Assembly: GCA_965204375.1 (NCBI GenBank)
Contig: OZ241986.1
Span: 5,664,001 to 5,728,000, forward strand
Direction of reading: 5' to 3'
Length of the DNA stretch: 64,000 bases
Origin: Candidatus Latescibacterota bacterium
Lineage (GTDB): Bacteria; Latescibacterota; UBA2968
Within the stretch, counting starts at the first letter, position 1; each line of letters begins with the position of its first letter. The notes below the pieces were generated by a model. That model did not search any database. It had not been told where the DNA came from and worked only from the letters and a program-made list of their open reading frames with translations. This document shows, in pieces, positions 1-64,000 of the stretch. Both the position numbers and the translations under genes were made by a program.

Positions 1-1
1 T

Positions 2-736
2 GTGGATAATCCGAAGAATACTTCAATTTCGGTGTCGTTTCTTTCAGATGCGAAACAGCTCAAGGCGCTTTTGCCCGATTGTTTTGAACTCGGCAGGGAG
101 CCTGTTGTGTCGGTATATGCCAATTATATGAAGGAAATTGAATGGCTGGCAGGGCGCGGTTACAATATTCTGGGTGTTTCTTTTCCGGCGGTGTTTAAGG
201 GGGCGAGAGACCATGTTCGCGGGCCTTTTCTTTCCGTGCTCTGGGAAAATCTCTGTGATCCGATTATCACCGGGCGTGAGGAACTCGGGTTTTCGAAAAT
301 TTATTGCGAGATGCCCGAGCCGCGTATTACGAGCAGTGAAGCGCAAGCTGTTGCGGGTTGGTTGGGGTTCAATTTTCTGGATATTTCGGTGACTAATCTG
401 AGGCCACCGTCTGAAAATCCGACACCTGCGAAGGGCGGTGGCGGGAAGGTCGATGGGACGCTTCACTACAAATATATGCCCCGAACAGGCGTATGGGGTA
501 AGGAGGATATTGCCTATCCGGTTATTACGCCAGCAAAGGGGGGGCATCGAAAGGTTGAGGAACATCTGGTTGGCGATGGGTGTATTACGTGGAACCGCGC
601 GCGTTGGGAAGATTTGCCTACGATGTATAATATTGTCAATGCGCTGGCCGATTTGGAGGTTGTGGAGTATTTGGGCGGGTCGCTTACGCGCACGGTTGGT
701 GGCAAGGATTTGAGCGATCAGCGCATTCTGTACTAA
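2..736 (+). CDS. Acetoacetate decarboxylase family protein (5'-truncated by window edge)
   Basis: Family-like motifs GRGYN, ENLCDPIITGREELGFSKI; open from window start. Confidence 0.8.
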   Translation: MDNPKNTSISVSFLSDAKQLKALLPDCFELGREPVVSVYANYMKEIEWLAGRGYNILGVSFPAVFKGARDHVRGPFLSVLWENLCDPIITGREELGFSKIYCEMPEPRITSSEAQAVAGWLGFNFLDISVTNLRPPSENPTPAKGGGGKVDGTLHYKYMPRTGVWGKEDIAYPVITPAKGGHRKVEEHLVGDGCITWNRARWEDLPTMYNIVNALADLEVVEYLGGSLTRTVGGKDLSDQRILY

Positions 737-1560
737 TGCACCATGGCCGCTCCGCCCGATATGCTGATTGCCTGTCCGGTCATGTAATCGCCATCGGGAG
801 AGGCCAAAAATGCAGCGACGTTTGCGACATCTTCTGGCTGTCCAATGCGTCCGAGTGGGTTGTTCTGAGAGGAGCGTTCGACCATTTGCGCTCTAAAGTC
901 TTCGATTGATGTTCCGCTGGGCTTTAGTCCGCTGGCTATGCCGTGCAGGCGTTCGGTTTCGATGAGGCCGGGGCAAATTGCGTTGACCTGAATGCCGTAG
1001 GGTCCCATTTCCTGGGCGAGGCATTGCGTGAACCCGATGACGGCAAATTTTGAAGAGCAATAGGCCGCGAATCTGGCGATTCCGCGCAGTCCCGAGGTTG
1101 ATGAGATGTTGATAATTTTGCCCCCATTATTCCGTTTGATGAGGTGGCGGACAACGGCGCGGGAACATAAGAAGGTGCCTTTGACATTTACGCGTTGAAC
1201 ATGGTCGAAGATGTCTTCTTCTAATTCGGCAACGGGTACGCGGTCCGGTCCGGCGGGGGCACCCGCGTTGTTGACGAGGATGTCGATTTTGCCAAAGCGC
1301 GCGAGTGCGGTGTTCACCATTTGTTCGACTTGCTCTGCGCTGGTGACATCGACTTCTGTTGCGAGAACCCTCCGCCCCATTGCTTCGATTTCTTTGGCAA
1401 CCGCGGGCAATCCGGCCCAGTCGCCGCGGGCATTTGCATCTATATCACAGATAACAATATCAGCGCCTTCTCGCGCAAAACGCAACGCTATTGCGCGTCC
1501 GATTCCGTGTTCACCACCAGCACCGGTTATCAGGGCTACTTTGTTTTTGAGATTGGACAT
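733..1560 (-). CDS. SDR family NAD(P)-dependent oxidoreductase
   Basis: TGAGGEHGIG, NNAG, catalytic YCSSK, VNAICPG. Confidence 0.95.
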   Translation of the reverse strand: MSNLKNKVALITGAGGEHGIGRAIALRFAREGADIVICDIDANARGDWAGLPAVAKEIEAMGRRVLATEVDVTSAEQVEQMVNTALARFGKIDILVNNAGAPAGPDRVPVAELEEDIFDHVQRVNVKGTFLCSRAVVRHLIKRNNGGKIINISSTSGLRGIARFAAYCSSKFAVIGFTQCLAQEMGPYGIQVNAICPGLIETERLHGIASGLKPSGTSIEDFRAQMVERSSQNNPLGRIGQPEDVANVAAFLASPDGDYMTGQAISISGGAAMVH

Positions 1561-1584
1561 TTCTTTCCTTTCGTATATAAGGCG

Positions 1585-1703
1585 CGAATAGACGAATAGA
1601 CGGAGCGGGGTACAACTGGCCGCCTCTCAGGCCAGTTCATAGACGAATGGCAATACATACTGATTTTGGGAGAATGGGCGGGGTTCGTTGATTCGCAGAT
1701 TCG
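1585..1703. repeat. Dispersed intergenic repeat copy 1 (GACGAATA units, shared core, GATTCG units)
   Basis: Near-identical to 23717-23810; this copy carries an extra hairpin AACTGGCC...GGCCAGTT at 1614-1637. Confidence 0.8.
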
Positions 1704-1761
1704 TTGATGTCTATTATAGCAGGTGAAGGGGAAGAACGCAACAATACCGAGAGGTTGTGTT

Positions 1762-4566
1762 ATGGAATACACTGTTTTGTCAAAGACCGGCTCGACGCGT
1801 GGCACAGCTTATGGGATGAGCAATAAAATTATCACGCATGAGGGCAAGACGCATGTGGTGTGGCTGGATCAGATTCACAAGACGTATGCGGCAACGTATT
1901 GTCACGAGGCCAAAGTGTGGAGCGATCCGGTTTTTGTGGCGGATGGGGTTGATAATCACGCGGGCGCGGCGATGACAATGGATTCTAAGGGGTATCTCTA
2001 TCTCGCGTTTGGTCCGCATCACAATCCGATGCAACACGCGGTGAGTGTACGTCCCAATGATACGTCCAGGTGGAGGATCCTTACCCCTTTTGGCGGTGTG
2101 AATGCGACGTATCCCAGTCTGGTGTGTGGTGCGCGCGATGTGTTGCACGCGTGTTATCGGGGGGCGTATGAGCGCGAGCGACCCTGGGGTCTGTTTTATC
2201 AGAAGCGGTCTGTGGATGGGGATTGGACAGAACCGGTGAAGCTGGTCGATCCGCAGGGACCGTCGGCTTATGTGCATCTTGAGAATTGTATCCATATTGA
2301 AGGGGATGTGCTTTATTTGTCTTTTCACCTTGCGCGGAGTAATGAGGATAATCCGGGAGATACAAAGGGCCGCGGTTTTGGCATTATGCGGTCGCGCGAT
2401 TGGGGTGAGACATGGGAGACTGTGGCGGGGGAGAGGCTCGACTTACCCGTGACGCCAGATTCTCCGTGTGTGATTGAATACAGCGATGGGTTCGATATTC
2501 GCATTGGCAATGTGGTGACCTGTGTGGGCGATGTGGTGCTTTTTACGTTGAACCGGCGAGAGGGCGAGTTTGAGGAGACGTTTTTGTATCGCTGGCAAAA
2601 AGGGGAATGGGAGCGGAAGTCTTTTTTGCCTTTGGCTGAGAAAGTTTTTGGGCGGTGTGCGATGTCAGATCGGTGTGTGTTGAGTGTGTCAAAGGATGGT
2701 GTGCTGTACGCGGCGGGTGTGGTGTGTAAGCGCGGCGGGCATTGGGCCGATCCGACAAATGCTATTGTGTTGTTTGTATCGCGGGATGTGGGTGAGACTT
2801 GGCAGGCGTACCGGGTTTCGCCGGAGGATGAGACGGTGTCGGATTGGTTGCCGAGTTTGGAGCGTTGCGCTACGCCCGAGAACAAGATCGGGGTTCCTCA
2901 GCTTTTGTACACGCACGGTGAAAGAGGTGAGGGATGTAGCCCGGATATCGATACAGAGATTCGGCATGTGTTTTTGGACGAGGTTGCCGAGCGCGAGAAT
3001 GCACTGGTGGATCGCGCGGTGTCGGGTTTGGGAAATATTGCTGGGTTGCCATTTTCCAGGGCGCAATGGAAAAAGGTACGGGGGCAAATTGAAAGGCAGG
3101 GGCGGCAATATGTCGCTTTGCGCAATGTGTCGGTGGGATATGATGTCGAGCCACCTCTGGTGTTTGTGCCGGGGGATGTGCCCGAGGGCGAACAGCAGCC
3201 GTTTGCGCTGAGTGACGCCAATATTGCGCGGCCAGATGCCGATGATGAGCTGGCTTTTTTGCCAGCGAGTTCTCTTGCGCGTTTGATTGAGCAGAGGGAG
3301 ATTTCACCGGTTGAGTTGACGCGGTTGTACCTGGATCGCCTCGCGCGTTATGGCGAGAAGTTGAAGTGTGTGGTTACGCTGACAGAAGATCTGGCGATGG
3401 GACAGGCAAAGGCCGCTGAGGCGGAGATTGCGAGGGGCGATTATAGAGGTCCGTTGCACGGTATTCCCTGGGGTGCGAAAGATTTGTTGAGTACAAAGGG
3501 TATTCGCACGACGTGGGGGGCTACGCCGTTTAGAGATCGGGTGCCGGATGAGGACGCGAGTGTGGTGAAAAAATTGAGACAGGCGGGTGCTGTGCTGGTT
3601 GCCAAGTTGTCACTGGGTGCGCTGGCGTCGGGACCGACGTGGTTTGAGGGTATGACGCGCAATCCGTGGGATACCGAGAAGGGATCGAGCGGGTCGTCAG
3701 CCGGGTCTGGCGCGGCAACCGCGGCGGGATTGGTGGGGTTCAGTATCGGGTCTGAAACGCAAGGTTCTATTGTTTCGCCAAGTCACACATGCGGTGTGGT
3801 GGGGTTGCGCCCGACTTATGGGCGGGTGAGTCGTTATGGGGCTATGGCTCTGAGTTGGACAATGGATAAATTGGGTCCTATGTGCCGCAGTGTAGAGGAT
3901 TGTGCTGCTGTGTTTCACGCGATTTGTGGACCAGATGGCAGGGATCGTTCGGTGGTGGATGCGCCGTTTAACTGGTGTCCCGATGTGGATTTGTCCGGGT
4001 TGCGGATTGGATATCTGGCGTCTGAGTTTCAGAAGGAGGCAGATGGCGAAGATCCCACTGGTGTTTATGCTGAGGCGCTGGACGTGATGCGCGGTTTGGG
4101 CGCTGATTTACAACCCGTTTCGTTGCCGGATTATCCGACGGATGCGATTGCGATGGTGCTTCGGGTTGAGGCTTCCGCGATGTTTGACGATGCAACTCTG
4201 CGCGGAGAACTGGATGTGATGACGGAAGCGGATAAGAGTTCGTGGCCCAATACTTTTCGAGCGGCGCGCACGGTGACGGCTGTGGAGTATTTGCGGGCGC
4301 AGCGTTTGCGTGCTCTGTTGATGCGCGATGTGGCACAGGTGATGCAAGACTGGGATGCGGTGCTGGTGCCGCGCGGTGGAAGGACGAGTTTGGCTGTGAC
4401 CAATTTGACGGGACATCCCGCGATTATTTTGCCTTGTGGGTTTTCTGAGGGTACGCCGAGAGGGTTGACTTTTTTGGGCAATTTATACGATGAGGCGACG
4501 ATTCTCGCGGTTGCACGAGCCTATGAACAGGCTACCGATTGGCACGCGATGCATCCGATAGTATGA
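1762..4566 (+). CDS. BNR/sialidase-like beta-propeller fused to amidase-signature family amidase
   Basis: Asp-box motifs SRDWGETW and SRDVGETW; amidase motifs GPLHGIPWGAKD, GSSGSSAGS, GSETQGSI; ATG at 1762 after GAGG. Confidence 0.85.
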   Translation: MEYTVLSKTGSTRGTAYGMSNKIITHEGKTHVVWLDQIHKTYAATYCHEAKVWSDPVFVADGVDNHAGAAMTMDSKGYLYLAFGPHHNPMQHAVSVRPNDTSRWRILTPFGGVNATYPSLVCGARDVLHACYRGAYERERPWGLFYQKRSVDGDWTEPVKLVDPQGPSAYVHLENCIHIEGDVLYLSFHLARSNEDNPGDTKGRGFGIMRSRDWGETWETVAGERLDLPVTPDSPCVIEYSDGFDIRIGNVVTCVGDVVLFTLNRREGEFEETFLYRWQKGEWERKSFLPLAEKVFGRCAMSDRCVLSVSKDGVLYAAGVVCKRGGHWADPTNAIVLFVSRDVGETWQAYRVSPEDETVSDWLPSLERCATPENKIGVPQLLYTHGERGEGCSPDIDTEIRHVFLDEVAERENALVDRAVSGLGNIAGLPFSRAQWKKVRGQIERQGRQYVALRNVSVGYDVEPPLVFVPGDVPEGEQQPFALSDANIARPDADDELAFLPASSLARLIEQREISPVELTRLYLDRLARYGEKLKCVVTLTEDLAMGQAKAAEAEIARGDYRGPLHGIPWGAKDLLSTKGIRTTWGATPFRDRVPDEDASVVKKLRQAGAVLVAKLSLGALASGPTWFEGMTRNPWDTEKGSSGSSAGSGAATAAGLVGFSIGSETQGSIVSPSHTCGVVGLRPTYGRVSRYGAMALSWTMDKLGPMCRSVEDCAAVFHAICGPDGRDRSVVDAPFNWCPDVDLSGLRIGYLASEFQKEADGEDPTGVYAEALDVMRGLGADLQPVSLPDYPTDAIAMVLRVEASAMFDDATLRGELDVMTEADKSSWPNTFRAARTVTAVEYLRAQRLRALLMRDVAQVMQDWDAVLVPRGGRTSLAVTNLTGHPAIILPCGFSEGTPRGLTFLGNLYDEATILAVARAYEQATDWHAMHPIV

Positions 4567-4572
4567 GAGGTG

Positions 4573-5439
4573 TTATTCGTTTAGAATAGATAATAGAAAT
4601 TGTCCATAGCTGTTTTGCGCCATGGTTTGCGCGAGTTGTTCGAGTTGTGCAGCGTCGATGTATTCCTGGCGATAGGCGATTTCTTCGATGCACGCAATTT
4701 TGAGGCCCTGGCGTTCCTGAATCGCCTGCACAAAACCCGATGCCTGGTGAAGCGATTCAAATGTGCCGGTGTCGAGCCAGCAATACCCGCGGCCGAGCAA
4801 TTCGACTTCGAGTTGTTGGCGTTTGAGATATTCTTCGTTCACATCGGTGATTTCGTATTCTCCACGCGCCGAAGGCGTCAGACTTTTGGCGATGTCAACG
4901 ACCTGGTTGTCGTAAAAGTAGAGGCCGGGAACGGCGTAGCGCGATTTGGGGTGTTCGGGTTTTTCTTCTATGCCGATGACGCGGCCCTGGTTGTCAAATT
5001 CGATGACGCCATATCGCTCGGGGTCGGTTACTGCATACCCAAAGATGAGGCCGCCTTTGGTGAGTTTTCCGGCTCGGTGTAATATTTCGCCGAGTCCGTG
5101 GCCGTAGAAGATGTTGTCGCCGAAGATTAAGCAGACTGGGTCGGTGCCTATAAAATCGCTTCCGATCACAAATGACTGGGCAACGCCTTCGGGGCGCGGT
5201 TGCTCGGCATATGTGATGTTGAGGCCGAGATAGGAGCCGTCGTCGAATAAACGCCTGTAGAGGGGCAGGTCGTGGGGGGTGGAGATGATCAATATATCGC
5301 GGATGCCGGCCAGCATGAGGACGGAGAGGGGATAGTAGATCATGGGTTTGTCGTAAACGGGCTGGAGTTGTTTGCTGACCACGCGCGTGATGGGATAGAG
5401 GCGGGTGCCAGCCCCACCTGCGAGTAAGATGCCTTTCAT
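4573..5439 (-). CDS. rfbA: Glucose-1-phosphate thymidylyltransferase
   Basis: [43 protein letters not shown]. Confidence 0.97.
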
Positions 5440-5554
5440 GTATTGTCTCCTGAGGTTGAGATGTTAAATATGGATACTGGTAGGGGATATTGTCAAGGGG
5501 TAGAACACATGAGGTGGTTTTTGGTTCAGTTTTGGAAATCGCAAGGAGGTGATT

Positions 5555-6382
5555 ATGAGCGATAAAGGGTATGTGAATCCCGAGTTGTTGATTTCGCCGC
5601 GGGATTTGTATGAGAAGGCTGCCGATGTCTGCATTGTGGATACGCGACCGACGCATGCTTATGTCGCCGGGCATATTCCGGGTGCGCTTCATCTGGATCT
5701 TTACGCAATCAGTTTGAACGATACCCGCGAACAGGCTTTTGATGCGTTTATGTGGATGCTCGGTTATTTGTTCAGCAATCGAGGTATTGGTACGGATAAG
5801 ACGGTGGTCTGGTACGAGGATGATTCCGGGGTGCGCGCGTCGCGGGGTTTTTGGATTTGTGAATATCTGGGCCATCCCGATGTGCGCGTGCTGGATGGGG
5901 GATGCAATGCCTGGACGGCCATGGGCTATGAATTGACGAGGGACAGTGAGGAGGCAGAACCTGCGGAGTTTGTCGCAGAGGCGGTGCCGGGGCGTCACAT
6001 GGGGGCTGATGTTTTAAATGGTCTTTTGGAACGCGAGGATGTTGTGCCTCTGGATACGCGCGGTGACGATGAGTATTTCGCACGCAATGTGCGGGCTGCG
6101 CGCGGGGGTGCTATTCCAGGTGCTGTGCATGTTGAGTATGTGAATAATCTGGATGAGACAGGGGCGTTTAAGCCAGCAGATGAGTTGCGGGCGATGTACG
6201 AGGCTGTGGGTATTTCGCCCGATAAGGAAATTGTGCCTTACTGACAGGGCGGGTACCGCTCTTCCCAAACGTACCTGGCATTGCGGTTGCTGGGTTATGA
6301 AAAGGTCCGAAATTATATCGGGTCTTGGAAAGAGTGGGGTGACCGGCTGGATTTGCCGGTCGAAGTGCCTGAAGAGAAGTAA
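5555..6382 (+). CDS. Two-domain rhodanese/sulfurtransferase, probable selenoprotein (TGA 6242-6244 read as Sec)
   Basis: GHIPGA and LDGG motifs; reading through TGA gives [34 protein letters not shown], with the active-site loop and C-terminal signature; ends TAA 6380-6382. Confidence 0.88.
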
Positions 6383-6401
6383 TACAGGAGGAGACCATAT
6401 C

Positions 6402-7859
6402 TTGGATTATAATAATCGTCCCAATGTTCTCATTTTGATGTCCGATCAACACCGCGCAGATTGGATGACATGTGCGGGTAATAATACGGTGCCCACGCCG
6501 ATGATTGATCGCGTGGCTGCGCGTGGGGTGCGGTTTGAGAATGCCTATTGTCCCTATCCGGTGTGTACGGCTTCGCGTATGTCGCTGTTGACGGGTTTGT
6601 ACGCACATAATACGGGGGCAATTAATAATAGTGATCGGCTGGATTGGCGCTATCGCACGGTGGCACATCATTTTGCGGATCATGGATATTTGACGAGTTT
6701 GATCGGCAAGATGCATTTTAACGATGCACATAATCACGGTTTTGCGTCGTATTTGTCGATTAACGATTGGTTGATGTATTTGGGTCCAAAGGTTGAGCAT
6801 TATGCGAATGAGATTGCCAATCACGCGATAGGCGAAGGATTTTTTGATTCGGTTTTTGATACGGGTAGTGGGTTTCCCGATGTGTCGTTGCTGTGGGATG
6901 GCGCAAGTCCATGGGCGGGCAATGTGGCGCGGTGGGATTTTTCGAGTACGGCTTCGCCGCTTGATGCAGAAGATCATCTGGATATGTTTGTGGCGCGCGA
7001 GTCTGTGAAGTTTATGCGCGAATATCGCGATCAGCCATTTTTTCTGGTGGCGAGTTTTATGAAGCCCCATCCACCTTTTTACCCGCCGCGCGAATGGGCA
7101 GAGCAGTTTCCGCCGGGGTCGGTAGATCTGGTGGAGGTGGGGGATAGTTCGCAATATCCGAGGCATATACAACAGCGTATTGATAGGACGCAGGGTATGG
7201 GTGAAAAGCGGCTTCGGGCGCATAAGGCGGGGTATATGGGCAATCTGGCTTTTGTCGATTATTGCATCGGGCGCGTGCTGGATGGGTTGGAGGAGTTGGG
7301 GTTGGTGGAAGATACGATTGTGGTCTATACTTCGGATCACGGCGAGATGGGCGGTGAGCACGGGTTGTATCAGAAGTTTTGTATGTTTGAGCCTGCGGTG
7401 AAGGTGCCTTTGATTGTGAGTTGTCCTTCTCGTTTTCCAGTGGATCGGGTGGCTTCTGCGTTGACCGAATATTTTGGTCTGTATCCCACGCTTTCAGAGT
7501 TGTGTGGGTTGTCGGCACCCGGTCGGACGACACTAATGGATTTTGATGGTGCTCGCGATACAATGGATGCGAAGAGTTTTGCCAGTATTGTGCGCGATCC
7601 CGATACGTCTGGTCCCGATGCTGCGTTTTCCGAGTTCGGGTTGCGTTCTCCTATCGCCCAGTATATGGTGCGGGCTGAACGGTTTAAATACGTTTATAAC
7701 GATGGTGGTTCGCGGCATGAATTATACGATTTGGAAAATGATCCGGGCGAGTGTAGCAATTTGATCGACAATCGAGATTTTGCGGCTGTTCGCGCGGATT
7801 TGCAGGAGCGATTGTTCGCGTGGTACGATCCTGGTTCCAATCCTTATAGCGAACGGTGA
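6402..7859 (+). CDS. Sulfatase (choline-sulfatase-like)
   Basis: NVLILMSDQH, CTASR FGly motif, GKMH, YTSDHG; TTG start after AGGAGG. Confidence 0.9.
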   Translation: MDYNNRPNVLILMSDQHRADWMTCAGNNTVPTPMIDRVAARGVRFENAYCPYPVCTASRMSLLTGLYAHNTGAINNSDRLDWRYRTVAHHFADHGYLTSLIGKMHFNDAHNHGFASYLSINDWLMYLGPKVEHYANEIANHAIGEGFFDSVFDTGSGFPDVSLLWDGASPWAGNVARWDFSSTASPLDAEDHLDMFVARESVKFMREYRDQPFFLVASFMKPHPPFYPPREWAEQFPPGSVDLVEVGDSSQYPRHIQQRIDRTQGMGEKRLRAHKAGYMGNLAFVDYCIGRVLDGLEELGLVEDTIVVYTSDHGEMGGEHGLYQKFCMFEPAVKVPLIVSCPSRFPVDRVASALTEYFGLYPTLSELCGLSAPGRTTLMDFDGARDTMDAKSFASIVRDPDTSGPDAAFSEFGLRSPIAQYMVRAERFKYVYNDGGSRHELYDLENDPGECSNLIDNRDFAAVRADLQERLFAWYDPGSNPYSER

Positions 7860-7880
7860 GATTGAGATATTGGAGGGGCT

Positions 7881-10226
7881 ATGGCAGACCGAAAAACTGT
7901 TTTGATGCAGGCGATGCGCGGTGAGATAACTGTTGATGAGGCAGCCGATCAATTGGGTATTTCGCGCGGGTCGTTTCGGGATTTTCAACGGCGGTTTTTG
8001 CACCAAAAATTGCCCGGGACGGAGGAGATGGTAAAAGCACCGGTAGATCAGCCGGTGACGGTGTTGCGCGACCGGTGGGGCGTGGCGCATATCGAGGCGG
8101 CTTCGATGGCGGATTGTTTTACTGCGCTGGGATATGCAATGGCGCAGGATCGGTTGTGGCAGATGGATTATATGCGGCGGTTGGCACACGGGCAATTGTC
8201 GGAGATTTTAGGAGCGGATTACCTGGCGCAGGATCGCTTGCATCGAACGATTGGTTTGACGCGCGCGGCACAGGGGGCAGCTTCGGCGATGTCGGATGAG
8301 GTGAAGATGGTGTTGCAGTCGCTGGGCAGCGGTGTCAATGCGTGGATGGAAGCGATGGGGGATCGGCGTTGTGTTGAGTTTGATTTGCTGGATTACGATC
8401 CCGCGCCGTGGACGGTGGTGGATTCGATTGCGATATGGAAATGGCGGTGGTGGATGCTGACGGGACGACTGAGTGGGGTTGCGGTGAATGAGGCGGCCAA
8501 ACGCCATTTGTCTCCCGATTTGTTCGATTTGTTTTTGACGACAGAGGCTTCAGAAGAGACCATTGTTCCGTCTGATGAACCGGCCGGTGTGGGGGGATAT
8601 GATACGGGGATTGGTAGCAATAACTGGGTGATTGGGGGCGAGCGGACGGCGAATGGCAAACCCGTGCTGGCAACGGATCCGCACAATGATGTGAGTTTGT
8701 GCAGGCAGTGGTATCAGGCACAGGTGCGTGCACCGGGTATGGATGCTGTGGGTGCGTTTTTTTTGGGGACGCCGGGTATTTATCTGGGACATACGCGCGA
8801 TACGGCGTGGGGCGTGACCAATCACTCGGCTTCGGTGCGCGATTTGTATGTTGAAGATGTGTCGGAGGAGGATGAGAGTTTGTACCGGGATGGGGATGCA
8901 TGGCGTCCGTTTGAGGTGGAGGAGCAGGCGATTTCCGTGCGCGATGCCGCAGCGGATGTGCTGGTGATTCGCCGGTCCCGTCGCGGTCCAGTTGTCAATG
9001 AGTTTGTGCCTGCTGTAGGGGATGGGGAGCAACCCGTGCTGTCTATGCGCTGGATAGGGGCTGAGGCGACAACGGGATTTGAGGCGATGCTGGAGCTGAT
9101 GCGGTCAAAAAATGTCGCGCAGGTTCTGGATGCGCTCGCCAAATGGCCGATGCCTATTTTGAATTTTGTGTTTGCCGATTCCGATGGAAGGCTTGGATAT
9201 CACGTGGTTGGGCATGTGCCAACGCGCAAGGTGGGGGATTTTGGTTTTCGTCAGGCAAATGATCCGGATCACGAATGGGGCGCGCCACACGCTTTTGACG
9301 AGTTGCCGCATCTGGTGGATCCCGAGCGCAATTGGGTGGCGACTGCAAATAATCCACCGTGGGGTGGTCGGGGTCCTTATCTGTCGCTGGGTTCATGGTC
9401 GGAGGGGTATCGGTTTCGGCGGATTGTGGCGCGTATTGAGGAGTTGGAGACACATACGCAGGAGAGTACGGGTGCTATTCACGCCGATGTTGTACACGGG
9501 CGGGGGGAAGATCTGGCGCCGATTGTTGCAGGGATTGCGCTGAGAGCGGGAAATAAGCGCTTGCGCGATCTGGGTGAGTTATTGCGCGGCTGGGATGGCG
9601 CGTATTCGGTTGATTCGATTGCCGCTACGGTGTTTACGGCATTTTGGGAGCATTGGGTGCGGCGGGTGGTGCGGGTTCGATTTCCCGAGCAGGTGGCTCA
9701 ACTGGTGGTGGGGCGAGGTGGCAGTGTGGCGCGGCAGGTGTTGACGGGTCAGGCGTTGGATTGGACGCCGGATGATTGGGATCTGGATCGGGAGGTGCAG
9801 GCGGCATTGGGCGATGCGCTGGATTGGTTGCGCCGACGCGTGGGTCCGCGCAGATCGCAGTGGCGCTGGGGGCGTTTGCACACTGTGACTTTTCGGCATC
9901 CATTGAGTGATGGTGGGGCGTTGTCAAAGATGTTTGATGTGGGGCCTTTTGAGTCGTCGGGGAGTACGGGTACTGTGCGTGCAACGGGGTATAATTTTGG
10001 CAAGCTGTTTGAGGTTGGTTCGCTTTCGACCTATCGGATGGTGGTGGATATGAGCAATCCGGCGCAGAGTATGGCGACGGCGGCTGGCGGACAGTCGGGA
10101 CATCCACTCAGTCCGAATTATCGCACGCAGTCCGAATTGTGGGCCGCCGATGAGTACCATCCCCTGTTGATGGATTGGGAAGATATAGTGGGGAATTTAC
10201 AGAGCAGGTTGGAGTTGAATCCTTAA
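7881..10226 (+). CDS. Penicillin acylase family Ntn-hydrolase with N-terminal HTH-like extension
   Basis: RDRWGVAHI, AQDRLWQMD, GSNNW nucleophile site, GGQSGHPLSPNY. Confidence 0.92.
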   Translation: MADRKTVLMQAMRGEITVDEAADQLGISRGSFRDFQRRFLHQKLPGTEEMVKAPVDQPVTVLRDRWGVAHIEAASMADCFTALGYAMAQDRLWQMDYMRRLAHGQLSEILGADYLAQDRLHRTIGLTRAAQGAASAMSDEVKMVLQSLGSGVNAWMEAMGDRRCVEFDLLDYDPAPWTVVDSIAIWKWRWWMLTGRLSGVAVNEAAKRHLSPDLFDLFLTTEASEETIVPSDEPAGVGGYDTGIGSNNWVIGGERTANGKPVLATDPHNDVSLCRQWYQAQVRAPGMDAVGAFFLGTPGIYLGHTRDTAWGVTNHSASVRDLYVEDVSEEDESLYRDGDAWRPFEVEEQAISVRDAAADVLVIRRSRRGPVVNEFVPAVGDGEQPVLSMRWIGAEATTGFEAMLELMRSKNVAQVLDALAKWPMPILNFVFADSDGRLGYHVVGHVPTRKVGDFGFRQANDPDHEWGAPHAFDELPHLVDPERNWVATANNPPWGGRGPYLSLGSWSEGYRFRRIVARIEELETHTQESTGAIHADVVHGRGEDLAPIVAGIALRAGNKRLRDLGELLRGWDGAYSVDSIAATVFTAFWEHWVRRVVRVRFPEQVAQLVVGRGGSVARQVLTGQALDWTPDDWDLDREVQAALGDALDWLRRRVGPRRSQWRWGRLHTVTFRHPLSDGGALSKMFDVGPFESSGSTGTVRATGYNFGKLFEVGSLSTYRMVVDMSNPAQSMATAAGGQSGHPLSPNYRTQSELWAADEYHPLLMDWEDIVGNLQSRLELNP

Positions 10227-10247
10227 AATATATCGGAATGCATTCTT

Positions 10248-11011
10248 ATGGTTACGCTTCCTGAAATTTTGGCCTCTGAAATAGACGAAATTGCCGAATA
10301 TTTGACCAATCTATTTGGTAATGCAGCCAATTGAGTAAACACTTATTTCAGTCCAGAAAGGTTGGTCAAGCAGCCCCGTAATATTGAACCTCTCCCTGAG
10401 GAAAGAAGACAACTATCCAGCTATCGAACTCGTATAGGAACTATGCTGGAGTATGCGTTGAGTACGGAGGCAGTGCATTTGCTCAAAGAGAGATATGATG
10501 ATCAGTACTTTTTGACATTTTCTGTCGCACATGAATACCCTGATTTCTATTTCGCGATCAGGCATTGTCTATTTTGTTGCGGATAGAAATGAAAGCGGTT
10601 GACGCTGACTCTGATGAACAGGCGGCACGCTTCAGTACGCCAACGGTACAGATCAATTCTGAAGAAGATTTACTTTTGCTAATAGGTTGGGAGTGGCGGA
10701 GTTTAATACGAAGGGAAAAAATAATCGGTGAATACCCTCACATTTTTGCCTGCTGCATCATTCCTGCTGGTGAAATTGCACAGGAGCGTGATATTCGGTT
10801 AGAAAAAACGGATGGTAAAATTGAAGGTGAGCAAGTATATGTTTATAGCACCCAAAAAAGAGAATATGTACCTGATCCGGGAAATTATGGAAAGTTATGG
10901 AGAATTATTCACACATCGCGTCGGGATCCGGATATATTGAGCAAATCTATGAAGGATTTTTTGCAATTTCTAAAAGAAATTGATGATCGTTCAAATAGAA
11001 ATCGCCTTTGA
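10248..11011 (+). pseudogene. Inactivated PD-(D/E)xK restriction endonuclease-like gene
   Basis: ATG 10248, in-frame TGA 10332-10334, frameshift near 10550; the repaired frame reads YPDFY.RDQALSILLRIEMKAV; AT-rich; convergent with the MTase. Confidence 0.7.
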
Positions 11012-11023
11012 AACGGATCTGAT

Positions 11024-13300
11024 TCAATTTTTATTCGGACACAGGTTCTCTCGAATATGCGCTTCTGCTGTTTTGAGCGTTTCCTCGCCTTCCTCTAAAA
11101 TCATTCTGCTTCTTTCGCGGCAATTGATAAAATGTTTCCAGGCCATTTTGTATGTTGCGACAATTTCGTGTTGAACAGATAAAGGGGGAAGTGGAATTTT
11201 CAGGCTCAGAATAGCAGATTGATTGACGCGAGGTCTTCCAACGCCAGTAATTTGATATACAATTTGACCAAAAATAATATCACTTCGCAATAAGAAGGCG
11301 AGGTATTCTTTGTCAATTTGCCATTTTGTTTTTGGCAATATTTTTGAGGCTTCTTCTCCTAAGTCTGGATCGTCTATCGCGCTTTCAAGAGTGCAAAATA
11401 TCAAGCATTCGGAAGAAGCAAATCCTTCATTTTCATCATCTCGAATTAGAACGCATTTACGCAATTCAGGCCGCAATTTGGAAAAAAGGATATCTCCCTC
11501 ACGGTACAGGCGGACATTACTTTTTATTTGTCTTCCCAGCATTTGAGACACTGTATATTCTCCTTTATCCGGAACTATGTTCGCAAGCCCGACATAGTTC
11601 CAAATTTCGTCGGGGTCTTGCTTGGCGGGAATGGCTGTTATATTACGCGTAATGACAAGCTCTGCTAATTTGGGTGTGGGATAAATAGAACGGTTGAGTA
11701 TTTCTTCCGCAATTTTACGAGAAGGATGGTGAAATGGAACATCTAGCCTGATTCCTTGCTCCGTATTTTTAAATTGATCGGGAGAACATATAAATATCTT
11801 TGGAGCTAAATGCGTAAGTGCCTGTTCTCCATGTGCGAGATAGTTGATCCAATTTTTCAAAATAAAGGGCAGTTCATCCTGCATCTCAGGTTGTCCGTTA
11901 TCATCTCGATGTTCTGCATATAGTGGGTCTCCATTGGATTTCCGTCCCACATGCTCTGCGTGTGCCATAAAAATAGGAGGCTGAGGTTCATTGACATCCT
12001 GTTTTTTATGCAAAAAAAGTATGGATGCTTTTGCTGTTGCATATGGCATGAACGTCACATCTGGCAAACTTACTACTGCCTCAATAATAGATTGATGCAA
12101 GATTAACTGACGTACATCCGTATTGGTTTTGCCATTTAGAATACTGTCATCAATAACAATGCCCAGTCGTCCGCCAGGTTTCAGCCAATTCAGACAGCGT
12201 TCAATAAAAAGAGCACCTCTACGTCTGGAAGTTTTATTTTTTCCAAGCTCGTACTGAGATAGAGAAGTTAGATCGGAAAAATCACTTCCAAAAGGCGGAT
12301 TGGTTAAAATCAAATCTATGCTGTTGGGTGGGACAATTTCGTTTAAATGATCTGAAAAAGCGAGTGACCCACCATCCCTGAGATGATAAATCGTTCCTCG
12401 CCCATCTCCATGCATGAGAAGGTTCATTTGTGCAGTCCAGGCCATTCTTCTGTCAATTTCCAGCCCAATCAATTGGGAATTATTCTCTCTATGCTTTCTC
12501 ATGTAGGAAGTGGTTTCAATGAGAAAACCACCGCTTCCGCAGGCAGGATCACAGATTACTTGATCCGGACGAGGTTTCATAAATTCAACCATGAAGTGGA
12601 CAACTTGACGGGGAGTAAAGAATTGTTGATTGTCGGATTTATCAAAGGTGTTCCGAATCAATTCTTCATATACAACTCCTTTTATATCCTCTGAAAGGTT
12701 ATAAAGCTGTATGTCTTGTAACAATTCAACTACTGTCACAATAGCCTTTTTGTCATCACTCAATTCTCGGTGTCCATTAGTGAACACATCGGGTAGTTTT
12801 TCAATGGCTTGACGGTAAAGCAAGGTTATTCTTTCATAGGTTTCCGCAATAGATTCTCCTGGAATCTGCAAGAAAGATGTCGTATTGCGATTGGATGATA
12901 AACTTTTTCGTTCATCATAAAGTTTACAGTACAACAATTTAGAAATTTCTTCAAAGCGTTCTAGCAAACCGCCCCCCATAGAGTCTCGAAAAGCACTGCT
13001 CATTTGGCGAATCAGCAGGCGAAAGGCACGGATATCTAACTGTGGGGGTGTAGGGGAAATGGGGAAAAGCGTAGGTTGAATGACTGATGGGGTAACTGTT
13101 GGCATTCGAGTTTGATAGACCGTTCCTTGTTCACGCACAAGTTCCATCATTCGGTCCAGTGAATAAAGACGATAGCCATTTATTGGATGCCGTTCAGCGA
13201 TGAGTTTTCCCGATTTATCCCAATTGCGGAGGGTCGTAGAAGTAACGCCAAGAAGCTTCGCCGCTTCTTTTATTGTGAAGTATTCTGATTGTTTATTCAT
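11024..13300 (-). CDS. N6-adenine DNA methyltransferase with N-terminal MerR-like HTH and C-terminal HsdS-like TRD
   Basis: FTIKEAAKLLGVTSTTLRNWD; QFFTP, DPACGSGGF, NPPF; GDILFSKLRP. Confidence 0.92.
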   Translation of the reverse strand: MNKQSEYFTIKEAAKLLGVTSTTLRNWDKSGKLIAERHPINGYRLYSLDRMMELVREQGTVYQTRMPTVTPSVIQPTLFPISPTPPQLDIRAFRLLIRQMSSAFRDSMGGGLLERFEEISKLLYCKLYDERKSLSSNRNTTSFLQIPGESIAETYERITLLYRQAIEKLPDVFTNGHRELSDDKKAIVTVVELLQDIQLYNLSEDIKGVVYEELIRNTFDKSDNQQFFTPRQVVHFMVEFMKPRPDQVICDPACGSGGFLIETTSYMRKHRENNSQLIGLEIDRRMAWTAQMNLLMHGDGRGTIYHLRDGGSLAFSDHLNEIVPPNSIDLILTNPPFGSDFSDLTSLSQYELGKNKTSRRRGALFIERCLNWLKPGGRLGIVIDDSILNGKTNTDVRQLILHQSIIEAVVSLPDVTFMPYATAKASILFLHKKQDVNEPQPPIFMAHAEHVGRKSNGDPLYAEHRDDNGQPEMQDELPFILKNWINYLAHGEQALTHLAPKIFICSPDQFKNTEQGIRLDVPFHHPSRKIAEEILNRSIYPTPKLAELVITRNITAIPAKQDPDEIWNYVGLANIVPDKGEYTVSQMLGRQIKSNVRLYREGDILFSKLRPELRKCVLIRDDENEGFASSECLIFCTLESAIDDPDLGEEASKILPKTKWQIDKEYLAFLLRSDIIFGQIVYQITGVGRPRVNQSAILSLKIPLPPLSVQHEIVATYKMAWKHFINCRERSRMILEEGEETLKTAEAHIRENLCPNKN

Positions 13301-13356
13301 AGAAAAATCTTTTAGTGTTTTGTAAGGTTTGAACATTATAAAAATGATGTTTGTTT

Positions 13357-13384
13357 AGTATAGCGTATTTTATACGAGTGTCAA
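13357..13384 (-). promoter_or_regulatory. sigma70-like promoter for the MTase
   Basis: TTGACA-N16-TATACT on the minus strand. Confidence 0.5.
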
Positions 13385-13455
13385 GCAAATTTACCGAGTT
13401 TTTTAATTCCGGCGTAACTATTTAGGTCATTTGAATGATGAAGAAAAAAGATGCT

Positions 13456-13509
13456 GTAGGAGCGGCATCCTTGCCGCGATTAAGGCCGGGAAAGGGATTT
13501 CCCTCCTAC
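13456..13509. repeat. GTAG-type REP-like palindrome
   Basis: GTAGGAG...CTCCTAC ends with inner GCGGCA/TGCCGC stem. Confidence 0.65.
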
Positions 13510-13585
13510 GCGACCGCAAGAACCTAAATAATTACATTCCGGCTTTGTCCAGAAATGGACTATGCTCTGAAAATGATCCTTTATA

Positions 13586-13601
13586 TGGCACGGTATTTGC
13601 A
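13586..13601 (+). promoter_or_regulatory. sigma54 -24/-12 promoter
   Basis: TGGCAC-GGTAT-TTGCA, about 110 nt upstream of the CDS at 13710. Confidence 0.7.
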
Positions 13602-13709
13602 GAAGTGACATAGTGCCAAATATGAGTCGTTTTTTGGTCATTTTGAGATCGTTTTTTTCAATCAGAAGGACAATTTTTTCACTCACACACTGTGGAGGAG
13701 TTTTGAGAT

Positions 13710-14798
13710 ATGAAATTGACGCTTTCAATTCCGCGTTCTCGTCCGGCGCATCTGGCGAGTTTTTCCGCTCCAGAGGGATGTGAGGCGCCGCTGTTGCAGT
13801 TGAAGGGGAGAGGTGAGGTGCTGATTGCCGAACGCGATCCTTCTGCGCCTGTTTATCACGTGAATCTGCCCGCGCTGGCCGGGGGTGAGGAAGCGAGTTT
13901 TGAGGTGTTGGCATTGGATAGTGCAGATGCGGCTGCGGGGATTTCGTCGCGCGATGCCGATGGGAAACTCAGTGTTTCTCTGGCGAGTTCGCCATTTATG
14001 ACGTTTCACCATACGACGGATTATCCCAAGCCGGTTATCAATCCGATTTTGACGCCGAATGGGACCAATATGTTGCGCGAGCCGATGGCGGCGTGGGGGG
14101 AGGGTGAACACCCCTGGCAGCGGGGGTTGACCTTGATGCAGGGGGCTATAAATGGGGTGGATTGCTGGAATGAGCGGCCCAACCAACCGGGATATGGGCG
14201 CACGGCGCAGGATGATATTTCTATTTCGCACAATCCATTGTCTCTTGTGATCGCTTCTGAAAATACGTGGTATGAAGGCGACCGCGCGCTGATGAGTGAT
14301 AGTCGTTTGTATCGATTGTACGATTCGGGGCGGGATGCCGCGGTTCTGGATATTGCGCTGACGCTCAAGGCTTCTCACGGTGCGGTGACAATTGGGGATA
14401 CGAAGGAGGGTGGATTTTTGTGCATTCGCGTGAATCCGTCGATGAATGCCAATGCCGATGGAGAGATGCGCAATGCCTATGGTGCGACGGATGAGACGGG
14501 GTGCTGGTCGTTGCCTTCTCACTGGATGGATTACTACGGTCCGGTGGGCGATGAGGTGGCCGGGTTTGCCATTTTTGATCATCCGCAGAATTTCCGATAT
14601 CCTACCACATGGCATGTGCGCGGTTATGGTTTGTTTGCGCCCAATTGCTGGATGTTCAAGCCAGACCACCTTATGCCCGATGGCGAGTCTATGACGTTTC
14701 GCTGGCGCGTGATTGTGCATACGGGGGATACGGCGCAGGCCGATATTGCAAATCGCTTTTTGGATTATGTGGATGGGTCGCGTGTGGTATGGGAATAG
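13710..14798 (+). CDS. PmoA-like/DUF6807 family protein (function unknown, often near sugar catabolism genes)
   Basis: EHPWQRGL, GDTKEGG, WMDYYG, DHPQN..YPTTWHVRGYGLFAPN. Confidence 0.8.
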   Translation: MKLTLSIPRSRPAHLASFSAPEGCEAPLLQLKGRGEVLIAERDPSAPVYHVNLPALAGGEEASFEVLALDSADAAAGISSRDADGKLSVSLASSPFMTFHHTTDYPKPVINPILTPNGTNMLREPMAAWGEGEHPWQRGLTLMQGAINGVDCWNERPNQPGYGRTAQDDISISHNPLSLVIASENTWYEGDRALMSDSRLYRLYDSGRDAAVLDIALTLKASHGAVTIGDTKEGGFLCIRVNPSMNANADGEMRNAYGATDETGCWSLPSHWMDYYGPVGDEVAGFAIFDHPQNFRYPTTWHVRGYGLFAPNCWMFKPDHLMPDGESMTFRWRVIVHTGDTAQADIANRFLDYVDGSRVVWE

Positions 14799-14822
14799 AA
14801 AGGTTTGGGGAATTTAAAAAAA

Positions 14823-15233
14823 TTAAGAACTGTGGAGGAAGTTTGCGATTTTGTCTCGTATTTCATCGCGCACTTTGCGAAATACGCGCAGGCGCTCTTC
14901 TTCTGTGCCCTGGGCATCGGCGGGGTCTTCAAAGGGCCAATGTCGCGTGTTTTTGGCTCCGGGGAAGATCGGACAATTTTCTTTGGCGTTGTCGCAAACG
15001 GTGATGACGAGGTCAAAATCTCGATTGAGATATTGATCGATGCTGTCGGATGTGTGGTGGGATATGTCGATGCCGATTTCACGCATGGCGCGAATGGCGA
15101 GTGGGTTGACTGTTGTGGGGCTGACGCCTGCGCTATGGGCGTCATAGGTGCCATTGCTCAGATGGCGAAATAGCCCTTGCGCCATCTGGCTGCGGCAGGA
15201 GTTGCCCGTGCAGAGGATGAGTACGCGGTTCAT
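14823..15233 (-). CDS. arsC: Arsenate reductase, thioredoxin-coupled LMW-PTP type
   Basis: LCTGNSCRSQMA, ITVCDNAKENCP, HWPFEDP. Confidence 0.93.
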   Translation of the reverse strand: MNRVLILCTGNSCRSQMAQGLFRHLSNGTYDAHSAGVSPTTVNPLAIRAMREIGIDISHHTSDSIDQYLNRDFDLVITVCDNAKENCPIFPGAKNTRHWPFEDPADAQGTEEERLRVFRKVRDEIRDKIANFLHSS

Positions 15234-15250
15234 GGGATGGCTTTCATGGA

Positions 15251-15964
15251 TTAACAACAGCCTTTGACGTCGGTGCCGGGGTCGGAATGGCAGCGGATAA
15301 ATTCGTAAAAAAACGCGCCTGCGGTTGCGCCGAGAATGGGGCCGAATACGTAAGCGGGAAAATGGGTCCAATCACCAGCGGCCAGAGCGGGTCCAAGGCT
15401 GCGCGCCGGGTTCATGGAGGCGCCGCATAGTGGACCGGCAAACATGGCTTCAAACCAGATGGTGCCGCCAATGGCAAGGCCAGCGGCTTGACCCGTGGCG
15501 CGGTAGTCTGTGGCTACGGCCATGATGACGACCATTAAGAAGAAAGTTAGCAAAAATTCCCAGATAAAAGCTGTGGCAAACAAATTATCCATCGGTTGTG
15601 TAACACCCAGGTTGAGGGTTTGATCGGGGTGTTTTGCTTTTAAGATGGGTGCGAGAGACCAGAGGTGAATGCCGCTGGCGGCAATGGCTCCGAGACATTG
15701 CGCTGCGATGTAGGGCAGGATTTCGCGTTTGGGAAAGTGGCGGGTGAAGGCGAAGGCAGTGGTGACGGCGGGGTTGAAGTGCGCGCCCGATATGTGTCCG
15801 GTGGCATAGACCATTGTCATGACGATGAGGCCAAAGGACGTTGCTATGCCCACGTGGGTGATGGCGCCTTCGGATAGCTGGTTGATGGCGACGGCTCCGC
15901 ATCCGCCAAAGACGATGGCAAATGCGCCGATGAATTCGGCACCACATTTTTTGAGGAGGTTCAT
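15251..15964 (-). CDS. MIP/aquaporin channel, likely arsenite-conducting, with C-terminal Cys-Cys
   Basis: ISGAHFNPAV and GASMNPARS motifs; adjacent to arsC; ATGA overlap with the upstream gene. Confidence 0.9.
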   Translation of the reverse strand: MNLLKKCGAEFIGAFAIVFGGCGAVAINQLSEGAITHVGIATSFGLIVMTMVYATGHISGAHFNPAVTTAFAFTRHFPKREILPYIAAQCLGAIAASGIHLWSLAPILKAKHPDQTLNLGVTQPMDNLFATAFIWEFLLTFFLMVVIMAVATDYRATGQAAGLAIGGTIWFEAMFAGPLCGASMNPARSLGPALAAGDWTHFPAYVFGPILGATAGAFFYEFIRCHSDPGTDVKGCC

Positions 15965-17556
15965 GGCGTCCATTTCTGGATGTCGGCGAGGATTTTTTCG
16001 GCATCGGGGTGCTCGGGTTGCAGGCGCAGCGCGGTTTGCAATTGCTGGACAGCGAGGTCAAAGCGCTGGTGCTCGGCATGGAGATAGCCCAGGCGTATGT
16101 GTGATGGGACGTGGACAGGGCTGATGGCGATTGCACGCATGTATCCGTTAATTGCGCGTTCATTTTCTCCTTTTTGGCGGTCGATTTCGGCCATTTGAAA
16201 ATGCGGTCGGTGGTCATCTGAGGTGCGTTCGGCGTATTTCTGAAAGGCTTCATAGGCGCTGTCTGTCTGCGCGGTTGCGAGATAGCTCAGGCCCAGGTGA
16301 TAGCGCGGAATGACGTAATTGGGTTCGACTTCGATGGCTTTTGAAAAGGCTTTGATCGCCGCGTCATGGCGTTCGAGCAGGTGGAGTATGGTGCCGAGGC
16401 GAAAATGGACGCGGGTGAATTGGGTGTTGTGCGCTGCGGCTTTTTGGAGGTGGTCAACGGCTTGTTCGTGATTTCCTTTTCGGTGTGCGATCATGCCGAG
16501 TTTGAAATGCGCATCGGCGAGTGTGGAATCGCGTTGTAGGGCTTGCTGGTAGTATTTTGTGGCTTCGTCGATGCGGTCGAGTTCGTTATAGGCATTGGCC
16601 AATTCATAACAGGCAATGGGATCATTCGGATTGGCCTGGATGGCCTGGCGAAGTTGGGCAGTGATTGTTTCAAAGGTTTGGGCGTATTGATTGAAGAACA
16701 TGCCGGATAAGGCTGCCTGAATATCGGGGTTTATGGGCGACTGCTGGATGGCTTGTTCGAGTTCGCTCATGGCTTCTTCTGTGTGTCCGCGTTTTTTGAG
16801 GATCAAGGCCAGGCGATAGCGTGCAACAACGTGTTCAAAGTCGATTTTGAGGGCGTTGCGATAGGCATTTTCCGCTTCTGTTATTTTGTCGCGCGTTTCG
16901 TAGATGCGCCCGAGATAATAGTGGGGCATCGCGCTTTTGGAATCGCGTTGGACGGCGCGTTTGAGACTGCCTTCGGCTTGTGTGAGCAGAGCGTCGTCAA
17001 TGGGAGATTGTCGCAGTGCCCGATACAGTGCCATCATGCTTTCGGTTGCGATGCGGAGTGCTTCTGCATCGTGAAACATGGGCATTTGCAGACGGGTTTT
17101 TTCATGGGGTGTCAGGGTCACGTTTAACTGAGCTGGAATGGCGTAGAGCACTGGCAAGATGGCGTCGAGCGGTGCAGAGACGGATGCCTGCCCCGTAAAG
17201 GTTTCGATGACTTCGCCCGTGGTCGTATGAAGCATGTCGGTTTCGATTTGGATGCGCGATCCCATAATGTGATAACGCCCGCTTAAAATCAGGTGGATGT
17301 CCAATTTTTTTGCGAGATCAGAGGAGCTTACCGGCGTGTCTCCGAGTTTGTGGCGCAGATATTCTTCGTCAACGGCATGTATTTTCGGTACATGGTAATA
17401 GGCGTTGACATATCCTTCGACAATGGCTGCGGAGAGCCAATTCCACTGCGGGTCGCCCAATGTGTTTTCATGGGGCAATACGGCGATGTTCCATTGGGCG
17501 TAGATGGGCGCGTGGATCAGGGTGATGAGCATGCTGAGTTTGAGGAGTTTTTTCAT
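15961..17556 (-). CDS. Exported TPR protein with N-terminal TolB-like/FlgO-type domain
   Basis: Signal peptide followed by many TPR repeats. Confidence 0.85.
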   Translation of the reverse strand: MKKLLKLSMLITLIHAPIYAQWNIAVLPHENTLGDPQWNWLSAAIVEGYVNAYYHVPKIHAVDEEYLRHKLGDTPVSSSDLAKKLDIHLILSGRYHIMGSRIQIETDMLHTTTGEVIETFTGQASVSAPLDAILPVLYAIPAQLNVTLTPHEKTRLQMPMFHDAEALRIATESMMALYRALRQSPIDDALLTQAEGSLKRAVQRDSKSAMPHYYLGRIYETRDKITEAENAYRNALKIDFEHVVARYRLALILKKRGHTEEAMSELEQAIQQSPINPDIQAALSGMFFNQYAQTFETITAQLRQAIQANPNDPIACYELANAYNELDRIDEATKYYQQALQRDSTLADAHFKLGMIAHRKGNHEQAVDHLQKAAAHNTQFTRVHFRLGTILHLLERHDAAIKAFSKAIEVEPNYVIPRYHLGLSYLATAQTDSAYEAFQKYAERTSDDHRPHFQMAEIDRQKGENERAINGYMRAIAISPVHVPSHIRLGYLHAEHQRFDLAVQQLQTALRLQPEHPDAEKILADIQKWTP

Positions 17557-17557
17557 G

Positions 17558-19345
17558 TCATTTCTCATCTGTTGTTAAGTTTTCATCATCGTGCGTGACA
17601 TAGAGAAATGCGGTACACATTTCATCGGTCGATTTTTCGCCCCATCGCACCAGCCTGGGTGGATTGTTGGGGTTTCGGGGGTTGTCGGCAGAGTTGTCGT
17701 AAAAGGCTTCGAGCGTGATACGGGTGCCGCGCGGGAGTGCGATGGGTGTTTTGTACACGTAGGTTTCTTGCCAGTTAAAGTCCCAGGGTTTGACCCATAT
17801 TAAGGATTGTTGCGTGCCGCCGGGATAGGTTGCGGTTATTTTCATTTCCGTGCCGAGCAAGTGCATGTGAGGCAAGATGCCGAGCAGGTGCTGGTCGCGT
17901 GTGATGGTGATTGCGCCGGTTACTCTGTGTTGTTTGATGTTGGGTGGAATGAAGAGCAAACGGCTGTTGATGACTTCTTCGCGGAGTTGTTTTTGTACGG
18001 GTTTTTGGGCAAAGTAGATGCCCAGGCGGGAATGATCTTTTACGGCGCGGCCAATTTTGTGATAGTGGATCTGGAGGATGATGTCGCTGTTGGGCGGCAA
18101 ATCGCGGCCTATGCCATCTGGAAGAACAAAGGGGGTGTTGCCGGGTGCCCAGCCGCCCAGGGATTCGTAGATGGGTACGCCAATGCCGCCAAAGCAGGGG
18201 TATCCAGGCGAGGATGCGTTTTCCTGTTGCAGGCGCGCTTTGCCAGAGATGTCGATGTACACGCTGACGTGGTGGACGACTTCGCGCTCTCCGGGCAGGA
18301 CTTCAATAGCCGATACGTAGTTGCCCGTGTCCTGTTTTGTGGGCAAGACAAAGCAGCGGTATTCGTCGCGGCCCATGGCTTCGAGTGGATAGGGTGCTTC
18401 GGGTTCGAGGATCAGGTCGGGCGTGCCCAGGGTCCAGCTTTTGGAAAATGCGATGGGTTCGGGCTGGTCGGCGGGATTGCCCTGGGGCATGCCGCTGTTG
18501 ACCCATTGCGCGAAGGTGTGGATTTCGGCGTCTGTGAGTCTGCGGGAATTTTTGAAGTCGCCGTATTCGGGGCGCGCTTTCCAGGGTGGCATGATGCGGG
18601 CTTCGATGGAGTCGCGCATCTGATAGGCCCAGGCGAGTACTTCTGTGTAGTCAAAAAAGGGTACGCGACCGATGCCGCCGGGGCGATGACAGTTCTGACA
18701 GCGATTTTGGAGCAGGGGCAGGATGTCGCGATAAAATGTTGGGGTGGAGGTGTTCGCGACAGTTGTTTGCCGGGGAGTGCGTCTGATTTCACAGCCAAAA
18801 CTGGGGAGGCTGGTGTTGGCGATTTTGCGGTTGGCGAGTAGTGCATCAAGGGCGTCCCATAATCCGCGCGAGGTCGTATCTTCGGGGATGCCCCAGCCGT
18901 TGTCGATTTCGCCCTTGTAACGCAGGCGGCGCTGGGCGTCAAAGAGAAAGGCATGGGGGGTATGGGTCGCGCCGAGGTGGTCGGCGAGTTTGTTGTGAGG
19001 GTCGCGCAGGACAGTGAAGGGTACGGGGTTTTGAGCGTAGTGTTCTTTGATGTCTTTGTCGGTTTCGTTAAAATTGGCATTTACAGATATCAGGTGTACG
19101 CCTTTGGGGGCATACTGATCGTGTATTTTTGTTCGGTGTATGTCGTATTTGAGCGAGGCAGGGCAGACGACGGAACTGAAGATGATGACGAGTGCGCGGT
19201 CCTGGGATAAATCACTGAGGGTAACGGGCGAGCCGTTGAGGTCGGCAAGGGTAAAGTCATTGAGGGTGTCGCCGATTTGGAGGGGAGCGGCCCAGGGGCA
19301 AATCGGGAAGGCGAGAAAGAGTGCGATGACGAGAGGGCGTTTCAT
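17558..19345 (-). CDS. Redoxin + c-type heme + PHM/DBH-like copper monooxygenase multidomain protein
   Basis: Signal peptide; redoxin (VCP, TPHAFL, GCEI); CQNCH; VVHH, QIHYH, PHMH, DEMC. Confidence 0.85.
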   Translation of the reverse strand: MKRPLVIALFLAFPICPWAAPLQIGDTLNDFTLADLNGSPVTLSDLSQDRALVIIFSSVVCPASLKYDIHRTKIHDQYAPKGVHLISVNANFNETDKDIKEHYAQNPVPFTVLRDPHNKLADHLGATHTPHAFLFDAQRRLRYKGEIDNGWGIPEDTTSRGLWDALDALLANRKIANTSLPSFGCEIRRTPRQTTVANTSTPTFYRDILPLLQNRCQNCHRPGGIGRVPFFDYTEVLAWAYQMRDSIEARIMPPWKARPEYGDFKNSRRLTDAEIHTFAQWVNSGMPQGNPADQPEPIAFSKSWTLGTPDLILEPEAPYPLEAMGRDEYRCFVLPTKQDTGNYVSAIEVLPGEREVVHHVSVYIDISGKARLQQENASSPGYPCFGGIGVPIYESLGGWAPGNTPFVLPDGIGRDLPPNSDIILQIHYHKIGRAVKDHSRLGIYFAQKPVQKQLREEVINSRLLFIPPNIKQHRVTGAITITRDQHLLGILPHMHLLGTEMKITATYPGGTQQSLIWVKPWDFNWQETYVYKTPIALPRGTRITLEAFYDNSADNPRNPNNPPRLVRWGEKSTDEMCTAFLYVTHDDENLTTDEK

Positions 19346-19350
19346 TGTGA

Positions 19351-20040
19351 TCAAATGTTGCGTTTTCGCAGGTAGTCGATGAGAAAGATGAGTGTGACTA
19401 TTCCAAAAAATCCGGCGATTGATAGGGCGATGTAGTGGCTTTCGTTCGGGAGTCGCCAGTATTGTATTATAACAAATATAAGGGCGGGGACAAAGAAGAT
19501 GAGCGTGCCCAACAATGCATATATCGATTGTGTGGCGGGTTCTATTTGAGGCGTATCGCGAGTTGTGGGCTTTATGGTTGGAGGAGCCGTTTCGGGAGGT
19601 TTGACGCGGGCGAGCATTTCTATGACGTTTTTGCGATAGCTGTTGTCGGCAGCGGCATATACGCTCCAAAAGGCGGAGATTTCTTCGGCACCCGTGCGGG
19701 TAAATTTCTTTTCGAGTGCGCGTTTGCGCTCAAGAGAAAGTTCGGCGGGTGCTTTTTTTTCGTGTTTTCGAAGGTCGTCGAGAATGTGTGTGAGGCTGGC
19801 GTCGTACCCGTGAATCCAGGGATAGGTGGCGTGTTGGAGCAATTTTTCATCGGGGTTTGTGTCGCCAAATTCACGGAGATATGCGTCAATGAGTTTTTTC
19901 CGCTCGATTTTAGACCCTGCGCCGGGAAAGTGTTTTGCCCGCAATTTGCCGTCGCGTTGAAAGGGCAAATAGAGATGGTTGTGATCCGCTATTTCGAGGA
20001 TGCGTTTGAATGCGTTGATGAGCGTTTGGCGGTGGGACAT
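19351..20040 (-). CDS. Hypothetical protein with two C-terminal TM helices
   Basis: ORF fills the operon gap; hydrophobic C-terminus. Confidence 0.7.
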   Translation of the reverse strand: MSHRQTLINAFKRILEIADHNHLYLPFQRDGKLRAKHFPGAGSKIERKKLIDAYLREFGDTNPDEKLLQHATYPWIHGYDASLTHILDDLRKHEKKAPAELSLERKRALEKKFTRTGAEEISAFWSVYAAADNSYRKNVIEMLARVKPPETAPPTIKPTTRDTPQIEPATQSIYALLGTLIFFVPALIFVIIQYWRLPNESHYIALSIAGFFGIVTLIFLIDYLRKRNI

Positions 20041-20068
20041 GGAAGATAGTGTAGGATAACCACAGGGA

Positions 20069-20098
20069 GTAGAGACAACCTCTTGAGGTTGTCCCTAC
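20069..20098. repeat. GTAG-type REP-like palindrome
   Basis: GTAGAGACAACCTC-TT-GAGGTTGTCCCTAC. Confidence 0.7.
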
Positions 20099-20107
20099 AG
20101 GCGGATT

Positions 20108-21418
20108 TTATCCGTTGACTGCTTTTCCAAAGCTTGCGACAAATATGAGAAAGTCGGGAAAGTCAACAGTGCCGGATCCGTCGAGATCAAAGGTTGCATT
20201 GGCCGTGCCAAAGGCTTCTGAGAATAGGAGGAAGTCATAAAAGTCAACGGTGAGCGAACCATTGAAGTCGGTGCGTGGGTCAGCGGGGACGAAGATGGCC
20301 GAACCGGTGATGGTCAGGCTGATTGAGGTTTTTTCCGGGTCGTTTGAGATTATGTCGATGGTGCCGGTAATTGGACCTGGGGCTGGCGGATTGAAAGTCA
20401 CGGTGATGTCCTGAGATTGACCGGGTGGCACTGTTAATTGGGTTTCTGAAAGCGCAATGCCCGCGATGTCGGATTGGATGTCTGTGATGTTGAGTGGGCC
20501 TGTACCAGTATTTGTGATGGTAAATGTTGTTGTGACGCCTCTGCCCATTTCGATTTCGCCCAGGCTCAAGTTTTCCTGAATTAGTGATATGGTCGGGAGT
20601 TGAGACGCTTCGATGGTGAGGTTGACAAAAGGGAACTCCAGGGCGCCAACACTTTGTTCGCCGTGTTGCAGGGTGATTTTACCCGAAAATGTGCCGGCTT
20701 GTGTCGGCGTCAGGGTGATTTGTAAGGTTTTGCTTTCGCCGGGTGCTATGGTCAGTGTGGATGGCTCCATTGTGATGCCTTCGGGAGCTGTGTATCCGGT
20801 GATTTCGAGGGGACCGGCACCGGTGTTTTCGATTTTAATTTCGACGGTTTTGGATTGTCCCACTTCAAGGGTTCTGCCAAAGTAGATCTCCGATGGGAAG
20901 AGGGAAATAACAGGCGTTTTGTTGAGTAGTGCATCGACTTGCGCGTTGATCAGGTCATGAGTGCCGGTGGCGATTGCTGTGGTCCTGAGGCGCAAGATGC
21001 CTCCCTGGTCGATGACGAGGATATCTTCGTTGCGAGTGCCGAGGGTTCCGGAGACGCCCGAGGCATTTGTGAGTAGCGGTGTCGTAACACTGGATTGTGT
21101 CAGATAGGATGTTGCCTGTGTGCGGTTGCCGTCATATCTGTCGAGTGTGAGGATCTGTATGCCGGTTTTGTCTTTGTTGCGTTGGTGAATATTTTTTTCA
21201 AAGGCGGGACCCGCCCCTATGCAAGTCCCTCAGTTGTAGCCTACAAAAAAGAGGACGGAGACGGTATTTGTCGAATGGCTGACGCCGTAAAACCTGCCAT
21301 CGGTGGCTTGAAGTTGAAATTCGCCTACTTGTTCGCCTACTCTGGGCTGGGCAAAAGTTGTTGTGCATAAGCCCAAAAATAGGGCGATAGAGAAAATACG
21401 CATTTGCAGGTGTTTCAT
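20108..21418 (-). CDS. Exported UxxC redoxin + two Ig-like (ASH/choice-of-anchor D) domains + dockerin-like EF-hand tail; probable selenoprotein
   Basis: ORFs 21230-21418 and 20108-20995 are in frame and separated by a single TGA (21230-21232): FFVGYN-U-GTC; I translated the gap and found no other stop; tail DFNGSLTVDFYDF/DLDGSGTVDFPDF. Confidence 0.88.
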
Positions 21419-21572
21419 GGTGTTCCTCCATAAGGTGAGAGAATTGACCGCTGATTGCTAATATACTAAATCGCGTGCAAAATGTCACGGGGTTTGCGCT
21501 TGATTTTGGGGTTTGGTTTATCTACATTGTCTTTACGTTTCGAGTGTTCTGCGGTTCCCATTTTTTTCTTCT

Positions 21573-22706
21573 ATGTCTCTATCTATAAATGACTTTGAAG
21601 CTGTGGTTCAGCGCGCCATCGCGCTCCGCGATGGCGGCGATCTGGAAGCGGCTGTTGCGGGTTTTGATGCAGCTGTTGCGATCCGCGATGGCGATCCCGT
21701 TGTGTTTGTTCAGCGCGGGATTACTTATGGGCAATTGGGGAGCTTTGATGCGGCGATTGCAGATTTTGACCGCGCAATCGCTCTGACACCAGATGATCCA
21801 TGGGTGTGGAGCAATCGCGCGATTGCCTGCGGGTTGATGGGGCAGTTTGATGCGGCGATAGATAGTTTCGGAAAGGCTGTTGCGCTCGATCCGGAAAATA
21901 CGCAGGCACTTGCCAGCCGGGGGGAGACCCTGCGCGAGATGGGGCGGTTTGAAGAGGCTCTGGGGGATCTCAATCGGGTTTTGGCGTTGGATGCGGATTA
22001 TTTTGGCGCGCTGATCAGTCGCGGGCATGTGTCGATGCAGTTGGGGCAGTTTAACGCGGCGGCGGTCGATTTTGACCGGGCGATTGCAGTTGGCAATGGG
22101 CATCCGGATGCGTTTGCCGGGCGGGCGGAGATCTATCGACAGGCTGGTGAGGCTGAGGCCGCGATGGAGATGTTTGGGGAGGCTTTGAAGGCGATGCCCG
22201 ATCATCTGGGTGCATTGATCGGACGGGGCGAGGTGCTGCGAGAGTTCGGTCAAGTGGAGGACGCGCTTTTGGATTTTGACCGCGCACTCGTTGTCGCACC
22301 TGACGACCCGGATTTGTTGGCCGCGCGGGGTGATATGTTGCGGCAATTGGGGCGAAGTGCCGAAGCAATACGCGATTTTACACGGGCGCTGGAGATTTTT
22401 CCCGATCATCTGTGGGCACTTATGGGGCGGGGCGTTGCGTTGCGGATGGAAAATGATCCCGAGGCGTCACTGGTCGATTTTGATCGGGCGGTGATGCTGG
22501 AGAACAGGGATGCGTGGATTTGGGCAAATCGCGGGGAGTCTCGACGGATGCTGGGGCAATTTGAGGCAGCGGTTTCGGACTTTACACGGGCGTTGGATAT
22601 CGATCCTGAAAATGGATGGGCACGAGAACTTCGCGCGGAGACGTTTCGTCAAATGGGACGATTTGCCGAGGCGGTTGAAGATATGAATCGGGCACGGGCG
22701 CAATGA
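21573..22706 (+). CDS. TPR repeat protein
   Basis: Almost entirely 34-aa TPR repeats (RG...LG.F..A..DF.RA...P). Confidence 0.92.
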   Translation: MSLSINDFEAVVQRAIALRDGGDLEAAVAGFDAAVAIRDGDPVVFVQRGITYGQLGSFDAAIADFDRAIALTPDDPWVWSNRAIACGLMGQFDAAIDSFGKAVALDPENTQALASRGETLREMGRFEEALGDLNRVLALDADYFGALISRGHVSMQLGQFNAAAVDFDRAIAVGNGHPDAFAGRAEIYRQAGEAEAAMEMFGEALKAMPDHLGALIGRGEVLREFGQVEDALLDFDRALVVAPDDPDLLAARGDMLRQLGRSAEAIRDFTRALEIFPDHLWALMGRGVALRMENDPEASLVDFDRAVMLENRDAWIWANRGESRRMLGQFEAAVSDFTRALDIDPENGWARELRAETFRQMGRFAEAVEDMNRARAQ

Positions 22707-23713
22707 GCGAGTCGCATCATATTGTTGTTGCTGATCGCACGGTTCCGTTTGAAGAGACTATTGAGCGGTTCGGGGAGGCACTGTCCAGGAAGTGTCGGTT
22801 TCAAACGCGCGCGCGGCGGTTTTACGATACGGTGTGGATCGCCGATTGTTATACGGATTACGTGCAGTCGGCGCTGTTTCGCAAATACGAAGGGCCTCTG
22901 ATGGAGGGTATCGCGCTTCGCACGATGGGCAAGGGGCTTTCCAAACAGCAAGTGCTGGCCGGGGCGATGGCAGAGGCGGTAGAGCGCATTTCGTTTTTTG
23001 ATGCGCTGGCGAGCGGGAGGGAGACTCCCATTTATGAGTTGACTACCGATGTAGAGCTTGTGCCGTCCAGTATGAAGGTGTCGGATGTGCCGCATTTGAA
23101 TGATTCGGCAAATGGGGTATCGGCGGGTAATACTGTGCTGGAGTGCGTGTTTCACGGTTTGCTGGAGATGCACGAGCACCTGGATGTGGGGAGGCATTTT
23201 TACTGGCCCGGGTTGGAACACCGGCAATTTATCGATCCGAATTTGACGGGTTTTTCCCCTCGCGTCACAGAGAAGATGCTGGCTGTGGCCGTGCCGGGGG
23301 AAAATGAGAAGGTGACGACGGTTCACGCGGTGGTGTGCCCCAAAGATTTGGGACCTCTGGTGCGTACATGCACGCATTTGGATGGGCGCATGGCATTGCA
23401 GCGGGCGTTTAATGAGACTGTTCAGAGTCACAAAACGCGGTTTGTATCTGATTTGCAGACTTTTGATGCCGAGATTGCACTGTGGGATTTGCCCAATCAT
23501 TTTACGGATGATTTGATAACTGATATTCAGGTGGTTTTGGGCGGTATGAAAAATTCGGTTTATGTGCAGGATTGGACAGATCCAGAGATGCAAATTCCAG
23601 TGTTGCGGCCATTTAGTTTAAAGACCTCAGAACACGAGCGGGACCACGCCATGATCGAGACGTATGTGCATCGCATTATGGTGGATTCGGGCAATTATAT
23701 TGTTTGGACGTGA
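22703..23713 (+). CDS. Compact YcaO-like family protein
   Basis: GKG......GAMAEAVER and SANGVSAGN....C..HGLLE motifs; IPV near the C-terminus; ATGA overlap with the TPR gene. Confidence 0.8.
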   Translation: MSESHHIVVADRTVPFEETIERFGEALSRKCRFQTRARRFYDTVWIADCYTDYVQSALFRKYEGPLMEGIALRTMGKGLSKQQVLAGAMAEAVERISFFDALASGRETPIYELTTDVELVPSSMKVSDVPHLNDSANGVSAGNTVLECVFHGLLEMHEHLDVGRHFYWPGLEHRQFIDPNLTGFSPRVTEKMLAVAVPGENEKVTTVHAVVCPKDLGPLVRTCTHLDGRMALQRAFNETVQSHKTRFVSDLQTFDAEIALWDLPNHFTDDLITDIQVVLGGMKNSVYVQDWTDPEMQIPVLRPFSLKTSEHERDHAMIETYVHRIMVDSGNYIVWT

Positions 23714-23716
23714 TGT

Positions 23717-23810
23717 GACGAATAGACGAATAGACGAATAGACGAATAGACGAATGGAGATACACACTGATTTTGGGAGGATGGGCGGGGTTCGTAGATT
23801 CGTAGATTCG
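23717..23810. repeat. Dispersed intergenic repeat copy 2 with a GACGAATA tandem
   Basis: 4 perfect + 1 imperfect 8-mers, followed by the core shared with 1641-1703. Confidence 0.85.
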
Positions 23811-23831
23811 CGACTGCCGCAGGAGGATTCA

Positions 23832-24677
23832 ATGATACCAAAAGCCATTTATCGATTCGGCGTTTTGGGTATTGCATTGACCATGGCTTGTAGCAAGGCG
23901 GCCGATCCTGAATATGTGATTGAAGAATCTGTTGTGACCACGCCTGCGGGTACTGAGCATGTGCAGGTTTTTGTTCCGGCCAGTACTTTTACGATGGGGG
24001 CGAGCGATGGTCCCACCAATGAACGTCCGCCGCACGAGGTGATGCTCGATGCATTTTATATCGATAAATACGAGGTGACCAACGCGCAGTATTTGGCTTA
24101 TGTCGAGGCCACGGGAAGTGAACATTCGCAGTTTTTTGGGATAGAGGGCTTTGACCAGCCCGATCAGCCGGTGGTGGGGGCTTTGTGGTCTCAGGCGCGG
24201 GATTATTGCCAGTGGGCGGGTTTGCAATTGCCGAGCGAGGCGCAATGGGAATTGGCCGCTGCGGGTACGGATGGGCGCATGTTTCCCTGGGGCAATGAGC
24301 CTGCGAGTGAATTGCTGTGCAATTTTAATTTCAGTTCGGGCCCCATGCCTGTGGGCAGCTATCCAGATGGTGCAAGTCCTTATGGCGCGATGGATATGGC
24401 GGGCAATGTGTGGGAGTGGACGCTGGATGAATATCAGCATACGTATTACGCAAATAGCCCCATGCACAATCCGGTGAATTTGCAAAATTCAGGTATGGAA
24501 GATGGGCCAGATCGCACGTTGCGCGGTGGGAGTTGGTTTTCACCACAACCCAGTATCCGCGTGTTTGTGCGGAGTACGGTTTTGATTATGGAAGAGCAAG
24601 CTCTGTCGCGCGACGATTTTGATACTTATGAAATATTTGCCCATATTGGGTTTCGGTGTGCGCGGGGAGAGCCTTAA
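23832..24677 (+). CDS. FGE-sulfatase (SUMF1-fold) domain lipoprotein, probably non-catalytic
   Basis: Lipobox MAC; FTMG, YEVTNAQY, LPSEAQWE, DMAGNVWEW, RGGSW, GFRC; catalytic Cys pair absent. Confidence 0.88.
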   Translation: MIPKAIYRFGVLGIALTMACSKAADPEYVIEESVVTTPAGTEHVQVFVPASTFTMGASDGPTNERPPHEVMLDAFYIDKYEVTNAQYLAYVEATGSEHSQFFGIEGFDQPDQPVVGALWSQARDYCQWAGLQLPSEAQWELAAAGTDGRMFPWGNEPASELLCNFNFSSGPMPVGSYPDGASPYGAMDMAGNVWEWTLDEYQHTYYANSPMHNPVNLQNSGMEDGPDRTLRGGSWFSPQPSIRVFVRSTVLIMEEQALSRDDFDTYEIFAHIGFRCARGEP

Positions 24678-24772
24678 TTGTATTAAAAAAGCCAAGTCAT
24701 CGCATTGGTGGCCGTTGCTCTTGTGGGGGTGACGGTTTACATTTTTTTATTGGCGCATCAACAGGACGTGTT

Positions 24773-27538
24773 ATGCGGTTTGGGAAATTTCACATTTTAT
24801 GGGTGATTCTGGTGTTTGCGTCGTGCAGCCGGGAGCGCGAGGTGCCCAATTTGGTGCGTGCTTCTGAGCCGGGGTTTACGGGGCTGGAACGGTGCGCTGC
24901 CTGCCATACCGACAAGTATGCCGAGTGGCGGCAGAGTTTGCACAGTGTCGCTATGACTGTGCCGAGTGATTCGACGATTGTGGGCGATTTTGACAATGTG
25001 TCCCATGTGTATGGCGGTGTGCGTTCGCGCATGTTTCGCAGGGGTGGTGCGTATTATATGCAGACTGAGGATAAGGATGGGCGCGTTGAGGCATATCGCG
25101 TGGATTACGCGATTGGCAAGCGACAGCATCAGGCTTATTTGACGGCTTTTCCCAATGGGCGATGGCAGGTGTTGCCGCTGTATCACGATGGCGCGACAAA
25201 TGATTGGGTCGATGCACAAGAAGGGGGGGTGGTGGCTCAGTCGCGGCCCCTGTCGGGAGAAGATTATTATTTCTGGACGAATGCGGGGCGCACGTGGAAT
25301 TTTCACTGTTTTGATTGCCATGCCAGCCGGGTGCAAAAGCATTACGATGTGCCTACTCAGGCTTATCGCACGACTGTGGGCAGTCTGAGTATTGATTGCG
25401 AGGCGTGTCACGGGCCGTCGGGCAAGCACGATGAGACGCGCGGACAGGTCGATGCCCCGTTGCATTTGCTGTTGTTGCGGTCGCTGGATAAGGAACGAGC
25501 TGTTGAAGTGTGTGCCCAGTGTCATGCTGCCAAGGAGATTGTGGCGACCGGGTATTTGCCGGGTGAGAATTTTTACGATTATTATTCTCTTGTGTTGCCA
25601 GATGACGAGGCGATTTTTTATCCCGATGGACAGCCCCGGGTTTATTTATATCCCACAGCATTGCATTTGATGAGTGCGTGCTATGTTCAGGGCGAATTGA
25701 CATGTACGACATGCCACGACGCGCACGGAACAGCGCGCGATGTCGATCTGGTGGCGGATCGAAATGGCGTGGAGTTGTGCGAAACGTGTCACGGTGATAT
25801 CGCAGCTGATCCGGTCGCGCATGGGCATCACCGCGCGGGCAGTGTGGGCAATCAATGCGTGCAATGTCATATGCCGTATCACTATGTGACGGGGGAAAAT
25901 TTGACGGATCATCGCATTGCATCTCCTGCGCCTGAAAATACGGTGGTCAATGGCGTGCCCAATGCGTGCAATCAATGTCACGACGATAAGTCTCCGCAAT
26001 GGGCTTCTGCGTGGGCAAAGCAGTGGTACGGCGATTATCAGCGCGAAATTGTGGCGCGTACAACGGCGATTGCCAATGGGCAAAAGGGCGGTGGGGTGGC
26101 ACCGTTGATGCAGTTGGTAAACGACGGGGGTGAGAGTGCGGTTTGGCGTGCAACGGCTGCGTCTTTGCTGGGGAGCCTGGGGGATGTACGCGCAGTGCCA
26201 GCGCTGGTTGAGGCGATGGACGATTCGCATGCGATGGTGCGGATGAAAGCCGCGATTTCGCTGGGGCGTTTGGGCGATGTACGCGGTCTGTCTGCGCTTT
26301 TGGATGCGTTGTCCGATTCAGCGCGTATTGTGCGGGTGCAAGCGCCGTTCGCGCTGATGGATATTGGCTATTTGCCAGATGGTTCTGCTGTGGGCGATGC
26401 GTTTCGCAAGGCACTTGAGGAGCATCGCGATGTGGTGTATGGCGTGCAGGGCGACGATCCGGGCTTTCACGAGAGTTTGGGACAGGTGTATGAAGCGCAG
26501 GGGCTTTTTGAAGATGCGAGGCGGGAGTTTGAGATTGTTGCGAAGTTAGATCCCCGGCATCCGGAGACCGCGGCTGATCTGGCGCGATTGGCGCAAAAAC
26601 AGAAGCGTTTTGGGCAGATGAGGGACTCGCTCAAGGAGAAGGGCGATTTGATTTCTCGATTGCGCGCAGGTGCATTGCTGTTGCACCACGGGCGCTATGT
26701 AGATGCTGCGGTTGCTTTTGATGATGTGCGCGATGGTTCGCCCGTTTTGCATACTGCTGTGGGGAATGCGCTGTGGGGCAGTGGGGACCGCGCAGGTGCT
26801 ATCGAAGTCTATCGCCGTGCGCTTGCAATTGCGCCGGGATACAAACCGGTGATTCGACAACTCGCGTTATTGGCGTTTTCGGCTGGCGATGGCGAGGTGC
26901 GCGATGATTATGAGTGGGACGAGATGCCGATAGGCGATTGGGTGGAAAAGGGGACGGCACACGCACTGTCGGGCGATTGGGCACTGGCACGCGCGGCATA
27001 CCGCAGAGCGCTGGAAATGGAGGATGCGGGTACGGGATTATTTGGGTTGGGCAGGCAGGCGCGAGAAGCGGGGATCGCAAAATCGGATTCGGCTTTTGCC
27101 ACCGGGCACCGCGTCTATGTACAGGGTGCGCTGGCAGATGCGTTGCCGCATTTTGAAGTTGCGAAAAAATACCATGCCAACCGCGCCGATGTGTATGCGA
27201 TGCAGGGGCTTATTCGCGCTGATTTGGGCGAGTTAGAGGTTGCCGAGTCTCTTTTGCTCGATGCGTTGATTGTCGATCCTTTTTATGTGCCCGCGCTTAC
27301 GGTGCTGGGTACGGTTTTACAGGAGCGCGGCGATATAGAAGGTGCGCTGTCTGTGTATCGACAAGCGTGGGTGCTGGAGCCGGAAGCGCAGGGGTTGGAG
27401 TTGTTTATGGGACAGGCTTATGCCATAAGTGGACAGCGAGATAGTGCGATTGTGGTTTTGCGGCGCGTGATTGCGCGCGAGCCGGGCAATGTGCAGGTGC
27501 GCGATTTGTTGCGCGAATTGGAAGGGCGTGAATTGTGA
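24773..27538 (+). CDS. Multiheme cytochrome c (8 CxxCH) with HEAT and TPR repeats
   Basis: CAACH, CFDCH, CEACH, CAQCH, CTTCH, CETCH, CVQCH, CNQCH; lipoprotein-like signal. Confidence 0.9.
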   Translation: MRFGKFHILWVILVFASCSREREVPNLVRASEPGFTGLERCAACHTDKYAEWRQSLHSVAMTVPSDSTIVGDFDNVSHVYGGVRSRMFRRGGAYYMQTEDKDGRVEAYRVDYAIGKRQHQAYLTAFPNGRWQVLPLYHDGATNDWVDAQEGGVVAQSRPLSGEDYYFWTNAGRTWNFHCFDCHASRVQKHYDVPTQAYRTTVGSLSIDCEACHGPSGKHDETRGQVDAPLHLLLLRSLDKERAVEVCAQCHAAKEIVATGYLPGENFYDYYSLVLPDDEAIFYPDGQPRVYLYPTALHLMSACYVQGELTCTTCHDAHGTARDVDLVADRNGVELCETCHGDIAADPVAHGHHRAGSVGNQCVQCHMPYHYVTGENLTDHRIASPAPENTVVNGVPNACNQCHDDKSPQWASAWAKQWYGDYQREIVARTTAIANGQKGGGVAPLMQLVNDGGESAVWRATAASLLGSLGDVRAVPALVEAMDDSHAMVRMKAAISLGRLGDVRGLSALLDALSDSARIVRVQAPFALMDIGYLPDGSAVGDAFRKALEEHRDVVYGVQGDDPGFHESLGQVYEAQGLFEDARREFEIVAKLDPRHPETAADLARLAQKQKRFGQMRDSLKEKGDLISRLRAGALLLHHGRYVDAAVAFDDVRDGSPVLHTAVGNALWGSGDRAGAIEVYRRALAIAPGYKPVIRQLALLAFSAGDGEVRDDYEWDEMPIGDWVEKGTAHALSGDWALARAAYRRALEMEDAGTGLFGLGRQAREAGIAKSDSAFATGHRVYVQGALADALPHFEVAKKYHANRADVYAMQGLIRADLGELEVAESLLLDALIVDPFYVPALTVLGTVLQERGDIEGALSVYRQAWVLEPEAQGLELFMGQAYAISGQRDSAIVVLRRVIAREPGNVQVRDLLRELEGREL

Positions 27539-28728
27539 AGCGCTGGATGAAAATTGTCGGTGTTGGCGTGCTGGCGTTGGGTTGCGTCTCTGGTGTGTTT
27601 TATGTGTTGCAGCCGGAAGAGGCGGTTCGGTTTGCCGCTCGCCCGGGTTTTTTGTGGCGCATCCAGAGTGACCAGTCGTGCGAAGGGTGTCATCGGAATA
27701 TCGATCCGGGTATGGATAAACAGTGGCGCGAAAGTGCCCATTTTCGAGCCAATGTGGGGTGTGCAGATTGTCACGGCGAGAACCACGAGACGGTTTTTGC
27801 TGTTCGGGGGCAGGTGTCGGCGGGGATGTGTGGCAAATGTCACGCAGAAGAGGTTGCGGCATTTGCCGAGAGCGGACATGCCGATGCAGAATTGGCCGCG
27901 TTGTCAGATGCGCGTTTTTTGGCGCAGTCTCGCGCGATGCAAGAAGAGGGGTGTATGGGGTGCCACAGCATTGGTGCCCGGTTTGCCGATGGCAGCGTGG
28001 GGGGGTGCAATACCTGTCATCCGAGTCATGAATTTAGTGCGGCGCTTGCGCGAGAGCCAGAGGCATGTGCCGTTTGTCACGGCGGTCCGGATCATCCGGT
28101 GATGGAGGCGTATAAGACGAGTATTCACGGGGTTTTGTATTATGCGGATAGGGATGCTGAGAAGTCGCCGAGTTGTGTGACGTGTCACATGCCCAATGGC
28201 GATCACGGGCATGTGGCTAATATCGGGTTGGGTGCGGTATTTACGGGCGCGGTACTCGAGGAGGATTTTTTGCCGCATCTGGCGATGAAGCGTTTGACAA
28301 AAGAGGAATTTGAAGCGAATCGGAATGCGATGTTGCAAGTGTGCGCGCCGTGTCATTCCAATCGGTTTTCTCGAGAGAGCCTTGAGCGCGCAGATGCGAT
28401 TAAGCGCGAGGCAGACGCGCTGGTTGCGGAATCTTATGCGTTGATTAAGGCGTTGTACGATGAAGGAGCGTTGGATCCCATGCCCGAAGACCGTCCGGCC
28501 AATCCGGTGGTTGGACACGCTTTTGAGCTGGGCGGGCAGCAGTTATACGAAAATACATCGGAGATTGAGCAGGCGTTTTTCAGGTTGTTCAAGTTTTATC
28601 ACGCGACTACGTTTAAGGCGGCGTATCACCATTCGCCAGATTATACGCATTGGGAGGGTATCGTGCGGATGAAGATGGAGATGGATAAAATCCGTACGGA
28701 GGCAAGGCGGTTGCGGAAAGGCAACTGA
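27535..28728 (+). CDS. Octaheme cytochrome c, hydroxylamine-oxidoreductase (HAO)-family-like
   Basis: 8 CxxCH, GPDHP after heme 6, C-terminal HSPDYTHWEG. Confidence 0.82.
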   Translation: MKRWMKIVGVGVLALGCVSGVFYVLQPEEAVRFAARPGFLWRIQSDQSCEGCHRNIDPGMDKQWRESAHFRANVGCADCHGENHETVFAVRGQVSAGMCGKCHAEEVAAFAESGHADAELAALSDARFLAQSRAMQEEGCMGCHSIGARFADGSVGGCNTCHPSHEFSAALAREPEACAVCHGGPDHPVMEAYKTSIHGVLYYADRDAEKSPSCVTCHMPNGDHGHVANIGLGAVFTGAVLEEDFLPHLAMKRLTKEEFEANRNAMLQVCAPCHSNRFSRESLERADAIKREADALVAESYALIKALYDEGALDPMPEDRPANPVVGHAFELGGQQLYENTSEIEQAFFRLFKFYHATTFKAAYHHSPDYTHWEGIVRMKMEMDKIRTEARRLRKGN

Positions 28729-28749
28729 TCTTCGCGGTGTGGAATGGCC

Positions 28750-28809
28750 GTAGGGGCGAGGCAGGCCTCGCCCGTGTTTGTCATCGCGGCATGATTTTGA
28801 GCCGCGATC
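28750..28809. repeat. REP-like palindrome plus a GTCATCGCGGC...GCCGCGATC palindrome
   Basis: GTAGGGGCGAGGC-AG-GCCTCGCCC; the second element resembles 61545-61646. Confidence 0.65.
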
Positions 28810-29098
28810 AAGTGTTTGTATTGTAAGTGATTACTAAACTGTTAAAAGATGTAAAAAAAATGAGTTGCATAGCGCATAATTTTTTTTTACATTAAATCGA
28901 AATTTTTGGAAACATTTTTGAAACAAACTTTTAATCTGTTGTGTCTTGATGGCTGTTTTTGTGCTGTATGTTTCAGATGTGAGAAGAAAATAATAAAATA
29001 AAAAGGAGGTGATGGATAGAGATAGATTTGTTTTGCGTTGCATATAGTAAAGTTGTTAAGTCGTTCATTTTTCGCAGTTTGCGAAAGGAGGTAGCACT

Positions 29099-29872
29099 TT
29101 GAGATGGTTTAAAGTTCTGAGTTTTGTCGTCGCAGGTGTGTTGGCGTCGGCAAGCATGTCTTCGGCTCAGGTTGCCGGCAAGTGGGGTCTGGGCGGTTTT
29201 GTCAGCTATACCAATCCCCTGTTCACCTTTGGTGAACGGTTTGGCAGTGGTGTGGATAAATGGGGGCTTACTGCCAGTCGCGTGAGTAGCTCTCGCCTGA
29301 CCGTTGAAGCCGAATTTCACCACACGCAGATGGATGGTGGTGCTCTGGAAACCGGTGAGTTTACCTGGTCCCCCAAGGCTTTGACAGCCAAACAATACAG
29401 CAGCAAAGATATCAACCCGAATAGTTCGCACACGAATCGCTTTAATAGTGTGCTATTGTCCGGGTTGTGGTTTTTTAATGCGGACCGTTCAATGGATGAG
29501 GGGAGTTTTTCGCCCTATATCGTTGCGGGTGGCGGTGTTTACGATCACAAGACCATAGCAGAAAATATCGTTTGGCCGGGGCAGAGTCCGACCGATGCCA
29601 GCGGTGTAGATGCGACGAATGTGGATGCCCAGGGCGATATTTTGCCCCAGGTAGTGATGGACCGTCAGGAAGATACACGCACGGCCGTGACCGCGGTGTT
29701 GGGGTTGGGGTTGGAAGCGCATGTGACGCAGACGATCGCGCTGGATGTGCGTGCGCGGTATCATTTTATTCTCGGCGAACTCCGCCCTCGAGATGCATGG
29801 GGTCTGGATAAGGCATTTCCGCTTCAGATGTTTGATCTGAGTGCTGGGTTCAAGTTTTATTTTTGGGACTAA
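29099..29872 (+). CDS. Small outer-membrane beta-barrel protein
   Basis: Signal peptide, SPYIVAGGG, amphipathic strands, aromatic C-terminus; TTG start with AGGAGG. Confidence 0.82.
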   Translation: MRWFKVLSFVVAGVLASASMSSAQVAGKWGLGGFVSYTNPLFTFGERFGSGVDKWGLTASRVSSSRLTVEAEFHHTQMDGGALETGEFTWSPKALTAKQYSSKDINPNSSHTNRFNSVLLSGLWFFNADRSMDEGSFSPYIVAGGGVYDHKTIAENIVWPGQSPTDASGVDATNVDAQGDILPQVVMDRQEDTRTAVTAVLGLGLEAHVTQTIALDVRARYHFILGELRPRDAWGLDKAFPLQMFDLSAGFKFYFWD

Positions 29873-29887
29873 AGGAGGTAAAAGTTG

Positions 29888-32800
29888 ATGCAAAAGATAC
29901 TCTCAATAATTGTGCTGGCCTTGCTTGTTAGCGCGGGTGTTTCACATGCCGCGATAACGGGAAAAGTGCAGGGTACCGTGCGCGACGCGCAGACGGGTGA
30001 GATCGTGCCGGGTGCCAATGTGGTGATCGATGGTACACAGCGCGGTGGAGTCACCGATGCCGATGGATTCTTTGTAATTTTGCTCGTCGATCCCGGCACG
30101 TATTCAATGACGGCCTCGTTAGTGGGTTATGATTCACAGCGTCAGACCGACATCAGGGTTCAAACTGACTTGACGACGACGGTTGATTTCCAGATTCGGG
30201 AAGCAACTCTGGAGTTGGGTGAAATCACGGTGATTGCAGAGCGTCCGCCGGTTGAGCCAGATAAGACGACGAGTAAATATATTATGAGTGCCGAAGATCT
30301 CGAGGCTGTGCCCATCGTGCGCGATATGGGTGAGTTCATCGAGCTTCAGGCTGGTGTTTCAATCGATGCCGATGGTAATGAGCTTCAGATCCGCGGCGGC
30401 GACCCCGACCATGTGGCATACATCGTGGATGGCGTTCGCATTGCTTCGAGTGCTCGCTCGGGTATTGGTCGGAGCCTGAACAAGAGTGCGGTTCAGGAAC
30501 TCCAGGTGATTACGGGTGGTTATAACGCCGAGTATGGCAATGCCCAGGGTGGTGTGGTTTCGATGGTGACGCGCGATGGCGGTTCGGCATACAGCGGTAT
30601 GCTGGACTATCGATTCACACCTGCCGGACAGAAGCACTGGGGTGCGAATGTGTACGATTCGCCAATGCACCGGGGCAGCAACAGGTGGGATAGTGCCGAC
30701 TGGGTTGCAGAGCAGATCGAGATCCCCGCTGACCTGGATGGCGATGGTGCCAATGACATCGTGCAGGCGCACAAGCGTCTGGACTACACGGGCAAAATGG
30801 GACATCGCATCGATGCCAATATCGCGGGTCCACTGAGTCAGGACATGACATTTTTTGCCAGCACGGTCTGGCGCAAAGAGCCGTCGGCATTGCTGAATGC
30901 CAATTTGACGACGCCCCCGAATACGCGCAATACGGCGAAGCTGACGTTTTCCGCGTCTCCCAGCTTGAAGTTGCGAGCAGGGGGGATTTACAATTGGAGG
31001 GAAGGTACCTCTAGCGGCCCGAGCGAAGGCGGCAGGTTGGATTTGCGCAACGCTGGTAAAAATATCTTTTTACACGTCGTAAATCCAACGGGTAATTTCA
31101 TTGCCACAGATGCGTTGTTTTACGGTGCTGTGACGCATTCCCTGTCTCCCAAGACTTTTTACGAAGTGAATCTGGCCTATTCGACGACGGACCGCGATAC
31201 AACGGGTTTTCATGGCCACTCTGTCGTGGATGAAGATCTGACGTCTTCCAGCACAAAGGATGCGGCGGGTCACTACACGATTTACCGCGAAGTGTCCAAC
31301 TGGGCCCTGTCGAGTTACAAACGATTGAGCTTTAAGGCAGATCTTTCCAGCCAGGTGAACAAGCAGAACTTTGTGAAAGCCGGCGTGGAAGTGATCCGCT
31401 ACGACAACTGGTATCAGCGTTGGTGGTCAAATGGTCCCACGCACCGTAGCCTTATTTGGTTCTCCAAGAATTATACAGATACGGCATTCTGGCCGAATGG
31501 GAATAATGTGGGCCTCAATCCCATTGATTTTGGTGTTTATATTCAGGACAAGATCGAGTTTGAGGGAATGATCGTGAATGCGGGCCTGAGGGGCGAGCTT
31601 TTCTTCCCGAATACCTATATCAAAGACACCGATGCCTGGTACGGTGCTAAGGCACCCTGGAATGGCATGACGCGTTCCGCCTATATTCCCACAACCAAGG
31701 GACCCACGATCAAAGCATTTCAGCCTCGCGTTGGCGTGTCGCATCCGATTACGGAAAAGAGTCTCGTGCGCTTCTTCTACGGTCGGTTTACGCAGCGCCC
31801 GACTCTCAGCCAAATGTTCCAGAACCAGTTCACGTCCAATGAGGCCGTGGATAGGGATCTGAATGGCAATGGTGCAATTGATCCCGGTGAGCAGTTCAAC
31901 GAGTTCAATGACTCTGGCTCACGGCACGGCACTCCGTATTTGCCTCCCGAAGAAACCACTTCTTTTGAAGTGGGCCTGGACTGGAACTTTGTGGGTGATT
32001 ATGTGCTCGGTCTGACGACTTATTACAAGGCGTCGGGCAATGAGATCAGAAATGCCTCACAGCAGTGGATTGATCCAGGAGGCCATCAGTATGTGACGGG
32101 TGTTCAAGGCCATGGACCGGGCAACTGGCGCGATGTTCGCGGTTTTGAGATCAATTTGCGCAAGAAATTCTCGAACATGTTCGCGTTCAATGTGGGCTAC
32201 AACCTGCAGTGGGCAGACGGAGGGCGCAATAGCGCGCACCGCCGCGATGTGTGGCCCGATTCTCAGTTCGTAGCCAGTGGTTACTACTTTAACACCTGGG
32301 ATGTCGATCCCACGACGGGTGCAGAGACTCCCGTATCACTGCGTGAAAAAGCTCGTCGCGAAGGATTACCCGAGGATCACTACATCGTCCAGTATGGAAG
32401 ACAAGCGAATATTTATTTGCGGAGTCAACATACCAGAATCGTGAATTTCACCGGCACAGGTGGTGCGTGGTCGTGGATTCCGTGGTATTCTCACTATTCG
32501 GCAGATGGCGCGCAGTTTATCGCCAATGAAGCCCGTACGAGCCTGGGCCATTACGACGATGGAGACAGAGAATTCTGGGAACGCGCTGGCAACCATCCCG
32601 GCAATCCGGGAAGTGGCGAAGGCACGCTGGCGGTGGCGCACAACCAGGAATCTGGCGAGCGTGCCCCGCTGACAGCTGATCGCCGCAGCTTTGGTTCGAT
32701 TACGTTCTTGTTTGCCACGCCATCGAACTACGGTCCTTTTGGTGGCAAAGCCTTAGGCAATATTCGTTCCAATCTGGTGTATTATCTTTACGCGGGTAAC

Positions 32801-33148
32801 AGGTTCACGTATAGCACGGGTGGTATTCAGGGATTTCGACAGGGTCCCCTCCATACGCGTGCAGACTTCAATGCCGAGAAGGTGTTTGGCAATATGTCGG
32901 CCGTGAACATAACCGTGGCTGTGGAGATCTACAATTTGTTCAATCAGAAGGACTGGCGCCAGAATAGCCTTGGTGGGGTTCCGGAAGATTGGGATTCCGA
33001 TCGCTATCAGAAGTATGGAATCATGGGCTTAGAGCCTACCAATGTCGATATTGTTGCGCTGGGTCTGCAAGCACCGGAAATCAACGATATCGGTAACTAT
33101 TGGGATTCTCCACGCGAGATGCAATTCAGCTTGCGCATTAAGTTTTAG
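29888..33148 (+). CDS. TonB-dependent receptor with N-terminal carboxypeptidase-regulatory-like domain
   Basis: GKVQGTVRDAQTGE, plug motif TGGYNAEYGNAQGGVV, C-terminal Phe. Confidence 0.93.
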   Translation: MQKILSIIVLALLVSAGVSHAAITGKVQGTVRDAQTGEIVPGANVVIDGTQRGGVTDADGFFVILLVDPGTYSMTASLVGYDSQRQTDIRVQTDLTTTVDFQIREATLELGEITVIAERPPVEPDKTTSKYIMSAEDLEAVPIVRDMGEFIELQAGVSIDADGNELQIRGGDPDHVAYIVDGVRIASSARSGIGRSLNKSAVQELQVITGGYNAEYGNAQGGVVSMVTRDGGSAYSGMLDYRFTPAGQKHWGANVYDSPMHRGSNRWDSADWVAEQIEIPADLDGDGANDIVQAHKRLDYTGKMGHRIDANIAGPLSQDMTFFASTVWRKEPSALLNANLTTPPNTRNTAKLTFSASPSLKLRAGGIYNWREGTSSGPSEGGRLDLRNAGKNIFLHVVNPTGNFIATDALFYGAVTHSLSPKTFYEVNLAYSTTDRDTTGFHGHSVVDEDLTSSSTKDAAGHYTIYREVSNWALSSYKRLSFKADLSSQVNKQNFVKAGVEVIRYDNWYQRWWSNGPTHRSLIWFSKNYTDTAFWPNGNNVGLNPIDFGVYIQDKIEFEGMIVNAGLRGELFFPNTYIKDTDAWYGAKAPWNGMTRSAYIPTTKGPTIKAFQPRVGVSHPITEKSLVRFFYGRFTQRPTLSQMFQNQFTSNEAVDRDLNGNGAIDPGEQFNEFNDSGSRHGTPYLPPEETTSFEVGLDWNFVGDYVLGLTTYYKASGNEIRNASQQWIDPGGHQYVTGVQGHGPGNWRDVRGFEINLRKKFSNMFAFNVGYNLQWADGGRNSAHRRDVWPDSQFVASGYYFNTWDVDPTTGAETPVSLREKARREGLPEDHYIVQYGRQANIYLRSQHTRIVNFTGTGGAWSWIPWYSHYSADGAQFIANEARTSLGHYDDGDREFWERAGNHPGNPGSGEGTLAVAHNQESGERAPLTADRRSFGSITFLFATPSNYGPFGGKALGNIRSNLVYYLYAGNRFTYSTGGIQGFRQGPLHTRADFNAEKVFGNMSAVNITVAVEIYNLFNQKDWRQNSLGGVPEDWDSDRYQKYGIMGLEPTNVDIVALGLQAPEINDIGNYWDSPREMQFSLRIKF

Positions 33149-33390
33149 ATCGCGGAAGGGCGCGGTTTTGTGCGCCCTTCTAAAAAAATGGGAACTTCTG
33201 ATCCCAGCTATTAGTTTATACTGTACTACAAAACTAACGGATTTGAGTGGTGTGCAGGGGCGCCTGCGCACCGCCGGCTTCACGCAGAAAGGAGGGATGG
33301 CCGACATTTTCGCTTGAAGTCGCCGGGGTAAACGCAGTAGATCGCAAGTAGTAAAGATGTCATCAATCACTCCATAGAGGAGCAGTATCC

Positions 33391-36048
33391 ATGTCCAAAA
33401 AGCTCTGGTTTTACGCTTCCGGATTTTTCGCCGGAGTTGGCATGTGCCTGGCGGGTCTGGTCACACAGGCTCAGGCTCAATGGCCCGGCAATGCCAGAAT
33501 CTCGATGTCCCGGGGTCAGATCGGTCACACGCTCCACAATCCGGGCATGACGGGAAAAAAAGATAACGAGACAAAGCTGGCACAGTCTTCGTTTTCGTAT
33601 CCTCAGGGCCGCAATATCAAGGTGTATTCGGGCGGTTCTGAGCGCGAAGGCTGGAATGCCAAGTCGAATACAGGTGGTGAAGGCTTCTGGGTGCTTTCCA
33701 ATACGGGAGGCAGTCCCCACGGTACGTATGCTGGTCCGCGTATTACGTCTTCAGACCTGATTGGTCGCCCCCACGATATGACGCAGATGCCCGAAGCCTA
33801 TGTAGGCGTTGTAGAAGATGGGTCCTGGGCAATGGCGATTCGCAGAGATAGTGGTGCGGACGCGCCCAATATCGCGGGATCAACAGTTGCAGACCGCCGG
33901 ACCAACTGGTGGCCCGCAGCCCACGGTATTTCCAATGCATCGCCTGGAACGAATAGGGCAGTTGTGGTCTGGAACTTCCGTTTTGGCCGCTACAACAGCA
34001 ATGAGTCTTTTGCCAATCGCATTGGTTCTGGAGAATTGCCTCAGTATAGCGCGCCTTCGTGGGTAGAGTCGCTGTCTGAAGATGATTTTCCCGAGTTGAT
34101 CGGTATTCAGGAAGGCGGTTCTTCTGCCACGGGTCTGGAATGGACGCGCAAGTGGTTTTCCACGGCGCATCCGGATCACGATGAGTATTTTGTCGTTGAC
34201 AACGAAGTGGTGAACAATTCGGGTTCGACGGCCGAGGGTGTTTATATTACCTTTGCCAACCGCTTCCACGCAGGCCAGGCTTCTGGCTGGCGGTCAACAT
34301 CGTGGAATCGCCCGCGCGATTACACGCGCGATGATTATTATCGCAATACATTGGCAGCCAATTACCTCAATGGCGTCAGCCGTGGGGATTACACCTCTGC
34401 GCTTGGCAGATCTGCTGGTTTGCAGCGCGGCGTTGACCTTGCCAATGACGGTCATTTTATGACGTATTACCACGATGGGGACTCCGATCATATTTCCAAT
34501 CTGATCAATGATTTGGGCGATCCCTATCGCTATGCTATCGCCCGTGAGCGCTATACCCGCGAGCAGACGTGGGTGCGCGAGGGGATGATTCAGCACGGTC
34601 AGTATTTTGGCTTGGGCACAGTGGATGCCTTCCCGCCGTTTATGCGTTATGGCGGCGTGGATGATGCGATGTATGTGTCACCACACGACAATCCGGCCAC
34701 AGGGCACGATGAGAGCATGCAGCAGCCTGCCTCGGTGCTCTTCCATGCCTATCGCGGTAAGAATGACTTTGACTATCCCTCGCCAGACCGTGCGGGCGAT
34801 GGTCAGATTTACGACGCAGTAGCCAATGGGGGTTATACCGCTGAAAATGAAGCCCCCGGGCATTATACCACGCTGGTTTCTTATGGACCTTACACGCTGG
34901 CACCGGGTGAGAAGGCCAAAGTGGTGGTCGCCTATGTGGTGGGATTAGCAGCAGATCACGCCAAGTATGCCGATTACAAGAAGTATGCTCAGCCCTTTAA
35001 TATGGGCTGGATGAACCACTATGGTGGCAGGGGATCTGAGCCTACGAAGTTGGCGGATCGCCAGCCTGAGATTCCCCTTGGTGAAGATGTGATGTTCGAT
35101 CACTTTGAGAATGCCATTCAGTGGTACAACTGGGGTTATGATCTTCCCAACCAGCCGCCCAATACCAAGGTGGCGTGGGATTCCAACCTGCAGGGCAAGA
35201 CGCAGATTCGGTGGAGTGTCTTTGGTGAAGAAGCAATGGATCCAGATTATTCTGGCGCCGAGGCACAGGATTTGCGCGGATATCGCATCTATCGCTCGTC
35301 TGTAGAGTATCAGGGCGAGTGGGAGTATGTGACCGAGTTTTCTTTCGAAGATGCGCGTGCGGGCAATTTGCCCACGGGTGTCTCCTTTGAACCTTCTCGT
35401 ACGTGGACAACGGTTAAGAGTGGTTCCTGGCCAACGGGTATTCCACTGACGACCAACCAGTACGCTGATGTTGGTGAGCACGGTGCTCTCAATCCCGCTG
35501 CTGGTCCCGAAATTCCCGGCACGTACCTGTTTGACGATCAGGGCACAAACGCAGGCTTCCCCAACTGGTATAGCGTGCGTTTGTATGACTCTGGTCACGG
35601 TGATTGGAATGGCGTGAGCAGCGTCGATGCCCTTGAAGCCGCGCAGAACACCTCTTTGGGTGCTGTGTATGGTTCTCGCTCGGGTATTGTTCCCGTGGTT
35701 CCGGGTGCAGCGGTGTTTGATCGCCTCGAAGAGCAGGTTCGCGTGGTTCCCAATCCGTTTAAGGTGGATAGCGATTTGCATACGTATAACCGTCAGCAGA
35801 ATATGCGGTTTACCAATTTGCCGGGTCGCTGTCAGATCGACCTTTACGATGTGACGGGTCAGCGGATCTGGACCTTCTACAACCAGGATCCTCTGAAGGG
35901 CGAAGTGACGTATATCCAGCTTGCGGAGAACCGTCCGTCTAACTTTGGTGAGGCGATGTTCCCGGGCATTTACTTCTGGAAGGTCACGTCTCTGATGCCG
36001 GGTTCAGAAGGCAAGACGCAGACCGGCACGTTCGTGATCATCAAGTAA
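33391..36048 (+). CDS. Large secreted protein with T9SS CTD-like C-terminal domain
   Basis: Signal peptide; FN3-like GYRIYRS; tail VVPNPF...FTNLP...IDLYDVTG...PGIYFWKV...GTFVIIK. Confidence 0.82.
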   Translation: MSKKLWFYASGFFAGVGMCLAGLVTQAQAQWPGNARISMSRGQIGHTLHNPGMTGKKDNETKLAQSSFSYPQGRNIKVYSGGSEREGWNAKSNTGGEGFWVLSNTGGSPHGTYAGPRITSSDLIGRPHDMTQMPEAYVGVVEDGSWAMAIRRDSGADAPNIAGSTVADRRTNWWPAAHGISNASPGTNRAVVVWNFRFGRYNSNESFANRIGSGELPQYSAPSWVESLSEDDFPELIGIQEGGSSATGLEWTRKWFSTAHPDHDEYFVVDNEVVNNSGSTAEGVYITFANRFHAGQASGWRSTSWNRPRDYTRDDYYRNTLAANYLNGVSRGDYTSALGRSAGLQRGVDLANDGHFMTYYHDGDSDHISNLINDLGDPYRYAIARERYTREQTWVREGMIQHGQYFGLGTVDAFPPFMRYGGVDDAMYVSPHDNPATGHDESMQQPASVLFHAYRGKNDFDYPSPDRAGDGQIYDAVANGGYTAENEAPGHYTTLVSYGPYTLAPGEKAKVVVAYVVGLAADHAKYADYKKYAQPFNMGWMNHYGGRGSEPTKLADRQPEIPLGEDVMFDHFENAIQWYNWGYDLPNQPPNTKVAWDSNLQGKTQIRWSVFGEEAMDPDYSGAEAQDLRGYRIYRSSVEYQGEWEYVTEFSFEDARAGNLPTGVSFEPSRTWTTVKSGSWPTGIPLTTNQYADVGEHGALNPAAGPEIPGTYLFDDQGTNAGFPNWYSVRLYDSGHGDWNGVSSVDALEAAQNTSLGAVYGSRSGIVPVVPGAAVFDRLEEQVRVVPNPFKVDSDLHTYNRQQNMRFTNLPGRCQIDLYDVTGQRIWTFYNQDPLKGEVTYIQLAENRPSNFGEAMFPGIYFWKVTSLMPGSEGKTQTGTFVIIK

Positions 36049-36078
36049 GGCGCAAGGCCAATAGAAAGGAGAAAGACA

Positions 36079-37095
36079 ATGTTGAAGAAAGCACTGCTTT
36101 TCGGTCTGGCTGTTGTCCTTGCCCTGCCGATGTATGCACAGGCTCAGGAAGAGCGGCCGACCCAGGCTTCGTTAGGACCTTTTCCCGTGGATAGGACGCG
36201 CATTCCACCTGAAACAGATCTGATTAAGTATGCGCGTGTGACGACCACGTCTTATGGTTTCTTGAAGCTGACGGGCAATGCGCGCTCAGCAGGTATGGGT
36301 GATGCGTATTCGTCTGTTGGCAATGATCTGTCGGCGGTCTTTTACAATCCCGCTGGTGCAACACAGATCGAGCGCTACGCGCTGACAGCTTCTTATCTGA
36401 AGTGGATTGTGGGGTCCTCCATGGGCACGTTTGCCATTGGTGCCAAGACGAATGTGGCGACCTTTGCAATCAACTTTGCGTATTTTACCACAGATGAGTT
36501 TGAAGAGACCACATCCTCTCAACCCGGTGGCACGGGACGCATGGCCACCGCTGGCGATATGGCTGTTGGATTGACCATAGCCAAGCAGGTGACGGATAAG
36601 TTGAGCGTGGGTGGTAATCTGCGCTGGGTTCAGGAAGACCTGGATTTGCAGTCGTATTCCTCGTATGATATAGATTTTGGTACGCTCTTTTATACGGGCT
36701 TCCATTCCACGCGTCTGGGTATGTCGATGCGCAACTTGGGCGGCGACCAGGACGTGATTGGTCAGAAGGCGCGTTTCCCGATGGTGTTCAATCTGTCGGG
36801 TGCTGCTGAAGTCTATGGCAATCTGGGCGATCCACTGTCGCTGACGATAGCTGTTGAACAGATGTTCTTCACGGATTCGATTAACCGTTATCACTTTGGC
36901 GCGGAAGCATGGATACAGAACATGCTGGCGTTGCGTGGTGGTTACAAGATCGGTTATGACTCCGAGTCGTGGACTGTGGGTGCAGGCTTGCGTCAGAAGT
37001 TAGGCGATCAGAGTGTGGGTGTGGATGTTTCGTATTCAAGGGCTGAGGCACTTGATGAATATCCGATTCGCGTCTCTGTTGGCATTGGCTTCTAA
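36079..37095 (+). CDS. PorV/PorQ family outer-membrane protein
   Basis: FLKL..NARSAGMGDA, AVFYNPAG, terminal Phe. Confidence 0.88.
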   Translation: MLKKALLFGLAVVLALPMYAQAQEERPTQASLGPFPVDRTRIPPETDLIKYARVTTTSYGFLKLTGNARSAGMGDAYSSVGNDLSAVFYNPAGATQIERYALTASYLKWIVGSSMGTFAIGAKTNVATFAINFAYFTTDEFEETTSSQPGGTGRMATAGDMAVGLTIAKQVTDKLSVGGNLRWVQEDLDLQSYSSYDIDFGTLFYTGFHSTRLGMSMRNLGGDQDVIGQKARFPMVFNLSGAAEVYGNLGDPLSLTIAVEQMFFTDSINRYHFGAEAWIQNMLALRGGYKIGYDSESWTVGAGLRQKLGDQSVGVDVSYSRAEALDEYPIRVSVGIGF

Positions 37096-37119
37096 GGAGC
37101 TTTTCCCACCAGATACACT

Positions 37120-37154
37120 AAAGGTTGCGGTCGAAAGATCGCAGCCTTTTTTTT
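37120..37154 (+). terminator. Intrinsic terminator
   Basis: AAGGTTGCGGTC-GAAA-GATCGCAGCCTT followed by a T-run. Confidence 0.85.
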
Positions 37155-37328
37155 GATCGCGGATTTTCGCGGATTTTTGGATTTCGCTGATGAAAGGCGA
37201 GAAAACAAACGTTCAGCGGTGTATTTAACCGCCTGCATTGGTCTTTATCACCAATGTCAGGCGGTTTTTTTATACCTTAAAATCTTTATTTATATAAAAA
37301 ACAACAAGATAGAATCTGAAAGATGTTT

Positions 37329-37344
37329 TGGCACAGATATTGCA
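37329..37344 (+). promoter_or_regulatory. sigma54 promoter of the pspA operon
   Basis: TGGCAC-AGATA-TTGCA with an AT-rich tract upstream. Confidence 0.8.
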
Positions 37345-37395
37345 TAGAGATAGTGTGCGTTTGATCGATAACCAAAAATCAAAAGGAGATATACC

Positions 37396-38067
37396 ATGGG
37401 TACTTTTTCAAGAATAAGCAATGTGGTCCGCGCTGAGGTTGACGATGTTCTGAATAAGATAGAGGATCCCAGGAAGATGGTGCGACAGATGGTTCGGGAT
37501 ATGGAGGACGCGCTGGATGATGCGGTGGTTGCCGTGGCACAGGCGATGGCCAGTGAGAAGTTGCTGTCGCGTCGGATTGCACAGAAGCGGGAAGAGTCGG
37601 CTTTGTGGGCGCGCAAGGCAGAGGATGCTATGGATGCTGGCGAGGAGGAACTGGCACGGAAAGCGCTGTTTCAGAAGGTGGCGGTTGATGAAGCGGTCAA
37701 TACACTGCAAAAAGCACGGGATGAAGCGGAAGAGGTGACGGCGACGCTGAAGCAGCGACTCGCTGAACTGAAGGCGAAGTTGGCGTCTGCCCGTGCGCAG
37801 CAAAGCACGCTGGCGATTCGCAGGCAGGTGGTGGTGCAGGAGATGCGACAAGATGCGCGTGTAGAGGCTTATGATCGGTTTGTTCGGGATGTGGCGCGCG
37901 AGGAAGCGACGGCTGAGATCTATGCCGAGATGGCGGGCGATGCTCAGTTGGAAGAAGAGTTTGATCAACTGGAGCGAAAGCAGCGCGTCGAGGCGGAGAT
38001 GCAGGTGTTGAAGGAGAAAGTGAAACAGAGCGCACGCCAGAATGATGAATCTGAGGAGGAGAAGTAA
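37396..38067 (+). CDS. pspA: PspA/IM30 family protein
   Basis: MGTFSRISNVVRA...IEDPRKM, GEEELARKAL, coiled coil. Confidence 0.9.
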   Translation: MGTFSRISNVVRAEVDDVLNKIEDPRKMVRQMVRDMEDALDDAVVAVAQAMASEKLLSRRIAQKREESALWARKAEDAMDAGEEELARKALFQKVAVDEAVNTLQKARDEAEEVTATLKQRLAELKAKLASARAQQSTLAIRRQVVVQEMRQDARVEAYDRFVRDVAREEATAEIYAEMAGDAQLEEEFDQLERKQRVEAEMQVLKEKVKQSARQNDESEEEK

Positions 38068-38069
38068 TT

Positions 38070-38258
38070 ATGTTCGCAAAATTATTCGGCATCGCCTTGC
38101 TGGCCGTCGGTGGGTTTGTTGCATTTTGCTTGCTGATGGCTCTCGTTGGAACGATTTTTAGTATTTTGATTTTTGCGTTGAAGGTGGCAATCCCCGTGGT
38201 GCTGGTGTATCTGGGGTATCGGTTGATCACGAGAAATAGGCATCAGGTTACGTATTGA
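38070..38258 (+). CDS. Small membrane protein (Psp/Lia accessory-like)
   Basis: 62 aa, hydrophobic, 2 nt after the pspA stop. Confidence 0.75.
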   Translation: MFAKLFGIALLAVGGFVAFCLLMALVGTIFSILIFALKVAIPVVLVYLGYRLITRNRHQVTY

Positions 38259-38259
38259 C

Positions 38260-39150
38260 CTATTCTTTTTTCGCATTGCCATCCGAGTGTGGAGCCACAC
38301 TCATTGGCACGGCACTCCGCACATGCAAATCTCGCTGCGGGAATGGAATCGTAATATTCCGCTCTCGGAATGCCTGGACAATTGCAAAATTCAAATCACT
38401 GATCACAAATAACTGACGGGGTGGATCCTCAATCCAAACCAGCAAATCAAAATTCAGAGAACTATCGCCAAAGCCCAGAAACTGCATCTGCGGCTCGGGA
38501 TCGGACAAAACCTCTGGATGCGCCCGTCCCACCTCCAACAACGTCTCCGCGACCAGTTCCACATCGGCACCATAAGACACGCCCACAGATGCATGAATAC
38601 GCACTTTTGACTCTTGAAAGCTCCAGTTTGTGACATTTTCAGATAGAAATTTTGAATTGGGCACAATAATCGTCACATTATCCAAGGTATAGACCTTTGT
38701 GCTATAGGCATTGACCGCCTGCACACGGCCTTGCACACCATCTACCTCCACAAAATCTCCCTCCTGCACGGGGCGCTCAAATAACATAATGAGTCCACTG
38801 ATAAAATTGTGGGTAATAGTTTGCAACCCCAAACCAATCCCCACCAGCAATACCGCACTAACCGCTGCCAATGTCGTCAGATTAATCCCGGTATATTCTA
38901 TGGCGATAAATATGCCGATGCACATGATAACAATGTGCAATAGGCGACATATAGCTGACTGCGAACCTTTATTTATATGTATCTGTTCAAACACGCTACG
39001 CCGCAACAGGCGTTGCAAAAATCGCGATATCCCATACGCAATAAGGATAATCAGCGTCGCCGTCAGCAAAATGGCTGGCGTTATTTCTATTTCGCCAAAA
39101 GAAACGAGTGGTTCCTCAATTACCTTGCGTAAATTATCCCAGGGATTCAT
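38260..39150 (-). CDS. MscS family mechanosensitive channel
   Basis: GIGLGLQ, NFISG..LFERP, IVPNS, FGDSSL, IPFPQRD. Confidence 0.93.
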   Translation of the reverse strand: MNPWDNLRKVIEEPLVSFGEIEITPAILLTATLIILIAYGISRFLQRLLRRSVFEQIHINKGSQSAICRLLHIVIMCIGIFIAIEYTGINLTTLAAVSAVLLVGIGLGLQTITHNFISGLIMLFERPVQEGDFVEVDGVQGRVQAVNAYSTKVYTLDNVTIIVPNSKFLSENVTNWSFQESKVRIHASVGVSYGADVELVAETLLEVGRAHPEVLSDPEPQMQFLGFGDSSLNFDLLVWIEDPPRQLFVISDLNFAIVQAFRERNITIPFPQRDLHVRSAVPMSVAPHSDGNAKKE

Positions 39151-39152
39151 AC

Positions 39153-41150
39153 TTAATCCTCCCGAACCAATACAATAAGATCATCCGATTCACTTAGCAT
39201 ATATGGTTCATCACGCGCCGGATTGAGCGCGACCCCACTGTTTTGCAAGCGCATACCCAGCGCGATTTCGCCCCGACATGCCGACATCTCCACAATCTGC
39301 CCAAAACTCACATTTTTACCTGCTATACCGTAATCTGAAACCCTGCGAAAGCAAATCTCTGCACCACCGGCGGCAAATAACTCTTCATAAACGACATTGA
39401 GTTCCCGACGCAATGCAACTTGTGCCAGCACATGGCTTGCGATCATTGGCGTAATCAATACCTCGGTATCGTAATCTTCAAACAACGCCACATTGTCGGG
39501 ATCCATTAAATCGACCAGAATTTCTGGTTTATGCGTGACCTCATCCAGCACATTCCTCAGCACCAGATGTACCACAATCGTCCGCGCATCCGACTCTTCC
39601 TGTGTCTCTACCCAGTCACTGCCCAAAATAACCACATTATCATACCTACCTGGATCCATTTCTCTTAAATTTGATAGCGAAGTAGTCTCACCTTCGCGAT
39701 GAGTGACAACCACGCGGCGCAGATCAATGTCTTTTTGTTCTATCTCTGCTTCTCTTTGCTCCAAAGGTACAAGAGACAAAACCGCGACCTCAAACTGTTC
39801 ATCAGCCTGTCTGTCGAACTCTTTGAGCAAAGCCACTGCTTTGTGGTTCCATCCCAAAATTAAGATGCGTCTTTTGCCTTTTTCCCTCACATAGGGCACT
39901 TCTTGAAATTTATGCGATACGCGTTCTATCTGATAATTTTTCAGGGGTTCACAATTCCCGTAATCTTCTGCCAAAAAGACCAGCCGGTCTTCTGATTCCA
40001 AAATTAGATCCCCGGGCGGATTGAGCATGGGGCAAAACGCCTCACCCTGGGGACGCACTATGCCCAGCAAAACCGCTTTGGGATACGCACCTGATAGATC
40101 CCCAAAACGAAAACCCGTAAACTCCTCGCACATTCGCACATAGACCTCATTGCCAAGCCCGTGCGATAAAATATCATGGAACACATGCGACAATCCCGGG
40201 TGACGCACATTTTGCGCCATACATCGCGTAATAAAAACATCGCTCGCCAAAATTTCTAAAATGCCCCGATAGGCTCTTTTTGCCATAACCACTTTGTTGG
40301 AATCGAAGATTTCCGTCACCAGCAAAGGCAGATCTTCTTTAGTATCCCCCTTCCCACCCTGATTCGATATCGACATCAGTGTTTTTATAATGCGCATATC
40401 CGACTCATCCGCGCTGCCATAAGCAAAATCAGCCCCGGGCAAAATAATAACACTCGCATTTTTGAAATCTACGCGCTCCAGATGTTCTATCCGCAGGGGT
40501 ATTCCCGACCGAAATGTGATCTTCTTGGCATTCCACACAGGACCGAGTGCTCTCCGCAATTCCACTGTGCGCTCCAAACTCACATCTTCAGACAGAATCA
40601 CCACATGTAACCCACGCGCACCGAGCAGTTGCAAAAACCGGCGCACACGCCCTTCAGCGCGCATCAACTCGCTGACAATTTCAGACGTGCGATTGGTCCA
40701 TCCCAAAATCAAAATGTGATTGCGACGCACGATAGGCGTAAGCCCGCGCTCAAAATTGCGGATCGTCTGATTGAGCCATTGCGTCATAATCGCGATCAAC
40801 GACCCCATAAAAAGCACATATCCCAGCACTGTCACCACCGTTGAAATCACGCGGCGGGCAAGCCCTTCGTCATCTCCCAAATAACCCGGATCGGTCAAAC
40901 GCAAAAATGCCCACCAGATCGCTGTTTCGCGATCATCAAAAGGCGCGTCCGTTTCCTGCACCAGCACCCCACCACCAACGGCGACCAGCCCGATCAACGA
41001 GGCAATGACCAGCAGATGAAAATGGACGCCCAGTAACAACAATCGCTCAACGCGAAATTTCAGGTAATTTTTTACTCGCGCAAACGGGTCAGTAGTTCGC
41101 GATCGCAATTTGAAAAAAAGATTTTCCAATACAACCACCTTGTCAATCAA
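39153..41150 (-). CDS. CASTOR/POLLUX (DMI1)-like ion channel
   Basis: Pore WWAFLRLTDPGYLGDD; two RCK-like domains (HILILGW, RILILGW). Confidence 0.85.
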   Translation of the reverse strand: MIDKVVVLENLFFKLRSRTTDPFARVKNYLKFRVERLLLLGVHFHLLVIASLIGLVAVGGGVLVQETDAPFDDRETAIWWAFLRLTDPGYLGDDEGLARRVISTVVTVLGYVLFMGSLIAIMTQWLNQTIRNFERGLTPIVRRNHILILGWTNRTSEIVSELMRAEGRVRRFLQLLGARGLHVVILSEDVSLERTVELRRALGPVWNAKKITFRSGIPLRIEHLERVDFKNASVIILPGADFAYGSADESDMRIIKTLMSISNQGGKGDTKEDLPLLVTEIFDSNKVVMAKRAYRGILEILASDVFITRCMAQNVRHPGLSHVFHDILSHGLGNEVYVRMCEEFTGFRFGDLSGAYPKAVLLGIVRPQGEAFCPMLNPPGDLILESEDRLVFLAEDYGNCEPLKNYQIERVSHKFQEVPYVREKGKRRILILGWNHKAVALLKEFDRQADEQFEVAVLSLVPLEQREAEIEQKDIDLRRVVVTHREGETTSLSNLREMDPGRYDNVVILGSDWVETQEESDARTIVVHLVLRNVLDEVTHKPEILVDLMDPDNVALFEDYDTEVLITPMIASHVLAQVALRRELNVVYEELFAAGGAEICFRRVSDYGIAGKNVSFGQIVEMSACRGEIALGMRLQNSGVALNPARDEPYMLSESDDLIVLVRED

Positions 41151-41971
41151 TCATCAACAACATCGGTAAAACGCACATCAGACGGTATGAGCTTGCGTCT
41201 GGACAATTCCTTTTTAATACGACTGGTAAGATCAGTGGCGAAACTGTTCTCGTAGCGCGTGTCAAATACGTACGCTTTCACCACGAGGTGTGTCAGATGA
41301 GTCTCTTCAAATTTATCCTTGACATTGACCACCACTGGCTTTTTAAGATATGCGAGCCTGGAAGTAAGCACGGCTTCGTGAGCCACGTCCTCAATCTCTT
41401 TCAGGTCAGCCCGTGCTGGCAGGTATATATCTACAACAACCTGGCAGTCGAGGTTCCCGGCATTGGTGTTCGACACACCAGAGGTCAGTAACGTGGAGTT
41501 CGGTACGGTGACGAGTGAGTCATCAATCGTCTGTAGCTTTGTGCTGCGCAGACCAATTGACACGACTTCGCCGTAATAAGAGCCTACTGTCACGCGATCG
41601 CCGATTTGGAAGGATCGATCAAACAGCACGACGATACCGCCAATAAGATCATTGAGCAAATCTTTCGCAGCAAGCCCAAGTGCCAGGGCGATTGATCCCA
41701 GCAGGGCGAGCAGGGTATTCTGTTCGGGTGCGATAATAACGATAGAATAATAAATCGCAACCCCGTAAATACCGATACGCAACAGGGGCTGGACGCGCTT
41801 GAATAGCAAGCGATGTGAAGGAAATCGGTTGGCCCCAAAATCCAATATAAGACGGATAACCGTTGTCACCGCATAAGCTATCGCAATCACCAGCAGGGCA
41901 GCCACGATTTTGGTAGCGTTAATATGTAAGCCACCGTTTCCTGTGAGTTGTTCGAGAGGGGAAGTATCCAT
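41147..41971 (-). CDS. MscS family mechanosensitive channel
   Basis: LGLAAKD, FQIGDRV, IGLRST, VTVPN. Confidence 0.9.
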   Translation of the reverse strand: MDTSPLEQLTGNGGLHINATKIVAALLVIAIAYAVTTVIRLILDFGANRFPSHRLLFKRVQPLLRIGIYGVAIYYSIVIIAPEQNTLLALLGSIALALGLAAKDLLNDLIGGIVVLFDRSFQIGDRVTVGSYYGEVVSIGLRSTKLQTIDDSLVTVPNSTLLTSGVSNTNAGNLDCQVVVDIYLPARADLKEIEDVAHEAVLTSRLAYLKKPVVVNVKDKFEETHLTHLVVKAYVFDTRYENSFATDLTSRIKKELSRRKLIPSDVRFTDVVDD

Positions 41972-41994
41972 GATGCTCAGATTCCTGTTTCAGA

Positions 41995-44565
41995 TTACAA
42001 GAGACCGCGTCCTTCCAGCATTTCCTCTACGGCATCCAAACCGATGGGATTGATGCGGAAACGCGCCGATTCCTGATCGAACTCGAGAATATTGTCGTTC
42101 CACAGAATCTCGAGTTCCAATCTGGTCTGGATGAGATCTTTGTCGAGTATTGTCGATAATTCGGCAGCAGTAAGATTGTCGTGCTGCAGCACCGCGATTA
42201 AAATAAAAGCCTGATCAAGCGAGAAATTGCGCACAATACCAAGGTCAATTTCGCTGACGGGATTAACCATAAGGAGTTCGTTTTCCGAAGACTCAATCGA
42301 CCGCAACCAGTACAGAAGAGCGACAGAAATATTCTCCTTGCAGATCTCCGCCAGATTTTTGAAATAGATCTGGGCCAGCGCGTCCTGAACGGCTGGCTCT
42401 TCTGACCGTCGCCAGCGACGCACGCGCCGCCGCAAAACTTTTTCCAACTCCTTATTTATAGCATAGCGCAAACGATAGCCACTCTGGTTGTGACGCTGCA
42501 TAATCATCATCTGTAACTCCGCCGGTTGCCACACGCGAATTCCGACCTCAAAGTGAAATAGGCGATTCAGGGGCAGCCACATACCGAGATAGTTGCGCGC
42601 ATGCTGGTCAAGAGAAATACCCCAGAGTATGTGGTGATTAGTACGCGCGATGAGCCAAAGCAGGTGCTGGATCGCATCCAGACCCCCGATACTTTTGAGA
42701 AACAGATTGTGACACTCTTCGAGTATCACAGTACGTCGTGGTCCTTGCAGCAAGCTCAGAGCCAGATCGTCAAAACTCGCCACATCCTCGATCTCAAGGA
42801 CATTTGCCAGATAGGACACCAGCTCAGATTCGGTCGTCATCTTGCGCTCAATTGCGGATCGAGTTACGACCGAAGCGTCGTCGAACAATCGCAAGATGGC
42901 AATATTCAAAAGCGTCGTTTTGCCCGCGCCCCGTTGCCCGAATAAAATAATGGAAGAAGTAAGGCCATCTTCCCAGCGCTGAATCGCCTGATCAATTGTA
43001 GCCAGTTCGTCGTCAAATCCGACAAATAACGTCTCGTCATTCAAAGAATCGAAAGCGAAATGAGCGACGTAGTCTTCAGGTAGTCCGAGTTGCCTGATTG
43101 ACTCCAAATTGGCCTGATCGAGTGCCAGACGGACTTCGCGATCGACCGGTGCCATTAAACCCAGGCGACGCAACACGGGTTTGATGATACTGGAAACAGC
43201 ATTGAATAGCACAACTCCCTGTGCCCGAAGAAATGAAAATAAGCGCAGCAATACCTGTCTGCACGCTCTCAGTGCTGTCAGAATTCTCTGGCGGACAAAT
43301 CGCCCGAGCTTTGTAATCCAGAACGCAATCCAGCCATACCGAACAGCATCCTGACCGACCAGTTCCAGCCTCTCCTGATGCTCGCATTCAAGCTCCCACA
43401 GCAATGACTCCCACGCCATTCGGGCATAGTCGTTGAGGTCTCGCAATCGATTGATCGCGCGATTGAACCCCATCTGAACATCGGGCAATAGTGTGCCATC
43501 GTCCTGCGACAGGCCATTATCAACCGTATTGAGAACATATCTCAGCGTACTAAAAACACTGTCCAACCCCTCGAGCGATCCTTCAACACGGATTTTTTCG
43601 AATTGCTGATAAGAGGTATCGGCTCTATTCTCCAAATCGCTGAAATGGGAAGCACCAATCTGGCGCAGTGGAACAAGCCGGTAGCTGGTTCGATCTTTCC
43701 AATTCAGATCGTGCTCATAACTGACCTTTTCTGACACATTGTCGAAAACCGTGGCAGAGTTTTGGAATGCGTCCCGATTTAAAGCCTCCACCTCAGCCAA
43801 CATATTGGGATTACATAAATCCGCATGAAACGAGTCGAAAATGTGTTGCACATTTTCGCGCGTCTGGGGAAGTGATTCTTTCAGAGCCTGAGGACGGCGG
43901 CGTAGTTGGATCGATACATCTTGTTGTATCCTCCTTAAGTCCTCGATTACGGACTCCGCACGCTGGCGGACAGAGTGCAGGTCTTTCTCTTGCTCAGCAC
44001 GCACTATTTGGCGCACCTCAAATAGTTGGCGTCGGATGTTCCCAATAGCTACCCTGTAGCCCGTAATCTCCTCTGGAGGATCAACGTAGTTATGAGTAAG
44101 ACGAATAAGATCGACCAATCGCGGGCAGCGCAATAGACGCAGCAATCGCAGATCGAACAACACGATAGAAAAGAAAAAATTTAGAATGACAATGAGATCG
44201 GCGATCTGCAGCGGGCGAAGTCCAAAACGCAACCGGGTGGCAAGGTGTGTTCCCCCAGCGGCCTGGACAGACCACATACGCGCCAGATATTCAACAATGA
44301 GCAAGCCAATAAATAGCCATTCGAACCAGTAAGAATAATAAAGAAAATAATAATGCAGGATATCTTTACCCGGCCACCACTCGAACCGCTGCAGATACGC
44401 CATGAGGGTTTTCGGCCACCATATATCGAGGCATTGAACACCCGTACTAAAGAGCACAAGAACGAGTATTGCCCAGTTGATTCGCCGGCTGAACAAGTCG
44501 CCAGGACCGGCGACTTCGAGAATTTCGTATGTTCGATTTTTTATTTTTTTAAAAAAGGCGATCAT
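41995..44565 (-). CDS. Voltage-sensor-like (Ion_trans S1-S4) domain fused to a P-loop ATPase
   Basis: VEYLARMW (S2), ADLIVIL (S3), LRLLRLLRCPRL (S4); Walker A GQRGAGKT, Walker B VILEE. Confidence 0.78.
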   Translation of the reverse strand: MIAFFKKIKNRTYEILEVAGPGDLFSRRINWAILVLVLFSTGVQCLDIWWPKTLMAYLQRFEWWPGKDILHYYFLYYSYWFEWLFIGLLIVEYLARMWSVQAAGGTHLATRLRFGLRPLQIADLIVILNFFFSIVLFDLRLLRLLRCPRLVDLIRLTHNYVDPPEEITGYRVAIGNIRRQLFEVRQIVRAEQEKDLHSVRQRAESVIEDLRRIQQDVSIQLRRRPQALKESLPQTRENVQHIFDSFHADLCNPNMLAEVEALNRDAFQNSATVFDNVSEKVSYEHDLNWKDRTSYRLVPLRQIGASHFSDLENRADTSYQQFEKIRVEGSLEGLDSVFSTLRYVLNTVDNGLSQDDGTLLPDVQMGFNRAINRLRDLNDYARMAWESLLWELECEHQERLELVGQDAVRYGWIAFWITKLGRFVRQRILTALRACRQVLLRLFSFLRAQGVVLFNAVSSIIKPVLRRLGLMAPVDREVRLALDQANLESIRQLGLPEDYVAHFAFDSLNDETLFVGFDDELATIDQAIQRWEDGLTSSIILFGQRGAGKTTLLNIAILRLFDDASVVTRSAIERKMTTESELVSYLANVLEIEDVASFDDLALSLLQGPRRTVILEECHNLFLKSIGGLDAIQHLLWLIARTNHHILWGISLDQHARNYLGMWLPLNRLFHFEVGIRVWQPAELQMMIMQRHNQSGYRLRYAINKELEKVLRRRVRRWRRSEEPAVQDALAQIYFKNLAEICKENISVALLYWLRSIESSENELLMVNPVSEIDLGIVRNFSLDQAFILIAVLQHDNLTAAELSTILDKDLIQTRLELEILWNDNILEFDQESARFRINPIGLDAVEEMLEGRGLL

Positions 44566-44619
44566 AAATTAATCCACTGCAACAATCGTTCAATGCGAAA
44601 AATCAGATATTTTTTACCT

Positions 44620-44721
44620 TTAGTGTGTCGCGATCTCCGTCGCCAGATGCAAAACCGCATCGCCGCGATGCACCAGGGGCGATATGGTCCGTCCAATCAC
44701 CAGGCCATTCCTCCTTGAATT
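44620..44721 (-). pseudogene. 3' remnant of a succinylglutamate desuccinylase/aspartoacylase family gene
   Basis: Translates NGLVIGRTISPLVHRGDAVLHLATE*, no upstream ORF. Confidence 0.6.
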
Positions 44722-44915
44722 TCACGAATGCTTTCTGCCAGAAGTCTCAGGTTTTACTATAGCTGTCAAATCCTAAATAATCTGCTATGAGTCTATCTGT
44801 CAAGCATTTGTACACAGAAGCCCCGGACATTATTCAACGCCCAGGGCTTCTATTCCTTAGCGATCACAGCGTTATACAGATATTCCAAACACCAATCCAC
44901 ATATCGAGAATAGTG

Positions 44916-46535
44916 TTACTCTTCCTTTGAGTCCGAAGGGCTATTCTTGTTTATTTCTTCGAGACTCTGTGTCCATTGCTCCATCTGTTTTTTCGCCAGA
45001 TCGCGCCCTCCCATGCCGAACGCAATCGCGGCGGCGATAGCTGCTGAACCGAGGATGAGTCCGAAGGCGAGAGTAATGATCTCATTTGCGATGCCCATCT
45101 GCCCGAGTGCCATAAAGAGAGACAGTGCTACGATCGCAACCCGGACGATTGTACTGAGTATGCTGCCATAGGCACCCCCTTTTCTGGACGCGATGCGACC
45201 GAATATAGATGCGAGGTAAAGCCCGAAACCGAAGATCACCACGCCCAGGACGACCTTGCCAAATAGCAGCGTCAGCGTCACGAACATGCCTGCCAACTCC
45301 TGGAATCCGAGTTGCGCGGTTGCCTCAATAGCCGAGAAGAGGAGGACAGCCACCATGGCGACATATCCCGCTATTTGCGAAGGTGGACGATCCAACGCAA
45401 AGGTTGTCGCCACTGTTGAAGATGGGCGGTCCCCCTCAGAGGTCGCCTCCGCAATGGAAGGCGATTGTTCCTCAGCAACGGTCACTTCCGCTATTCCGAG
45501 GCGTTGTAGCAGCGTGTTGAAGCCTATTTGTCTGAGCACATCGTCAACTATGCGGGATACTAATTGAGCCACCAGATACCCGATGAGGAGGATACCTCCA
45601 GCGACCAGGATAGACGGTACTGCGGCCAATACCCCCTCCAGCATAGAACTGGCGGGATCGGAAATAGCCTCGAAGTTTAGCGATTCGAGTGCGGCGATCG
45701 CTGCGAATATCAAGATGACTGCATAAGACAATGTACCGGCAAGCCCCGAAAGGCTTTCGATACCCAGTCCAGTTGCCAGCCCCACGCGACGACCAAAATT
45801 GTTTATCCCGGTGGCGTCGAGGATGTTGGTGATTATCTGCTGGACGATGCGCGCACCGAGCCAGCCGATTAGCATGATGAGGGCGGCGGCGAACAGGTTG
45901 GGCAGGAAGCCGATAATTTTGGCCATCATTTGCTGTACTGGTTGTAGCAATCCCTGCAATCCCAGGACATCCAGGATAGCCGGGAGTAGCACGAGAAACG
46001 TGAGCCAGTACACCACGTTGCCGATTGTCTGCGGCAGCCCGCTCTCTGTTGCGGTCTCAAGCCCGGCTGGTTCAGCCAAACGTTGCTCGATATTTGCTCG
46101 TGATAGCACGGCCGTTACGATTCTTCGCAACAGACTACCCACGAGCCAGGCAATCAAAAGCAGCGAGGCGGCGCCCAACAGCTTGGGTAAGTAGATCAAA
46201 ATTTGGCTCAGCATCGCGTTGAGGGGGACGGTCACTGTCGTCAGGTCGAGTATCTGAAAGAAGGCAACGAGCACGAAGATCATCACCAGATAGAACACTG
46301 CCTTGCTGATCCAGCGTTCAACGTGGATGTTCGCGGCGGCGTCGCGGCCCATGACCAGTTCGAGCAATCTGTCATCTACTTGCGTTTTGAGCAGAACTCG
46401 ACGGACGACCCAGGACACCAGATGAGCCACTATCCATCCGAACACGAGGATAGTAAAAGGTAAGATGATATGTGCAAAGGGTGAGAAGTATTGCTCCCAC
46501 CATTCCCAACCTTCAAACATATTTGCTATTTCCAT
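44916..46535 (-). CDS. Conserved TM-helix repeat (MscS-associated/CmpX-like) membrane protein
   Basis: Repeated YLPKL/FLPNL..A..I units; AIAFGMGGR; RBS before ATG 46535. Confidence 0.85.
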   Translation of the reverse strand: MEIANMFEGWEWWEQYFSPFAHIILPFTILVFGWIVAHLVSWVVRRVLLKTQVDDRLLELVMGRDAAANIHVERWISKAVFYLVMIFVLVAFFQILDLTTVTVPLNAMLSQILIYLPKLLGAASLLLIAWLVGSLLRRIVTAVLSRANIEQRLAEPAGLETATESGLPQTIGNVVYWLTFLVLLPAILDVLGLQGLLQPVQQMMAKIIGFLPNLFAAALIMLIGWLGARIVQQIITNILDATGINNFGRRVGLATGLGIESLSGLAGTLSYAVILIFAAIAALESLNFEAISDPASSMLEGVLAAVPSILVAGGILLIGYLVAQLVSRIVDDVLRQIGFNTLLQRLGIAEVTVAEEQSPSIAEATSEGDRPSSTVATTFALDRPPSQIAGYVAMVAVLLFSAIEATAQLGFQELAGMFVTLTLLFGKVVLGVVIFGFGLYLASIFGRIASRKGGAYGSILSTIVRVAIVALSLFMALGQMGIANEIITLAFGLILGSAAIAAAIAFGMGGRDLAKKQMEQWTQSLEEINKNSPSDSKEE

Positions 46536-46590
46536 GGCAATTCCTTTCTCCATATTGAATGTTATCTTTTTTCCTGCCAGGCAAAATAAC

Positions 46591-46606
46591 AGCAAATCCC
46601 GTGCCA
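46591..46606 (-). promoter_or_regulatory. sigma54 promoter of the channel island
   Basis: TGGCAC-GGGAT-TTGCT on the minus strand. Confidence 0.78.
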
Positions 46607-46682
46607 CTCTTAGAGTCGCCCAATTTGGTGATTATTACATAGTGTTGTACGATATCGGGACCGGAGCTTGACAATCGGAGTC

Positions 46683-46734
46683 GTGACTACGACATTGTGA
46701 CTACGACATTTTGTCGTTACCAGTCATTTTGACG
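46683..46734. promoter_or_regulatory. Candidate enhancer (UAS) sites
   Basis: GTGACTACGACATT x2, palindrome ACGACA-TTT-TGTCGT; similar site at 48279-48293. Confidence 0.55.
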
Positions 46735-46834
46735 TAGTGCATAACATGAAGAGGTTGTATTCCACATAGTAATGATGTAACTTTCTTTCATCTCGCTTAA
46801 ATAATTTCAATTTTGATAGAGGTTCATACCACCG

Positions 46835-48247
46835 ATGCAGGCATTTTCCAGTCCAATCGCTTATACGCCTTTGCTCGGCAGCGTGTTTGTTGCCGATAGC
46901 AACCCGAAACACCTGGAAATCGTGACCAGAATCCTGCGAGAGAACGGTTGTGACGAAGTTGTCGGAGCGACTGATGGCACCGTCGCGGAGCAACTGCTCA
47001 AAACGCAGTCTCTGGATGTGGCGATCATAGATATCAACATGCCGGGTGGTATGCAGTTGCTGAACATAGCTATCACACTGACGCCACCGCTGCCGGTAGT
47101 TATCTTCACCTCTTATGCGACTGTAAAACAAGCGGTACAGGCCATGCGGTTAGGTGCCGTTGATTACGTGGTCAAGCCGGTTGATGCCAACGATCTGCTG
47201 ACTGCCGTACATCGTGCACTTGAACGCAAGCGGGTATTTGACCACGTTTCAGATAAACGGGTGGAGGCGAGGACGGAATTCGGCGAATTGCTGGGGACCT
47301 CTAATGCAATGCAGGCGGTGTTTGACCAGATCCGACGTGCGGCACCTTTCAAATCGACGGTTCTGATCACGGGCGAAAGTGGTACCGGGAAAGAGTTGGT
47401 AGCAAGTGCTATTCACTCTCTCAGTGCCGTGAGCAATGGGCCTTTTGTTGCCATCAATTGCTCGGCTCTGCCGGTGGGATTGGCTGATAGTGAGTTATTT
47501 GGACATGAGAAAGGTTCTTTTACCGGGGCGACACAGGACCGACAGGGGCTTTTTGAAGCAGCCCAGGGAGGGACCCTCTTCCTTGACGAAATAGGGGACT
47601 TAGATATGCAGGTGCAGACGAAATTATTGCGCGTGCTGGAAGAACAGAAAGTCCGACACCTTGGAGCAAGCCAATTTATCGATGTCAACGTGCGCGTTGT
47701 CGCGGCTTCAAATGTGGATCTGACGACGGCGGTCAAAATGGGACGATTCCGGGAAGACCTGTATTACCGCATCAACGTCATTCATATTTCCGTCCCATCC
47801 CTCAGATCTCGAAAGTCGGATATCCCTCTGCTGGTGCGGGTTTTTGCCGAGCGTTTCGTAGATCAGAACGGGATCACTCCCGTTGAAATAGCGGATCGAT
47901 GTCTCGACCGTATGGCCGAATACGACTGGCCGGGAAATGTCAGGGAACTAAAGAACATGGTTGAGCGTCTGGTGATCTATGCCGCAGACGGAAACAGGGC
48001 AATTGGAGAGAAAGATATCGAGTCCATTTTGCCAATTGATGATAGAACCACTTCCTTGGAAGATTCAGAATCTCAGAAATCGGATTTCGTGCCGAGAAGG
48101 CTGGACGAAGCAGAAAGGAAGATGATTTTAGATACGCTCAAGCATACCGGCGGAAATCGCACTCAGAGCGCCGACATTTTGGGTATCAGTGTGCGAACGC
48201 TGCAGCGGAAAATCACAGAGTACGGTGTTACGTCTCAGAAAACCTGA
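46835..48247 (+). CDS. NtrC/AtoC family sigma54-dependent response regulator
   Basis: Receiver DINMPG, GESGTGKE, GSFTGA, FLDEIG, WPGNVREL, Fis-type HTH. Confidence 0.95.
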   Translation: MQAFSSPIAYTPLLGSVFVADSNPKHLEIVTRILRENGCDEVVGATDGTVAEQLLKTQSLDVAIIDINMPGGMQLLNIAITLTPPLPVVIFTSYATVKQAVQAMRLGAVDYVVKPVDANDLLTAVHRALERKRVFDHVSDKRVEARTEFGELLGTSNAMQAVFDQIRRAAPFKSTVLITGESGTGKELVASAIHSLSAVSNGPFVAINCSALPVGLADSELFGHEKGSFTGATQDRQGLFEAAQGGTLFLDEIGDLDMQVQTKLLRVLEEQKVRHLGASQFIDVNVRVVAASNVDLTTAVKMGRFREDLYYRINVIHISVPSLRSRKSDIPLLVRVFAERFVDQNGITPVEIADRCLDRMAEYDWPGNVRELKNMVERLVIYAADGNRAIGEKDIESILPIDDRTTSLEDSESQKSDFVPRRLDEAERKMILDTLKHTGGNRTQSADILGISVRTLQRKITEYGVTSQKT

Positions 48248-48405
48248 ACCATCATTATTGTCCGTTTGTACATTATTCACGACATAATGTCGCATGATCG
48301 CGTAATTTGCATTCTACTTTCAATGGCTTACTATATCAATACCGGCTGGGTTAAAGACATCACGTTGGATGAGTTGGCACTGGAGTCTCTGGCAAAGGAG
48401 GGCGC

Positions 48406-48789
48406 ATGAGCGTGGTGCAGCAGCGGGGAATCTATTGCGTCCTCGCTTGTTTTTTGTTCGCTTCTTCTTTGGGTGTGGAAAGCCTCCTTATTCGTCTGGT
48501 CAATGGTCTGAGGCTGGAGGTGAGTTTGGATTATCGGCGATCATTGGGGAGCGTAAAATTGCGGTCGCGAGTGCGCAGTTTTACGGGGTTTACAGATCGG
48601 CATGTGGTGTCTTTAGAGAATTATAATTCACTCGCTTTTCCATTGGTTGGCGCGTTGAGTTTGTCTGTGCAGCAGAGCAATTTTTTGTATCGGGTCAATA
48701 AAATTCGCAATACGCCTGTTGATGGCATTGCCAATCGGTGGGATCTGACACTCGGTTTGGTTTATGATTTGGGGTGGAAGTGGTATTGA
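48406..48789 (+). pseudogene. Probable truncated or internally deleted outer-membrane protein gene
   Basis: Signal-like N-terminus joined to a few beta-strands with aromatic end; preceded by the orphan tail KDITLDELALESLAKEGA*. Confidence 0.4.
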
Positions 48790-48820
48790 GATCGAGCGTA
48801 ATTATGTTGATTTTACCTCA

Positions 48821-49108
48821 TCAAACAAGCTCAAACTTGCGAACCTTTATGTCGCTTGTTTTTGTTTGTATCTGGGCCAAGTCATAGTTTATTTGCTGAC
48901 GCAACCAGCTTTCTGCACTGCCGCCAAAAGCCTTCGAGAGACGTACTGCCATTTCCGTGGAAATGCCATTGTGTCCGTGAATCAGCCGAGATAAACTCGT
49001 GCGAGTTACACCCAATCCTTCGGCAGCTTCTGTAATGGACAGGCCAAGCGGCTCAAGACATTCTTCCAGAATAAATTTACCGGGATGAGGAGGATTCTTC
49101 ATGGGCAT
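48821..49108 (-). CDS. higA: HigA antitoxin
   Basis: [23 protein letters not shown]. Confidence 0.93.
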
Positions 49109-49120
49109 GATATTCTCCTT

Positions 49121-49399
49121 CTAATGATAGTCTTCATAATTGACATCGGCTACATCTGATTGTTCAAAGCGGAAGGTGACGCGCCAGTTTGCACGCACTG
49201 TGATGGCCCATAAGCCAGATCGATTTCCTCTGAGTGGGTGTAAACGAAAACCGGGAAAATTCATATCTACTGGACTTTCGGCGACTTCAAGACGTGCCAA
49301 GATATTTTTAAGTTTACTCACATGTTCCGGATTCACACCACGCGAGTCATCTCTTTTATAGAGTCGTCTCAATCCCCGATGTCTAAAATTCAATATCAA
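49121..49399 (-). CDS. higB: HigB/RelE-like toxin
   Basis: FRHRGL, LHPLRG, VRANWRVTFRF, DYH. Confidence 0.93.
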   Translation of the reverse strand: MILNFRHRGLRRLYKRDDSRGVNPEHVSKLKNILARLEVAESPVDMNFPGFRLHPLRGNRSGLWAITVRANWRVTFRFEQSDVADVNYEDYH

Positions 49400-49422
49400 A
49401 TGCTATGTCCCTAAAATTCTAA

Positions 49423-49451
49423 ATTTTAACAGATAATACAACACCTGTCAA
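49423..49451 (-). promoter_or_regulatory. sigma70 promoter of higBA
   Basis: TTGACA-N17-TAAAAT with extended TG. Confidence 0.7.
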
Positions 49452-49495
49452 TGCTAACAAGATGATATAAGTGTGTGAATTTGGTGTAATCCTTA

Positions 49496-50779
49496 ATGGC
49501 GTTCCCTATGTCAAAACCGAAAAAAGATAGACGACCTGTTGCTGGCGCGTTGATGGTGGGATTTGCGGCGAGTTTTTTGTTGTGTGGCTATGAGTTTGTG
49601 CGGAGTGTATCCACGTCGTTGTTTATTGGGGCGTATGGGGCGCACAATTTGCCTTTTGTCATGACGCTGGCTCCTGTGGGTACATTTGGTATGGTTTGGA
49701 TGTATGGGGTGTTGTTGTCGCGGTTTGGGTCGCGGCAGACTTTGTTTTTGACGTCGGTGCTTTCGGGTGGGGGTATTCTGGTGTGTTACGGGGGGATTTT
49801 ATCTGGTTTTCATCCGGCGGTCGGGGTGTTATATGTGCTGCGCGAAGCGTATATTGTGCTGATTATTGAGCAGTACTGGTCGTTTATCAATAGTGTTTTG
49901 CGAGATGATCAGGGGCGAAAGTACAATGGTCCGATCTGCGGTATTGCGTCGGTGGGAGCGATTTGTGGGGGTTTGATTGTAGGGCAAACGGCGAAGGTGA
50001 TAGGCAGTGAACATCTGCTGATTTTTGCAGGATTATCGCTTTTGCCAGCAGCAGTTCTGGCGTGGTGGGCGTATGGTTTGGGGGGTGTGCCGGTTCAGGA
50101 GCCGGAAAAGCGAGGCAAGCTGGCGTTGGGTTTGTTTCGGGATATTCCGACTTTGCGCTATCTCGCAGGATTGATTTTTGTGACGCAGATGGTGTCGGCG
50201 GTGCTGGATCTGCGGTTCAGTGGGCTGGTGGAGACGGCTCTTCCGATGCAGGACGAACGCACCGCGTATTTTGGGCATTTTTATGCGTTGTTGAATGCCT
50301 GTGCATTTGTGTTTCAGTTTGGCGTTGCACCCCTTTTGCTGCATTTTGTGTCGTTGCGAACCGCCCATCTCGGTATTCCGGTGATTCATCTGCTAACGTG
50401 TGGGGTGTTGTTGGCATATCCCACTCTCACTACTGGCGCACTGGCTTATCTGGTGTTTAAGACGCTGGATTATTCGGTGTTTCGGGCGGCAAAAGAGTTG
50501 CTCTATATTCCGCTTTCATTTGATGCGAGGTACCGAGCAAAAGAAGTGATTGATGCTTTTGGTTATCGCGCGTCAAAGGGGATGACTTCGGGGTTGATTG
50601 CACTGGCGGGGACTATTTCTTACAGGGTTTTCAATATTGGGCGGTTGCCGGGATCAGTATATCCGCTTGTCGCATTGGGCGCGCTGGGCGTATGGAGTTG
50701 GCTCGCGTGGGCAATTACAAGGTCGGAGGATGATAGGGGCCGGCGGCTACGGGTTTCAGAGGAAGTTGCCGATTTTTAG
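49496..50779 (+). CDS. TLC/NTT (Npt1/2-like) MFS transporter
   Basis: About 12 TM; LDYSVFRAAKELLYIPL, RYRAKEVID. Confidence 0.82.
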   Translation: MAFPMSKPKKDRRPVAGALMVGFAASFLLCGYEFVRSVSTSLFIGAYGAHNLPFVMTLAPVGTFGMVWMYGVLLSRFGSRQTLFLTSVLSGGGILVCYGGILSGFHPAVGVLYVLREAYIVLIIEQYWSFINSVLRDDQGRKYNGPICGIASVGAICGGLIVGQTAKVIGSEHLLIFAGLSLLPAAVLAWWAYGLGGVPVQEPEKRGKLALGLFRDIPTLRYLAGLIFVTQMVSAVLDLRFSGLVETALPMQDERTAYFGHFYALLNACAFVFQFGVAPLLLHFVSLRTAHLGIPVIHLLTCGVLLAYPTLTTGALAYLVFKTLDYSVFRAAKELLYIPLSFDARYRAKEVIDAFGYRASKGMTSGLIALAGTISYRVFNIGRLPGSVYPLVALGALGVWSWLAWAITRSEDDRGRRLRVSEEVADF

Positions 50780-50787
50780 ATGAGTGC

Positions 50788-50816
50788 TTGACACAATATA
50801 CCAAAACCTCTATTTT
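50788..50816 (+). promoter_or_regulatory. sigma70 promoter of the ileS leader
   Basis: TTGACA-N17-TATTTT. Confidence 0.6.
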
Positions 50817-50846
50817 TAACCGCGCTGATAGGAAAAGGATGAAAAT

Positions 50847-50984
50847 ATGAATACAACCCGTCAAACATCCCCACAACTGAGAAAGGGTCCTGCCCAGGTG
50901 ACAGGTTATCTGACACCGGGCAGTGCCATTGGGGTTATACGTATATATGCCGCGAAGACGCTTGTGGGGTGTTGTTTGTCGTAA
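50847..50984 (+). CDS. Putative ileS leader peptide (45 aa)
   Basis: AAGGA RBS; ...AIGVIRIY... with Ile codons ATT, ATA, ATA at 50928-50945. Confidence 0.6.
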   Translation: MNTTRQTSPQLRKGPAQVTGYLTPGSAIGVIRIYAAKTLVGCCLS

Positions 50985-51007
50985 GCTATATACTTTTTGT
51001 GTGACAC

Positions 51008-51040
51008 ACCGCCAGGGCGTTTGCCGTGGCGGTTTTTTTT
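51008..51040 (+). terminator. Attenuator terminator upstream of ileS
   Basis: ACCGCCAGGGC-GTTT-GCCGTGGCGGT followed by a T-run. Confidence 0.8.
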
Positions 51041-51139
51041 GCAGTAATTTGGGGCGGCATTTAACCTGATGGGTGGTGGGGTTGATGTATCCTGATCATC
51101 CTTTCATCCTGCCCATCCTGATTCTGATAGGAGTTTTTA

Positions 51140-54100
51140 ATGTTTGAGAAAGTAGATACAAATGTGAATTTTCCCAAAGAGGAAGAAAAGGTGCTCGCTT
51201 TTTGGGATGAGATCAGAGCGTTTGAAAAATCGCTCGAGATCAGAAAGAATAACGACGAATACGTTTTTTACGATGGGCCGCCTTTTGCGACGGGTTTGCC
51301 GCACTATGGACACTTGCTGGCTGGGACGATTAAAGATGTGATCCCGCGCTATCAAACTATGAACGGCAAATACGTAGATCGCGTCTTTGGATGGGACTGT
51401 CACGGCTTGCCCGTAGAATACGAACTCAGCCAAGAACTGGGCTTGAATAGCAAAAGTGAGATTGAGGAATACGGGATTGCGGAATACAACGAGGCATGCC
51501 GGGATATTGTTTTGCGTTATACTGCCGAGTGGCGACAATTTGTCAAGCGCATTGGGCGCTGGGTGGATTTTGAAAATGGGTATCGCACGATGGACCGCGA
51601 TTACATGGAGTCCATCTGGTGGGTGTTCAAACAACTCTGGGACAAAGGCTTGATTTACGAGGGGCACAAAATTTTGCCTTATTGTCCCCGGGATGCAACA
51701 CCTTTGTCCAATTTTGAAGCCAATCAGGGTTATGAGTCTGTGCAGGATCCGGCTATTACCGTTGCTTTCAAGCTTAAAGATGAACCGGATACGTATCTTC
51801 TGGCGTGGACGACAACGCCCTGGACATTGCCGTCAAATCTGGCAATGACTGTGCATGAAGATGTGGATTATGTGTATGTCAAAGATGAGGATGTGACGTA
51901 CGTTCTCGCTGAGGCGCGTGTGGATACCTATTATCCCTCGGGCAGGCCCGAGATCGTCAAGACCGTAAAGGGGAAGGAACTTCTCGGTCTGCAATACGAA
52001 CCGCTTTTTCCCTATTTTGAAGATTTGCGTGCGGAAGGGGCGTTTCGCATTATTACAGCCGAGTTTGTGACTACTGCAGAAGGGACGGGTATTGTCCACA
52101 CGGCACCTGGATTTGGCGAAGACGATGCCGAAGCCGGTCGCGTTCACGGTGTTCCGGCTGTTTGTCCGATTGATGCCGAATGCCGTTTTACGTCTGAGGT
52201 ACGTGATTATGAAGGGCGTTTTGTCAAGGACTGTGATAGCGATATTGTGAATCGGTTAAAGGAAGAGGGTAAACTCGTACATCAATCCACACATCACCAC
52301 AGTTATCCCCACTGCTGGCGGTGTGAGGCGCCCCTTATTTACAGGGCGATTTCGACGTGGTTTGTCAATATTGAGAAGATTAAAGACAATATGCTCCGTG
52401 CAAACGCGCAGATCCACTGGGTGCCCGAACACATCAAAGCAGGGCGTTTTGGCAATTGGCTGGAAAATGCGCGGGATTGGGCGATTTCCCGCAATCGCTA
52501 TTGGGGTTGCCCGCTTCCCCTGTGGCGAAATGAAGAGACGGGTGAGACTGTGTGTGTTGGCTCTATCGGCGAACTCGAAGATCGCACGGGGGGAAAGTTT
52601 GACGATATCCACAAGCATTTTATGGATCCGGTTATTATTGAGGGTGAAACGGGGCCATTGACCCGCGTGCCCGAGGTGCTCGATTGCTGGTTTGAGAGCG
52701 GTTCTATGCCTTATGCACAACGCCATTATCCGTTTGAAAACAAGGAGTGGCTGGACGCGCATTTTCCGGCGGATTTTATTGCCGAGGGATTGGATCAGAC
52801 ACGGGGCTGGTTTTACACGCTTGTGGTGCTCGGTGCTGCTCTTTTTGACCGTCCGCCGTTCGAGAATGTCGTGGTCAATGGTATGATCCTGGCGGAAGAT
52901 GGGCGCAAAATGTCCAAGCGGTTGAAGAATTATCCCGATCCGATGCATATTATGGATACTTATGGTGCCGACGCGCTGCGTCTCAATATGTTGTCTTCTC
53001 CTGTGGTGCGCGGGGAAGATCTCGCGTTTTCGGAACAGGGGGTTCAAAAGACGATGCGCAGTGTGCTGCTGCCCTTGTGGAATGCGTATAGTTTTCTGGT
53101 GACTTATGCGAGGGTTGATAACTGGCAGCCCACGTCGAATCGGTCAGATCATCCGCTTGACCGCTGGATTCGCGCGCGTTTAAATCATCTGGTGCGCGAT
53201 ATTCGACAGGGTCTGGATCGCTGTCATTTGCAAACAGCAGCTACGCGATTTGCAACATTTATCGACGATATGACCAATTGGTATATCCGACGCAGCCGGC
53301 GGCGGTTCTGGAAGAGCGATAATGATAGCGATAAATTGTCTGCCTATGCGACGCTCTACCATGTGCTCTTGACGCTGGTCAAAGCGCTGGCGCCTTTTGC
53401 GCCGTTTATTACGGAGACTATCTACCGGAATTTGCGCGCGAGCGATATGCCGGAGTCCGTTCATTTGTGCGATTATCCCGATGTGATCGAAGCCGATCTC
53501 GATGAGAAACTCGAGCAGCAGATGGCGCACACGCGGACAGCGGTCGGGTTGGGCAGGTTCTTGCGCAGTCAGGCCAATGTCAGGACCCGACATCCTTTGC
53601 GTGCGGTGATTATCGTGTCTATGCAGGAGGATGTGCGCGAAGACCTCAGGGCGTTACAGGATATTGTCGCGGATGAGTTAAATGTGAAAGAGGTGGATAT
53701 TCGCGACGATGAAGAGGCAGTGGTGACGCTTTCTGCAAAAGCCAATTTCAGAGTGCTGGGGCCGCGTTTGGGCAAAAATATGAAGGTGGCTGCGGAGAAG
53801 ATTGCGGGTCTCGACTTTGAGGAAATCCAATCTCTGCGCGAAGGTCACGCGCTGACGTTGGATCTGGATGGTGCGGAGCCTTTAGAAATCACGGTGGATG
53901 ATATTTTGATCCAGCGAGAAGAGAAAGAAGATATGCCTGTGGCCAATGAAGGCGATATTACGGTGGCGCTGGATTTATATAGGGATGAAAATTTAGTACA
54001 CGAAGGTCTGGCGCGTGAGATTGTCCATGTGATTCAAAATATCCGCAAGGAGAAGGGGATGGATGTGTCAGATCGGATTGTGGTGACGTATATGGATAAT

Positions 54101-54253
54101 GGCAATTCTCTGGCACCTGCTTTCGATCAGTTTCGGGACTATATCATGGGTGAGACGCTCTGTACGACATTGGTTCGCGCAGATGAGGTAGATGGCGATG
54201 CGGTTGATATAGAGGGTCACACGGTGATGTTTGAGATTAAAGTTGAGGGATAA
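51140..54253 (+). CDS. ileS: Isoleucyl-tRNA synthetase (type 2, archaeal/eukaryote-like)
   Basis: DGPPFATGLPHYGH, GWDCHGLP, WTTTPWTLP, KMSKR. Confidence 0.97.
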   Translation: MFEKVDTNVNFPKEEEKVLAFWDEIRAFEKSLEIRKNNDEYVFYDGPPFATGLPHYGHLLAGTIKDVIPRYQTMNGKYVDRVFGWDCHGLPVEYELSQELGLNSKSEIEEYGIAEYNEACRDIVLRYTAEWRQFVKRIGRWVDFENGYRTMDRDYMESIWWVFKQLWDKGLIYEGHKILPYCPRDATPLSNFEANQGYESVQDPAITVAFKLKDEPDTYLLAWTTTPWTLPSNLAMTVHEDVDYVYVKDEDVTYVLAEARVDTYYPSGRPEIVKTVKGKELLGLQYEPLFPYFEDLRAEGAFRIITAEFVTTAEGTGIVHTAPGFGEDDAEAGRVHGVPAVCPIDAECRFTSEVRDYEGRFVKDCDSDIVNRLKEEGKLVHQSTHHHSYPHCWRCEAPLIYRAISTWFVNIEKIKDNMLRANAQIHWVPEHIKAGRFGNWLENARDWAISRNRYWGCPLPLWRNEETGETVCVGSIGELEDRTGGKFDDIHKHFMDPVIIEGETGPLTRVPEVLDCWFESGSMPYAQRHYPFENKEWLDAHFPADFIAEGLDQTRGWFYTLVVLGAALFDRPPFENVVVNGMILAEDGRKMSKRLKNYPDPMHIMDTYGADALRLNMLSSPVVRGEDLAFSEQGVQKTMRSVLLPLWNAYSFLVTYARVDNWQPTSNRSDHPLDRWIRARLNHLVRDIRQGLDRCHLQTAATRFATFIDDMTNWYIRRSRRRFWKSDNDSDKLSAYATLYHVLLTLVKALAPFAPFITETIYRNLRASDMPESVHLCDYPDVIEADLDEKLEQQMAHTRTAVGLGRFLRSQANVRTRHPLRAVIIVSMQEDVREDLRALQDIVADELNVKEVDIRDDEEAVVTLSAKANFRVLGPRLGKNMKVAAEKIAGLDFEEIQSLREGHALTLDLDGAEPLEITVDDILIQREEKEDMPVANEGDITVALDLYRDENLVHEGLAREIVHVIQNIRKEKGMDVSDRIVVTYMDNGNSLAPAFDQFRDYIMGETLCTTLVRADEVDGDAVDIEGHTVMFEIKVEG

Positions 54254-54300
54254 AAAAAGAGCGTCGGGAAAGGGATTGTTTATCCCCATTTCTGACGCTT
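54254..54300. terminator. Hairpin between convergent genes (probable terminator)
   Basis: A-run + AGCGTCGG...CTGACGCT. Confidence 0.6.
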
Positions 54301-54320
54301 GGTTGAAGATTTGAAGTACT

Positions 54321-54563
54321 TCATTTCCTGCTCTTGTACAAACCAAAAATTCCCACCGCGATCAATACGCCCGCTGTTGGTCCCGCTATGTCCAGACCCA
54401 ACCAGAATCCTTCTTTCCATTCGACGCTTTCAGTGCCAAACATTTCATCTACTACCACTATCTGCTGTTTGTTCTTGGTAAAGATCTGCGTTCCATCCAT
54501 CATCCACTTTGCGCCCACACCTATCACGAGCACAAATGCGATCACGCTGATGATTTTCCACAT
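54321..54563 (-). CDS. Small two-TM membrane protein
   Basis: 80 aa, RBS GAGG. Confidence 0.75.
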   Translation of the reverse strand: MWKIISVIAFVLVIGVGAKWMMDGTQIFTKNKQQIVVVDEMFGTESVEWKEGFWLGLDIAGPTAGVLIAVGIFGLYKSRK

Positions 54564-54671
54564 GGTTTACCTCGGGGCTATCCGTTGTTTTGGAAATGCC
54601 CTTGTCTATTTGTAGTCAATACGATAAATTACCATAGGAATTTTTAAAAATATCTCAAATGGAGACCTATC

Positions 54672-55082
54672 ATGCAGATATTTATTAGCCATTCGCATAA
54701 TGATGAAATGTTTGCCAGAAAAGTTGCATCTTTTCTTGAAGATCAGGGTCTGGATGTTTGGGAAGCAAGTAACGAAATTTTTCCCGGAGACAATTGGGCA
54801 GCTAAAATCTCTCAAGGATTACAAGAATCTAATGCGATGGTTGTATTGCTGACTCCTGACGCCTTAAAATCCATCTGGGTGCAACGCGATGTAGAATACG
54901 CTCTCGGTGCACAAGAATATAGTGAACGTCTTATCCCTGTTCTTGTTGATCCAGATAAAACCATTGCAGAAGATGATATACCCTGGATTCTAAAGCGTTT
55001 AAATATCATTGATTTGACTGAATATGAAACAGAAGAAGATGGGATTCGCAGAATTGCCGATACCCTTCTGACAGCTTCCTGA
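54672..55082 (+). CDS. Stand-alone TIR domain protein
   Basis: IFISHS, GLDVW, IFPGDNW, SIWVQRD, LIPV. Confidence 0.88.
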   Translation: MQIFISHSHNDEMFARKVASFLEDQGLDVWEASNEIFPGDNWAAKISQGLQESNAMVVLLTPDALKSIWVQRDVEYALGAQEYSERLIPVLVDPDKTIAEDDIPWILKRLNIIDLTEYETEEDGIRRIADTLLTAS

Positions 55083-55179
55083 TTTCTCCTCCAAAGTACT
55101 GCCCTTCTATGCTACCTGAAGAAGTCTTTCTCTCTCACCCCTCACTTTTCATACCTCCCATCGCTGACTGCTGACCGCC

Positions 55180-56322
55180 TTAATAGAACACATGCAATTG
55201 AAACGCATAGCGCGATGAGCGAAAGGTTTCTGTGTCGAGGATGCGATATTCAGGGCGCAGTTCAATTTGCGGTGTTAGAAAAATTTGCATGCCAAATACA
55301 GCCTGCCGTGTTATCAAATCAATAGCGCGTGCTGATGCGCGGATATGCGTTACTTCGCCGGTTTCCCCCCGTGCGAACAAGAGCAGTCCAGGTATTGCTT
55401 GAAGCGTGATATCAAGCGAAGCGGTTTTTGCCTCGCGCATACCTTCCTTATCGGATAGGACATATTCGGCCATGAGAGCAATTTTGTCCTGCAATCCGAC
55501 GCCCGCAAAGAGGTTGGTCATCAAAAAATCGCCGTTTTTGAGCCACGACCCTCCCAGATAAAAGTTCATTCTTTGTTCGACCAATTTGGGCCACAATACG
55601 ATACGCCCCAGGAATGAGGGTTTATCGCGGTTTTCGATCAAGGAGGCGTCTTGTACGGTGTTTTCAGAGAGTGCGCGGGCAGAATAAATGCCTGCGGTTA
55701 GCGATAGCCACAGTTTTTTGTAATAGTGTACTTCTGCGCCGTATTCTGCGTAATTGGGCGCGATTAGCGATGTGGCTCCGATAACGTCGGGCGTTTGGCG
55801 TACGAGCATGGTGTGGTCGTCATACCGCATGCCAATGGTTGGCTGAAAATGCCCTATGCGCAGTGCGGGCCAGTTGTAATTGGGTTGATATATTGCCGAT
55901 GCTGTCCACGCGCGCTGTCCCGCGTATTTTTCGGGTCCAAAATTATAAGAGCCTTCGATTTTCAGGGCATTTGAGGGGCGGACAACACTGTATAGTGCGA
56001 CTTGCATTGGGAATACTTTGCGCTCGGCTTCTGGCGATGTATGTGATCGCGCCATTTGTCCTCGGATATCCGCACCCATCAGGATCAAGCCATCGGCATA
56101 AGCGGTTTTGCCCGGTAAGACGTAATTGGGTGCGAGCAATCCCACGCCGTCCATTGAGTACTGCCCCAATTCGTCTCGCTGCGCCCCGCCCTGCGCGGTG
56201 ATGTGACAGTTCACACACCGGTTGGCCGTGAGCAATGCAAACTGCGAGAGGGCATCCGCCTGCCCGATCCATCCCAGCAGGATTAATAACCCCAATAATC
56301 TAAAATACGCAGTATTGGTCAT
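55180..56322 (-). CDS. Monoheme cytochrome-porin fusion (Cyc2-like architecture)
   Basis: Signal peptide, then QFALLTANRCVNCH; beta-barrel ending FQLHVFY. Confidence 0.7.
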   Translation of the reverse strand: MTNTAYFRLLGLLILLGWIGQADALSQFALLTANRCVNCHITAQGGAQRDELGQYSMDGVGLLAPNYVLPGKTAYADGLILMGADIRGQMARSHTSPEAERKVFPMQVALYSVVRPSNALKIEGSYNFGPEKYAGQRAWTASAIYQPNYNWPALRIGHFQPTIGMRYDDHTMLVRQTPDVIGATSLIAPNYAEYGAEVHYYKKLWLSLTAGIYSARALSENTVQDASLIENRDKPSFLGRIVLWPKLVEQRMNFYLGGSWLKNGDFLMTNLFAGVGLQDKIALMAEYVLSDKEGMREAKTASLDITLQAIPGLLLFARGETGEVTHIRASARAIDLITRQAVFGMQIFLTPQIELRPEYRILDTETFRSSRYAFQLHVFY

Positions 56323-56407
56323 GTTATGCCTTTATCCTTTCTGGAGAAGCACAACGCTTTTCAGTTGCGGGCGTCCTGTCTGTTGGTGGCATTCAGGATG
56401 CCTTTTT

Positions 56408-56650
56408 TTATTCGAGTTTGACCAAAATCAGCGTTCCGAGTGTGATCAATGTGGTCAACTGTGTGCTGATAAGGATACCAATAAGCCAACGAAAATCTGT
56501 TCTGGCTTCCCTTCTGGTTTCACTAAATCCTTGCTCAACGCTCTGCGCGAGGCTTGTCAAGCGCGTTGCGATTTGCTCAACAATACCTTCAATGCGAGAC
56601 AAGCGGGCGTCAAATTCTGCCAACTTGTCTTGCGGTGTCGGAACTTGCAT
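56408..56650 (-). CDS. Small coiled-coil protein with C-terminal TM (DUF1640-like)
   Basis: RLSRIEG...DFRWLIGI. Confidence 0.7.
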   Translation of the reverse strand: MQVPTPQDKLAEFDARLSRIEGIVEQIATRLTSLAQSVEQGFSETRREARTDFRWLIGILISTQLTTLITLGTLILVKLE

Positions 56651-56823
56651 TGTGCTTACTCCCTGTGAGAGGTTGTGGTTTCGGTGGTATGGCTACCAGT
56701 GTGCGGGCGTGTTCCCGATATCAGGTTGGTCTGTGCGCCGGTCTGGCTATTCGGCTGTTTCTCATGGTCGGTGGTTATTGTCTTTGATTCAACGTGTGCC
56801 ACCCGATAGCCCGCACTGTAAAG

Positions 56824-57057
56824 TCAAAGATCGCGCTCTATAGTTGGGGCATTCGCCATTGCTCCTTTTTTAAGTTTTGATCTGATCTTTTCAAAGCGTT
56901 TTACGACATCCGGCGTGTAAAAGCGTTCGCCACAGCGAAGACAAACTTCGGCTTGAGCTTTTACGATTTCTGTAAGATTCCCACCTCGCAAAATTTTCTC
57001 GACTTCTTTTTCAACAATCTCGCCACCACATAACGGACATTTATCAAGCGGCGTCAC
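56824..57057 (-). CDS. YgiT-type zinc-finger (MqsA-like antitoxin) protein
   Basis: CPLCGG...VCLRCGERFY. Confidence 0.82.
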   Translation of the reverse strand: MTPLDKCPLCGGEIVEKEVEKILRGGNLTEIVKAQAEVCLRCGERFYTPDVVKRFEKIRSKLKKGAMANAPTIERDL

Positions 57058-57150
57058 GATTCGGTTCTCCTTTCACGCCCATTGATCCGACGTGATGGGT
57101 CTGGGTGACATAAAAAGTAATCAAATCGCTCGTTGATTCCCCACGATTAC
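57055..57150 (-). pseudogene. DUF4258-like toxin 3' remnant
   Basis: Frameshifted LITFY..PDPSRRINGRERR immediately before the YgiT gene. Confidence 0.5.
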
Positions 57151-57151
57151 A

Positions 57152-57187
57152 TCAATACTCAATGATTGCCGCAATTGCACTGGCAAT
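57152..57187 (-). pseudogene. Possible PemK/MazF toxin C-terminal remnant
   Basis: IASAIAAIIEY* directly after the antitoxin-like ORF. Confidence 0.4.
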
Positions 57188-57325
57188 TCAATCAAAATCT
57201 CCTGCTTGCCATTCAGTTCGTTCAGACCTTGTCTGTTCGTAGTGACTCTTCATCTGTTTGGCTTGTTGCTCTAAAATTCGGCGACGTTCATCAATGGAGA
57301 GGCTTGCAAAATTCTCTTGAGACAT
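57188..57325 (-). CDS. Small antitoxin-like protein
   Basis: LSIDERRRILEQQAKQMKSHY...EWQAGDF. Confidence 0.55.
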   Translation of the reverse strand: MSQENFASLSIDERRRILEQQAKQMKSHYEQTRSERTEWQAGDFD

Positions 57326-57444
57326 CGTGTCCTCATCTTTGTCAACGAGGTTTTGCAAAAAATGAATGGGGCACCGTCCCTGCATTTGCTTTAGCCTTTT
57401 CATCTGTGTCCTTCTGCGTTCATCTGTGGATGTTTTTAGCTTTA

Positions 57445-58023
57445 TCATTCTCCGCCAAAAGTCTGCCCTTCTCTGGGGGGATTGCCGCCGAAGGTCACTG
57501 GTAGGCCGGTCAGGTCGGCCAGAAAGATCTGCAGGCGGATGATGTGTACATTGCCCGCTCCCATGCGCATATTCAGGCCATCTAAAACTTCGGGGGTTAT
57601 AAAATCGATATTTTGCAAAAGAAAAGTGGCCCCATCGAGATAATCTGCGAAAGCAGCTTCAAATTCCTCGGTGTGCAGCCTGAGTAGATACGGATTTGCG
57701 GGACGCATGTCGTGTAAGGTAGATTGAATGGCGTGAATCCGCCCGATCATGGTGTTTAAAAATTGCCGCGACCAATAGACTGGGATCAGGTCATTCGTGA
57801 CCTCGACGGTTACGCCGCGGTATTCCCAAAAAAAGACGTCAATAGATGTAAACGCCTGATTGATGTCGGCGACATAGGCATCGGCCTCATCCACGGTGAC
57901 GTGGTCGTACGTATTTTCAGCAGGTGGTTCGGGCGCGGGTGTCACGGGATTGGATGAACCACATCCCGTGTACAACGCAAGCAGTGCAAAACACAAAAGC
58001 CATCGTTTCATCAAATGCCTCAT
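57445..58023 (-). CDS. Hypothetical lipoprotein
   Basis: Lipobox YTGC, Pro-rich linker, helical body. Confidence 0.78.
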   Translation of the reverse strand: MRHLMKRWLLCFALLALYTGCGSSNPVTPAPEPPAENTYDHVTVDEADAYVADINQAFTSIDVFFWEYRGVTVEVTNDLIPVYWSRQFLNTMIGRIHAIQSTLHDMRPANPYLLRLHTEEFEAAFADYLDGATFLLQNIDFITPEVLDGLNMRMGAGNVHIIRLQIFLADLTGLPVTFGGNPPREGQTFGGE

Positions 58024-58535
58024 TTATTTTGTCCCATATAAAGCAGACGCCGTTTCTGATATCTTCTGGTATTGTTCAACAAGCGCGCGATTTCGTCATC
58101 TGATAATGTGCGACGCGGTTTGGCGGGCACACCGGCGACGAGTGTGCGCGGCTCGACCTCTGCCCCTTCCAATATCAGCGCGTGGGCAGCCACCAGCGCG
58201 GATTCACCCACTGCTGAGCCAGTCAATACGGTTGCCCCCATCCCGATGGTTACGTCCTGTTCTATTCGACAACCATGCAAGATCGCATTGTGTCCCACGG
58301 TTACATTTTTGCCGACATTACAGGGGTAGCCCGGGTCGGTATGCACGACAGTGCCGTCCTGGATATTCGAGCCTTCACCGATTACAATGGGTTCAACATC
58401 GCCCCGAATCACAGCATTGAACCAGATACTCGCGCGAGCACTGATTACCACATCGCCAATCACTACGGTACCGGGTGCGATATAAGCCGACGGGTCGATG
58501 TGAGGCGTTTTGTCCTTATAGGGCAAAATTGTCAT
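58020..58535 (-). CDS. Gamma carbonic anhydrase family (hexapeptide repeat) protein
   Basis: RGD, SNIQD..VH, VGH..ILHGC, GVPAK. Confidence 0.93.
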   Translation of the reverse strand: MTILPYKDKTPHIDPSAYIAPGTVVIGDVVISARASIWFNAVIRGDVEPIVIGEGSNIQDGTVVHTDPGYPCNVGKNVTVGHNAILHGCRIEQDVTIGMGATVLTGSAVGESALVAAHALILEGAEVEPRTLVAGVPAKPRRTLSDDEIARLLNNTRRYQKRRLLYMGQNK

Positions 58536-58539
58536 TGGG

Positions 58540-59502
58540 TTATCTCCGCTTGTCACCCTCAACAGGTCCCAGTGTGAAGGTCTTGCCACTTTGCGTGGCT
58601 CTGGCACCTGTTACCAGTCCGCTTACAAAACCAAAGATGCCAAAAATTGCGGCGGCCCAGATTGTCGTCTCTTTGACATCGGCATTGGTCTGCCAGGCGG
58701 CAAGTGCCCCGGTCAATGCGCCCATTGCGGCGCCTCCAATTCCCTGTACAATTGCCCTTTCCATCGCCACGGAGCCGCGTTCTCCAAAGAATTGCACTTT
58801 GTGAATTTCATCTACAGCGACTTTGTGAACGCTCAATTCCGTCTCGATCAAAATGTTATCATCTTCATAGGCGGGCAAAAATTCGCCTTTGATTTGTTTC
58901 TTATCCTTCAGGGTGACCATTCCGGGAAAGCGCGTTTGCACCTGAAAGCGCACTCTGCGTTCTTCAAAAGAAATGGCATCCTCGGTATATTGCGGATAGG
59001 TCTCGTCTATTTTGGAGGAGTCTGCAATTGTGTATTCGCCTTTTACGATTTCATCGAAATGTTCGATGTATTCTCTCAAGCGGCGCAGATTATTTTCACT
59101 TTGCACATTCACCAGCCGCGTTTCAATGCGGGGACCCGACCGGTATTGAATTTTAATGGCGAGTTTGCCATTGTCTCGTTTCATAAACTCGGCAAATTGA
59201 AATCCCGCTACGCCCAGATGCAAGATTGGAAGATTTATTTTTTGAGTATAAATGGTCGCTCCCTGAAATAAACCGTAGCGATTGCTTTCTTCCAGATCGA
59301 TTTGAGGACCCACCCGGGAGCTTAACACAATGCGCGTGCCCGATACATGTCCCACATCGACAATCTCCCATCCATCATTTCCCAATTCGTAAATCCCGCG
59401 TTCGTATTGTGTTTCCTTTTCGCTTTCGGCTGCCGGAATAGGGCAAATCGAAAAAAGTAAAAAGCTCATCGCAGTAATCAATGAAATCGATTTTTTTATC
59501 AT
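58540..59502 (-). CDS. Hypothetical exported protein with Gly-zipper TM tail
   Basis: Signal peptide, GGAAMGALTGA. Confidence 0.75.
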   Translation of the reverse strand: MIKKSISLITAMSFLLFSICPIPAAESEKETQYERGIYELGNDGWEIVDVGHVSGTRIVLSSRVGPQIDLEESNRYGLFQGATIYTQKINLPILHLGVAGFQFAEFMKRDNGKLAIKIQYRSGPRIETRLVNVQSENNLRRLREYIEHFDEIVKGEYTIADSSKIDETYPQYTEDAISFEERRVRFQVQTRFPGMVTLKDKKQIKGEFLPAYEDDNILIETELSVHKVAVDEIHKVQFFGERGSVAMERAIVQGIGGAAMGALTGALAAWQTNADVKETTIWAAAIFGIFGFVSGLVTGARATQSGKTFTLGPVEGDKRR

Positions 59503-59512
59503 GAAATTCTCC

Positions 59513-60133
59513 TCACTCACCACAGATTGATTCGGAAATGCCATCTAAAATATACGGGCGGTACTTATGAAATTGCAGGCGTGGGTGAAACCAGGTGCCC
59601 TCGGGGTCTGCTGTGCCGGGAATGGAAACCATGCCGGTCAGGTCGATTCTGGACAATGTCGCTTCTCCCAAGAACCATTCCGCAATTTGTCTGGCCGTGC
59701 GATTTGGCCGTCCATTTTCGATGGGAATTTCCCTATCCATAGGAAAAAATAGCGCGCCATCTCCCAATACGGATACATCGTTTTGATATGCCTGTGCGGC
59801 TTCGGTTATTTGGCCGGGTTCCGATATGACAACACCTGTTACACAAGCAATATCCTCTTTGGATACCACATCGCTAAATAGTGTGCGAATGCGATTTTGT
59901 AGCCCGCCGTAACTATCTAAAAGATGTGATGACCGGGGGTTCACGCCAGCTTGAAGAAGGCCCAACGTATTGTAGCGCAAACACTCAGAGACAAAATCGT
60001 CTTCATTGTCAAATAGTCCCACGCCGATCAGATTTTCGCCATCCAGTACATTGAGTTGCGTGAGTCCCAAATCTGACTTGTGCTGAAGCAAATCGTAAAA
60101 ACGCCGTACATCCCGCTCGTTAAAACGCTTCAT
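59513..60133 (-). CDS. Hypothetical protein
   Basis: ATGA-coupled to argH; fills the operon. Confidence 0.7.
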   Translation of the reverse strand: MKRFNERDVRRFYDLLQHKSDLGLTQLNVLDGENLIGVGLFDNEDDFVSECLRYNTLGLLQAGVNPRSSHLLDSYGGLQNRIRTLFSDVVSKEDIACVTGVVISEPGQITEAAQAYQNDVSVLGDGALFFPMDREIPIENGRPNRTARQIAEWFLGEATLSRIDLTGMVSIPGTADPEGTWFHPRLQFHKYRPYILDGISESICGE

Positions 60134-61527
60134 CCAGATGCCTCTCCATCGGTCAGCAAACGCCGTCCTGCTTCGATCTGCCTCAAAACAGAGTCGCGTC
60201 CTGTTCCGCCATCCAGATTGCGCTGTGCTGTACTGGCTTCTGCCGACAATATCGCTTGCACATCGGTGTCGAATACCCCAGATGCTGCGCGCAATGTCGG
60301 CAGGTCCAATTCTTCCAGTTTTTGTCCGCGCGCCAGAGCGGTTTTCACCAGTTCTCCAACGATGCGGTGACACCGGCGAAAAGGTACGCCCTTTCGCACC
60401 AGATAATCGGCCAGATCGGTGGCTAAAATGGTGCCGTCTATGGCATCGGCCATCCGCTCGCCTTTAATTTTCATGGTCTGCCATACACCCGCAAAGACCG
60501 ATAGGGACATCTGCACGGTTTCTGCGGTGTCAAAGACGGGTTCTTTGTCTTCTTGCATGTCTTTGGCATAAGCCAGCGACACGCCCTTCATCACGGTGAG
60601 CAGAGACATCAGGTTGCCGTACACGCGTCCTGTTTTGCCGCGTACCAGTTCCAGTGAATCGGGGTTCTTCTTTTGCGGCATCATGCTCGATCCGGTGCTG
60701 AAGGCGTCGTCCAGTTCGACAAATCCAAATTCGGAAGACGACCAGATGATCAGATCTTCGCAGAATCGGCTCAAGTGTGCCATCAAGATAGATGATGCCG
60801 ATAAATACTCGAGGAAATAATCGCGGTCACTGACTGCATCGATGCTGTTTTCAGTGATGCGATCAAAACCCAGTTCCTCGCGCAAAAATTCTCGGTCAAT
60901 CGGATACGCACTTCCCGCCAGTGCGCCCGATCCGAGGGGCATGGCATTTGCGCGTTTCCAACAGTCTTCAAAGCGCGAGCGGTCGCGCGCCAGCATCCAG
61001 AACAGGGCCATGGCATAATGTGAAAATCGGATCGGTTGTGCCTGTTGGACGTGTGTATATCCCGGCATCAGGATATCGAGGTGTGCTTCGGCAACGTCCA
61101 ATACCACGCCCATTAACCGCTCGATTTGCGCGAGGGTGTTGGCGATTGTTTCGCGCAAGAACAGACGTTCGTCCAGGGCGACTTGGTCGTTGCGGCTGCG
61201 TCCCGTGTGAATTTTTGCGCCGGCATCGCCGACCAGTTCCGTCAAGCGCTTTTCCACTGCGGTGTGTATGTCTTCCAGTTCATCCGTCAATGGCAAGGTG
61301 CCTGCGTCGAGTTCACGCTCCACACGATTTAGACCTTTGAGGACCTGTTCCAGTTCCTGTTTTGTCAATATACCCATTCGGGCCAATGCGCGAGCTTGCG
61401 CTCGGCTGCCTTCAATATCCATTTTGTACAGGCGCCGATCAAAACCAATGGATGCATTGAATTTTTCCATTAGTTCTTCAGTCGATCCCACAAATCGCCC
61501 TCCCCAGAGCTTTTCAGCCATGGCCAT
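60130..61527 (-). CDS. argH: Argininosuccinate lyase
   Basis: KLWGGRF, HTGRSRNDQ, GSSMMPQKKNPD. Confidence 0.97.
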   Translation of the reverse strand: MAMAEKLWGGRFVGSTEELMEKFNASIGFDRRLYKMDIEGSRAQARALARMGILTKQELEQVLKGLNRVERELDAGTLPLTDELEDIHTAVEKRLTELVGDAGAKIHTGRSRNDQVALDERLFLRETIANTLAQIERLMGVVLDVAEAHLDILMPGYTHVQQAQPIRFSHYAMALFWMLARDRSRFEDCWKRANAMPLGSGALAGSAYPIDREFLREELGFDRITENSIDAVSDRDYFLEYLSASSILMAHLSRFCEDLIIWSSSEFGFVELDDAFSTGSSMMPQKKNPDSLELVRGKTGRVYGNLMSLLTVMKGVSLAYAKDMQEDKEPVFDTAETVQMSLSVFAGVWQTMKIKGERMADAIDGTILATDLADYLVRKGVPFRRCHRIVGELVKTALARGQKLEELDLPTLRAASGVFDTDVQAILSAEASTAQRNLDGGTGRDSVLRQIEAGRRLLTDGEASG

Positions 61528-61544
61528 TTCCTCTCAACAGAGCC

Positions 61545-61646
61545 GTCATCGCGGCATGGTTCCCTGTTTAAGGCATACAGGGACCTGCTTGAACCGCGGT
61601 CCAGAGTTTTTGCCTGTCATTGCGGCATGGTTTTAGCCGCAATCCA
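61545..61646. repeat. Two tandem GTCATYGCGGCATG...CCGC palindromic repeats
   Basis: Similar to 28780-28809; the first copy has an inserted TCCCTGT...ACAGGGA hairpin. Confidence 0.65.
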
Positions 61647-61706
61647 GTCTGCCAAATAAGAACAACAAGTATTAGCGAATTTTTTTAAGATCCATGACTA
61701 CTCCAC

Positions 61707-62933
61707 TCACTGAAATTTAGCGAGTACGGTTCCTAGTTCGCGGAGGGAATTGTTACGTCCTGGTTCCTCCATCAGGTCTTGTAGCAATCCGCTATCGAAA
61801 ATAGCACTGCCAATGCCGAAATCCTGAATCCAACCATCCAGTGCAACTCGGTCACCTCGGATATTTTCAAGGTTGATGACTTCTGTGCCCTGTCCGGGAA
61901 CGTTGCGTAAGAGTAAAACGCCGAGCGAATCCGATAAGTTCTCAGGGTTAAAGGCATCGAGGAGTTGAGAACTATGAGTTGTGATAATCACTTGGGAGCG
62001 TTCGGAAATTTGCTCAAGTACATTTGTAATGCCCGTCAAAGCACCAGGATGTAGATTCCGCTCCGGTTCTTCGATAGCAATAAGCGGCGGTAATTCAGGT
62101 TCGTTAAGCAAGATGTAATATGCAACGAGACGCAATGTGCCATCCGATGCTCTCTCTAAAGGTATCGGCTGCTTGTATCCTTCTAAAAGGCAGAGCTGGT
62201 TATCTGCGTCAATTTTGCACTGGTCCAGTCTAAGATTAGTAGAAGCAACGAGAGAGTCACTAACGCTTTGGAAACGATCTGGCGTATCCTCGTACCAGTC
62301 CGAGAGTAGTGCCGATAATATCGAACCATCATCATCGAGCTTTGGAGATTTGCCCAACTCTCCTGATAAAAGTAAAGATAATGGAAGCACCTTGAAATGC
62401 TCTCGTATGAGGTCTGGTCGAAAGTCGTAAAATTTCCAATCCCTAATAAACTCTGTCAAGGCTCTTGTTGTAGGCTTATCTCCATAATCGCCTGCGGACT
62501 TCAAAGCGAGTTTATTGGACTTATATGGCGTCTCGTTCTCTCCATCTTCATCCTTAACTTTGCCCTGTCCGTCCTGAACTGATATGACGTTTACATCGTT
62601 AACCAATAATTCTTCGGCAACAACTGGATTGTCAGTCTCCGCTTTCAACTTTAGTTCATACACAGTTTGGGTTTCTTTCACTTTTGTCTGTACTTGGAAA
62701 GTGATATGGCTCGCTTCACCTGCCCAAAGGAGATTTTGGATAAATTCAACTGGAGGCAGTTCTTCTTCTTTCGTCATCTCGTTGAGAAGGCGCAGGGCAT
62801 TCAAGATATTCGATTTTCCACTTGCATTTGGTCCGACGAGAATCGTTAAAGGCTTTAGCGGAAGCTCAACATCGCGCAAGCTAAGAAAGTTTTTGATATG
62901 AACGTTCTCTAAAAACACTTTCTCTTTTGACAT
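61707..62933 (-). CDS. AAA_21/ABC-type ATPase (defence/TA-associated)
   Basis: IKNFLS, GPNASGKSN, SDGTLR, IEEPERNLHP, TTHS. Confidence 0.9.
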   Translation of the reverse strand: MSKEKVFLENVHIKNFLSLRDVELPLKPLTILVGPNASGKSNILNALRLLNEMTKEEELPPVEFIQNLLWAGEASHITFQVQTKVKETQTVYELKLKAETDNPVVAEELLVNDVNVISVQDGQGKVKDEDGENETPYKSNKLALKSAGDYGDKPTTRALTEFIRDWKFYDFRPDLIREHFKVLPLSLLLSGELGKSPKLDDDGSILSALLSDWYEDTPDRFQSVSDSLVASTNLRLDQCKIDADNQLCLLEGYKQPIPLERASDGTLRLVAYYILLNEPELPPLIAIEEPERNLHPGALTGITNVLEQISERSQVIITTHSSQLLDAFNPENLSDSLGVLLLRNVPGQGTEVINLENIRGDRVALDGWIQDFGIGSAIFDSGLLQDLMEEPGRNNSLRELGTVLAKFQ

Positions 62934-62943
62934 GGCTCTTTAC

Positions 62944-63011
62944 CTCTTCTCAGATGGGGATGGCCTCTATTCGTTCCACGCGCCAGTTGTCTGGCAATCA
63001 TGCGGGTTCAA
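62944..63011 (-). pseudogene. HEPN-like toxin 5' remnant
   Basis: TTG-NPHD, frameshift, then IARQLARGTNRGHPHLRR. Confidence 0.5.
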
Positions 63012-63321
63012 AGTATCGGCCTTCCTGGACTGCTTCCCATTCAGACTTCTCGATGAATGACTTGCTCAGGAATAGAAAGTCGTCTATTCCCAGTTCCATC
63101 AGCTTTGGACGGATGCGCCTGGTCAGGCTAAGGGTCCATTCCGCATCCAGACGTTTCTGATCTCCATCGAATACAATAGTAATATTCAAATACTTGTCGC
63201 CATCGTGATCTATTTTAGGCTCTACTATGATCGGGTCGAATACGAATTCGTCCTTGAAGCGTTGGACCAATGTTTCCCTGACGATATTCGCAACTGTATT
63301 TGTCTGTATTTTGGTTGTCAT
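62998..63321 (-). CDS. Small nucleotidyltransferase-fold-like (antitoxin-like) protein
   Basis: DHDGD..L.I.IVF, SFIEKSEW. Confidence 0.6.
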   Translation of the reverse strand: MTTKIQTNTVANIVRETLVQRFKDEFVFDPIIVEPKIDHDGDKYLNITIVFDGDQKRLDAEWTLSLTRRIRPKLMELGIDDFLFLSKSFIEKSEWEAVQEGRYFEPA

Positions 63322-63333
63322 CGCTGTATTTCC

Positions 63334-64000
63334 TCACAAAGCACTTTGCCCCGCTGCGTGTTGGGCTTTTGCGCCGACGCCGAGGACGTTTAAGAAGCCT
63401 TCGGAATCGCGGTGGTCATAGTCGCCCACGTCTTCCATTGAGGCGGTTTCTTCGGAATAGAGAGAGTGGGGCACATTTTCCGATGACTGAAATAATACCG
63501 TGCCTTTGTACGCGGCGACTGTGATTGTGCCCGTCAACAATTTTGCCACGGGCGCGAGCGCGCCCTGCATCATTTGAGTGGATAAATCGCAGTAATATCC
63601 CTGGTAGATTTGTTCGGCGAGGGACGAAGAAATCGAATCGTAAAATCTTCGCGCGCGTCTGTCCAGAACTTGTTGGAGCAGGAACTCGTAACACGCGCCG
63701 AGCAGGCAAAGCCCCGGGCTTTCATATACGCCGCGCGATTTAATGCCGACAAAGCGGTTTTCTACGGTGTGAATTCCGATGCCCACGCCGTTTCGTCCGC
63801 CTATTTCATTGGCTTTCAGGATTGCGGTTACGGAATTGGTATCCGTGCCATTGATTTGTACCGGGAGGCCCGCGTCTATTCTGACGCTAAATGATTCGGG
63901 TTTATCCGGCGCCTGTGCGGGAAATACGCCCATGCCCGGTTCGATAAAATCGGCTGCGATATCGAGGTATTCGAGTTTGCCCGCTTCGTGTGTGAGGCCC
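63334..64000 (-). CDS. argG: Argininosuccinate synthase (5' part outside window)
   Basis: VENRFVGIKSRGVYESPG, SLYS...S. Confidence 0.93.
   Translation of the reverse strand, partial: GLTHEAGKLEYLDIAADFIEPGMGVFPAQAPDKPESFSVRIDAGLPVQINGTDTNSVTAILKANEIGGRNGVGIGIHTVENRFVGIKSRGVYESPGLCLLGACYEFLLQQVLDRRARRFYDSISSSLAEQIYQGYYCDLSTQMMQGALAPVAKLLTGTITVAAYKGTVLFQSSENVPHSLYSEETASMEDVGDYDHRDSEGFLNVLGVGAKAQHAAGQSAL

Follow-up and report, generated by a model that had tools for sequence, protein, structure and literature searches.

In the window analyzed here, a stretch of 64,000 nucleotides of Candidatus Latescibacterota DNA, a minus-strand locus at 20108..21418 raises the question of whether an in-frame UGA ends a short peptide gene or is instead decoded as selenocysteine (Sec) within a far larger, exported redox protein. 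Translation of the minus strand from 21418 to 20108 yields a single frame of 436 residues closed by a TAA stop (20108..20110). Its sole in-frame TGA is codon 63 (window 21232..21230), in the context VLFFVGYN-U-GTC-IGAGP; in the 436-aa protein, the residues around Sec63 read VGYN-U-GTCIGAGPAFEK. The initial annotation of this DNA had claimed that two open reading frame fragments were one frame broken only by the TGA in FFVGYN-TGA-GTC and that automatic annotation would split such a gene. The translation agrees with the former claim. The latter is borne out both by the translation table 11 view of the frame, which gives two fragments at 21230..21418 (62 aa) and 20108..20995 (295 aa), and by the public records, in which the gene is represented only by truncated proteins of 295 or 321-322 aa.

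The ATG of the gene is preceded at 5 nt by GGAGGA, and further upstream on the same strand lies a promoter-like site, GTGACA-17-TATATT (21460..21488), with 10/12 consensus matches; the latter is to be regarded as a candidate only, because such sites are no more numerous in this region than in shuffled sequences. In one study, two RNA libraries gave contigs that span 20110..21444 and 21081..21500 at ~94% identity and without indels; such RNA-library contigs over the gene are no proof of transcription. Against the region as a whole, the contigs of four runs show 173 differences and leave 20051..20101 without cover.

Conservation of the UGA and the selenocysteine machinery

One reading of the locus is that the UGA is a true stop, which would separate the gene for a 62-aa peptide from a distinct choice-of-anchor-D gene, or would mark a decayed gene. 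Gene callers do split the locus in this manner in the public records, and TGA is a common and normal stop in the genome, since it ends 829 of the 2057 open frames of at least 400 codons. The evidence from related genomes points the other way. A phylum-wide six-frame search covered 168 genomes, 93 of which had a match; among the 150 matches listed, 142 have a single TGA as their sole in-frame stop, and 5 have no TGA. In these 142 the frame is uninterrupted before and after the TGA, with protein-level conservation of both flanks, down to 26% identity. Further, the TGA always falls on the first Cys position of a C-x-x-C motif: in 56 distinct Sec forms it sits in G-x-x-U-x-x-C, and the 5 TGA-free forms of the phylum display C-x-x-C. 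The thioredoxin fold modelled for this region also spans the TGA, and a decayed gene would not be expected to retain a lone TGA at the same codon in 93 genomes. A true stop, in either form, is hence highly improbable.

Within the genus, an orthologue with exactly one TGA was recovered from 20/20 congeners (67-93% identity), and the TGA stands at codon 63 in 21/21 loci. The same TGA recurs in 20 independently assembled congeners, as well as in dozens of more distant genomes, so that the chance of a TGC or TGT having been misread or misassembled here is negligible.

The initial annotation had suggested that homologues be examined for Cys opposite the TGA and the genome for the Sec machinery, and both are found. 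Cys occupies the position in 5/5 Cys forms of the phylum. Outside the phylum, a HMMER search of 1.84 billion representatives returned 250 matches at E<=1e-3; among the 150 listed, 142 span the Sec column, with Cys in 138, Ala in 3, and Thr in 1. In an alignment of 18 homologues, C63, C66, and G60 are invariant, and P114, at the cis-Pro position, is present in >=90%. Two of the Cys homologues (440 and 435 aa) share the full architecture of the target protein. As for the machinery, the genome encodes a tRNA-Sec (70.1 bits against Rfam; called as SeC with anticodon tca by ARAGORN) along with selA, selB, and selD, the last of which itself has one TGA.

Natural pairs of Sec and Cys forms adjoin each other in tandem arrays. 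A quickly built and poorly resolved tree of the domain, with 193 sequences and 136 columns, requires 8 changes between Sec and Cys, of which at least 4 fall on supported branches; no direction of change was read from it.

A SECIS-like hairpin downstream of the UGA

The initial annotation had also pointed to a hairpin beginning 12 nt after the UGA. This element, AGGGGCGG-GUC-CCGCCUUU, occupies 21218..21200 of the minus strand, or 21219..21199 if a closing U-G pair is counted, and is SECIS-like and at the right distance. It comprises a stem of 8-9 bp with a GUC loop, it begins at the 12th base after the UGA, its folding energy is -10.5 to -11.0 kcal/mol, and its apical loop, which starts with G, is 19 nt from the UGA. 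As set out in the Fig. 2 legend of PMC13188914, a bSECIS has a stem of 4-16 bp, a loop of 3-9 nt with G in the first two loop positions, a UGA-to-loop distance of 16-37 nt, and a minimum free energy (MFE) of <= -7.5 kcal/mol; the hairpin satisfies all four constraints published in that legend.

The pairing was also set against recoded and background sequences. In this gene the hairpin is stabler than its synonymous recodings (z -2.55, p 0.017), and the mean z from such recoding is -1.26 in 43 Sec forms versus -0.01 in 5 Cys forms. A strict no-bulge scan is passed by 26/56 Sec forms and failed by the other 30, with 0/5 passing among Cys forms and a background of 4.3% of 15,296 in-frame positions. 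RNAalifold, applied to an ungapped alignment of 37 sequences, returned no consensus structure, because the register of the hairpin slides by 1-6 nt between subfamilies; compensatory pairs were therefore counted inside two register groups. There, 3/5 and 2/6 pairs of the stem, respectively, are compensatory between subfamilies, and the covariation score was reached by 0/500 shuffles in each group; the choice of these groups by eye is a weakness of the counts. No Rfam family matched 21100..21300 at E<=10. Some Cys forms retain a weaker version of the hairpin, and the pairing may therefore partly follow the conserved A/T-G-P codons. A SECIS register that slides over a conserved A/T-G-P-S/R/A peptide would represent an RNA structure and a protein motif that constrain each other.

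A stronger competing hairpin, of -16 kcal/mol, can fold directly after the UGA in this sequence. This MFE structure was considered as the SECIS and rejected because substitutions in three congeners break it, with the downstream hairpin left intact.

These observations also bear on the possibility that the UGA is read through without selenium. Near-cognate decoding or a mischarged tRNA-Sec would then place, for example, Cys or Trp at codon 63, giving in practice an ordinary CxxC redoxin. Cys forms of the same architecture do exist and presumably work. However, the Sec machinery is complete and in turn depends on Sec, given the TGA in selD; the hairpin fits the model of SelB binding, and selection acts on it in Sec forms, though not in their Cys counterparts; and a UGA retained throughout a phylum would carry a cost if Sec were not inserted. 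We accordingly view selenium-free read-through as very unlikely. Taking the Sec machinery, the conservation, the Cys homologues, and the hairpin together, we propose that codon 63 (21230..21232, minus strand), which provides the first residue of U63-G-T-C66 directly before helix 64-81 of the model, is almost certainly decoded as Sec.

Signal peptide and redoxin domain

The initial annotation placed a signal peptide ahead of a redoxin with UxxC at the active-site position of a thioredoxin fold, and both elements are recognizable. Residues 1-23 (21350..21418, minus strand), as judged by eye in the translation, display the hydrophobic core of a signal peptide, with the predicted cleavage between TFA and QP (MKHLQMRIFSIALFLGLCTTTFA followed by QP); residues 1-20 have a pLDDT of 55-59 in the AlphaFold2 model. 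The subsequent domain (residues ~27-166; 20921..21340, minus strand; AlphaFold2 pLDDT 89.5) models as a thioredoxin fold of the TlpA/ResA/DsbE-like type. Its best Foldseek matches are 2ls5 (E 7e-12), 3gl3 (DsbE), 1su9 (ResA), and 2b1k (CcmG); the matches to DsbE, ResA, and CcmG fall between E 7e-12 and 1e-9, and a putative disulfide isomerase of Bacteroides is also among the best. In the model, Sec63 is situated at the N-terminus of the active-site helix (64-81), with Cys66 one turn on.

With sequence profiles, the redoxin domain scores 21.8 bits against Pfam AhpC-TSA, under the cut-off of 26, and every NCBIfam model stays below its cut-off on the N-terminal domain (ResA attains 14.5 bits against a cut-off of 170). 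Scores above the Pfam redoxin-family thresholds are obtained for the Cys homologues and for a paralogue encoded in this genome, and the best NCBIfam names obtained for the homologues are ResA, StoA, and TlpA. Outside the phylum, the same redoxin domain is found fused to T9SS sorting tails.

An alternative function for this domain would be that of a peroxiredoxin-like selenocysteine peroxidase, in which Sec63 reduces peroxides and Cys66 recycles it. No Pfam family other than AhpC-TSA and Redoxin touches the domain, the peroxiredoxins AhpE, Bcp, and PrxQ occur among the Foldseek matches (E 1e-8 to 1e-10), and Table 2 of PMC2398784 assigns known Prx-like UxxC selenoproteins to pfam00578. Nevertheless, the best structural matches are DsbE, ResA, CcmG, and the disulfide isomerase rather than peroxiredoxins, and the best NCBIfam names of the homologues likewise argue against a peroxidase, as does the combination of C-x-x-C spacing with a conserved cis-Pro position, which is a thioredoxin-type signature. 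The active-site motif of peroxiredoxins is P-x-x-x-T-x-x-C; here the residue at -3 from Sec is the invariant Gly60, in F-F-V-G-Y-N-U up to residue 63, instead of the Thr of that motif. We therefore judge the peroxidase reading to be unlikely, and consider that the gene very probably encodes a genuine exported Sec-containing redoxin of the thioredoxin fold.

Ig-like domains and the dockerin-like tail

Two Ig-like repeats and a dockerin-like double EF-hand tail had been described in the initial annotation, and profile searches recover all of these parts, the tail with a sub-threshold dockerin score. The first Ig-like domain (choice-of-anchor D/DUF1573/ASH) comprises residues ~172-265 (20624..20905) and the second (choice-of-anchor D) residues ~275-373 (20300..20596), both on the minus strand. 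They match HYDIN/DUF1573/ASH with E values of 1e-23 to 1e-27, and the choice_anch_D model (NF012200) is matched in two stretches with 106.7 bits, above its cut-off of 45, which places them in that family. The tail (residues ~381-432; 20111..20278, minus strand) contains the EF-hand-like loops DFNGSLTVDFYD and DLDGSGTVDFPD. It matches EF-hand_1 with an E value of 1.4e-4 and scores 16.8 bits against Dockerin_1, below the cut-off of 22.9; the tail of the same-genome paralogue, which is 60% identical to it, passes with 27.6 bits.

The genome encodes 66 dockerin-like tails and has 4 cohesin matches. A complex prediction for a cohesin domain with the 61-aa tail gave a score of 0.02. That the tail of the selenoenzyme docks to a cohesin is offered as a tentative suggestion.

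Gene neighborhood

The gene immediately downstream (19351..20040, minus strand) codes for a 229-aa protein of no known family with a hydrophobic C-terminal part, for which searches gave no Pfam match and no Atlas lead. It is conserved downstream in the loci of the genus (79-92% identity) and in two genomes of a sister genus (57-58%). In 8/8 loci whose flank reaches far enough, it is followed by a gene for a fusion protein, which in the window is 595 aa long (17558..19345, minus strand) and combines a signal peptide, a 1-Cys redoxin (VVCPAS), a CQNCH motif, and the N and C domains of a copper type II monooxygenase.

According to the initial annotation, the selenoprotein gene heads an operon with a second redoxin, a Cu monooxygenase, and arsC. 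This claim holds only partly. The redoxin and the monooxygenase are indeed downstream, but they form the one 595-aa fusion rather than separate proteins, and they are not directly next to the selenoprotein gene, as the conserved 229-aa gene intervenes. The arsC gene is real (LMWPc, 71 bits) and lies four genes further on, past a TPR gene and a MIP channel. The paralogue of the selenoprotein in the same genome has unrelated neighbors.

Proposed function and significance

We propose that SelB with Sec-tRNA(Sec) would bind the hairpin and insert selenocysteine at the UGA, and that the product would then undergo Sec-dependent export and cleavage of its signal peptide. The protein could thereby function as an extracytoplasmic thiol-disulfide oxidoreductase, whose selenol would be more nucleophilic at low pKa. 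The predicted targets of Sec63 are substrate disulfides or alternative oxidised forms of sulfur or selenium, and Cys66 would then resolve the mixed selenenylsulfide. The two choice-of-anchor-D Ig domains might serve as a stalk, and the C-terminal double EF-hand module, as a putative dockerin, may tether the enzyme to a cohesin protein of the genome.

A bolder proposal, which we think has a rather low likelihood, is a cohesin-dockerin assembly on the cell surface of this sponge-/coral-associated lineage, with the enzyme among its cargoes. Dozens of dockerin-tailed proteins, including several redoxins, would be docked on T9SS-tailed cohesin proteins, and the Sec redox center would be extracellular, where it could target disulfides of the host matrix or host-derived oxidants. 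Direct fusion to a T9SS tail would bring the same domain to the surface in other phyla. Were such an assembly to exist, it would be the first case of a selenoenzyme docked to a scaffold outside the cell, and cohesin-dockerin pairing would serve a non-cellulolytic purpose.

Redoxin selenoproteins with a UxxC motif form an established class; what is new is the architecture, its lineage-wide expansion, and its systematic mis-annotation. The fusion to putative surface-docking parts and the spread in a sponge-associated bacterial lineage are previously undescribed: a literature search found no work joining selenoprotein with choice-of-anchor, the matches for selenoprotein with dockerin were unrelated by title, and a search with selenoproteome and sponge terms gave no selenoproteome work among the matches listed. 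At least 142 gene copies, in 93 of the 168 genomes of the phylum, are miscalled as truncated "choice-of-anchor D" proteins devoid of a catalytic domain, and metabolic readings of sponge-/coral-associated bacteria therefore miss both exported redox enzymes and a dependence on selenium. Most thioredoxin-fold selenoproteins are small soluble proteins, and the gene adds a multidomain, possibly surface-tethered architecture to their repertoire. The Sec and Cys forms that occur side by side furnish ready material on the benefit of Sec over Cys outside the cytoplasm.

Comparison with known systems

The UxxC Prx-like, Trx-like, and Redoxin-family selenoproteins (Zhang and Gladyshev), as they appear in the tables of PMC2398784 and PMC13188914, combine a thioredoxin fold with a UxxC motif that opens with Sec; they are far outnumbered by Cys homologues, and a SECIS hairpin lies just downstream (PMC2398784 Table 2, PMC13188914 table). 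The classes named in these sources include "Prx-like 1" (pfam00578), "Prx-like 3" (pfam08534), "Prx-like thiol:disulfide oxidoreductase," and "Redoxin family protein." The present protein resembles these entries in its thioredoxin fold, its Sec-first UxxC, its more numerous Cys homologues, and its downstream SECIS hairpin. It differs in that its domain falls below the Pfam thresholds and below every NCBIfam selenoprotein model. Going by the tabulated descriptions, it is also set apart by its two choice-of-anchor-D domains, its dockerin-like tail, and its expansion in one phylum. A different likeness is seen with the OS_HP2/DUF1573 selenoproteins (NF041425, pfam07610), which the Ig-like domains match with 55.9 bits (E 4e-15). 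This score is below the cut-off of 100 and does not place the protein in that family; in the entries for OS_HP2, Sec is in a UxC/UGC motif within the DUF1573 domain itself (PMC2398784, PMC13188914), whereas here it is in the redoxin domain.

With TlpA/ResA/CcmG (DsbE) the protein shares the fold (Foldseek TM 0.63-0.75), predicted export, the position of C-x-x-C at the start of helix 1, and the conserved cis-Pro position. Classical members of this group have a W-C-x-x-C motif. In contrast, the motif here is G-Y-N-U-G-T-C, with Sec in place of the nucleophilic Cys, and there is neither a membrane anchor nor a cytochrome-maturation context. Among the matches listed, the closest sequence relatives outside the phylum are T9SS-sorted CxxC redoxins (~260 aa, Redoxin + Por_Secre_tail). 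Their conserved residues are identical, and in both cases the domain is sent past the cytoplasm, as predicted here for the selenoprotein; however, they have Cys and a direct T9SS sorting tail, whereas the protein studied here has Sec, Ig domains, and a dockerin-like module.

Finally, the tail invites comparison with the type I dockerins of cellulosomes. Unlike these, it scores below the dockerin threshold, and its cargo is a redox selenoenzyme instead of a glycoside hydrolase. Like them, it displays a duplicated EF-hand-like calcium loop, each copy being followed by an F-L-x-F helix, and cohesins are encoded in the same genome.

Architecture of the UGA-interrupted gene

The target gene lies on the minus strand and is read as one frame of 436 sense codons, from an ATG at 21418 to a TAA at 20108..20110, whose sole interruption is a TGA at codon 63 (21232..21230; U63) in the context VLFFVGYN-U-GTC-IGAGPAFE. 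A GGAGGA lies 5 nt before the ATG, and a promoter-like GTGACA-17-TATATT, of a kind no commoner here than in shuffles, is found upstream (21488..21460). By eye, the first residues have the features of a classical signal peptide (MKHLQMRIFSIALFLGLCTTTFA, followed by QP). It precedes a weak AhpC-TSA match at residues 27-142 (21.8 bits in Pfam, under the cut-off of 26), two Ig-like domains of the HYDIN/DUF1573/ASH type at residues ~172-265 and ~275-373 (Pfam and NCBIfam; choice_anch_D at 106.7 bits, cut-off 45) and EF-hand/dockerin signals within the last 55 residues (Pfam/NCBIfam). The initial annotation, made from the sequence alone, had described the frame, the TGA motif, the Ig-like domains and the EF-hand tail accurately in every particular. 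Translation table 11 splits the frame into pieces of 62 and 295 aa, and public records hold only truncated products (295 or 321-322 aa), which, where named, are called "choice-of-anchor D domain-containing protein." As no curated model in Pfam or NCBIfam reaches threshold on the redoxin domain, annotation pipelines fail to rescue the gene.

Conservation of the UGA codon and the selenocysteine machinery

A search with the read-through protein found, in each of the 20 congeners (the remaining species-level genomes of the genus), a best match of 67-93% identity with exactly one TGA; the gene is split over two contigs in one of these genomes and seemingly frameshifted near residue 379 in two. The TGA is the codon U in ...G-[YFWH]-N-U-[GD]-T-C at 21/21 loci of the genus. 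An assembly error is excluded as its source, because independent assemblies share it.

A search of 168 genomes of the phylum with the N-terminal 170 residues (E<=1e-8) matched 93, distributed by family as 29/30, 20/22, 2/3 and 41/76, with 0/36 in ten other families. Among the 150 matches listed, 142 have exactly one TGA and no other stop, five lack any stop, and three carry additional stops and are probably decayed genes. Seventy of the phylum matches were fetched and read, yielding by motif search 56 distinct forms with TGA at G-x-x-U-x-x-C (Sec forms), in which x-x is GT, DT, SV, PT, PS, QT, GL, GV, AV, DL, TY, PH, TI, IV, HL, DF, PD, PL, PF, PY, PV, PA, SQ or TF. The search demanded U or C followed by x-x-C, so the spacing holds by construction; the TGA falling there does not. 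The alignment of TGA with Cys that was sought in homologues is found both within and outside the phylum: C-x-x-C stands at the equivalent place in 5/5 stop-free phylum forms (Cys forms), and HMMER, run exhaustively over 1.84 billion representative proteins, found 250 matches at E<=1e-3 (69 at E<=1e-10), of which, among the 150 listed, 142 cover the U63 column with 138 Cys, three Ala and one Thr, the C66 column being Cys in 141. In an alignment of 18 of these listed matches, C63, C66, G60, F34 and G97 are invariant, and P71, D93, P114 and G140 are conserved in 90% or more.

The source genome contains selA, selB, selC and selD, as a selenoprotein would require. The tRNA-Sec gene scores 70.1 bits (Rfam) and is called SeC with anticodon tca by ARAGORN; selD, itself with one in-frame TGA, lies directly upstream of it, and selA and selB adjoin each other elsewhere. 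A Redoxin-family frame with one in-frame TGA, selD and the tRNA-Sec gene stand head to tail within 1.9 kb outside the window (G000:C1:5302065-5303902) and seem to form a small selenium cluster. TGA has not been reassigned across the genome, since it closes 829 of the 2057 open frames of at least 400 codons. Judged from sequence, the standard marks of a selenoprotein, namely machinery, a conserved TGA and Cys in homologues, are all present for the target.

A predicted SECIS hairpin downstream of the UGA

The SECIS-like hairpin proposed initially, 5'-A GGGGCGG [GUC] CCGCCUU U-3' at 21218..21200, has eight pairs (nine with U-G) and a folding energy of -10.5 to -11.0 kcal/mol; 11 nt lie between it and the UGA, a spacing that matches that of the minimal Escherichia coli fdhF element, and 19 nt lie between the UGA and the loop. 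The consensus model in the Fig. 2 legend of a 2026 review (PMC13188914) allows loops of 3-9 nt on stems of 4-16 bp, places a G within the first two loop positions (mostly as G[G|U]) and sets the spacing at 16-37 nt and the MFE at <= -7.5; the hairpin falls within every one of these limits. RNAfold favours another hairpin (GGGACUUGC/GCGGGUCCC, -16 kcal/mol), which we rejected as the SECIS element since substitutions break it in three congeners while the downstream hairpin stays intact. We take the latter to be the predicted functional element.

Across the family a hairpin is always at the same place, with quite different stems (GGGGCGG/CCGCCUU, GGACG/CGUCC, GCG..GAG/CUC..CGC, UCUCGGA/UCCGAGA, CUGGC/GCCAG, CUCUCG/CGAGAG and UCGCG/CGCGA) and G-rich loops (GUC, GGUC, GGC, AGG, CGGG, GAGGC and CGUGC). 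RNAalifold found no consensus structure on an ungapped 37-sequence alignment of the region, because the hairpin register slides by 1-6 nt; this negative result has to be weighed with the rest. Covariation was therefore counted in two register groups, chosen by eye and coinciding with taxonomic families: in that of 19 sequences, 86% of cells are paired, with both-side changes in 3/5 pairs (AU/GC/GU; GC/CG), and in that of 13 sequences, 95% are paired, with both-side changes in 2/6 pairs (UA/GC, 7 vs 6). The covariation score was matched by 0/500 shuffles in each group, and slid controls were at most 50% paired.

When codons were resampled with the peptide kept and the folding energy of a 36-nt window was compared, Sec forms were more stable than their recodings (mean z -1.26, n=43; for the target against 300 resamples, z -2.55, p 0.017) and Cys forms were not (mean z -0.01, n=5); a strict no-bulge scan of the published constraints passed 26/56 Sec forms and 0/5 Cys forms, against a background of 4.3% among 15,296 further in-frame positions from these genes, with the reservation that the sequences are related and that neither the recoding nor the scan figures are probabilities. 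Several Sec-form failures in the scan are bulged hairpins or have 15-nt spacing. A weaker hairpin persists in some Cys forms, which is to be expected if these arose from Sec forms or if part of the pairing comes from the conserved A/T-G-P codons. In one alignment of the hairpin region (A3), the residues at columns 22/31 (codons 7 and 10 after the UGA) covary with the encoded pair, T..S giving A-U, A..R giving G-C and A..S giving G-U. Apparently, the RNA stem influences which residues the peptide A/T-G-P-S/R carries.

Fold and probable activity of the redoxin domain

An AlphaFold2 model of residues 1-170, built from the 18-homologue alignment (mean pLDDT 89.5, pTM 0.82), comprises a beta-hairpin and a thioredoxin-fold core in which U63 immediately precedes helix 64-81, the position of the nucleophilic Cys of C-x-x-C. 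The top Foldseek match is 2ls5 from Bacteroides thetaiotaomicron, a putative protein disulfide isomerase (E 7e-12, TM 0.75), and the other best ones are Chlorobium DsbE (3gl3), Bacillus ResA (1su9 and variants) and E. coli CcmG (2b1k); the homologues' best NCBIfam models are ResA, StoA and TlpA. Peroxiredoxins of the Bcp/AhpE type come close behind in the ranking and would accord with a peroxidase, a live rival reading that we consider less probable given that the disulfide isomerase, DsbE, ResA and CcmG rank before them and that the invariant Gly three residues before Sec does not fit the peroxiredoxin active-site motif. Hence, we read the domain as a TlpA/ResA-like thiol-disulfide oxidoreductase in which U63 and C66 would form a selenenylsulfide pair.

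Probable export and the dockerin-like tail

The signal peptide, the choice-of-anchor-D domains and the relatives bearing type IX secretion (T9SS) tails point to a location beyond the cytoplasm. The choice-of-anchor-D class is defined by its association with alternative C-terminal anchors, and the nearest relatives outside the phylum have the same redoxin domain as the target but fused to a T9SS sorting tail (for example, proteins of 263 and 730 aa whose Por_Secre_tail scores are 43.6 and 38.4 bits). The target instead ends in two EF-hand-like loops, D-F-N-G-S-L-T-V-D-F-Y-D and D-L-D-G-S-G-T-V-D-F-P-D, each followed by F-L-x-F. This tail scores 16.8 bits with Dockerin_1, under the cut-off of 22.9; the 60% identical tail of a paralogue of the same architecture in the source genome (G000:C1:5441153-5442442) passes with 27.6 bits. 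That genome contains 66 matches to the 61-aa tail and four cohesin-domain matches over threshold (C1:4205200-4205565, 1930686-1931024, 4201376-4201720 and 5157230-5157535), with tail and cohesin sharing one open frame in three cases. Behind the best cohesin comes ...QNFPNPFNP, which resembles the beginning of a T9SS-type sorting domain, and other redoxin domains in the genome also stand beside dockerin-like tails. A cohesin-dockerin display system carrying redoxins is plausible.

Genomic neighborhood

Directly downstream on the same strand is a gene for a 229-aa protein (20040..19351) with a hydrophobic C-terminal part, for which no Pfam family or Atlas lead was found. Five nucleotides after it starts a gene for a 595-aa protein (19345..17558) with a signal peptide, a 1-Cys redoxin (VVCPAS), CQNCH and both copper type II monooxygenase domains; an exported fusion of this kind, with a PHM/DBH-like enzyme, is unusual among bacteria. 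Next on this strand come a TPR protein (17568..15961) and then a likely arsenic pair, a MIP channel (15973..15251) and, 17 nt further, an LMWPc-type ArsC (15233..14823; CTGNSCRS motif, 71 bits). The initial annotation placed the target at the head of an operon with a second redoxin, a copper monooxygenase and arsC: all lie downstream on its strand, but the 229-aa gene intervenes, and redoxin and monooxygenase are one protein. Co-transcription is possible, since no minus-strand terminator-like site was found between the target and the downstream genes. The 65-nt spacer between the target and the 229-aa gene (20045-20109) includes an inverted repeat of 9 bp that no T tract follows, and contigs of two sponge RNA libraries have 134 other letters in its place.

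Within the genus, the 229-aa gene always comes directly after the selenoprotein gene (79-92% identity); two sister-genus genomes have it there too (57-58%), and the redoxin-monooxygenase gene follows it at 8/8 loci with a long enough flank. The paralogue's neighbors are unrelated (PhyH and Phe-tRNA synthetase), so association with the copper enzyme is no general trait of the family. A TPR, a YcaO and an FGE-sulfatase protein lie upstream of the target in divergent orientation, the latter two adjoining at 22703-24677 on the plus strand.

Family expansion and habitat

The family is expanded, with up to four copies per genome among the matches listed. Relatives contain tandem arrays: one genome has Sec-Cys-Sec, two have Sec-Sec, and a further two have a Cys form next to a Sec form (loci L094, L045, L046, L072 and L074 of genomes G036, G037, G027, G079 and G082, respectively), and the Sec/Cys arrays are natural pairs for comparing the two residues. 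In one congener a giant form of the protein occupies an open frame of 1631-1695 aa, its Sec-redoxin preceding many Ig repeats and a dockerin-like end (G010:C1:857359-862356). In the source genome, exactly one in-frame TGA interrupts 5/21 Pfam Redoxin matches, including the frame that directly precedes selD and the tRNA-Sec gene; the target is too divergent to be matched in that search. The number of redoxin-type selenoprotein candidates is thus at least six or seven, SelD not included, and the organism's redoxin selenoproteome is sizeable. In sequencing runs labelled as sponge and coral metagenomes, 25-39% of the stretch's sampled words are present, and contigs of two sponge RNA libraries from one study span the whole target gene at ~94% identity without indels, which is compatible with expression but no proof of it.

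Comparison with known selenoproteins

We found no description in the literature of a selenoprotein combining a redoxin, two choice-of-anchor-D domains and a dockerin-like tail, of a dockerin-bearing selenoprotein of any kind, or of an expansion of such genes in one host-associated phylum; the supplementary lists of the large surveys may already contain members. Thioredoxin-fold UxxC selenoproteins are among the commonest in bacteria according to Table 2 of PMC2398784 and the table of PMC13188914, which include Prx-like 1 and 3, Trx-like 1-3, "Prx-like thiol:disulfide oxidoreductase," "Redoxin family protein" and "UGC-containing TlpA family." Set beside these, the target's kind of active site and its decoding mechanism are ordinary. 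The initial call of this gene was sound and correct. It is useful for annotation and for Sec/Cys comparisons, and it would surprise specialists only if the extracellular docking is true.

Follow-up and report, generated by a model that had tools for sequence, protein, structure and literature searches.

The DNA analyzed here (the window) is a stretch of 64,000 nt from Candidatus Latescibacterota bacterium (assembly GCA_965204375.1, contig OZ241986.1, positions 5,664,001-5,728,000, forward strand); ileS and the leader features preceding it lie on the plus strand. The ileS gene (51140..54253) encodes a type 2 isoleucyl-tRNA synthetase (IleRS) that matches TIGR00392 above cut-off and carries the HYGH and KMSKR motifs, with the MupA and MupB models scoring below cut-off against the same product. 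It is preceded by a Shine-Dalgarno sequence, AGGAG (51129-51133), in which GGAG is invariant, and forms a single-gene unit in the window, as the next ORF is located on the opposite strand; no tRNA genes were found in the window or in five orthologue loci. Upstream of ileS lie a sigma-70-type promoter, a short leader ORF with clustered Ile codons, and an intrinsic terminator.

Relatives of ileS were obtained by scanning a genome collection with the IleRS sequence, which returned at least 80 loci from 600 candidate stretches; among the matches listed were five Ca. Latescibacterota loci (L001, L002, L003, L015, and L018; 82-96% IleRS identity), and the remaining matches listed came mainly from Lentisphaerota and Spirochaetota (46-68% IleRS identity). 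A sequence-only reading of the window had placed a promoter ahead of the leader ORF, and TTGACA-17-TATTTT (50788..50816) indeed matches the consensus at 10 of 12 positions in the window as well as in all five orthologues; this promoter is kept in the six sequences, with an invariant -35 element, despite four different upstream genes. The spacer from the terminator to ileS (51041..51139) is unconserved, and the distance between the terminator U-run and ileS ranges from ~76 to 243 nt in the relatives. A separate promoter downstream of the terminator would speak against control of ileS by the leader; no conserved promoter was found between the terminator and ileS among the six sequences, one of which has a weak 9/12 match.

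The spacer also shows some features of its own. In the window, 51068-51125 holds short tandem-like repeats and a hairpin, different repeats occur in L018 (5800-5990), and no convincing further copies of the window's repeat motif were seen elsewhere in the window. A 15-nt inverted repeat (50836-50850 / 51096-51110) joins the ribosome-binding site of the leader to the spacer and could turn off leader translation after read-through, though the spacer is not conserved.

The leader ORF and its isoleucine codons

The leader ORF (50847..50984, with the stop codon TAA at 50982) has 45 codons, and 42-46 in the relatives; a Shine-Dalgarno-like AAGGA (50835..50839) is located 7 nt before its ATG, and AGGA or AGGG is found 6-7 nt upstream of the start in five of the six sequences, the site being weak in L018. 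As had been read from the window, the only Ile codons of this ORF are three that cluster at 50928..50945 in the arrangement Ile-x-x-Ile-x-Ile, namely ATT at 50928 (Ile1), ATA at 50937 (Ile2), and ATA at 50943 (Ile3). On the window alone this cluster is within chance, as 42 of 597 short ORFs have three Ile within six codons; it becomes significant because it is conserved in the relatives. A three-codon mini-ORF (50839-50850; Met-Lys-Ile, with Ile encoded by ATA) ends in a stop codon that overlaps the leader start; comparable mini-ORFs of 2-3 codons are present in L001, L018, and L002 and absent from L015 and L003.

Comparison with the related genomes, which the sequence-only reading had called for, identified the promoter, the ORF, the Ile codons, the stop position, and the terminator in all five Latescibacterota ileS loci. 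ATT/ATA/ATA is identical in 18 of 18 codons across the six DNA sequences, with L002 adding a fourth Ile codon, ATA. Of the six reading frames, only that of the leader is free of internal stops in all six sequences, the leader of L002 carries an in-frame 9-nt deletion, and the stop codon swaps between TAA and TGA at one alignment column. Column-permutation nulls with six sequences gave modest values, as the frame stayed open in 646 of 5000 permutations and three Ile were kept in 212 of 5000. A coding signature from synonymous changes was considered and rejected, since peptide change is about neutral (10 synonymous versus 34 non-synonymous variants) and variable columns are distributed 14/19/14 over the codon positions; absence of amino-acid selection on the peptide itself fits the expectation for a leader peptide, and the peptide has no Pfam match.

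A broader family came from searching protein sequences with the leader alignment, which yielded 27 of 30 candidates, 4 among 50% representatives, and 32 of 306 in a second round; after P0029 (a 930-aa repeat protein) and P0033 (E = 5.9) had been removed as chance matches, 37 distinct leader peptides were retained, of which 31 come from databases and are known without genomic context, their link to ileS being assumed. Ile occupies control positions 1, 4, and 6 in 37, 36, and 31 of the 37 peptides, respectively, and every control window holds at least two Ile, while 8 and 9 different residues occur at the two positions that follow the first Ile. Outside the control window, Ile is nearly absent (3 of 1421 residues), and the first Ile is separated from the stop by 18 codons in all 37 peptides. 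First-round matches scored 62-112 bits, so far above the cut-off that loss of an Ile would not have kept such peptides out of the search results. The most distant peptides retain Ile1 and Ile2 and tend to lose Ile3, a pattern that matches the prediction of the ribosome-placement simulation described below.

Exclusive helices and the position of the ribosome

Folding of the whole window leader gave z = -2.9, a fold matched in quality by 1 of 200 shuffles. Downstream of the Ile codons, three mutually exclusive helices (terminator, antiterminator, and protector) can form; the covariation and shuffle counts given for them come from six related sequences, with thin covariation and with shuffles that ignore phylogeny, and are to be read as support and not as proof. 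The names "protector" and "pause hairpin" follow the papers cited. The intrinsic terminator (51008..51040), as proposed from the window sequence, consists of arms at 51008-51018/51023-51033 followed by 8 T and is GC-rich with a 6-bp invariant core; a terminator hairpin of -15 to -21 kcal/mol with a U-run is found in all six sequences (96.6% of cells paired). A consensus terminator scanner listed it neither in the window nor in any of the five orthologues, probably due to the interrupted stem; folding and pair counts support the terminator.

The 5' strand of the antiterminator (50949..50976) pairs with 51003-51030 and thus covers both terminator arms. This helix has energies of -22.5 to -40.5 kcal/mol; for each of the six sequences, 0-6 of 500 shuffles reach such an energy. 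Of its cells, 93.1% are paired, with two-sided change in 3 of 24 pairs. The antiterminator had been sought in a shorter segment, and 50958-50980:51000-51022 does pair at -19.5 kcal/mol; the true helix extends further (50949-50976:51003-51030). The protector (anti-antiterminator) helix was absent from that first description. Its 5' strand (50941..50950) begins on and overlaps the Ile3 codon and its 3' strand (50985..50993) is located just after the leader stop, so that it encloses the antiterminator strand; 3 of 9 pairs show two-sided change, including one from A-U to C-G, and a duplex as strong arises in 0-22 of 500 shuffles per sequence.

An alternative partner for the antiterminator strand, segment A (50862..50876), had also been put forward, and this segment pairs with 50962-50978 in ribosome-free window RNA. 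The fold itself was reproduced (50858-50880:50955-50980, -19.8 kcal/mol in the window), but the pairing beats shuffles in only three of six sequences (strong pairing being confined to the window, L001, and L002), with one two-sided change; being weaker than the helix after the leader stop, it was rejected as the main protector, which it probably is not. Part of segment A (50869-50873) may instead pair with 50930-50934, a helix in which 2 pairs show two-sided changes. As a further small structure, a palindromic hairpin (50936-50947) that shows a single two-sided change, in L003 and L002, spans Ile2 and Ile3; it is in competition with the protector, and the antiterminator can form alongside it.

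Upstream of the Ile codons, the further hairpin that had been noticed inside the leader ORF (hairpin B, 50886..50927) folds at -25.6 kcal/mol and is near-invariant; 96.9% of its cells are paired, 13 of its 16 pairs never vary, and covariation is absent. Hairpin B is 89-100% identical while the 4-fold sites of ileS fall to 32%, although its loop is variable. We regard it as a candidate RNA polymerase pause hairpin. A candidate pause site that follows the consensus G-10 Y-1 G+1 (taken from the portions of PMC9291695 available) lies at 50931..50941, which puts its 3' end (50940) 13 nt downstream of the base of hairpin B; YG is present in 6/6 sequences and the full consensus in 5/6, and the motif is not unique, as it recurs at four sites further downstream. 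The 3' strand of hairpin B (50911-50917) resembles the 5' flank of the terminator (51002-51010; direct repeat D3) and could also pair with the antiterminator strand.

The effect of translation on these helices was simulated by placing a ribosome on each codon, with a coverage of +12 or +16, and folding the RNA. With +12 coverage and folding of downstream RNA only, all six sequences gave a low terminator probability when Ile2 occupied the A site (0.00-0.04) and a high one when the ribosome stood at the stop (0.73-0.97). Termination was least at or near Ile1/Ile2, but only if RNA behind the ribosome was excluded. At the same coverage, a ribosome at Ile1 gave read-through in four of six sequences and termination of 0.86-0.90 in the window and L018; +16 coverage moved read-through upstream, with termination at Ile2 of 0.86-0.93 in the window and L018 and of 0.57 in L002. 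When pairing across the ribosome was allowed, the window and L015 terminated with a probability of 0.97 wherever the ribosome stood; because helices across the ribosome keep these two sequences terminated, steric exclusion or ribosome queuing must be assumed. In co-transcriptional folding, the 5' arm of the terminator was captured by upstream RNA (~0.8) with the A site at or before 50952 and was mostly free of capture (0-0.49) with the A site from 50964 on. For RNA freed from 50946, the antiterminator is the lower-energy state in 6/6 sequences, by 0.7-12.8 kcal/mol; this holds in 3/6 for RNA freed from 50928 and in 2/6 for RNA freed from 50952. Without a ribosome, five of the six RNAs are in the terminated state; the exception, L001, has a terminator probability of 0.15 and prefers the antiterminator. 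With a ribosome upstream of Ile2, nearly every position leads to read-through in L001 and L003.

The promoter, the ORF, the Ile codons, their fixed spacing, and the three exclusive helices all emerge from comparison of the sequences, and we consider it very probable that together they constitute a classical, clade-restricted, trp-type ribosome-mediated transcription attenuator through which a shortage of Ile-tRNA increases ileS transcription. The amino acid enriched in the leader is the substrate of the downstream enzyme (Ile and IleRS). Translation, pausing, stalling, and the regulatory output would proceed as follows. RNA polymerase would start near 50823 and probably pause just past hairpin B, until a ribosome that has loaded on the leader ORF melts this hairpin and releases the polymerase; judged from coordinates, the paths from the candidate pause would be comparable, with ~84 nt for the ribosome and ~94 nt for the polymerase. 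With ample Ile-tRNA, the ribosome would reach codons 39-45 and the stop and cover the 5' strand of the antiterminator, which would let the terminator form; after its release, or without translation, the protector or segment A is computed to hold the antiterminator strand off the terminator. With scarce Ile-tRNA, the ribosome would stall at Ile1 or Ile2, with Ile3 at the edge, block the protector, and leave 50949-50976 free; this segment is predicted by folding to pair with both terminator arms, and the polymerase would then read into ileS. Part of the invariance of Ile2 and Ile3 may be due to structure, as both codons overlap helices. The proposal, made initially from the window alone, that ileS is subject to Ile-tRNA-sensing attenuation is thus supported by the computations, with the leader ORF and Ile codons conserved, a strong T-box match wanting, and no conserved promoter separating the terminator from ileS.

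Other readings of the conserved leader

Antibiotic-induced attenuation is known for an auxiliary TrpRS in Streptomyces. The leader described here could be a translation-coupled attenuator that senses a cue other than Ile-tRNA, through an LTPGSAI arrest peptide or a general slowing of translation (e.g., by an antibiotic), with the Ile codons kept for RNA pairing. Such a reading would accommodate the residues L22, T23, G25, S26, and I28, which are invariant even in the most distant peptides, the stronger conservation of the 3' strand of hairpin B relative to its 5' strand, an ORF that is long for a leader, and the assignment of IleRS2 as the mupirocin-resistant type (PMC10485003, in the passages available). 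We nevertheless judge it unlikely, since the third codon positions in the LTPGSAI stretch are also invariant and the substitutions P24L, G20D, Q17R, and V18A sit at hairpin loop, bulge, G-U-compatible, or single-mismatch positions, which together point to RNA constraint in this stretch, and since overall peptide change is about neutral and extra Ile codons have been gained within the control window (5 of 33) and rarely outside it.

ThrRS of E. coli binds its own leader, and IleRS or another RNA-binding protein might similarly act on hairpin B and shift the balance between terminator and antiterminator, with the ORF incidental or auxiliary. The sequence of hairpin B is conserved beyond the needs of pairing, without covariation, and RNA-binding proteins often regulate their own genes (as stated in the accessible part of PMC2965389). 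This possibility appears very unlikely, however, as the loop, the expected site of an anticodon mimic, is variable and contains no conserved Ile anticodon, as hairpin B overlaps neither switch helix, and as the conserved start, the open frame, the stop swaps, the Ile pattern, and the fixed 18-codon spacing would all be left unexplained.

That the locus holds no regulated switch at all, and only a constitutive partial terminator or a small RNA together with a chance ORF, would agree with the frequency of Ile clusters among short ORFs (42/597) and with the about neutral change of the peptide, but is highly improbable given that the ORF, the Ile pattern, the spacing, and the three exclusive helices are jointly conserved while flanks and upstream genes change. 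Finally, there is a next to negligible chance that uncharged tRNA-Ile is bound directly by a degenerate T-box riboswitch, although T-box control is more widespread for ileS than for any other gene in the accounts available from PMC2494555 and PMC1262725 and the surroundings of hairpin B contain short AG-rich and GGUG motifs: the Rfam search proposed in the sequence-only reading gave no T-box match at gathering score or at E <= 10 (no match to any family at gathering score over the whole window, and four chance matches only at E <= 10 in 50700-51250); the UGGN bulge, which pairs with tRNA NCCA in the T-box antiterminator (UGGN-ACC; a feature as described in part of PMC2494555), is absent from all six sequences; and no conserved Ile specifier codon is present in a stem I loop, as the lone candidate, ATC near the variable hairpin loop (50908-50910), is missing from L002 and from those peptides in which position 21 holds a different residue.

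Relation to known attenuators, distribution, and codon choice

We thus regard the ileS leader as a real, conserved, and most probably working Ile-tRNA attenuator, with a new target gene and a new phylum for a known kind of switch. In a comparative study of synthetase attenuators published in 2010, ileS is reportedly not among the genes listed. Leader-peptide attenuators have been described for the trp, his, leu, thr, ilv, and phe operons as well as for pheST, leuS, trpS, alaS, thrS, and hisS paralogues (parts of PMC1183508, PMC1262725, PMC8079986, PMC2965389, PMC3766115, and PMC2659441), and ileS has been described with T-boxes (parts of PMC1262725 and PMC2494555). No leader-peptide attenuator of ileS, or any in Latescibacterota, was encountered in the full-text literature searched, which covers few subscription journals; the supplement of PMC2965389 may contain an earlier example.

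With the attenuators of trp, his, leu, thr, ilvGMEDA, and pheA in E. coli and Salmonella, as outlined in the available portion of PMC1183508, the ileS leader shares an ORF with cognate control codons, protector, antiterminator, and terminator helices, a stop codon that covers the antiterminator strand, and ribosome-free RNA that is terminated (here in five of six sequences). Its geometry matches the trp I:II/II:III/III:IV scheme of the same source, with the protector enclosing the antiterminator strand as trp I:II does; no match to the Rfam Trp, His, Leu, or Thr leader families was obtained for the ileS leader. By contrast, its ORF has 42-46 codons versus 14 for trp, and, compared with the enteric attenuators in the accounts at hand, it has a likely pause hairpin distinct from the protector, an antiterminator that engages both arms of the terminator, Ile as the only amino acid sensed, and a synthetase gene as its target in place of a biosynthetic operon. 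A synthetase gene behind a leader rich in its own amino acid is also found for pheST, for Streptomyces leuS, trpS, alaS, and thrS, and for Bacillus hisS paralogues, and replacement of a T-box by a leader peptide has been documented for hisS (both from sections of PMC1262725, PMC8079986, and PMC2965389); compared with these synthetase attenuators as described there, the ileS leader has a target unnamed among them, belongs to a new phylum, and uses mostly the rare ATA as control codon. With ileS T-boxes (RF00230; translational in Actinobacteria) it shares the target gene and the presumed signal, uncharged tRNA-Ile, and with those of Firmicutes also the terminator/antiterminator output, but it lacks a model match, a UGGN bulge, and a conserved specifier, and its sensor would be the translating ribosome. 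Similar-looking anatomy need not imply control, as changes of the control codons were without effect in Streptomyces ilvB (PMC1262725, in the portion available). If the attenuator acts as proposed, it would represent a third mode of ileS control, beside transcriptional and translational T-boxes, would extend leader-peptide attenuation to Ca. Latescibacterota, and would constitute an RNA family missing from Rfam.

A FastTree phylogeny was built from 66 of 81 ileS sequences (leaving out 13 short or partial sequences and 2 loci without a located start), in which the six Latescibacterota-type IleRS sequences form one branch (support 100) within Lentisphaerota/PVC sequences. The leader is absent from 73 other-phylum ileS loci with a located start, the closest outside relatives among the matches listed; these were scanned for an ORF plus terminator in the 450 nt upstream of ileS (at least 300 nt being available for 70 of them), and a short, unrelated leader peptide in other-phylum lineages is possible. 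Searches with nhmmer and a covariance model over the 81 sequences recovered only the six Latescibacterota leaders, and plasmid and phage collections gave no leader match. Among the loci listed, this distribution would fit a lineage-specific gain of the leader, which suggests that attenuators can arise anew in one lineage and bears on the question of transfer versus convergence in the spread of attenuators raised in PMC2965389 (as far as its available text goes).

The choice of control codons raises a further point. In the sequences studied here, ATA accounts for 9-17% of Ile codons in long ORFs and for 0-3 of 47-56 Ile codons in ileS, and this rare codon fills two of the three control positions. 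AUA requires lysidine-modified tRNA-Ile2, the charging of which by IleRS also needs the modification (excerpts of PMC13602947), and attenuator codon choice is believed to be guided by the sensitivity of the isoacceptors (excerpts of PMC1183508). With ATT at one position and ATA at the others, the leader would probe both of the tRNAs to be charged by IleRS; both third-position A's of the ATA codons, however, sit within helices, so that structure alone could hold ATA. We put forward only tentatively, as possible and on balance rather doubtful, that the leader is a clade-specific new attenuator which arose after uptake of a PVC-type IleRS2 and samples tRNA-Ile(GAU) through ATT and lysidine-modified tRNA-Ile2 through ATA, with ileS answering to minor-tRNA charging and anticodon modification and with hairpin B/LTPGSAI possibly as a second sensing layer. 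If this were true, the leader would be a natural in vivo reporter of TilS activity, in line with the suggestion made from the window sequence that it may report on lysidine-dependent ATA decoding; with rare ATA at two of three control codons, it offers a direct test of whether isoacceptor charging or lysidine sets the sensitivity of a natural switch.

The surroundings of ileS differ among the relatives. Directly upstream of the ileS promoter, the window holds a gene for a TLC-family (ATP/ADP-type) nucleotide transporter (49496-50779), which is paired with a nucleotidase gene in L001 and L015 and is not found upstream of ileS in L002, L003, and L018. A nucleotidase remnant (48406-48789) matches only the first 53 and last 96 residues of the 727-aa 5'-nucleotidase gene that is intact in L001 (2143-4326), which indicates that most of the gene was deleted in the window. 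Between this remnant and the transporter gene lies a HigA antitoxin and RelE/HigB-like toxin pair (48821-49399, minus strand), which looks inserted because the nucleotidase gene abuts the transporter gene in L001. In L003, a duplicated block (11001-14736) comprises two copies of the gene matching window positions 55180-56322 and two of a neighbouring gene.
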